Translations under genes and position numbers: made by a program
Assembly (NCBI RefSeq): GCF_008189525.1
Contig: NZ_CP043314.1
Location: forward strand, 510,001 to 542,000
Direction: 5' to 3'
DNA from: Candidatus Saccharimonadota bacterium
GTDB lineage: Bacteria; Pseudomonadota; Alphaproteobacteria; CAJXXZ01; 1604HC
Length of the DNA: 32,000 nt
The notes under the pieces: generated by a model
What the model saw: only the letters and a program-made list of their open reading frames with translations
What the model was told of the DNA's origin: nothing
Databases searched by the model: none
Shown here: one piece after another, positions 1 to 32,000 of the stretch
How positions within the stretch are numbered: position 1 is the stretch's first letter
Layout of the letters: the number at the start of each line of letters is the position of its first letter

Positions 1-1113
1 GGCAAAATAGTTAAGTTGTGAAAATTTTGTACACAAATAAGGAGTTGCAGATCCAACTATTGATGTTCCAATTCCGTAACACAAAGATATATATCTATAT
101 CTATATTTTGGAGGAAATAGCTGAAAAGTTAAATTATGAGATGGTCCTACAAATATTCCTAATAAACATACTGTAATCATTTGACTTAAAATTATATAAC
201 CGTATGAAATTAGCAGTAAACAAGGAAATGCTAATATAAGCAAAGCTAGCACTGAGAAAAACATAACTTTTTTGATATCAAAGTAATCAGTTAGTATTCC
301 TGACACAACAACTACGGCAGCATAAAATACAAAAAACAATGTTTGATAGTATAGAATTTGATTTCCATAAGACTGTTTCAAAAAGTTAAAACAATACACC
401 ATGGAATAGTAATACATACCACCAATACCAGCGCCTATTCCTATGACAGACAAATATGGATACCAACTTCTAGGAGAATAATTTTGTTTTGCTGTTTTCT
501 TAAAACCTTCTCCTTCTATAATCATTGCTCTAGCAAGCATTCCTACAAATCCAATGCTTCCACCTATAATAAATGCCCATCTCCATCCATTTGGCTGAAA
601 AATAGGTTTAGAAATCACATAATTAGCTAAAGATGCCAATGCCATTCCAAAAACAACAAATGCCCAAGAAACACCACTGGCTAACCCTGCTCTTTTTTCT
701 CCAAAATGTTCAATTAAGAAAATAGCAGAACCATTTAAGTCTCCACCAGCACTCATAGCCTGTAAAACTCTAAAAATCAAAAGTAAAATTACAGTAGAGA
801 ATCCTATGTATTGATAAGATGGAAGGAGCCCTATTCCCATAGAAGCAAACGAAATCAACACAATTGATAAAAAGAGTGCTTTTTTTCTACCAAAAACATC
901 TCCAATGTAACCCATTGCCATTGCGCCCAAAGGTCTAAATAAAGCAGCTATAAGCATTAACGCGTAACCAAACTCAGCACTATCTCCAAAGTGCCCACCA
1001 AACAAATTTGCAGAAATAACAGGAATCATGTAAGTAAAAAGCATGTAATCGTAATATTCAAGCATAGATCCCGAAAGGGTCCAAAAGGAAGAATATATTT
1101 TTTTTATGTCCAT
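1..1113 (-). CDS. MFS transporter of the ProP/MHS type (proline/betaine-like). N-terminal 371 codons only; the C-terminus runs off the left edge.
   Basis: Absent from the ORF track because it has no stop in the window. My reverse-complement translation from the ATG at 1113-1111 gives MDIKKIYSSFWTLSGSMLEYYDYMLFTYMIPVISANLFGGHF... and stays open to position 1. It contains MFS motif A (GYIGDVFGRKKAL, about 880-920) and the MHS-like EYYDY segment. Hydrophobic throughout. Confidence 0.8.
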   Translation of the reverse strand, partial: MDIKKIYSSFWTLSGSMLEYYDYMLFTYMIPVISANLFGGHFGDSAEFGYALMLIAALFRPLGAMAMGYIGDVFGRKKALFLSIVLISFASMGIGLLPSYQYIGFSTVILLLIFRVLQAMSAGGDLNGSAIFLIEHFGEKRAGLASGVSWAFVVFGMALASLANYVISKPIFQPNGWRWAFIIGGSIGFVGMLARAMIIEGEGFKKTAKQNYSPRSWYPYLSVIGIGAGIGGMYYYSMVYCFNFLKQSYGNQILYYQTLFFVFYAAVVVVSGILTDYFDIKKVMFFSVLALLILAFPCLLLISYGYIILSQMITVCLLGIFVGPSHNLTFQLFPPKYRYRYISLCYGIGTSIVGSATPYLCTKFSQLNYFA

Positions 1114-1213
1114 TAAAGAGATACTAAGTGAGTTTGACTCAAAACACAAGAAATTCATCAAACACAGCCTAATAAACCTTCAAATATTAGACCTTAAATG
1201 AGACTATTACTGT

Positions 1214-2998
1214 ATGCGCTTATTTCAAAATAGTTTAAGAGAAGGTAAGAAAAACACGAAAGAAAAAAGCAATCTAAAAGAAACATCATTTACAAATCAC
1301 AGGATATTCTTAAAAATATCATTAGAAAATATTAGAAAATTCTGGCTAAGATCTTTATTCTTGTTTTTAGCACTATTCGCAAATGGGATTTTAAGTGGAT
1401 TATTTGTCAAACTCATTAAAGATTTACTTCAAAATCAAAATAAAGAAGTTATCTTTTTATTAGTAATCAGAAGTTACCAGAATATATCAATTGGTCACAT
1501 AAAAAATATAATCTTATACCCAATACTTAACTCAATTATTATGGATTCAAAAACATATTCCTTAGAATCATTTCTAAACAGGAGCTCCAACAAAAGCACA
1601 AAAGATCAACTAGGAAAACAAGAAAGAATATCGAGCAATATTTACAGTGTTATTAATGTGTACACATCAGCTTTTGTAACAATTATATCTCTAATAGTGC
1701 AAGTAAAATTAATGTATAAAACAAATTCAGCTTACATTTTGTTTTTAGGATTATTTATTTATTATGCTGCATTTTTAAAAACTGTAAAAACATGGTCTTC
1801 TGTTTTATCTTCAGCTTACAAGGCTTCAGATGATGTTTCATACAGCTCTTTATCTGCCATGGAATACAAGCGTAATTTTGAAGGAAATACCAAGCTTTTT
1901 GACTCAGAAATCAAAAAGAAAATGTCTAAAGAAAATAAAATCTACATACTAAAAAATAAATATATAAGATATAAATCAATTATACTTAATATAGAGCCTT
2001 ATGTATTTTTGCTTTTATGGATTAAATTCATAAGCAGTACATCAACCACTAAAGAAATCATAGCATATTCAACTTCTGGAGTGTTCTTAATAGAAACTTG
2101 TATCAGACTTGCAAATCAAGGAAGGTTTGCTTTTCAGCTTATGAGGAGCTTTAATCTTGCCGAGAACTCACTTAGCAAGAAAAAAGAAGAACTTGTAATT
2201 AAATCTATATACCTAAATAGAGTCAGCATAGAAAAAGAAAAGACATTAATTTTAAAGGATTTTAATTTGGAAATTCCAAATAATTCCTGGATAGTAGTAT
2301 CAGGATCAAATGGATCAGGCAAAACAACATTATGTGAAATAATCTCTGGTCAGCTTTTGCCTACAAGTGGAGAAATCATAGCAGATATAGAAACAAGTGG
2401 AATAGAAAAAAATATATCAAAAGATAAAGGTAACGATCAAGGCAAAATAAAGCTAAATAATGAAAATAAATATTTATGGTCATCTAACTTTATTATAAAA
2501 GAAGGTAAGCTTAAGCTTTTTGACTCAGAAAAAAAATTATTAAAACAAAGCGAAATCATAAACCTGCATTTTAGTAGTTTATTGGATAACAGTAGCTTTT
2601 TAGATAAAAAGAAATATAGCACAGGAGAGGAAAATTTCCTAAGCATAGTTTCATCTATATTTAATACAAATAATTTATATAAACCAAAAGCATTACAAAA
2701 TATACAAAAACCAAACATGCAAAATAAAGAGAACACTAAAGTTCAGAGAAAACCTAATATACAGGCTTACCATAATAACGCTAATCATGAGCCAAGCTCA
2801 AGCAAATCTACAATACAAACTAAGCACATGATAATTCTTGATGAATGTTTGGAGTTTTTGGATGAGAATTTAGCAAAGGAAGTAATAAAATTTTTAATGC
2901 TACATTACAATTCTGGAATAATTATATCAAGGAGATTTGAAAAAATGCTTTCTTCAGAGCTTGGGTTCAAAAAAGTAACTTTACACAAAGATATGTAG
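1214..2998 (+). CDS. Divergent ABC half-transporter (N-terminal membrane domain fused to a C-terminal ATPase), possibly of the ABCD/SbmA-BacA-like class
   Basis: 594-aa ORF. Walker A is VVSGSNGSGKTTL. The signature is the variant YSTGEENFLS. Walker B is HMIILDECLEFLD. The N-terminal half is hydrophobic. The nucleotide-binding domain is interrupted by N/K-rich low-complexity inserts. The gene is divergent from the MFS gene across a 100-nt spacer. Confidence 0.7.
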   Translation: MRLFQNSLREGKKNTKEKSNLKETSFTNHRIFLKISLENIRKFWLRSLFLFLALFANGILSGLFVKLIKDLLQNQNKEVIFLLVIRSYQNISIGHIKNIILYPILNSIIMDSKTYSLESFLNRSSNKSTKDQLGKQERISSNIYSVINVYTSAFVTIISLIVQVKLMYKTNSAYILFLGLFIYYAAFLKTVKTWSSVLSSAYKASDDVSYSSLSAMEYKRNFEGNTKLFDSEIKKKMSKENKIYILKNKYIRYKSIILNIEPYVFLLLWIKFISSTSTTKEIIAYSTSGVFLIETCIRLANQGRFAFQLMRSFNLAENSLSKKKEELVIKSIYLNRVSIEKEKTLILKDFNLEIPNNSWIVVSGSNGSGKTTLCEIISGQLLPTSGEIIADIETSGIEKNISKDKGNDQGKIKLNNENKYLWSSNFIIKEGKLKLFDSEKKLLKQSEIINLHFSSLLDNSSFLDKKKYSTGEENFLSIVSSIFNTNNLYKPKALQNIQKPNMQNKENTKVQRKPNIQAYHNNANHEPSSSKSTIQTKHMIILDECLEFLDENLAKEVIKFLMLHYNSGIIISRRFEKMLSSELGFKKVTLHKDM

Positions 2999-3124
2999 TT
3001 AATAACATATAGAAATTCTAATAAGCAAAATCATATATCAGAATGGATGTACAAAATCTCTAATATGAATACATAGCAAAACAAGAAGCATAGAATATAA
3101 ACAAATGCTTAGATTATGAAAATA

Positions 3125-3937
3125 TTAAGTAAAACACCTTAAAATACTCATAACAATAGCTATTGCAAACACGCTATCCATTCTATCCCATAATCCACCG
3201 TGTCCTGGAAATATATTTGAGAAATCTTTTATACTTAATTTCCTCTTTATAAATGAAACAGAAATATCACCTGCTTGCCCTACTAAACCTACAAGACATG
3301 ATAAAGCAATTTTTGCACAAGGGGAAAATTCATTAATCTTTCTGAAATAACTCTCAACGTAAATCAATTTATTGAAAGATTTCAAATCAACCAGCAAGAA
3401 AAAGACCCAAGCACCAAACATAGTTCCTATCAATCCTGATATAGTTTTAGACGGACTTATTTTTGTAAGTTTAGGTCCTTTAAATATCTTTCCAAATATA
3501 TATCCAAATGTATCACTTAATGAGGCCAAAAACACATGAATGAAATAAGAGTTTGCTACAAAAAATGATCCAAGGGAGCTATATACAAACAAATATAAAG
3601 AAATACATATTTTCTGAGTCACAGAGACCTTAGATTTAAAAACTTGCACCAAATGCTCAGCGTTTAAGACAAAAAGAAGAATAAGAAAAACAATCAAAGG
3701 AGTAAGTACTACTACATTATATTTGAATAAAATCACCTTCCATGTTTCGGGTGGAATCTCTCCAAAAAGATCTAGACACTTAGTTTGTATATTTTTTATA
3801 TCTTTATAATAAAATGCAACTCTGTTTAAAGAAATCCAAAATGCTGAATAAAAAACAGAAGTAAAAACCCTAGAAAAAAAGTTAGAATTCATATTTATAG
3901 AAAAAAGATTTTTCTTTTTATTTGTTTCTAATGACAT
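3125..3937 (-). CDS. cdsA: Phosphatidate cytidylyltransferase (CDP-diglyceride synthase)
   Basis: 270-aa polytopic protein with the C-terminal family signature SFIKRKLSIKDFSNIFPGHGGLWDRMDS. ATG at 3937. Lies downstream of uppS, the usual uppS-cdsA order. Confidence 0.9.
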   Translation of the reverse strand: MSLETNKKKNLFSINMNSNFFSRVFTSVFYSAFWISLNRVAFYYKDIKNIQTKCLDLFGEIPPETWKVILFKYNVVVLTPLIVFLILLFVLNAEHLVQVFKSKVSVTQKICISLYLFVYSSLGSFFVANSYFIHVFLASLSDTFGYIFGKIFKGPKLTKISPSKTISGLIGTMFGAWVFFLLVDLKSFNKLIYVESYFRKINEFSPCAKIALSCLVGLVGQAGDISVSFIKRKLSIKDFSNIFPGHGGLWDRMDSVFAIAIVMSILRCFT

Positions 3938-4239
3938 ACTGACCTACTTTCGCAAGAATTATCACATCTGTAATTCATTCTTACAAGATCAATTGATTAG
4001 AGGCTTAACATCTTACCAACCATAATAACCCATAATACATAAAGCTCTAGACAGAAATCCGACATATTAATGTAATGAAGCACTATATAAACAATCATTG
4101 AATTAAGAAAAAAATACTAACCTAGATTTTATATTATATGTTATTTGAATTGTGAAAATAACATAAACCAAAGCTAAACTAATGTAATCTGAACTAAACA
4201 AGTACAATTAATATGAGTAATCAGAAATTGTGCTGAATC

Positions 4240-4929
4240 TTAGGATCCTAAGTTTTTTCTTATACTGCTACACTTAGAAATTATTTTCTCAAAATCTTTT
4301 ATCCCAAAATCTGGCCATAACTTTTCTTCGAAGAAAAACTCAGTATAAGAGAAGTTCCATAACAAAAAGTCACTTATTCTTTTTCCTCCACCTGTTCTTA
4401 TGCATATATCTGGATCATTTGAAAATGGACTAACTTCTGAAGAAAAACAAGATTCTGTCATATCAATAGAACTCTTTCCAGATTTAATATGTTTATAGAA
4501 AGAGCTCTTACAAGCCTCCAATATAGCCTTTCTACCAGAATAATTAATAGCTATATACAACTTCATTCCTGTATTGTTTTTCGTCTTTCTTTCTATATCA
4601 ATCACTTCTTCATAAACGAAATCTGGTAAATTTTTCAAATCTCCTATAAATTTACACCTGATATTCATAGATGCACACTCTTCTATCAAAAGAGATGAGT
4701 ACTTACTTGCAAGCTTCATAATCTTGTATATTTCTTTTATTGATCTATTCCAATTATCAGAAGAAAAAGTAAAAAAGCTTATTTCATCTATTTTCCCTGA
4801 GCAGTACTTTATTATTTCCATCATGTTTAGGAGACCCATTTCATGTCCAGAAGCTTTTTTCTCAGATATAGATGCTCTTTCCCATCTTCGGTTTCCATCC
4901 ATAATAAAAGACACATGATTAAGTTTCAT
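4240..4929 (-). CDS. uppS: Undecaprenyl-diphosphate synthase (cis-prenyltransferase)
   Basis: Motifs HVSFIMDGNRRWE and IRTGGGKRISDFLLWNFSYTEFFF. The track ORF begins at a TTG (4932) immediately followed by an ATG (4929). I prefer the ATG. Confidence 0.9.
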   Translation of the reverse strand: MKLNHVSFIMDGNRRWERASISEKKASGHEMGLLNMMEIIKYCSGKIDEISFFTFSSDNWNRSIKEIYKIMKLASKYSSLLIEECASMNIRCKFIGDLKNLPDFVYEEVIDIERKTKNNTGMKLYIAINYSGRKAILEACKSSFYKHIKSGKSSIDMTESCFSSEVSPFSNDPDICIRTGGGKRISDFLLWNFSYTEFFFEEKLWPDFGIKDFEKIISKCSSIRKNLGS

Positions 4930-5165
4930 CAAATATAAGTATAATTAAAAATCTCCAAGTTAGGTAGTTTTTTGAATTTTTATAAGCACTTTAAATAATA
5001 TGCTCTGCAAAAAATCTCCTCATAGTATAAGCTATCCAAATTAACTTAATAGCTTAACTTCTATCAAGCGTAAAATTAATATAAGTGTAAAAAATCTGTA
5101 ATACTTAGCTCAAGACCACCAAAATACCTAGAATAAATTAAAAAAGCGCATATAATCAATCTCAT

Positions 5166-5237
5166 GCTTCCTTCGTCTAGCGGTTAGGACACTGCCCTCT
5201 CATGGCAGAAACAGGGGTTCGATTCCCCTAGGAAGTG
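5166..5237 (+). tRNA. tRNA-Glu, anticodon CUC
   Basis: Hand-folded cloverleaf. Acceptor stem is GCTTCCT/AGGAAGT with a G1.U72 wobble. D arm is GTCT-AGCGGTTA-GGAC, typical of tRNA-Glu. Anticodon stem is CTGCC/GGCAG with loop C-T-CTC-A-T (anticodon 5199-5201). Variable loop is 4 nt. T arm is AGGGG-TTCGATT-CCCCT. Discriminator is G. No CCA is encoded. Confidence 0.85.
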
Positions 5238-5409
5238 TTTTACAATTAATTTTACATAACACGTACATAAAAAAGTAGAAATTTAAATTAAAATATAATT
5301 ACATTTCAGTTTTATTTTAAATCAATTTATATTTAATTTAATCTTATTATGAACTAATTTATCAATATTTATTTTTCATTAATATACATTTGAGTTATAA
5401 TATCACTCT

Positions 5410-7281
5410 ATGAAATCTATTAATTTCTTATTATTGTGTCTTTGCGCAAATCTAACAAATCCTATTAATTGCTCTGGAATAGGATCTGAAATGCCTGGGC
5501 TGCAGCAATCTACAAGAGATCCTAGTTCTGAAACAAGCGCCAGTTCTATATCAGGCAGAGCTGCTGGAATAGAATTAGAAAGCAGTGAATTCAAAGCAAA
5601 AAAACTTTTAGAAGCAAATGAATCTAAAGTTATTTTTGATGGAAAAATCTTTAGATTAGAAATAGATACAGCAGATGGCAGGTTTGCATCAGTTACAGGT
5701 GGTGCCCCAAGCTATGATCTAGAGTTGCTTACAGTAGGAGGGTTAAATGAATTACAGTCTTCTGCGTTAGGTAAATTTTTTACAAATTTCTTCAAAGCAC
5801 TGACAGAGATAGTAACAGATCATGGAAAAAGTTTAGACAAAAACACAAAAACTTTTGAAATTAATCCAGAAACATTTCAAGCAGTATCACAAAAAGCTCT
5901 TGAATCAGGTAGTTTTACTGAGGCAGAAAAAGAATTAATAGAAAGAACACTCAAAGATTCAAGTGAATCAGGAGAATCAAAGTTTAAAACCAAAGCCAAT
6001 GTTCTGTATCAAGAGCCTACAAAAGGCTCCCTAAACACAGAAGCAAATCTACAAATGTCACTTTCATTTCCAATGGAACAATTTTTAGGGATACTAAACA
6101 AAGATCTGTCTCAAAACATTGAACAAAGAATCAGAGAACAAGTAGTCAAAACAGAGGATTTAGAAAATATTAGTGATAGATTAAAGCTTATGAATTTAAA
6201 TCCCCTTGTAGTCAATCCATTCGCAGTTGCAAATAGCGAATTAAAAACACTAGATGATACAGGGGCAGCAGCATTCGTAAACAGAGCAAATGCTTTTAAA
6301 ACCTTATTTACTAAAAAGGACGAACTATCTTTGGATGAAAAGATTAAGAAACTTAACGAAGATATAAAATCTTTGGAAAAAGAACAAGAAAGTTTCATGA
6401 AAAAGAATAATTTTGATAAATACGATGAAAAGGGTGCAGAAATCACTGAAGCTAGAAAAGCGCTAGAAAGTCTAAGCACTGAAACTGATCCAAGGGAAGA
6501 TCTACTGAAGCAATCAGCATTACTATCTGAGCAAGATATAGATTCTAGTGCACCAATAAAAGATAAAATCAAATCAATTATTAATAAAACAGGATTTTCT
6601 ATAGAGTCAAGTAAAAAAATACAAGAATTTATTGCTCAGCCATTGACAGTATCTGAAGACATATTTAAACAATCTAACAATCCAGCCGATAATCTCTTTG
6701 CCTTATTTTCACTTTATGTAAGCGATCTATTTTTAGCACTTCCTAGAGAATCAAAAGAAATAGGGCCTAAAAGCATGATTGCAGTCATGTCTAGAATGCC
6801 ATTTTCGGATATGTATAGATCTCTAAATGAAACAGACAAGGATAAGTTCCAAGACCTATACACAAAGCATTTTGCTAAATTTGGGGGACTTCTAATAAAT
6901 CCTTACAATCTAGGAAAAGATGCGTCAGAAGCTAATCTGATATCTAGCAACAAACTAATAACTTTGGATACGTGGTTTGACTCAATCATAACAAAGCCGA
7001 TAGTTTGGGCTGCTGATGGACCATATGTAAATAACAACGTCATAGATATTCTACACCCTCCAGCAGATTTATATCCTGGATATGGTATGGGAGCTATAAG
7101 ACCTGAAGAAGGAAATGGCTTACAAGGCAAAGCTCTTGTAGAAATCAGAACTGTACATGATAGGGTTAGTAAAATATGGGAAGCCTATAGTCACCAAGTA
7201 AAAGATTTGGACATCTCAGAAAAGATGATATCATTGGTGTTGAAGGGGTTTTTCGGAACCACAGCAGAAGGAGATCAATGA
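5410..7281 (+). CDS. Hypothetical secreted protein, 623 aa, no recognisable family (ORFan A)
   Basis: Long uninterrupted ORF. The N-terminus MKSINFLLLCLCANLTNPINCSG looks like a Sec signal peptide and has no canonical lipobox. The rest is acidic and hydrophilic with K/E-rich coiled-coil-like stretches (KKLNEDIKSLEKEQESFMKK). The C-terminal roughly 200 aa are more globular (…VWAADGPYVNNNVIDILHPPADLYPGYGMG…). Ends in a TGA that overlaps the next ATG. Confidence 0.75.
   Translation: MKSINFLLLCLCANLTNPINCSGIGSEMPGLQQSTRDPSSETSASSISGRAAGIELESSEFKAKKLLEANESKVIFDGKIFRLEIDTADGRFASVTGGAPSYDLELLTVGGLNELQSSALGKFFTNFFKALTEIVTDHGKSLDKNTKTFEINPETFQAVSQKALESGSFTEAEKELIERTLKDSSESGESKFKTKANVLYQEPTKGSLNTEANLQMSLSFPMEQFLGILNKDLSQNIEQRIREQVVKTEDLENISDRLKLMNLNPLVVNPFAVANSELKTLDDTGAAAFVNRANAFKTLFTKKDELSLDEKIKKLNEDIKSLEKEQESFMKKNNFDKYDEKGAEITEARKALESLSTETDPREDLLKQSALLSEQDIDSSAPIKDKIKSIINKTGFSIESSKKIQEFIAQPLTVSEDIFKQSNNPADNLFALFSLYVSDLFLALPRESKEIGPKSMIAVMSRMPFSDMYRSLNETDKDKFQDLYTKHFAKFGGLLINPYNLGKDASEANLISSNKLITLDTWFDSIITKPIVWAADGPYVNNNVIDILHPPADLYPGYGMGAIRPEEGNGLQGKALVEIRTVHDRVSKIWEAYSHQVKDLDISEKMISLVLKGFFGTTAEGDQ
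7267..7273 (+). promoter_or_regulatory. Shine-Dalgarno site (GAAGGAG) for ORFan B, lying inside the 3' end of ORFan A
   Basis: GAAGGAG sits 4 nt upstream of the ATG at 7278. That ATG overlaps the TGA stop of ORFan A (ATGA at 7278-7281). This is the clearest SD I saw in the window. Confidence 0.7.
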
Positions 7282-9011
7282 CCAAGAGAGTAAGTTTGAA
7301 TAGCATTTACAATATCGCCAAGCATTTAATGTTTGGGTTAGTTTTCACAAATATCCAGAATATAAAATGTGGAGATGATACTGATAGATTCTGCAAATCA
7401 CTTTCAACAGCAGCTCAATGTGGAAGAGTTGTAGAATTTGCACAAATGTCAGAATACGATCAAAGAATATACACTAAGATGTCTTCCAGAATTGGATTTA
7501 GCAAATATAGCAAAGAGGCTTGCAAATCTAGCTTCCTAGGATTAAAAAGAGAAACAACAGATTCAGGATTAAATGAAGAAAATGTTTGCAAAACATTAAG
7601 ATTTCTAATAGATGAAGTAAAAGTAGATTCTAGGTTTGCGCTTAAAGATGGAGAAAAAAGGAAGCAATTCGAAAGCAGCTCAAGTGAGCCTGAGGACGTG
7701 TCAGATTTAGCTGCAGATGAATTATTGAGAAAGTACCAAGAATCAGAACCACATGAAAGATCTGATATGAAAAAACGATATCTTATATATAAATACTTAG
7801 AAGCATACAAGCTTCATATAAGAAAAAACAGGGATTTTAGGGACTCAGACCACAAAGATTTGACAACAATATTCAGAAATATGGATCTTTCTATTCAAAG
7901 ACACATGACCTCTCTATCCGTTTGTGCCAAGGAAGCAAATGAAAAGCAAACTTTACTTACATTAGAGAAAATGAATACTTCTGTTCAAGAAAGATTGAAT
8001 AAGTTTCTTAGAAATTACTTTACAGAAAGTTTAGAAGCATTTAAAGAAAATATCGAAAAAAACAAGAATATTGGCTCAGAACTTAAACTTTTAGATGAAA
8101 GATACAAAGTAGATCTTGAAAATATAGAATATATTGAAAGCACTAAACAGGTTATTAAAAACCTTGAGATACAAATAAATACCTCTGAACACAGAAAGAC
8201 CTATGCAATTCTTAAAGCTAACTTTCTTACTTTTAGAAAAAGTCTTGAGAAGCTTCCAACACTTAAAGATAAGCTTGAATTTAATAGTGAAATGGATCTT
8301 GAAAGCATTATAGACCTTAAGAAAGAATTGAGCTCAAAGATCGAGCTTAACTTACTAGACTACTCCGCAAAACTTTCAGAAATGTATACACATAAATGGA
8401 CAGCGCAAATTTTTCTAAAAGGGTTGGAATCTAAAGAAAAGAAAGATGAATACACATTGGATCTTTTCAAAGATTGGGAAGAAAAATTCTGGAACATGAT
8501 TAACTCTAAACAATCAGAAAAAAATGAAGATTCAAGATCCAACAAGAGAACATCAACATATAAAAACAATACATTATTAAATATGTTTCAAAACTCTAAT
8601 GAACCCTCAAGCAGCTCTACAGAAGAATCTCCAAAATCTAAACCTTTGGTCAAATTAAGCTTAAAAGCGGAAAATGAAGCAATTTTAAAATCTTATAAAT
8701 CACTTAAAGAAGCAAATGTGAAATTAGAAACAACTAATAAAATTCTGGATATATATTTCATGCTTCATTCTAGAAATGACTCAGAAGATGCAAGCGATGG
8801 AAAAGAAATGACCACAAGCTTAGAACAAAAAACATATTCTTCTAGCGACATAAAATCAGAGAGCATGCCAAAAGCAAGCACAGATGAAGCAAAAATTACA
8901 ATTGAAGATTTATTAAATGAATTAGATCTTTTGGATATAAAGTTTGAAGGAAAGAAATACGTACAAAATTACGCAGCATTGGCAGCAAACTACGCAAAAG
9001 TATATCCTTGA
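7278..9011 (+). CDS. Hypothetical protein, 577 aa, no recognisable family (ORFan B). Has an N-terminal Cys motif and is otherwise K/E/S-rich and coiled-coil-like.
   Basis: Long ORF, translationally coupled to ORFan A. Weakly hydrophobic N-terminus (IAKHLMFGLVFT). This is followed by CGDDTDRFCKSLSTAAQCGRVVEF, then long helical heptad-like K/E/L-rich sequence and an S/E-rich low-complexity region. Confidence 0.75.
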   Translation: MTKRVSLNSIYNIAKHLMFGLVFTNIQNIKCGDDTDRFCKSLSTAAQCGRVVEFAQMSEYDQRIYTKMSSRIGFSKYSKEACKSSFLGLKRETTDSGLNEENVCKTLRFLIDEVKVDSRFALKDGEKRKQFESSSSEPEDVSDLAADELLRKYQESEPHERSDMKKRYLIYKYLEAYKLHIRKNRDFRDSDHKDLTTIFRNMDLSIQRHMTSLSVCAKEANEKQTLLTLEKMNTSVQERLNKFLRNYFTESLEAFKENIEKNKNIGSELKLLDERYKVDLENIEYIESTKQVIKNLEIQINTSEHRKTYAILKANFLTFRKSLEKLPTLKDKLEFNSEMDLESIIDLKKELSSKIELNLLDYSAKLSEMYTHKWTAQIFLKGLESKEKKDEYTLDLFKDWEEKFWNMINSKQSEKNEDSRSNKRTSTYKNNTLLNMFQNSNEPSSSSTEESPKSKPLVKLSLKAENEAILKSYKSLKEANVKLETTNKILDIYFMLHSRNDSEDASDGKEMTTSLEQKTYSSSDIKSESMPKASTDEAKITIEDLLNELDLLDIKFEGKKYVQNYAALAANYAKVYP

Positions 9012-9173
9012 ATCATATGAACTGTTAACAAACTTCCCTGTATCTCATAAAGACTGCCCTAGCTTATATTTACTGATACTAATTATTGTAAAATTCAACC
9101 ACCCTTATATAATTTTAAATCCACTACATAACACTAATTAAACTTTATTTATTCTCCTTGCTCTTGAAGCACT

Positions 9174-9208
9174 AACAATTAAACTTGAACAGTTATCTAA
9201 TTGTTTTT
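9174..9208. terminator. Candidate AT-rich hairpin terminator in the convergent spacer between ORFan B and miaA
   Basis: AACAATTA (9174-9181) pairs with TAATTGTT (9198-9205) and is followed by TTT. The hairpin is nested inside an outer CTTGAAG (9163-9169) / CTTCAAG (9217-9223) pair. All-AT stems of this size are common by chance in this composition. Confidence 0.25.
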
Positions 9209-9280
9209 AAGAAAAACTTCAAGCATAAAAAATAAAATTACTTACAAAGTGACTTATAAACTAAACAGCTTTATAAAATT

Positions 9281-10102
9281 TCATATAACTTCATCAAATG
9301 TCATTTGCCACCTGAACCAAGTTCTTTGTCTTTTTGCATACTGCATTGTCCTGACAAGCATTCTATCTTTCACTTCATCAAGTCCTATTTCTTTATTTAA
9401 GTAAGACCTTATCTCCCTAAAACCTATGATAGACTCTATGTGATGCGGCATATTTTCTTGTAATCTTTGTGCTTCTATAACTTCTTCAATTGCCCTTGGA
9501 AACATAAATTCTATTCTCTTTTTCGCTTTCTGTAATGTTTTTTCTTTATCAGATGAAATCATGATTTTGTAAAATTCTACATCATCAATTAATTTAGTTC
9601 TTTTCTGTTTATGCCACCATGAAATACTCTTACCAGTAGAGATCATTATGTTAAGATATCTTATCATTCTGAACCTATCACCAATAAAGAATTTGAAACT
9701 ATCATCTAAAGAAATACATTTCGCATACAGATCTTCATTAGACATTGAGCTCAACAATGGATCATTTTCTATTTCAGGTATTGGTATAATCCCTTCTGTA
9801 AGTATTTTTAAATACAACCCAGTCCCTCCTACTATTACCGGCTGCTTATCTAAGTTTCCCAAAAGATTTTTAAGATCTCTAATCCACTTCATTACATTAA
9901 TCTGCTCAGAATAATCGTAAGATCCATACATATAATGATCTTCGAGATTCTTTGGAATATCGGATAAAGTAGGAATTATATTATAGAATTGCTTGCTATC
10001 AGAATTAATTATTGCTTTTTTTTCTTTTATAAAATTTTCAGCATAAGCAGACTTGCCACTCGCAGTAGAACCAGCAATTATGTATACTTTTTTAAACTTC
10101 AT
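9281..10102 (-). CDS. miaA: tRNA dimethylallyltransferase
   Basis: P-loop IIAGSTASGKSAYA, plus VIVGGTGLY and the C-terminal YAKRQRTWFR motif. 273 aa, which is short for the family. Confidence 0.9.
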   Translation of the reverse strand: MKFKKVYIIAGSTASGKSAYAENFIKEKKAIINSDSKQFYNIIPTLSDIPKNLEDHYMYGSYDYSEQINVMKWIRDLKNLLGNLDKQPVIVGGTGLYLKILTEGIIPIPEIENDPLLSSMSNEDLYAKCISLDDSFKFFIGDRFRMIRYLNIMISTGKSISWWHKQKRTKLIDDVEFYKIMISSDKEKTLQKAKKRIEFMFPRAIEEVIEAQRLQENMPHHIESIIGFREIRSYLNKEIGLDEVKDRMLVRTMQYAKRQRTWFRWQMTFDEVI

Positions 10103-10211
10103 AAATAAATCTTTCTAAATCAAAATTAAATCTCAGCATAATATCATAAAACATGACTGTGTAACACGAAAATTATCATTAACTCTAATTATGTCTAATG
10201 TAAATGTAAAT

Positions 10212-11018
10212 TTATCTTGTATATTCAATGACATATGCACTCCTACCATTAGAAAATGCTTTTCTAGCATATGTAGTTTTGTACTCAAATTCAGAAATAT
10301 TTTTACACTCATATCTAGCCAAAGAACCACCTGTGAAATCTATATCACATAACATTCTATACATTCCATCAGCAATTTCTTTTATATCAGATGCAAAAAT
10401 AAACTTACCTCCAGTTTTTAAGGATCTAAACAAAAGCAAATCCAAGTTAGGCAAATTGTAACACCTTCTTTTACTGTGCTTAAACTTAGGCCATGGATCT
10501 GGAAAAAGCATAAAAATTTTATCAACAGAAGCATTTGGAACTTTTCGTAATATATCTTGATAAAAAGCAAGGAATAGCCTTGTTCTTTCTGAAGCTTTTC
10601 TAGCTTCTACTTCACCTAAAATTGAATTTATTTTCTCTACTGCCCCATAAATCCCAGGCTTAAATATCTCACAACCTAAAATAAGTGCGTCAGAATTCTT
10701 TAAATGATGCATCAAGCTGTCACCAGATCCGAAACCTAAATCCAAAAACAGCTCAGATCTTTTCTCCAAATCTTTATAGAAATTTATGCCTTCTAGCATG
10801 TGCTCTGATCTGTTTATAGTATTTGTAGCACTTAATATGTCTAAAACATTTGCAGAGTCCTCAACACAAATTCTTTCATTATCAAATTCATTACAAACAT
10901 CTTCGAAATCAAAATAATCTCTGATATATTTATTGTCACTATATATAGGTATAGTAACCTGATTTACCTGATTAATTGCTTTTTTTAATTTTCTACTTCT
11001 TCCAACAGACCAATTCAT
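10212..11018 (-). CDS. trmB: tRNA (guanine46-N7)-methyltransferase
   Basis: SAM-binding LDLGFGSGDS and the family motif LFPDPWPKFKHSKRR. Has an N-terminal extension of roughly 70 aa compared with typical TrmB. Confidence 0.85.
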   Translation of the reverse strand: MNWSVGRSRKLKKAINQVNQVTIPIYSDNKYIRDYFDFEDVCNEFDNERICVEDSANVLDILSATNTINRSEHMLEGINFYKDLEKRSELFLDLGFGSGDSLMHHLKNSDALILGCEIFKPGIYGAVEKINSILGEVEARKASERTRLFLAFYQDILRKVPNASVDKIFMLFPDPWPKFKHSKRRCYNLPNLDLLLFRSLKTGGKFIFASDIKEIADGMYRMLCDIDFTGGSLARYECKNISEFEYKTTYARKAFSNGRSAYVIEYTR

Positions 11019-11067
11019 ATTTTTAGTATTTTCTTTTTTGCAATTATAGCATAATATTTATTTTGTT

Positions 11068-11140
11068 GGGCCTGTAGTTCAGCGGTTAGAACGCATCGCT
11101 TATAACGGTGTTGTCACAGGTTCGATTCCTGTCAGGCCCA
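11068..11140 (+). tRNA. tRNA-Ile, anticodon UAU (reads AUA)
   Basis: Hand-folded. Acceptor is GGGCCTG/CAGGCCC with discriminator A, the acceptor typical of bacterial tRNA-Ile. D arm is GTTC-AGCGGTTA-GAAC. Anticodon stem is CATCG/CGGTG with loop C-T-TAT-A-A (anticodon 11101-11103). Variable loop is TTGTC. T arm is ACAGG-TTCGATT-CCTGT. No CCA is encoded. Confidence 0.85.
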
Positions 11141-11208
11141 TTTATTAAACTTACTAAATTAAACATGCACTAAACAAAACTTCATTATCATGATATTCAA
11201 TAAAAGAA

Positions 11209-12564
11209 GTGATATTTAGCAAAGAGATTTTTTTCAAGACATTTGGATTTTATCCATCTAAACAGTTTTCTGGAATAGAAATAGATAGCAGGAAAGTTAA
11301 ACCTGGGAATATATTTTTCTGCATAAAAGGAAAAATAAATGATGGACATGATTTTGCTAAAGAAGCATTAGAAAAAGGAGCTTCTTATATTGTTGTTTCA
11401 AAGCCTATATCTATTGCATTTCCTGCTCCTGAATCTATTCAAGACACTCATACTAAGCTTAGCCCACACAATGCCAGTTTTAATCATGGCTTGGTTTATA
11501 AGACAGAATTAATAAAAGAAAATCAAATACTAACAAAAGATACAGAAGAAGTTCTGACTAGATTATTAATAAACTTAAGAAACTCAATTAAATCTACTAT
11601 ACTAGCAATAACTGGAAGCTGTGGAAAAACATCAACGAAAGAGAAAATATTGTGTGCATTCAAAGAAAAAGACATACTAGGCACTCCAGGAAATTATAAC
11701 ACTATACTTGGACTAGCAATATTTCTGTCTAGTATAGAAAAAGAACCTGAATACTTAGCACTTGAGCTTGGAATTAATAAACCAAACGAAATGGATGAAA
11801 TATCTGCGATAATAAAACCACACTACAGTATAATAACATCCATAGGTCCAGCTCATATTGGTAATTTCAAGAATGTAAACCACATAAGATCAGAAAAGCT
11901 CAAAATAGCAAAACATACACAAAAAATAACATTTGTACCAAAAGATACAAATAAAGCTATTATAGAGACTTTAAATTGCTCTGTAATTAAGGAAGAAGAC
12001 CTGAAAAGCAAAACCCTAGATTCTTTAGCAGATCAAGACTTTACCCACAATGCGATATTAAAGATATCAGATGAAGAAAAGCTAAAACATGCAAGAAAAA
12101 ATATCAAAAGTTATTCAACACCAAAAGGAAGAAATAATTTAGTAAAAATAAAATTCGATGACAAAGAAATCACTCTAATAGATGGAAGTTATAACTGCAA
12201 TCCAATGTCATTACAATTTTCCCTATCAAAACTTGAAAGCTTTTCTATATATAACTGTAAAAAAGAAAATATAAGAAAAATAGCAATAATAGGAGAAATG
12301 AAAGAGCTAGGAAAGCATACTCAGAAATATCATGAATTAGATTTAAATTTCAAAGGATTATTAATACTTTTAGAAGAAACACCAAATCTTTGGAAAACTA
12401 AAAAAGGAATGATTTTTAAAGATTGGGTACAAATATGCCATTTCTTAAAACAAAACATACAAGACAAAGATGTGATTCTTGCAAAAGGAAGCAACTCGAC
12501 TGATATAAAAAAAATAACTCAATGGATAGAAGATTTGCAGAAAAGTAAATATTCCATAAAATAA
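11209..12564 (+). CDS. murF: UDP-N-acetylmuramoyl-tripeptide--D-alanyl-D-alanine ligase
   Basis: N-terminal IDSRKVKPGNIFFCIKGKINDGHDF, Mur-ligase P-loop ITGSCGKTSTKE, and the MurF-type motif DGSYNCNPMS. Sits directly upstream of mraY. Apparent GTG start at 11209. Confidence 0.88.
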   Translation: MIFSKEIFFKTFGFYPSKQFSGIEIDSRKVKPGNIFFCIKGKINDGHDFAKEALEKGASYIVVSKPISIAFPAPESIQDTHTKLSPHNASFNHGLVYKTELIKENQILTKDTEEVLTRLLINLRNSIKSTILAITGSCGKTSTKEKILCAFKEKDILGTPGNYNTILGLAIFLSSIEKEPEYLALELGINKPNEMDEISAIIKPHYSIITSIGPAHIGNFKNVNHIRSEKLKIAKHTQKITFVPKDTNKAIIETLNCSVIKEEDLKSKTLDSLADQDFTHNAILKISDEEKLKHARKNIKSYSTPKGRNNLVKIKFDDKEITLIDGSYNCNPMSLQFSLSKLESFSIYNCKKENIRKIAIIGEMKELGKHTQKYHELDLNFKGLLILLEETPNLWKTKKGMIFKDWVQICHFLKQNIQDKDVILAKGSNSTDIKKITQWIEDLQKSKYSIK

Positions 12565-12580
12565 ACACTCCATAAGAAAA

Positions 12581-12602
12581 AATACTCTACAAATACTCTA
12601 CA
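12581..12602. repeat. Perfect 11-bp tandem duplication (AATACTCTACA x2) in the murF-mraY spacer
   Basis: Read directly: 12581-12591 is identical to 12592-12602. Confidence 0.8.
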
Positions 12603-12751
12603 ACTTACAATTCAAATCAATAATTCAGAACAAGTTTATATGCACTAAAACAATTTAATTGTAAGATATAAATATAATTTTTTCTGTTTGGCACACTATA
12701 GCTATGCAATGATAGTTTTATGTCTAATTTTATAGAAAGAGGGCAGTAATT

Positions 12752-13873
12752 ATGTTTTTATACTCCAGTTTTATTATAGAACTAACCAATGAAATCACAA
12801 AGGCAGCAAAAAGACTAATGCCATTTAAAGTATCAGCAGATTCTGCTATGAATTTCTTTATATCATTCTCAATATACTTAATTCCTATTATATTTTCTTA
12901 CCTATTAACCAGATATTCTATTTCTGCATTCCTGTCAAACAAGAGTAATAATGCAAAATTTTCGCAACCAATATCTAAATTCATAGAAGCTCACAACAAG
13001 AAGAATGTACCAATTTTTGGCGGTGTGTTTATGCTCATATCATTACTTATCTCTACTTTACTAATAATTATAATGAAAAATTTATTGCATACATTTTGCC
13101 CATCTTTTTTTATAATCTTTAGAAAGTTAACAATATTTTCTATGCAATCTCTTTTTCCTGTATGTCTAGCAGTATCCTTTGCAGCAATAGGATTTATAGA
13201 TGATTTACAAAAAGTAAAATATAGAAAAAATTCTGCAATGAGCGCCAAAACAAAATTTTTATTACAAATAATTACTGCTTCTATTTGTGTGATTCTATTT
13301 AGAAAAGTAAATCCTTTATCAAATCTGTCATATATAGATAAAATTTCTACTACAAGCAGCAGTGACTTGAATTTTCTAAGCTTAGCATGGCAAGTATTTG
13401 TAATAGTAGGAACAGCAAATGCTGTAAACTTAACTGATGGAATTGATGGATTGGCTGGGAATGTTTCTAAGATATGTATTATATTGCTAGGATTTATATC
13501 TAATAAAAATGCATATCTATGTTTTTGTATGGTAAGCATAATTAATGCTTTTTTGAGATTCAATAACAATCCAGCAAAAATTTTCATGGGAGATACTGGA
13601 TCTTTGCTATTAGGCTCGTTCATGTCTGGAGTGGCTCTAGAATCTGGTGTCGAATGGACATTTGCTATTTCAGGAGGAGTATTTATTATGGAGACATTAT
13701 CTGTGATTTTACAAATAGCTTCAGTCAAATTGTTCAAAAAAAGAATTTTCCCAATAACTCCTATACATCACTACTTCGAAAAACATTATACAGAAAAAGA
13801 AATTGTATATTATGCCAAGAAAATCACTTTATTTCTTTCTTTCATTGCATTAATGATTTCTTTATTGAATTAG
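12752..13873 (+). CDS. mraY: Phospho-N-acetylmuramoyl-pentapeptide transferase
   Basis: GFIDDLQKV, NAVNLTDGIDGLA, FMGDTGSLLLG and PIHHYFEK motifs. Polytopic membrane protein in the murF-mraY-murD order. Confidence 0.92.
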   Translation: MFLYSSFIIELTNEITKAAKRLMPFKVSADSAMNFFISFSIYLIPIIFSYLLTRYSISAFLSNKSNNAKFSQPISKFIEAHNKKNVPIFGGVFMLISLLISTLLIIIMKNLLHTFCPSFFIIFRKLTIFSMQSLFPVCLAVSFAAIGFIDDLQKVKYRKNSAMSAKTKFLLQIITASICVILFRKVNPLSNLSYIDKISTTSSSDLNFLSLAWQVFVIVGTANAVNLTDGIDGLAGNVSKICIILLGFISNKNAYLCFCMVSIINAFLRFNNNPAKIFMGDTGSLLLGSFMSGVALESGVEWTFAISGGVFIMETLSVILQIASVKLFKKRIFPITPIHHYFEKHYTEKEIVYYAKKITLFLSFIALMISLLN

Positions 13874-13981
13874 CCTTTTAAATACTTACACACATTATTA
13901 AATTAGTTATATTTGGATAAATACTGACAAAATATTTATTAGCATATATAGACTACAAAAATTTAAGTATAATCGCAGTAT

Positions 13982-15703
13982 ATGAGTGGTTATTTAATCC
14001 TTGGGCTGGGCATTTCTAACTTAGGAGCTGTAAAGCTTCTTACAAAGCTACAAAAGAAAATATTTATCTGGGATGACAATTTGGAATTAACTAAGCTTGT
14101 ACACAAAAAATATCCAGGAACCATAGTGTTCGATGATTCCTATGAACCTGAAATTAAATTTGTAGTTCTTAGTCCTGGTATTAAAAGCCATAAATTTCTG
14201 TATGATTCAAAGATAAAACTAAATGAAGTGGATTTATTATTTAAGTTTAACAAAATCAGACAGGCTATAGGATGTACAGGAAGCTTTAACAAAACTACTA
14301 GTGTTCTCAATATATCCCAAATCATGAATTTACATTATGAGAAATTATATATCTCTGAAAAAGAAAAACGTAAAGATACAAAGCTAAAAGAAACCTCAGA
14401 AAAGAAAAACAATCCAGACAAAATTATACATTGTGGAAACATAGGCATTTCCTGTTCTTCAATAGAATCAGATAATGTGATTGTAGAACTTTCTTCTTAT
14501 CAGCTTGAAACTATAAAAAATGCTCATTTTGACTTAGGAATAATCACAAATATAAAACCACATCATTTTGACAGATATGATAATTTGAAAGACTATAGAA
14601 ATGCTAAATTCAATTTAATGAATATGAGCAAAAAGGTGCTTTTAGATTATGAACTACTAAGTGATGCAAAGCAATTTCTAAAGCCAAACCTAACGCAAGA
14701 TTTACACTCAAACGTAAAACTATCTAAATTATCTAAACACTATGAATCAAATAAGCCTATGAATCAAAATGAAAGCACAAATTCAAAAGAAATGTTACAC
14801 AAAGTCCCAGAAATACTTACCATGTCTTGCTCAGAAACAGATGCAGATTTCTGTTTTAAAATGGGGAAAATATATGAAAATGGACAGGAAGTTCTTCAAA
14901 TAAACTCTAGCAATGATTCTAATGAAATCAATGCTGATATAAATACAAACAAAAATGTAAATTATACCAGTGAATCTACTAATATAACCGATATAAATCT
15001 ATGCACATATGCTGCATGTAGGATTCTAGGATTAAGTCCTAACTTTATACTGGATAGCTTTGCAAAGTTAAATCCTTTAGAGCACAGAAGAGAGAAATTA
15101 GCACACAAAAGTAAATTTATTGGAGAAATAATAAATGATAGTAAAAGCACCAACTTAATATGCTCAAGGCACATTATAAAAGGGTACACAAATATTATCT
15201 GGATAGCTGGAGGGAAGCTCACAAGAGATTTAAAATCACTTCACCAAAACCAATTAAGTATAAATCAACTAAGCGCAGATTTGCATGGTACAGATTCACG
15301 AAAACATAAAGAAAAGGCAGAATTTTCAGAGGGGATCTTAAGCAATACTGAGACAGAGCAAGCTGGATTTTCTATAGAAACTTTTCCTTTTAAAAACATA
15401 AAAAAAGCATACTTCTTCGGTGAAAATTCTTCACTAATGCATGAAATTTTTAAAAACGAAATAAACTGCGAAATCAAAAAAGATCTGAATGAGATTTTTA
15501 CAAATATAAAAGAAATAGTTGAAAATCAGAAAATTGCAAAACAGCAAAATTGTGAGAATTCAAAAATAAACATAAAAAAAGAAAAACAAACTAGCTTAGA
15601 TAAAATAAATATAATTTTTTCTCCAGGCGCACCATCTCAGGATATGTACAAAAATTTCGAACAAAGAGGCAGACATTTCAAAGATATATTTAGTGGATTT
15701 TAG
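13982..15703 (+). CDS. murD: UDP-N-acetylmuramoylalanine--D-glutamate ligase, unusually long (573 aa) because of several low-complexity inserts
   Basis: N-terminal ILGLGISNLG, plus ELSSYQLE, HHFDRY, HRREKL, INDSKSTN and the C-terminal FSPGAPSQDMYKNFEQRGRHF. The P-loop reads TGSFNKTT. Gene order also supports the call. Confidence 0.85.
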   Translation: MSGYLILGLGISNLGAVKLLTKLQKKIFIWDDNLELTKLVHKKYPGTIVFDDSYEPEIKFVVLSPGIKSHKFLYDSKIKLNEVDLLFKFNKIRQAIGCTGSFNKTTSVLNISQIMNLHYEKLYISEKEKRKDTKLKETSEKKNNPDKIIHCGNIGISCSSIESDNVIVELSSYQLETIKNAHFDLGIITNIKPHHFDRYDNLKDYRNAKFNLMNMSKKVLLDYELLSDAKQFLKPNLTQDLHSNVKLSKLSKHYESNKPMNQNESTNSKEMLHKVPEILTMSCSETDADFCFKMGKIYENGQEVLQINSSNDSNEINADINTNKNVNYTSESTNITDINLCTYAACRILGLSPNFILDSFAKLNPLEHRREKLAHKSKFIGEIINDSKSTNLICSRHIIKGYTNIIWIAGGKLTRDLKSLHQNQLSINQLSADLHGTDSRKHKEKAEFSEGILSNTETEQAGFSIETFPFKNIKKAYFFGENSSLMHEIFKNEINCEIKKDLNEIFTNIKEIVENQKIAKQQNCENSKINIKKEKQTSLDKINIIFSPGAPSQDMYKNFEQRGRHFKDIFSGF

Positions 15704-15845
15704 AAAATAGTAATATGAAGCTAACAGTAAATTTCATCCCTACCCTAACTATAAAAAAAACTTTACACAAATAATTTTCTCAAATTTTAATAATTTATCA
15801 TAAATTCTGTTTTTTTTGACACATAATAATGATTTAATATATTTG

Positions 15846-16700
15846 ATGAGTGATATTATGGAAAACACAACTAAAAGAGCTATGTCTCATGAATTGGAAA
15901 AAATACTATTTGAAGAAATAAAAGTATTGGATCAAGGTTTTGTGAGGGTTATAGATTATATGGGAAATGACTCTTCTATAGTTCAAGCTGCGAGAATATC
16001 TTATGGAAAAGGAACAAAAACACAGAGTTCAGATGCTGGGTTAATAAATTATCTTTTTAAAAATGCACATACATCTGTTTTCGAAATGTGTGAGATAAAA
16101 CTACATATAAAAGCACCTATCTTCGTTGCTAGACAATGGTTGAGACATAGAACTGCTAATGTAAATGAATATTCTGCTAGGTATTCAGAAATGGAAGATA
16201 GCTTTTACTTGCCTAATAAAGAAGATATCAAAGGACAAGATAAGACAAACAAGCAAGCAAGAGGCTTAGAGTTAGAAGACAGCATCAAGCAAGAATCACA
16301 AGATATGATTCATAATCTAAATACAGAATCTTATAAAGCGTATTTGTCTCTACTGGAAAAAGGAGTAGCAAGAGAATTAGCAAGAGGAATTTTACCAACC
16401 AACATATACACACAATTTTACTGGAAAATAGATCTAAACAATCTGCTTAGATTTGTAATGTTACGCAGCTCTAACCACTCTCAGCAAGAAATAAAAGCAT
16501 ATTCAGATACTATCAAACATATATTAAAGCTCTGGACCCCTATGGTTTACAATGCGTTTACAAATTTCAATCAAATGTCTTTGTCTGCAAATGCAATTGA
16601 AGTGATTAAAAAAGCAATAAAAGGAGAGAAAGTAAGCAGAGAAGGAACTTCTATAGGAAAAAGTGAATGGAAGTCTTTAGAAGAAGCGTTTGGAATTTAA
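15846..16700 (+). CDS. thyX: Flavin-dependent thymidylate synthase
   Basis: ThyX motif WLRHRTANVNEYSARYS, plus VRVIDYMGNDSSIVQAARISYGKGTK. The track ORF starts at a TTG (15816). In-frame ATGs at 15846 and 15858 are more plausible, and the exact start is uncertain. Confidence 0.88.
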   Translation: MSDIMENTTKRAMSHELEKILFEEIKVLDQGFVRVIDYMGNDSSIVQAARISYGKGTKTQSSDAGLINYLFKNAHTSVFEMCEIKLHIKAPIFVARQWLRHRTANVNEYSARYSEMEDSFYLPNKEDIKGQDKTNKQARGLELEDSIKQESQDMIHNLNTESYKAYLSLLEKGVARELARGILPTNIYTQFYWKIDLNNLLRFVMLRSSNHSQQEIKAYSDTIKHILKLWTPMVYNAFTNFNQMSLSANAIEVIKKAIKGEKVSREGTSIGKSEWKSLEEAFGI

Positions 16701-16951
16701 ATTACATATACAAAATTACATTACACAAAACGTTAGATAAATATATTTTCATTAGCACGCTAGCATATGTATAAATATTTTAATTTGTAATTACAACCTT
16801 AATTACAACCCAATATTACCAAAAACACTTATATTCAGATTATTATAAATATCAATCTGATCCAAAAAAGATTAATAACTTAAACTTTTAAACTCAAATT
16901 TATTTGTAGATTCATGATTTCTGCATTAATTCAACACAAAATCAAAAACAT

Positions 16952-16991
16952 CAAAGCTAAAGTGTTTATACCAAAGCTAAAATATTTAAAA
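16952..16991. repeat. Degenerate 20-bp tandem duplication (CAAAGCTAAAGTGTTTATAC / CAAAGCTAAAATATTTAAAA)
   Basis: The units match at 16 of 20 positions, in the thyX / ampG convergent spacer. The same spacer also holds a 12-bp duplication, TAATTACAACC(T/C), at 16788-16811. Confidence 0.6.
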
Positions 16992-17007
16992 CATACAAAA
17001 TAACTGA

Positions 17008-18261
17008 TTAAGTTTTAGATTTTTTGACAACCAAGTTTTTAGGGAGAGCCTTTAAGAATAACAAGACTGGCAAACTAATTAAAGCTGCTAATATGAAAAA
17101 GTAATTCCATCCTAAGTATTCGGCAGCATACCCTGAACATGATCCAATTAAAGCTGATCCAAATGACTCAGATAGACTTAACAAAGCCAATTGAGAAGAT
17201 GCATATTTCTTCGAACACAAGCTTGTTTGATAAACATAAAACGTATTGCTAGCAAATCCCCTGATTGTCTTTTCTATTAATATAGCACCTACAATTAGAT
17301 ATTGAGATTGCAAGAAATTATTTAACAAAAGAAGAGGCAAACAACTTAACGAATGCAAAATTGCACTGATAAAAAAATTGTATTTATAACTATATTTATT
17401 TAGATAGTAATTACTTGCTAAGGACCCAGCAATTGCTGTAAATCCTCCTATAATTTTAGAAGCGCTAAACAAGTATTTCATATGTTGAGCTGAGATTGTT
17501 CCTCTTAAAGATTCTCCTAACTCTACGAAATAACAGTAAAATACGGGAGATATTAATTTATCCTGCAATCTAAATAAAAACATAATCGCAATAACAGAAA
17601 CAAGATACTGCTTATGCTTAGAAACAAAATCTCTATAGGGTTCTATAAACATTTCCTTAAAGCTGAAGTTAGACTCTTCTTCCTCTTTTTCTCTAGGTAA
17701 CAGAAAAATTGTAAAAGAAGCAACAATCATAAACAAAGAGCTTATTCTATAAATCACGTTCCATGACACAAAATTTGAAATCAAAACATAAATATTTAAC
17801 GCTAAGTACAAACCTGTTCTAAATCCAATATTACCTAGAGTAAGTATCTTTTTTATATTCTGATCATTACTCAATTTATAGAAATGAGCTCTCAATAGCG
17901 GATCCATAGTAGACATACAAAATACACTCAATAAAACTACACTTACAAATATATATTGATTCTGTAATGGGTTTCTAAAGCTAAGTATAAAAAATCCTAT
18001 AGAAGGAATAATCATCATTAAGAAAATCCAACTAGATCTTATATCTAGAATCTTATTTAAAAATGGAACTTTAATTCTCTCAAAAAAAGGCACCCAGAGG
18101 ATTTTGCTAGCATGAATAAAATAAGATATGCTAAGCAACCCCAACGCCTTCTTACTGACCTTCAAATCTGCAAGCCAATATCCTAAAGTATGACCGGGCA
18201 AAGTATATACCATTGCACTAACCATTGCTAAACTAAAAACAGAAAAATTATACAAAACCAA
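17008..18261 (-). CDS. ampG: AmpG-like MFS permease (muropeptide/anhydromuropeptide transporter family)
   Basis: 417-aa polytopic protein. The N-terminal region LGYWLADLKVSKKALGLLSISYFIHASKILWVPFFERIKVPFL matches the AmpG pattern (…WL.d.gvs…KflWaP..D). Apparent TTG start. Confidence 0.7.
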   Translation of the reverse strand: MVLYNFSVFSLAMVSAMVYTLPGHTLGYWLADLKVSKKALGLLSISYFIHASKILWVPFFERIKVPFLNKILDIRSSWIFLMMIIPSIGFFILSFRNPLQNQYIFVSVVLLSVFCMSTMDPLLRAHFYKLSNDQNIKKILTLGNIGFRTGLYLALNIYVLISNFVSWNVIYRISSLFMIVASFTIFLLPREKEEEESNFSFKEMFIEPYRDFVSKHKQYLVSVIAIMFLFRLQDKLISPVFYCYFVELGESLRGTISAQHMKYLFSASKIIGGFTAIAGSLASNYYLNKYSYKYNFFISAILHSLSCLPLLLLNNFLQSQYLIVGAILIEKTIRGFASNTFYVYQTSLCSKKYASSQLALLSLSESFGSALIGSCSGYAAEYLGWNYFFILAALISLPVLLFLKALPKNLVVKKSKT

Positions 18262-18325
18262 ACTCCTTTCTGTACAAAAAACATAAATATCTTCTATATC
18301 TGATTTTTACTGATACGATTGTAAA

Positions 18326-18880
18326 CTATATTAATCCAAATTTACTATGTATACATAATATATCTTCTAGTGATTTTTCAATAGCCTGATCTGTAGAAAC
18401 AACATAATCACATTTACTCATGTTTTCCATTTCAGAATCAAAAGAAGTCATTCTTTTTTTCAAATTATCCTTACAAACAGATCCATCTCTATCATTTATC
18501 CTGCATTCAATCTCATTTTTACTTGGAGGGTTTAAGAAAACAGAAATAACTTTTTTGTTAGTACTTTCTTTTAGATTCTCAACCCCTTTGTAGCTAGCTG
18601 CTAGAATTATAGGTTTATTTATATCTTCTACTTGAGATTTCTCTATTCCATACCAACAGCCAAAAATATTATCCCAATCTGCAAGCTTACCAAGCTCTTT
18701 TCTTTGCAAAAACTCATACTCAGATAGGAAAAAATAATCCACTCCATGCTTTTCTGAATCTCTCTTTGACCTAGTTGTGCATGTAATTGGCTTATAAAAA
18801 CCAAAATCTACAAGCATACAGGATAAGGAAGTTTTTCCAGAACCTGATGGACCAACTAGAACTATCACTAAATTAGACAC
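18326..18880 (-). CDS. gmk: Guanylate kinase
   Basis: P-loop LVGPSGSGKTSL, plus TTRSKRDSEKHGVDYFFLSEYEF. 184 aa. Apparent GTG start. Confidence 0.85.
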   Translation of the reverse strand: MSNLVIVLVGPSGSGKTSLSCMLVDFGFYKPITCTTRSKRDSEKHGVDYFFLSEYEFLQRKELGKLADWDNIFGCWYGIEKSQVEDINKPIILAASYKGVENLKESTNKKVISVFLNPPSKNEIECRINDRDGSVCKDNLKKRMTSFDSEMENMSKCDYVVSTDQAIEKSLEDILCIHSKFGLI

Positions 18881-19020
18881 AGAGAGATACTAACACAAAA
18901 CTATTTTTTATCTAAATCAACTTAATATTAAAAAAAATTACAACTTGAATGTGGTAAACCTCCTACAAATTTCGTTCTAGTTATTGATAATGAGTTTTAT
19001 GTTATGTATTCTTAATTCAT

Positions 19021-19095
19021 GGCGGGTATAGCTCAGTCGGTTAGAGCGCTAGGTTGTGGTTCTAGAGGTCGCCGGTTCGATTCCGGTTACTCGCC
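19021..19095 (+). tRNA. tRNA-His, anticodon GUG, with genome-encoded G-1
   Basis: Acceptor is GCGGGTA/TACTCGC. An extra 5' G at 19021 sits opposite discriminator C (19095). D arm is GCTC-AGTCGGTTA-GAGC. Anticodon stem is CTAGG/TCTAG with loop T-T-GTG-G-T. T arm is GCCGG-TTCGATT-CCGGT. Confidence 0.9.
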
Positions 19096-19294
19096 TGTTA
19101 TTTTCATAATATTTGTATAGATTAACTAAAAGAAGTTTTGGAATACCTCCTTAATTTAATATTTTATTACAATTAATCTTCCTTATGATAATTTATTCGG
19201 ATTAATATTAAAAAAATTAATTGAAAAAATAAGCTAAAATACAAATATTGTAATTCTTGAATTATTCTCATATTCGATGTAATCTTTTACTTAT

Positions 19295-19861
19295 ATGATA
19301 AAACTTCAAGCTAGGCAAAATTTCGGAACTTTGGAAGCACAAAACATTAGGAAATTGGGCTATGTTCCTGTCTCAATACATTCAAATGGAAAATCCGTAC
19401 ATGGATCTATAAGTTTTAAAGAAGTTTCACAGTTATTCTCTGAAGAAAACTTTATGATTAAAAAACTAGATCTAGAGTTAGATGGGAATAAATACAAAAC
19501 AATAATAAACAAAGTTGAGTTCCATCCAATCCATCTAAGGCCAATCAGCATAGATTTCCTAGATCTAAATCCATCTAGATTAGCAAATATAAATGTTCCA
19601 GTTTCATTTATAAACAAAGATAAGTCTCCAGGTATAAAATTGGGTGGTATTTTGAACCCCCTTGTCAGAAAAGTAGAAGTAAAAGTTTTAACATCTGAAA
19701 TACCAAGTGCTATAGAAATAGACTTGACAGGAAAGAATTCAGGAGACTCTATAAAACTTAAAGATGTTTCAATTCCTGAGAATCTAAGAGTAATGAAATT
19801 AGAGCCTAACACCACATTAGCAACAATTATCGCTCCTTCTAAACCAAAAGAACAATCTTAA
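19295..19861 (+). CDS. rplY: 50S ribosomal protein L25 (Ctc form)
   Basis: 188 aa. The N-terminus LQARQNFGTLEAQNIRKLGYVPVSIH fits the L25/Ctc pattern. Lies next to pth. Confidence 0.8.
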   Translation: MIKLQARQNFGTLEAQNIRKLGYVPVSIHSNGKSVHGSISFKEVSQLFSEENFMIKKLDLELDGNKYKTIINKVEFHPIHLRPISIDFLDLNPSRLANINVPVSFINKDKSPGIKLGGILNPLVRKVEVKVLTSEIPSAIEIDLTGKNSGDSIKLKDVSIPENLRVMKLEPNTTLATIIAPSKPKEQS

Positions 19862-20029
19862 TTTAACCCTTAAACTAAGTTCAACCTAAAAGATTTGTAA
19901 TTGGTTTCTGAATACAAAAAAAATATAATACATACAGTAGATTCGAAAATAATTTTATCTAACATATTTACATTGCATTAAAATTTATATGGCATTAAAT
20001 GTCATTAATAATTTAATTAATATCAGAGC

Positions 20030-20689
20030 TCAATCAAGCTTAATATTAGAATCAATCCATCTTTCTATCGCAATGTTCCACTTATCCATCTTAATTGCTT
20101 TAAGAACAAACTCTGCCACTCCATGACCAGGATGCCCTATTCCAACCTTAACTCTAGAATACTCACTCCCTATAGCAGAAGTGATGCTTTTTAAGCCCTT
20201 ATGACCAGCTGTCCCACCTCCATGTTTAATTTTTATTTCATATTCATCTGTTTCTAGATCATCGTGAACAACCAAAACCTCCTCAGGCTTCACATTTTTA
20301 TTTTTCATATAAGAAAGAACAGCAAGTCCAGAACTATTCATATATGTAGATGGTTTTATAAAATCTATATGATGTTTCTTTTGCACTTTTGGAAAATTAT
20401 TCTGATCAGAGTTTTTTGTAAAATTATTTTTAATTGATTTAGGTTCACTTGATATACTATTCTTTTCTTGAGCTATATTTTCATGCACCTCATTGATAGT
20501 AATCTCTAAACTTGAAATAGAATAATTTCTATTACTCTTAAAATCACTAGAGTAAAATTTTTCCTTCATAACATCTAGAAAAACGAAACCTAAGTTATGC
20601 CTTGTGCTAGCATATTCTTTTCCTATGTTCCCTAGCCCAACTAAACATTTATAGTCTTTCAGATTTATAATTTCATTTAATTTTAACAT
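20030..20689 (-). CDS. pth: Peptidyl-tRNA hydrolase carrying an internal insert of about 40 aa
   Basis: LVGLGNIGKEYASTRHNLGF, STYMNSSG, VVHDDLE, GGTAGHKGLKSI and VGIGHPG motifs. Confidence 0.9.
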   Translation of the reverse strand: MLKLNEIINLKDYKCLVGLGNIGKEYASTRHNLGFVFLDVMKEKFYSSDFKSNRNYSISSLEITINEVHENIAQEKNSISSEPKSIKNNFTKNSDQNNFPKVQKKHHIDFIKPSTYMNSSGLAVLSYMKNKNVKPEEVLVVHDDLETDEYEIKIKHGGGTAGHKGLKSITSAIGSEYSRVKVGIGHPGHGVAEFVLKAIKMDKWNIAIERWIDSNIKLD

Positions 20690-20858
20690 CTATACCACCT
20701 AATACTATTCAATCTTTATATCATTAATTAATACTATTTATGAATACATTGAACTTATAAACACATCAAAGTTATAGAGAAATTATAAAAATCTCAAGAA
20801 CTATTTATATAACTAGGGTTAATAACTATACAAAACAGGAAAGATTAGATTTCAAAAA

Positions 20859-23333
20859 TTATGCAGAAAGTTCATGAAAGAATGCTTTTACAGAATCCAA
20901 GTAGAAATTACCTAGCATCTCTTCAAAAGCATGTATGCCTTCTTTTTTGTACTCTACCAAAGGATCTTTCTGACCATAAGCTCTGAGACCTATTCCTTGC
21001 TTTATATAATTCAGCTTCTCAACATGATCTATCCAATGTTCATCTAAAATAGTAAGTGCAATTATTTTACTCATTTTCAAAATCTTTTCATCTTCAGAAA
21101 TGTAATCTTCAAAGGACTTTTCTACTTTTGTAAAAATGTAATCCACCAGGAACTCTTCTGTAATTTCATTAGATTCTATCTCATCAAAGTTTATATCCAA
21201 TTTAAAATGATCTTTAATTGCCTTAGATAAAGCACTTAAATCCTCATCTTTTAGCAGAAAATCATGAATCATTTTTTCTATAGAATTTTTTACTAAATCT
21301 AGCCAAATATTTTTAGAGTAATTTTTCAATAACTCCATCCTATATCTATATATGCTATCCATTTGCTCTTCCTGTACATCAGAATATTTCTTAACGTGCT
21401 GCCTTAGGTCAAAATTATGAGATTCTATATTTTTTTGAACTTTTGCTATAAGTCTAGTAACGATTCTACCTGTAATAGGTCCTTCAGATTTCATTCTTGA
21501 AGATAGAGTATTTACTTTACCAGCATAAATTCTTACCAGATCATCTTCTAAAGACAAAAAGAACTTAGATTTACCTGGATCCCCTTGTCTTCCAGCCCTT
21601 CCTCTAAGCTGATTATCTATTCTTCTGCTTTCGTGCCTCTCAGTACCTATAACAAAAAGACCTCCTGTATTTTTTACCTTCTCTTTTTCTTCTTTTATTT
21701 CTTGTATCGTCTGCTTTGTAATACTGTCTATCTCAGATTCGTTTTCTAAATCTTTTATCTTCTCTGAAACAATTATTTTAGCATTACCTCCAAGCATTAT
21801 ATCTGTACCCCTACCAGCCATATTAGTTACAACAGTTACACTTCCTAGCTTTCCAGCATCAGCTATTATTCTTGCTTCATTTGCATGATTCTTTGCATTT
21901 AAAACCTTATGAGCTATTTTCTCTTCTCTAAGTGCATTAGAAAAAATCATGGATTTCTCAACACTAGATGTACCTATTAAAACTGGTTGTTTCTTTTCAC
22001 TGCATTTTTTCACCAAACTTATTACAGCTTTTATTTTTTCTGACAAAGTTGCATGTATTTCATCAGGGAGATCTGTTCTAGATATTGGCTTGTTTGTAGG
22101 TATTGAAACTATTTTCAGATCATATACTTTGTCAAATTCTTCTGCTTCAGTCATAGCAGTTCCTGTCATTCCTGATAACTTATTGTAGAGCCTAAAAAAT
22201 CTCTGAAACGTTATGGAAGCTTGAGTTCTAGTTTCATCCTGGATTTTTACATTTTCTTTTGCCTCTAAAGCTTGATGCAACCCATCGCTATATCTACGAC
22301 CAGACATGATTCTTCCTGTAAATTCATCAATTATAAATACTTGTCCATCTTTTACCATGTAATCTTTATCTTTTTTAAATAAGAAGTGAGCCTTCATAGA
22401 TTGATTCAAATGATGTATCAAAGTAGCATTTCTACTTTCAAACATAGTATCCCCTGAATCTATTACTCCATCATCAGTAAGCATTTTTTCTATTTTCTTA
22501 ACACCATCACTAGTAAGGTGACAAGTCCCATGCTTTTCATCTTTTTGATAATCGGACTCATTTAGATTTTTTGTCAAAGTATTAATCCATGCATACAAAT
22601 CAGAAGAGTGGTTAGATGAGCCAGAAATTATTAATGGAGTTCTAGCTTCATCTATAAGTATATTATCTATCTCATCTACTATTGCACAATTCAAATCCCT
22701 TTGATAAATTTCTTCTTCTGACATTTTCATATTATTTTTCAAATAATCAAAAGCAAATTCGTTATTTGTTCCATAAGTAATATCACAATTGTAAGCTACT
22801 TTTCTTTCTTCATCTCTCATATTGTTGTGTATACATCCAACTGACATTCCTAAGAAATTAAACACCTTACCCATCCAAGTTGAATCTCTCTCAGCTAGAT
22901 AGTCATTTACTGTAATTACATGTACACCTTTTCCAGCAAGAGCATTCAAATAAGCAGGAGCAACTGCAACAAGAGTTTTACCTTCACCTGTCTTCATTTC
23001 TGCAATCATGCCTTTGTGGAGAGCTATTCCTCCTAAAAGCTGAACGAAATATGGTCTTTCATTTAAAACTCTTTTAGAAGCTTCTCTAGAAACAGCAAAA
23101 GCTTCAACTAAAAGGCTATCTAAGCTCTCTCCATTTTCAAATCTGGATTTAAACTCTTGTGTTTTCAAAGCAAGCTCTTCATCACTTAAATCACTATAGT
23201 TTTTTTTATCTATTTCTTTAGCAATACTCTTAAGATTGTCTATTTCATTGGACCTGAACCAAAATACAATTCTATAAAGCACTCTAGAAACCCAATTAAT
23301 TATTTTTTTTACAATTTTTACAAAAGAAAACAT
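20859..23333 (-). CDS. secA: Preprotein translocase ATPase SecA (824 aa, no C-terminal zinc-finger tail)
   Basis: MKTGEGKTLVA (Walker A), VTVNDYLA, DEIDNILIDEARTPLIISG, TNMAGRGTDI and LRGRAGRQGDPG motifs. Confidence 0.97.
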   Translation of the reverse strand: MFSFVKIVKKIINWVSRVLYRIVFWFRSNEIDNLKSIAKEIDKKNYSDLSDEELALKTQEFKSRFENGESLDSLLVEAFAVSREASKRVLNERPYFVQLLGGIALHKGMIAEMKTGEGKTLVAVAPAYLNALAGKGVHVITVNDYLAERDSTWMGKVFNFLGMSVGCIHNNMRDEERKVAYNCDITYGTNNEFAFDYLKNNMKMSEEEIYQRDLNCAIVDEIDNILIDEARTPLIISGSSNHSSDLYAWINTLTKNLNESDYQKDEKHGTCHLTSDGVKKIEKMLTDDGVIDSGDTMFESRNATLIHHLNQSMKAHFLFKKDKDYMVKDGQVFIIDEFTGRIMSGRRYSDGLHQALEAKENVKIQDETRTQASITFQRFFRLYNKLSGMTGTAMTEAEEFDKVYDLKIVSIPTNKPISRTDLPDEIHATLSEKIKAVISLVKKCSEKKQPVLIGTSSVEKSMIFSNALREEKIAHKVLNAKNHANEARIIADAGKLGSVTVVTNMAGRGTDIMLGGNAKIIVSEKIKDLENESEIDSITKQTIQEIKEEKEKVKNTGGLFVIGTERHESRRIDNQLRGRAGRQGDPGKSKFFLSLEDDLVRIYAGKVNTLSSRMKSEGPITGRIVTRLIAKVQKNIESHNFDLRQHVKKYSDVQEEQMDSIYRYRMELLKNYSKNIWLDLVKNSIEKMIHDFLLKDEDLSALSKAIKDHFKLDINFDEIESNEITEEFLVDYIFTKVEKSFEDYISEDEKILKMSKIIALTILDEHWIDHVEKLNYIKQGIGLRAYGQKDPLVEYKKEGIHAFEEMLGNFYLDSVKAFFHELSA

Positions 23334-23688
23334 GTTATTTTGAAGATACTCCTTATAAAGATATGTTTCAAGGAGATAATAAAAAAGTAAATAATTTATT
23401 AAGATTACAAAATATTTTTATTTGCTTACTTTTATATGAAGCCAAATTTAAAAACTACTATCAAAATAATGAAATAACATTGCATATTCGCTTACTTTAA
23501 TGGTAATATTGCCTCAAGTATTATTTAACATAATTGATTTCTCAAGTCAGTTTTCAGTTCTGTACAATCATTAATTTTAGTTATAAACAGAAATAACTAA
23601 ATAATATTTTTATCTTTTTCCTAAAAGAAATTCTGTTAAAAATTCATCATTAAATACAAAAAAACAAATTGCTTTCTAATTATATCAA

Positions 23689-24858
23689 ATGTACTATAAG
23701 AGCATGGGTTTTGTAGCTTTAGACAAAATATCTTTGATATTGACTTTTTGCGCTGTGATAGGGCTATTTCTTGCTGCATCTAACCAACCTCCAGTAATAG
23801 GATATATTTTGACAGGAATAGCATTAGGCCCTCACATGTTAAAACTAATAACCGAAACAGAGCCAATTAGGATTATTGGTGATTTCGGGATGATATTGAT
23901 GTTATTTACAGTTGGATTAAAACTGGATGTATACGAATTTAAAAAAGTATGGAAAACATCATTAATATGTGTTTTTGTGCAGATACTATCCTCATTCCTT
24001 GCAGCTAAATTGTTAGGTTCACTTTTAGGTATGGATACTGGAATGACAGCTCTTTTTACATGTTTCTTTGCATTAAGCAGCACAGCAGTAGCAGTAAAAT
24101 TACTAGAAAATAAAAATGAAGTTAATAACCAAGTAGGATCTTTAGTGATTAGCATATTAATTGCCCAGGATTTAGCATTAGCTCCAATGATAATTACTCT
24201 TAAAAGCATAATCTTCAAGAGCTCAATTTATGTCCTATTTTCTAAACTATTCTTTTCATTGTTCATAATGATTGTATGCGTAATATTTGTATCAAGATCG
24301 AATTTAAAGTTCTTAAACAAATTCTTTAACTCTGCATTTTTAAAAAATCCAGAAATAAATGCACTAGCAACTATTGCAATATGCTTTGGATTCGCTCAGG
24401 TATCTGAGCTGGTAGGGTTATCTGGTGTTTATGGAGCATTCATATGTGGGTTTATATTAGGAAATTTAGGACCAAAGAATGCCCTTCTGTCCTTTTCCAT
24501 GCCATTAAGTGGAATCCTTATGATGTCATTTTTTGTATATATAGGGACCTTATTTGACACAGTATTTATAGCTAAGAATATATTCAACATACTTGCAGTA
24601 GTGATCTTCATAACTTTATTTAAAATACTAATAAATTACGTAGTATTAATAAATCTGAAATGGAGAAGAATACATTCCATGCTTGCATCTGCGCTACTAT
24701 CCCAGGTAAGTGAATTCTCATTTGTGTTACTAAGCCTTTATTCTACTAGCGAAAATTTCATATGCTTAAAAAACTGGATAGTTTCTGTAACTGTAGTATC
24801 TTTGTCTGTTGGATCAATAATCGTAATTATGATACAAGATTTCTTAGAAAGGTCTTAA
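23689..24858 (+). CDS. Cation:proton antiporter, CPA2 family (membrane domain of the KefB/KefC type only, no KTN domain)
   Basis: 389-aa polytopic protein. The N-terminal PPVIGYILTGIALGPHML is typical of Na+/H+ exchanger-family proteins. Confidence 0.7.
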   Translation: MYYKSMGFVALDKISLILTFCAVIGLFLAASNQPPVIGYILTGIALGPHMLKLITETEPIRIIGDFGMILMLFTVGLKLDVYEFKKVWKTSLICVFVQILSSFLAAKLLGSLLGMDTGMTALFTCFFALSSTAVAVKLLENKNEVNNQVGSLVISILIAQDLALAPMIITLKSIIFKSSIYVLFSKLFFSLFIMIVCVIFVSRSNLKFLNKFFNSAFLKNPEINALATIAICFGFAQVSELVGLSGVYGAFICGFILGNLGPKNALLSFSMPLSGILMMSFFVYIGTLFDTVFIAKNIFNILAVVIFITLFKILINYVVLINLKWRRIHSMLASALLSQVSEFSFVLLSLYSTSENFICLKNWIVSVTVVSLSVGSIIVIMIQDFLERS

Positions 24859-24868
24859 TAGTAGCATT

Positions 24869-25369
24869 ATGAAAATAACATCCTATTACACTGAAAACGA
24901 AAATGATGTCAAATATATTTTCTCATTAATGCATAAATTATATAAACTAGGAAAAAGAATTTACCTAAAAACTAACAATGTTGTAGAACAAGAGGTTCTC
25001 AGCGAGCTGTTTTGGAAGTTCAGGACATTTCTTCCTCATGGAACAACAGAAGATCAATATCAGGAATTACAGCCAGTTTTGGTGTCAGGAATGGAATTCG
25101 AAGATTACATAGCAGAGAAACCTAAAGCAGCAGAATCTAATAAAGATTGCAATCAAGAGCATCAAGCATTTTCTACATTGATTATTTATAGGCACCCAAA
25201 TCAATACACAGAATCTATGATCAATAAAGTATCAGGGAAAGATATAAGTGGAAGTCTATCTGAAGTGATTTTTTGGAACCCAGATCAGCACAAAAACAGG
25301 ATGATGCTAGTAGGTAAAGTCTGGATACAACAAGGAATAAACTGGGTAGAGCTAAAGAAAGCAGACTAA
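24869..25369 (+). CDS. holC: DNA polymerase III chi subunit
   Basis: 166 aa. The pattern GKRIYLKTNNVVEQEVLSELFWKFRTFLPHG matches the HolC core (GkR…LD..LW…F.PH). Starts 10 nt after the antiporter stop. Confidence 0.65.
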   Translation: MKITSYYTENENDVKYIFSLMHKLYKLGKRIYLKTNNVVEQEVLSELFWKFRTFLPHGTTEDQYQELQPVLVSGMEFEDYIAEKPKAAESNKDCNQEHQAFSTLIIYRHPNQYTESMINKVSGKDISGSLSEVIFWNPDQHKNRMMLVGKVWIQQGINWVELKKAD

Positions 25370-25450
25370 AAATATGAAAGATATAACTTTATTAAAAAGC
25401 TTAGCTTTAAATTAGAAAACAAAATATAACTATAATTAAAAAAATTCTTC

Positions 25451-25508
25451 AAAAAATGGAAATTTTTCTTTAAAAAATGGAAATTTTTCTTTAAAAAATG
25501 GAAATTTT
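25451..25508. repeat. 21-bp tandem repeat, about 2.8 copies (AAAAAATGGAAATTTTTCTTT), just upstream of rpmB
   Basis: Copies at 25451-25471 and 25472-25492 are identical. A third, partial copy spans 25493-25508. Confidence 0.9.
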
Positions 25509-25545
25509 ATTGACTTATTTCAATTTAAGAAGCATCATATCTTTT

Positions 25546-25857
25546 ATGAGTTATTGTGCAATTTTAGGAAAGAAAAAAATGCGTGGAAATAATGTTAGTC
25601 ACGCTAACAACAAAACAAAAAGAGATTTTCTAGGAAACATCCATGTATTAACTACAAAAAATCCTCTAATAGGAAAATTCAGATTAAAAGTGTCTGCCCA
25701 TGGAATGAGAACCATTGAGAAAAAAGGTGGAATAATTAATTTTCTAATCACATCAAAAAAAAGGAATCTAACTGAAGAATGCCAAAGATACAAAAAGAGA
25801 ATTATAAAATCAATGGAAAAAGCTGAACAAAAAGCTTCCGCAAGCACATCAAGCTAA
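25546..25857 (+). CDS. rpmB: 50S ribosomal protein L28
   Basis: MSYCAILGKKKMRGNNVSHANNKTKRDFLGNIH…LKVSAHGMRTIEKKGG matches alpha-type L28. The track ORF (25498) begins 16 codons earlier at an ATG contributed by the tandem repeat. I place the start at the ATG at 25546. Confidence 0.88.
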   Translation: MSYCAILGKKKMRGNNVSHANNKTKRDFLGNIHVLTTKNPLIGKFRLKVSAHGMRTIEKKGGIINFLITSKKRNLTEECQRYKKRIIKSMEKAEQKASASTSS

Positions 25858-26042
25858 AACAGCACAAACAATAAACATATAATAGGTATAAGCTTATGCG
25901 CTTAAATTTATATTCATATCTAATATCTATTCACACTTATTTAAATACATATATAAAATAAATTGAAATTATTATTTATTTGAATTAGGTTTATGAATAA
26001 ATGTAATTTTATATATTTCTTTTTACAAACTAGAAACAAGTG

Positions 26043-26082
26043 ATCAATCTACTTATATTTAAATCAATCGATTTATATTTAA
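26043..26082. repeat. 20-bp tandem duplication (ATCAATCTACTTATATTTAA / ATCAATCGATTTATATTTAA)
   Basis: Two adjacent units matching at 18 of 20 positions, in the convergent rpmB / EamA spacer. Confidence 0.75.
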
Positions 26083-26148
26083 CTACATTTATATATGCTT
26101 GTAATTAAATTTTATTATTTATTTTCGAGCCTATTAATACAATTCTAT

Positions 26149-27021
26149 TTAATACATTATACTTGCTGAAATAGCTATAATAAGGCTTCCTAGAATTTGA
26201 TTTAAAACCAAAGATTCTCCTAAAAAAACCCATCCTATAATAACAGAAAAGACTACTTTCAAATATTGAACAGAAGAATAAGATATTGGATCAAGCTTCT
26301 TGATAGACCATATAATTGCATAAGTATTCACAGCAGCTAAGGAACAAACTGAAACAACCCTCCATATATTTTCGTACAAGTATACAAAATCCATCAAAAT
26401 GAAATCATCTCTAAAAAACAAACCGTGCAAGTTCCATATAATAGAAAACATTGTAAGGTAAAAGTAGGAGTAGAACAACACAACCTCAGGCGCATCTTTG
26501 TTATGGCTTTTTTTCATCAAAATCATGCTAATAGCAGACAAAACATTAGCTAATAAAAGAATTACACTATAAAACGTATTAATGGATAGATCAAATGGAT
26601 ATAAAGTAACAAGAACACCAATATATCCAAACAATATACCTAAAACTTTTTGGTAAGAAATTTTATTTCTAAAAAAAGCCCAAGAAAAAATGAATATGAA
26701 AATCGGTTCAGTCATTCCCAAAGCGCTAGATGTTACAAACGGGATATTTCTATACCCTTCGTACGTCATTATCATGGATGAAAATAACACTATAGCTCTC
26801 AAAAAATGCAATTTGTTTATTTTTGTTTTAATAGATTTAACTTTCAAAAACATTGGAATAAAAAATAATGAAGATATCAAAAGTCTTATCAGCATAAACT
26901 GCTCTGTTGGAATTTTATCTCTGGAAATTGTTTTCATTATAGAAAACAACAAAGATGAAGCTACCACAGACATCAGGGGATATGACAATAGCTTTATTCT
27001 AGATTTTATTTTCTCGTACAT
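26149..27021 (-). CDS. EamA/DMT-family permease (10-TM drug/metabolite transporter superfamily)
   Basis: 290 aa, hydrophobic throughout, with a two-halves architecture typical of EamA proteins. ATG at 27021. The substrate cannot be read from the sequence. Rickettsial SAM transporters belong to this family, but assigning that function here would be inference only. Confidence 0.6.
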   Translation of the reverse strand: MYEKIKSRIKLLSYPLMSVVASSLLFSIMKTISRDKIPTEQFMLIRLLISSLFFIPMFLKVKSIKTKINKLHFLRAIVLFSSMIMTYEGYRNIPFVTSSALGMTEPIFIFIFSWAFFRNKISYQKVLGILFGYIGVLVTLYPFDLSINTFYSVILLLANVLSAISMILMKKSHNKDAPEVVLFYSYFYLTMFSIIWNLHGLFFRDDFILMDFVYLYENIWRVVSVCSLAAVNTYAIIWSIKKLDPISYSSVQYLKVVFSVIIGWVFLGESLVLNQILGSLIIAISASIMY

Positions 27022-27095
27022 AATCCTTCTTTCACTACCAGCCCCTCATTATACAGGCAAGCACCACATATTCAAGTAACATAATTTAAAAACCA

Positions 27096-28925
27096 TTAAG
27101 AAGCACAATTTTTAGTTGAAAGTTTTTTAAATTTATCACATAAATTAAATTTATCTTGACAAAGGAGTATAACTCCAGAGTTCTTCAAGTTCTCTTTAAG
27201 CTTACAAAATACATACTCTTTGTCTGCAGATGAAAGTCCAGAACCAAACTCATCCCATATGACCCAATCTGGCTGTTCAGATATCAATGCAGCAGCTATA
27301 TGCTTATGCTCTTCTCCTTTTGAGTAGCAATTTTCAGACAACCCCATTTTTTCTCTGCCATAACTATAATCTGAAATTCCATCTAAGTAATCTGAGTTTG
27401 CACTAATCAAAACCCTTATTTTTCCTTTGAAAGACATATATCCTTCTGCTTCATAAACTGTGCTAATTATCTTTGCAAAAGTAGTCTTTCCAGAACCAGA
27501 TTTTCCGTACAAGCAAACAAATTCTTTTTTAGAGACATTAAGACAGAATTCATCAAAAATTTTCCTGCCAGAGAAAAGCTTTAAACCCTGCTTATATTCT
27601 AAAAATGAATTCAATGGCTTATTAGAACCATCCTTACGTAGTAGGCTCTCAACGCATTCTTTATTTATTTTTCTGTACTTATCTACAGAACTACCTTTAC
27701 TTGATGTGATTGCGCTTTCCTGATTCCTAAAACCCATACTATTTCTTAAGAGGTCTAAGTTATCTTGATAATCTGGGGAAAATGCATCTATTCTTATGTG
27801 CATCTCAGAATCACTTATAGGCACATTACCGAGACCAGCATCATCTTCTGTATTATAAACTTTTATTACATTTGTATCTAAATAAAATGCCATCAAATAA
27901 GATTTTAATCTTCTATACCCAACTATACATTGAGAAAACTTATCAAAATTATTCACGAAAAATAAGAAACTAAATTGCAACATTGTTATTGCATTTATTG
28001 TTCTCATTATTTCTCCATAATTATCTTTCCTAAAGAAAGGAATAAATAAGTAAGGTAAAATTGTTCCTATGTTATCTATATTTTTCCTTGTTAAAATAGA
28101 TTTAGTTTTTTGTAAAATAAATTTCTTATAATTCTCCTTCAGATTATGAAATATTATATATATTTTCTTCTTCCTGAAGTTGTACAATCCATCTAACCTA
28201 TTGTGTAAGTTATGTGTCTTCTCTCTTAGGTCTGCTTCATATGACTCATTAAGATCTCCGTAATAATTTAGCTTTTTCATTAAAATTGATAACATTTTAG
28301 AAAAAAATAAATGACAAATAACTATCGAAATAATTAGGAAAATACTTTTATTAATTAAATCAAACAAAATAAACATAAACACAACCAAAAAGAGAATGTT
28401 TAAAGTAAGATCTATAGCTAGGTTCATAAACAAAGTTGTGAATTCTTCACTATCTTGTGATATTTTTTGACTAGCGTATTCTACATTTTTAAAATTCAAT
28501 GGAGACATTTTTCTTATAGAGTTTATAACTATACTTTCTCTCCAGTTCAATGAGAGCCTCATTTTAGAAAACTCTATTGAGCTAAGAATCGTATCACTAG
28601 AAAGGCTATAGAATAAATACCAAAATATATATTTATAAATATTTGTAGAAGAACCGCTTCCTAATATGCTATAGAAACCTAAATACCATTCATTTAGCAG
28701 CTTTCTAATATATATGTATAGAAATATACATATCAAATTAGCAAGCAAAGTAAATAAAACTTTCTTTTTTAAGAAAAACTTCAATATAGTTTTATTTATC
28801 TCAGAATCTACTGTTCTTTTCGATCTCTTATCTAATTTCTTTGGTTCTTTACCCAAATTCGATTTACCAATAAACTTAAAATAAACACTATTAAAAATAT
28901 TTTTAAAAAATAACAAAATTTTCAC
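27096..28925 (-). CDS. Divergent ABC half-transporter with an SbmA/BacA(ABCD)-like membrane domain fused to an ATPase
   Basis: 609 aa. The membrane-domain motif LSLNWRES…YASQKISQDSEEF resembles the W-R…(A/N)xxQRIxxD motif of SbmA/BacA/ABCD proteins. Walker A is LYGKSGSGKTTF. The signature is the variant YSKGEEHKHI. Walker B is WVIWDEFGSGLS. Apparent GTG start 10 nt after the gltX stop. Confidence 0.7.
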   Translation of the reverse strand: MKILLFFKNIFNSVYFKFIGKSNLGKEPKKLDKRSKRTVDSEINKTILKFFLKKKVLFTLLANLICIFLYIYIRKLLNEWYLGFYSILGSGSSTNIYKYIFWYLFYSLSSDTILSSIEFSKMRLSLNWRESIVINSIRKMSPLNFKNVEYASQKISQDSEEFTTLFMNLAIDLTLNILFLVVFMFILFDLINKSIFLIISIVICHLFFSKMLSILMKKLNYYGDLNESYEADLREKTHNLHNRLDGLYNFRKKKIYIIFHNLKENYKKFILQKTKSILTRKNIDNIGTILPYLFIPFFRKDNYGEIMRTINAITMLQFSFLFFVNNFDKFSQCIVGYRRLKSYLMAFYLDTNVIKVYNTEDDAGLGNVPISDSEMHIRIDAFSPDYQDNLDLLRNSMGFRNQESAITSSKGSSVDKYRKINKECVESLLRKDGSNKPLNSFLEYKQGLKLFSGRKIFDEFCLNVSKKEFVCLYGKSGSGKTTFAKIISTVYEAEGYMSFKGKIRVLISANSDYLDGISDYSYGREKMGLSENCYSKGEEHKHIAAALISEQPDWVIWDEFGSGLSSADKEYVFCKLKENLKNSGVILLCQDKFNLCDKFKKLSTKNCAS

Positions 28926-28935
28926 TTTAACTCAA

Positions 28936-30456
28936 TCAAATATTTTTTCTTTGTATTTCTATATTGTCAGACATAGTTAAAAAATTACTTACCCTAGACT
29001 TAGAAAGTTCAGGTCCTAATATACTCATAATATGGAATATACTTGGAGAAACCTGACTTCCTGTAAAGGCATATCGTATTGCATGAGCTACTTCCTTGAG
29101 CTTTAATCCAGATTCTTTTATCTCTCTTCTTAAGCCCTCTTCATCAAAAGCATTCCAATTCTGTAAGAATCTATGCACTTCTTCTGACATGCTTATCGTT
29201 TCTTTTTTGTAGATTGGCAAATTGTACCCAAAGTAATTTACACACATTTCTTTTAATTCTTGTACAGTTTTAGATCTAATTTTTAATTCTGAAATAGCAT
29301 TTTTAATCATCAACCAATTCTTAGGAACAATACCACTCTTCTCTTTGTCATTTAAGTAATCTTTTATTAAATCCACTAACTTATCATCATCTGATTTTTT
29401 AATGTAATGCGAATTTATATGCAAAAGCTTATCCATGTTTAATCTGGCTGGAGACTTACCTATCCCATTCAAAGAAAACCATTCTATAGCTTGCTCTACA
29501 CTTATTATCTCATCATTTCCATGACTCCACCCTAGTCTAATCAAGTAATTAAACATTGCCTCAGGAAGTATTCCCATCCTTTTGTAATCATTTATATCTA
29601 CTGCTGAATTTCTCTTAGAAAGCTTTTTTCCATCTTCATCATGTATCAAAGGTATATGAGAGTATTTTGGTATATCCCATTGCATAGATTTATATATTTC
29701 ATTTTGGGAAAACGTATTTATGAGATGATCATCCCCTCTTACAACATTAGTTATTCCCATTTTATGATCATCTATAACACAAGCAAATAAATATGTAGGA
29801 GTCATATCTTCTCTTAAAATCACAAAATCATATAGCTCTTCATAATTAACTTCTACTTTACCTCTTACAGAATCATTTAATATCGCTTTTCCAGAAACAG
29901 GCATCTTAAATCTAATTACATATTTTCTTGATTCCTTGGGGCTAGATTCTATTTCTTTACAATCTCTCCACTTTCTTAGTAAAGATTTATCACCTGTTTT
30001 TGAAATTTCTTCAACTTCAGATTTGGATAAATAACATTTATACGCTAAACCTTTTTCTAATAGCTCATGTGCTATTTTGATATGAATTTCTTTCTGCTTA
30101 GATTGGAAAAAAATCTCTCCATCAAAATCTAAACCTAACCAAGACAAACCTTCTAATATAGCTTTGATGTATTTTTCATCTGATCTCTGAATATCAGTAT
30201 CTTCTATTCTTAACAAAAAATTGCTTTTATAACTCTTATTTGTATTTTCATTTATTTCATTGAAATTATTAGATTCCAAATCCAATCTATTCTTATTATT
30301 TATCTCAAATGAATTGCTGATTTCTTTATTTCCATTTATTTCTTTTAAAATGCTGGCTTTCACAATCAACCAATTAAAAATAGCAGTTCTCACTCCGCCT
30401 ATATGTAAGAATCCAGTCGGAGATGGGGCAAATCTAGTTACAATTTTCACTAACAA
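28936..30456 (-). CDS. gltX: Glutamyl-tRNA synthetase carrying an insert of about 41 aa after the HIGH region
   Basis: TRFAPSPTGFLHIGGVRTAIFNW (HIGH), LLRIEDTD and GKKLSKRNSA (KMSKS) motifs. The start is TTG at 30456 or GTG at 30450. Confidence 0.93.
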   Translation of the reverse strand: MLVKIVTRFAPSPTGFLHIGGVRTAIFNWLIVKASILKEINGNKEISNSFEINNKNRLDLESNNFNEINENTNKSYKSNFLLRIEDTDIQRSDEKYIKAILEGLSWLGLDFDGEIFFQSKQKEIHIKIAHELLEKGLAYKCYLSKSEVEEISKTGDKSLLRKWRDCKEIESSPKESRKYVIRFKMPVSGKAILNDSVRGKVEVNYEELYDFVILREDMTPTYLFACVIDDHKMGITNVVRGDDHLINTFSQNEIYKSMQWDIPKYSHIPLIHDEDGKKLSKRNSAVDINDYKRMGILPEAMFNYLIRLGWSHGNDEIISVEQAIEWFSLNGIGKSPARLNMDKLLHINSHYIKKSDDDKLVDLIKDYLNDKEKSGIVPKNWLMIKNAISELKIRSKTVQELKEMCVNYFGYNLPIYKKETISMSEEVHRFLQNWNAFDEEGLRREIKESGLKLKEVAHAIRYAFTGSQVSPSIFHIMSILGPELSKSRVSNFLTMSDNIEIQRKNI

Positions 30457-30581
30457 AAAGTAACATAAATATAAGAAAATTTACATGATAATTATGTCTT
30501 GTAAACAAAATATATACACTATAAAAAATTTATATAAACTTAAACAATCCTTATTTACTTTATTATTTACTAAAGCAAATT

Positions 30582-32000
30582 CTACCTTTTGAGAATATCT
30601 ATAACATTATGATTTTTTTTCTCGCTCAAGCTCAGTATTAAATCGTAATATCTATTTTCTAAAATATCCTTTGCTATTTCTTTAGAATTAAACATCCAGA
30701 AAGTTCTTTTGTATTTCTCATCTTTGACACTGATCATAATATGATTTCCTCTTTCCATAACTGATAACATCAATACATTAGACAATATAATTTTAGGGTA
30801 TGGATTTCCCATTCCAAAAGGAGTAATCTTTGAAACATTTGTCATATTCAATCCATTTAAATTCAGAAATGCATCTATATTAATTATTTTCTCAGGAACA
30901 AGGTTCATTTTATGTATTTTCTGATTAATCCAATTTTTCCATTCTGAAAATTTTTCATCATTTACAGCAACACCACCAGCCATATCATGACCTCCTCCAG
31001 AAGTTGCCAATCCATTAAGTACAGATTCATGAATCACAGCACCTATATTACAACCCTTAACAGATCTTGCAGATCCTTTCCATTCATTTCCTATTTTATA
31101 AAAAACAAACACAGGCACATTCTCTTTTTCTTTTATTCTCCCAGCAATAATACCAACCAGACCAGGGTGCCAATCCTTATCTCTAACTATAACTACAGAC
31201 TGAGACTCATTATCAGATTTTTGTTTGCTATCTACATTAGGTTCGTTATTAGCATCATCTCTCTCTGGTATCTTTTCTTCTTCTGAGTCTCTTTGTTTAT
31301 CAGGTTCTAAATTATTATTTATATCCATGAACTTTATTTCTTTATGAATTTCTTTATAAACTTTAACCAATGCTTCGTCTAAAGCTTTCTTTTCCATTTC
31401 TTTTCTTTTTGTATTTAAAGATATTAATGATTTAGATAATCTCTCAGCTTCTACACTATCCTTAGTAAACAAAAGATCTACAGCCAATCCCGAAGAATGT
31501 ATTCTTCCTGCTGCATTTATACATGGACATATATAAAATGCCACATCTCCAGCTGCTATATTGCCTAATCCTAAATTATCTATAAGAGAACGTAAACCTA
31601 TTCGTTTGGTTAGAGAAACAATTTGCAAACCATACCTTACGTAAGCCCTATTCAAACCTGATAACTTCATGCAGTCTCCTATTGTTCCCAAAGCAACTAA
31701 GTCCATAAAGACTTTCGGAGAAATGTTTTGTCTAACCTTTTTTCTTTCTTCTATCATTTCTGATATTTTATAAATAAATATAAAACATAACCCTGCTGTA
31801 CATAAATTCTTGTATTCTTCCTGTGTTCTAATATCAGAATCAGCTCTGTTAGGGTTTACAAACGCATATACGTTCGGGTCATTTGCAGTTTGATGATGAT
31901 CTATTATACAAATATCTTTTTTACTATTATTTGCTGTGTTTTTTTGTATTCCATAAAAATCCTGACTACTTCCACAATCAAGTATTAAAAACAAAGAACA
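30582..32000 (-). CDS. recJ: Single-stranded-DNA-specific exonuclease RecJ. C-terminal roughly 470 codons; the N-terminus runs off the right edge.
   Basis: DHH-family motifs IIDHHQT, GTIGDCM and GGGHDMAGG. The reading frame stays open upstream of the track's TTG at 31994, and the first DHH motif is missing, so the gene continues beyond the window. Confidence 0.88.
   Translation of the reverse strand, partial: CSLFLILDCGSSQDFYGIQKNTANNSKKDICIIDHHQTANDPNVYAFVNPNRADSDIRTQEEYKNLCTAGLCFIFIYKISEMIEERKKVRQNISPKVFMDLVALGTIGDCMKLSGLNRAYVRYGLQIVSLTKRIGLRSLIDNLGLGNIAAGDVAFYICPCINAAGRIHSSGLAVDLLFTKDSVEAERLSKSLISLNTKRKEMEKKALDEALVKVYKEIHKEIKFMDINNNLEPDKQRDSEEEKIPERDDANNEPNVDSKQKSDNESQSVVIVRDKDWHPGLVGIIAGRIKEKENVPVFVFYKIGNEWKGSARSVKGCNIGAVIHESVLNGLATSGGGHDMAGGVAVNDEKFSEWKNWINQKIHKMNLVPEKIINIDAFLNLNGLNMTNVSKITPFGMGNPYPKIILSNVLMLSVMERGNHIMISVKDEKYKRTFWMFNSKEIAKDILENRYYDLILSLSEKKNHNVIDILKR

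Follow-up and report, generated by a model that had tools for sequence, protein, structure and literature searches.

Secreted enzyme/immunity pairs such as AprA-AprI of Pseudomonas, NucA-NuiA of Anabaena and the periplasm-acting Tse1-Tsi1 have an enzyme-like gene first and, coupled to it, the gene for a cognate periplasmic inhibitor or immunity protein; this second product is small, acidic and fast-evolving and starts with a signal-peptide-like segment. In the lipase and lipase-specific foldase operons LipA-Lif of Pseudomonas and Burkholderia, the gene of an enzyme exported by Sec precedes a coupled gene whose all-helical product carries an N-terminal hydrophobic anchor. The two-gene cassette described here resembles the enzyme/immunity pairs in gene order and in the type of its usual partner, and it is often found on mobile DNA, although it shares neither sequence nor fold with them. 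Its first gene differs from the cargo genes of type VI secretion (T6SS) pairs of the Tse1-Tsi1 type in having its own Sec signal. Polymorphic toxin-immunity systems would also be compatible with such a gene order and with a downstream gene that is small and variable; no recognised toxin domain was found in the family with Pfam, NCBIfam or PADLOC.

The cassette was found in Candidatus Nesciobacter abundans, an endosymbiont of a diplonemid protist with a 616-kb genome. For this genome, George et al. (bioRxiv 10.1101/719211), writing on diplonemid endosymbionts, report 22-50% hypothetical genes, many putative secreted proteins among them; the available part of the paper holds no description of the family, the motifs or the two-gene cassette reported here. 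We analyzed 32,000 nucleotides of this genome (the window). ORF A (5410..7281, plus strand, 623 aa) and ORF B (7278..9011, plus strand, 577 aa) are annotated in the databases only as hypothetical proteins. All other ORFs of at least 160 aa that were tested in the window belong to a confident Pfam family (including ABC, CdsA, UppS, MiaA, TrmB, Mur ligases, MraY, ThyX and SecA), in agreement with the preliminary description, which had called the pair the only non-housekeeping block. Open reading frames of 623 and 577 codons cannot have arisen by chance in DNA of 30% GC.

Direct reading of the sequence showed that the stop codon of A overlaps the start codon of B in the tetranucleotide ATGA (7278..7281, plus strand), and that a Shine-Dalgarno (SD)-like GAAGGAG (7267..7273, plus strand), located in the final codons of A, stands 4 nt ahead of the B start codon. 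When 22 starts in the window were surveyed, the start of B was the sole one with a 6-nt SD-like match (AAGGAG), the others having none or a 4-mer. The overlap and the SD-like site thus bear out the translational coupling that had been proposed. The start of A showed no SD-like match in this survey, so its mRNA may be leaderless. A promoter-like TTTTCA-17-TATAAT (5373..5401, plus strand) ends 9 nt ahead of the start codon of A, and such sites occur no more often than expected by chance (14 observed versus 18.7 in shuffles). Upstream, at a distance of 171 nt, is a tRNA-Glu gene with the anticodon CTC (5165..5238, plus strand; ARAGORN, and Rfam tRNA at 61 bits). Downstream, an AT-rich spacer of 269 nt (9012..9280) separates B from the convergent miaA; the preliminary description had given these distances as 172 and 270 nt. 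The spacer contains no terminator-like site and no Rfam match, and its folding is ordinary (z = -1.7).

The GC3 values of A and B are 0.23 and 0.26, and their synonymous codon usage matches that of the neighbouring genes, which answers a check suggested with the original observation. A search for an att-like repeat of the tRNA found none. Because codon usage is native and no such repeat was found, the block bears no mark of recent acquisition.

Both proteins had been said to match nothing, and A to be lineage-specific. For A, a word-indexed search returned only the protein itself, and searches of Pfam, NCBIfam, PDB, PADLOC and PHROGs gave nothing for the family. An exhaustive HMMER scan of 1.84 billion representatives, however, gave 36 distant relatives of A, among 38 hits, and none of B. 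Phmmer matches to the C-terminal module of A had E values down to 1.2e-12. A leave-one-out HMM, built without A, scored the N-terminal module (aa 53-230; 5566..6099, plus strand) at 37.2 bits, compared with 10.7 bits for the best of 5000 shuffles, and the C-terminal module (aa 424-588; 6679..7173, plus strand) at 124.4 bits, compared with 10.6 bits or less for 5000 shuffles. In a full-length alignment with the relatives, in which the motifs are common to both, none of the 12 invariant columns is changed in A, which also keeps 22 of the 24 nearly invariant positions. By sequence, then, A is a full-length, divergent member of an undescribed family that comprises at least 36 other clusters and that we define from the scan and alignment by the pattern 'GxExETS...EPGPK...MSRxPFSxMY...ALIExR'. 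The relatives outside Nesciobacter were found in this analysis. A has both modules and a signal-peptide-like segment (by a heuristic), and a coupled gene follows it downstream.

The motifs of the N-terminal module, with the family form in brackets, are GIELESS (GxExETS), DTAD (DTxD), LELLTVGG (NLExKTxGG) and LQMSLSFP (RPQITYQLP). Those of the C-terminal module of A are LFxxYxxxLF, EIGPK, MSRMPFSDMY, W522..S525, DILHPP, YGMGA and ALVEIR. The invariant acidic, basic and aromatic residues (in GxExE, DTxD, ExKT, EPGPK, MSRxPFSxMY, DLLSPP and ALIExR) read as the signature of an enzyme, not of a structural protein. A departs from the family by N103D and by a leucine at a column where 21 of 24 members have lysine or arginine; because of this replacement, its activity may differ from that of the family. 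Between the modules is a variable linker rich in K, E and S (aa 231-423; 6100..6678, plus strand), and the motif-to-motif distance across it is about 245 aa in A versus 82-200 aa in relatives.

A is acidic (pI 5.0) and begins with a signal-peptide-like segment, MKSINFLLLCLCANLTNPINC (aa 1-21; 5410..5472, plus strand), which we assessed by a hydropathy heuristic (KD10) and not by a trained predictor. At residue 4 its KD10 reaches 2.58; K2 precedes the hydrophobic stretch, and small residues come before S22. This value resembles those of 15 of the 21 other full-length relatives, unlike cytoplasmic controls, and strongly hydrophobic N-termini occur in 16 of the 22 full-length family members. Reading the sequence directly, we found no lipobox ([LVI][ASTVI][GAS]C) at Cys 10, 12 or 21 of A, which are preceded by LLL, LCL and PIN, nor at C31 of B, which is preceded by NIK.

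Of the 13 distinct relative loci, 11 have a small gene directly after the family gene; the other 2 lack this partner gene. The small partner proteins are 114-163 aa long and acidic (pI 4.3-5.3), with a signal-peptide-like N-terminus. Their KD10 values range from 2.1 to 3.1; the N-terminus was strongly hydrophobic in 7/7 partners of the first set of loci, and the 4 later partners gave 2.54-2.93. In the first 7 loci the two genes overlap by up to 8 nt or are separated by up to 41 nt, and the relative locus L089 has a 4-nt overlap as in Nesciobacter. A GGAG/GAGG SD-like site precedes the partner gene in 6 of the first 7 loci and in L093; no clear one was seen at L092, L094 or L095. Leave-one-out partner profiles recognised 6 of the 11 partners, at 22-36 bits, whereas those at L082, L083, L087 and L089 failed the test (rank 8-143 of 501). 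An effector accompanied by its partner, which the preliminary description had offered as one example, fits this arrangement.

B occupies the partner position with the same type of junction and is a true orphan. No homolog of it was found in Pfam, NCBIfam, PDB, the word-indexed search or the exhaustive scan. Its score against the 7-sequence partner profile was -2.5 (rank 807 of 1998) and against the 11-sequence profile -7.3 (rank 1447 of 1996 shuffles). Compared with the small partners, it is four times longer, neutral instead of acidic and without a convincing signal peptide, features that also set it apart from the second genes of enzyme/immunity pairs. One third of its residues are charged and it is hydrophilic; its pI is 7.1 overall and 8.7 in aa 32-130, so the earlier statement that both proteins are acidic holds for A but not for B. 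Likewise, a signal-peptide-like start for A with a weaker one for B was upheld for A, but the weak hydrophobic segment of B has a KD10 of 1.92, within the range of cytoplasmic controls. With this N-terminus and no similarity to the signal-peptide-bearing partners, the export proposed for B was not sustained. The K/E/L heptad stretches were not confirmed by a crude a/d-position score against composition-matched shuffles, used in place of a trained predictor: the maximum for B (0.675) fell below the 95% null (0.805), and A had a single borderline segment in its linker (aa 301-334, 0.755 versus a null of 0.75).

AlphaFold single-sequence models of A and B both had a pLDDT of 36, and Foldseek with the low-confidence model gave no match with E <0.2. 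The model of B is helical, at that low confidence. In size, predicted helicity (from the same pLDDT 36 model) and its weak hydrophobic N-terminus, B is nearer than the small partners are to a membrane-anchored helical partner of the Lif kind; A, however, has no lipase (GxSxG) motif and B no similarity to Lif.

B might not be a functional partner at all, being instead a recent or decaying ORF that uses the start site of a small gene now lost or overwritten. Its want of homologs, its biased composition and poor structure model would fit, as would the absence of similarity to the partners and to the coiled-coil genes that follow the L084 cassette (z = 1.7 for the latter). We nevertheless consider this unlikely, since a frame of 577 codons has stayed open at 30% GC, no other gene in the window has so strong an SD, codon usage is native, an identical protein is encoded in two independent assemblies, and George et al. 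(bioRxiv 10.1101/719211) report very few pseudogenes for the genome.

The genomic contexts of the relatives bear on the role of A. Conjugative genes (VirD4/VirB11/TraD/MobA) lie near some of them and mobile-element genes (IS66, resolvase, Tn3-like, integrase) near some, and in one lineage R-body genes stand 3 kb from the cassette. The carriers are protist-associated bacteria: cassettes occur in small genomes of 0.62 and 1.06 Mb, and one relative comes from a protist-associated alphaproteobacterial genus. The position in the small genomes differs, being at rpe/hemN in L082 versus between tRNA-Glu and miaA in Nesciobacter. A housekeeping role for A in the periplasm or envelope, with an accessory protein and a location among envelope genes that reflects service to the cell wall or membrane, is improbable: the family is very rare (38 hits in 1.84 billion), its location changes among small genomes, and in relatives the cassette has unrelated neighbours and conjugative, IS-rich or R-body contexts. 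The Nesciobacter locus by itself would suit that idea, with envelope genes (cdsA, uppS, mur, mraY) and tRNA-modification genes nearby, native codon usage, and an enzyme and usual partner that both look periplasmic.

The proposal made at the outset, that A and B are both lineage-specific orphans and both exported or surface host-interaction factors, now seems quite improbable. It agrees with the failure of every search to find a homolog of B, with the word-indexed search for A and with the signal-peptide-like start of A, but the 36 remote relatives, with motifs conserved over the full length, and the leave-one-out profiles refute it for A, and the N-terminus of B is unconvincing as a signal peptide.

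A similar order of motifs is seen in the carboxylate-amine ligases (glutamine synthetase (GS), YbdK (GCS2) and amidoligases): a GxExE strand (GIELE in A, 'LGIELE' in E. coli YbdK), an ExxT strand further along and an hhExR motif late in the sequence, with ALVEIR of A against TVEVR of YbdK. The family could on this basis be a very divergent ligase that uses ATP in the host cytosol, with the small partner as an inhibitor in transit. We regard this as very doubtful. The single hhalign local alignment of A1 with YbdK (sequence verified against PDB 1r8g) does fall on the GxExE motif, but it is not significant (probability 0.39%, E = 0.15, 15 columns); neither the members nor the consensus had a GS-like Pfam match, PDB profile searches with the family returned designed helical proteins and a ribosomal protein only, and the conserved His motifs of GS/GCS2 are missing, so that the likeness stays at the level of pattern.

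It is highly improbable that the pair is cargo of a T6SS, even though about 6 kb upstream, just beyond the window, there are genes for TssK and two hypothetical proteins, and George et al. (bioRxiv 10.1101/719211) stress T6SS effectors in N. abundans: five unrelated genes on both strands intervene, A bears a Sec-type signal that T6SS cargo lacks, PAAR, VgrG, Hcp and adaptor domains were not found with Pfam or NCBIfam, and the relative loci have no T6SS genes.

We put it at about an even chance that A and B represent the conserved cassette in Nesciobacter, A being an exported effector or enzyme with its cognate partner. The sequence data establish that A belongs to the family, that the cassette and its junction are conserved and that it occurs in mobile and endosymbiont contexts; export, binding and a role as effector or toxin are inferences. 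The product of the first gene would then be a preprotein that has two conserved modules behind a Sec-type signal peptide. Since the second gene starts at or beside the stop codon of the first, usually behind a strong ribosome-binding site, the two products would be made together, the second being elsewhere a small, acidic, fast-evolving, signal-peptide-like protein and in Nesciobacter the 577-aa orphan B. SecA, encoded within the window, would with SecYEG export A to the periplasm, and A might be released through a reduced T2SS/T4P; George et al. (bioRxiv 10.1101/719211) report such a system in N. abundans, with 44 predicted signal-peptide proteins. A would act in the periplasm, or on the host or co-resident bacteria, and the product of the second gene may bind A as a cognate inhibitor or immunity protein, or as a chaperone.

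Few genes survive in reduced endosymbiont genomes, so a pair of intact genes, each some 600 codons long and with no housekeeping role, probably matters for the symbiosis. What had been an orphan pair is now a defined family with invariant residues, a conserved partner gene and known loci, some on plasmids or transposon-rich contigs and some next to R-body genes. Such surroundings suggest antagonism or manipulation of the host. We offer only as a long shot a fuller proposal, in which the family would be a new class of exported enzymes that intracellular bacteria of protists use as weapons or for host manipulation, held in check by a dedicated co-translated partner; in Nesciobacter this partner would have been replaced by, or expanded into, B, which would have a new role. 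Under the same proposal, since a cassette lies 3 kb from R-body genes and no one has yet identified the protein toxin behind the R-body 'killer trait' (review PMC11909080), the A family could be that toxin or a relative of it. The case also bears on how orphan genes originate in shrinking genomes, as the second gene of a cassette has here, in a single lineage, either diverged past recognition or been replaced.

The two open reading frames of the block, A (5410-7281, plus strand, 623 aa) and B (7278-9011, plus strand, 577 aa), were identified by a word-indexed homolog search as 100% identical to proteins of Candidatus Nesciobacter abundans that are annotated as hypothetical. This organism is a member of the Holosporaceae with a 616-kb genome, living in the cytoplasm of the diplonemid Diplonema japonicum, which harbors two endosymbiont species. 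The layout given in the preliminary description was confirmed in the sequence. Direct reading showed the ATGA overlap between A and B, and GAAGGAG (7267-7273) lies 4 nt 5' of the ATG of B. A tRNA-Glu gene with anticodon CTC is found at 5165-5238 (ARAGORN; confirmed as a tRNA by Rfam), and a 269-nt spacer separates B from the convergent miaA gene. All other large ORFs of the window have confident Pfam families, as claimed, and the Shine-Dalgarno (SD) site of B is indeed exceptional, being the only 6-nt SD-like match among 22 gene starts surveyed.

We then examined composition and regulatory signals. The G+C content of the block is slightly above that of its surroundings, and the excess comes from first codon positions, reflecting amino-acid composition. 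In GC3 and in its choice among synonymous codons, a comparison that the preliminary description had proposed, the block matches the neighboring genes. The block was also considered as an island integrated at the tRNA gene, and this was rejected because the search for a direct repeat derived from the tRNA was negative and the codon usage is native. Promoter and terminator scans of the block gave nothing above chance, the folding of the 269-nt spacer was unremarkable, and the Rfam matches were tRNAs only. A has no SD site; within 5396-5409, a perfect TATAAT ends 9 nt 5' of its ATG, and a transcript of A from this site would be leaderless or near-leaderless, although promoter-like sites are not enriched in this AT-rich region.

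Neither A nor B matched anything in Pfam, NCBIfam or the PDB (phmmer), and word-indexed homolog searches with A, B or the family alignment described below returned only the query proteins themselves. When A and B were concatenated into a 1200-aa query, an exhaustive HMMER scan across 1.84 billion representatives matched 36 proteins (E = 1e-12 to 9e-4), all of them on A, at residues roughly 385-616. A is therefore not the orphan it had been taken for. We aligned A with 23 of the longer matches, and the proteins proved homologous over their full extent. The shared layout is a hydrophobic N-terminus, then an N module, a variable linker, which is longest in A, and a C module. The N module carries the motifs GxExETS, DTxD, NLExKTxGG and RPQITYQLPL, and the C module carries GLxxLFxxYxYxLF, EPGPK, IMSRxPFSxMY, W..S, DLLSPPP, YSMGA, ALIExRGYS and WFF. 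Profiles built without A scored its N module (aa 53-230) at 37.2 bits and its C module (aa 424-588) at 124.4 bits, against a maximum of 10.7 bits among 5000 locally shuffled copies. Two of the 24 nearly invariant positions are changed in A (N103D and G428N) and the other 22 are retained; at one further column, 21 of the 24 members have K or R, and A has L. No His or Cys is conserved; the residues that never vary are E, D, K, R, S, Y and W, a set that, judged from the alignment, looks like an active site.

We asked whether these motifs point to a known enzyme. Pfam searches with every family member and with consensus sequences, and NCBIfam searches with every member, gave nothing meaningful. 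In the PDB, profile searches with the complete family and with each of the two modules hit designed helical proteins, one ribosomal protein and nothing else. PADLOC and PHROGs had no match for the family, its partners or B, and the motif strings gave no hit in a literature search. Single-sequence AlphaFold models of A and B each had a pLDDT of 36, and a Foldseek search with the model of A gave no meaningful match. Because GxExE, ExxT and ExR occur in that order, we considered whether the family might be a highly divergent carboxylate-amine ligase of the GS/YbdK type. However, an hhalign comparison with YbdK (sequence verified against PDB 1r8g) covered only the GxExE strand, with a probability of 0.39%, leaving this idea as an unsupported lead. 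A reading of D...ExK as a PD-(D/E)xK nuclease was set aside because the "K" column holds K, R, L, H or M.

We compared gene neighborhoods at 13 distinct loci: those of 8 relatives, plus 5 distinct ones among 6 additional metagenomic loci. In 11 of them a small co-oriented gene directly follows the family gene, with junctions ranging from an 8-nt overlap to a 41-nt gap (a 16-nt overlap at locus L092 if the longest-ORF start is used). The partners encoded by these genes are 114-163 aa long, all 11 have a strongly hydrophobic N-terminus, and the seven measured are acidic (pI 4.3-5.3). A GGAG- or GAGG-type site precedes the partner gene at 6 of the first 7 loci and at L093, and is unclear at L092, L094 and L095. 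Leave-one-out profiles recognized 6 of the 11 partners, at 22-36 bits, and a second subgroup is linked solely through weak BLASTP matches (5e-6 and 2e-3); by sequence comparison, the partners are evidently fast-evolving. At the two exceptional loci, the next gene is uvrB in one and a convergent tyrosine recombinase gene in the other. The latter (L096 4404-5269, and L097) has a 550-aa family member, its stop codon, 2 nt, and then the recombinase gene in the partner position, suggesting that a mobile element truncated the cassette.

In Nesciobacter, B occupies the partner slot exactly. The ATGA overlap recurs at L089, and several other loci have a similar junction (GGAGAT, then ATG), which speaks for an ancestral start site of the second gene. 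No homolog of B was found by the word-indexed search or in the exhaustive scan, and it matched none of the partner profiles, scoring -7.3 (rank 1447 of 1996) against the one built from 11 partners; some genuine partners are equally unrecognizable to the profile. Charged residues make up one third of B, which is four times as long as the partners and has few prolines or glycines; the low-confidence model (pLDDT 36) predicts it to be helical. B had been described as acidic with heptad-like stretches; its pI of 7.1 is neutral, and in a crude a/d-position score its heptad periodicity is not above that of shuffled controls. The hydrophobic N-terminal segment attributed to it does exist, but is no stronger than that of some cytoplasmic proteins of the window. 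B may either be a descendant of the small partner or have taken its place. That B is a non-functional remnant is unlikely: the intact 577-codon frame, the strong SD site, the native codon usage and the presence of the identical protein in two independent assemblies all point to a real gene.

The cassette is found in varied contexts: a contig of 621,866 bp with roughly 27% GC (L082), a 1.06-Mb genome (L083), contigs with the conjugation genes VirD4/VirB11/TraD or MobA/TraD/ProQ, and contigs with IS66, resolvase or Tn3-like genes. It was absent from a plasmid collection (tblastn), a viral contig collection and a first metagenome scan. In CANJLN01, a genus-level alphaproteobacterial lineage reported from centrohelid protists, it is flanked on one side by a ThiF-MFS-ATP-grasp-HIT cluster resembling a pathway for a peptide-nucleotide antibiotic and on the other by three RebB R-body genes (L087 1830-13402, and L088). 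According to PMC11909080, no toxin has yet been identified for the R-body killer trait. At L083 (11874-14717), the cassette is followed by a series of additional proteins whose N-termini are signal-peptide-like, including a 230-aa leucine-rich-repeat-like protein and a 368-aa protein with ...NNPCFCC..., a PCxxC motif reminiscent of deaminases; none of them has a recorded Pfam match. At L084 (10034-11070; also L085), it is followed by two overlapping E/K/Q-rich ORFs of 203 and 144 aa, which may be one frameshifted gene. The first matches phrog_29668 (function unassigned; E = 4e-17), and B showed no significant similarity to these coiled-coil genes.

The family membership of A, the conserved signal-like N-termini, the conserved cassette with its coupling, and the mobile-element and endosymbiont contexts are established. 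The best-supported reading is that the cassette encodes an exported enzyme-like effector made together with its cognate partner. A would be exported by Sec, and a SecA gene lies within the window. It could then be released through the reduced T2SS/T4P that George et al. (bioRxiv 10.1101/719211) describe in N. abundans. The product of the second gene would bind A as an inhibitor or immunity protein, or as a chaperone, and the target of A may lie in the host or in co-resident bacteria. A housekeeping envelope role for A is improbable, slightly more so than a remnant state of B. That the pair is T6SS cargo is highly improbable, even with TssK (T6SS_VasE; L081 1910-4303) encoded about 6 kb 5' of A, just left of the window start. 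Two overlapping hypothetical genes lie 5' of TssK, and MFS, ABC, cdsA and uppS genes lie between TssK and A. A secreted enzyme followed by a downstream cognate partner is a known kind of organization; for the family, the partner family and their distribution, no earlier description appears to exist, and the accessible part of George et al. (bioRxiv 10.1101/719211) mentions many hypothetical secreted proteins and nothing more specific.

Two other features of the window were observed. A tRNA-Ile gene with anticodon TAT lies at 11067-11141 (ARAGORN; confirmed as a tRNA by Rfam), and this anticodon and the CTC of tRNA-Glu are unusual for a 616-kb genome of 30% GC; the UAU-Ile tRNA would stand in place of a lysidine-dependent CAU tRNA. 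A 573-aa Mur-ligase-like ORF (13982-15703), whose sole match is a weak one to Mur_ligase_M (E = 6e-10), is longer and more divergent than the adjacent 451-aa Mur ligase.
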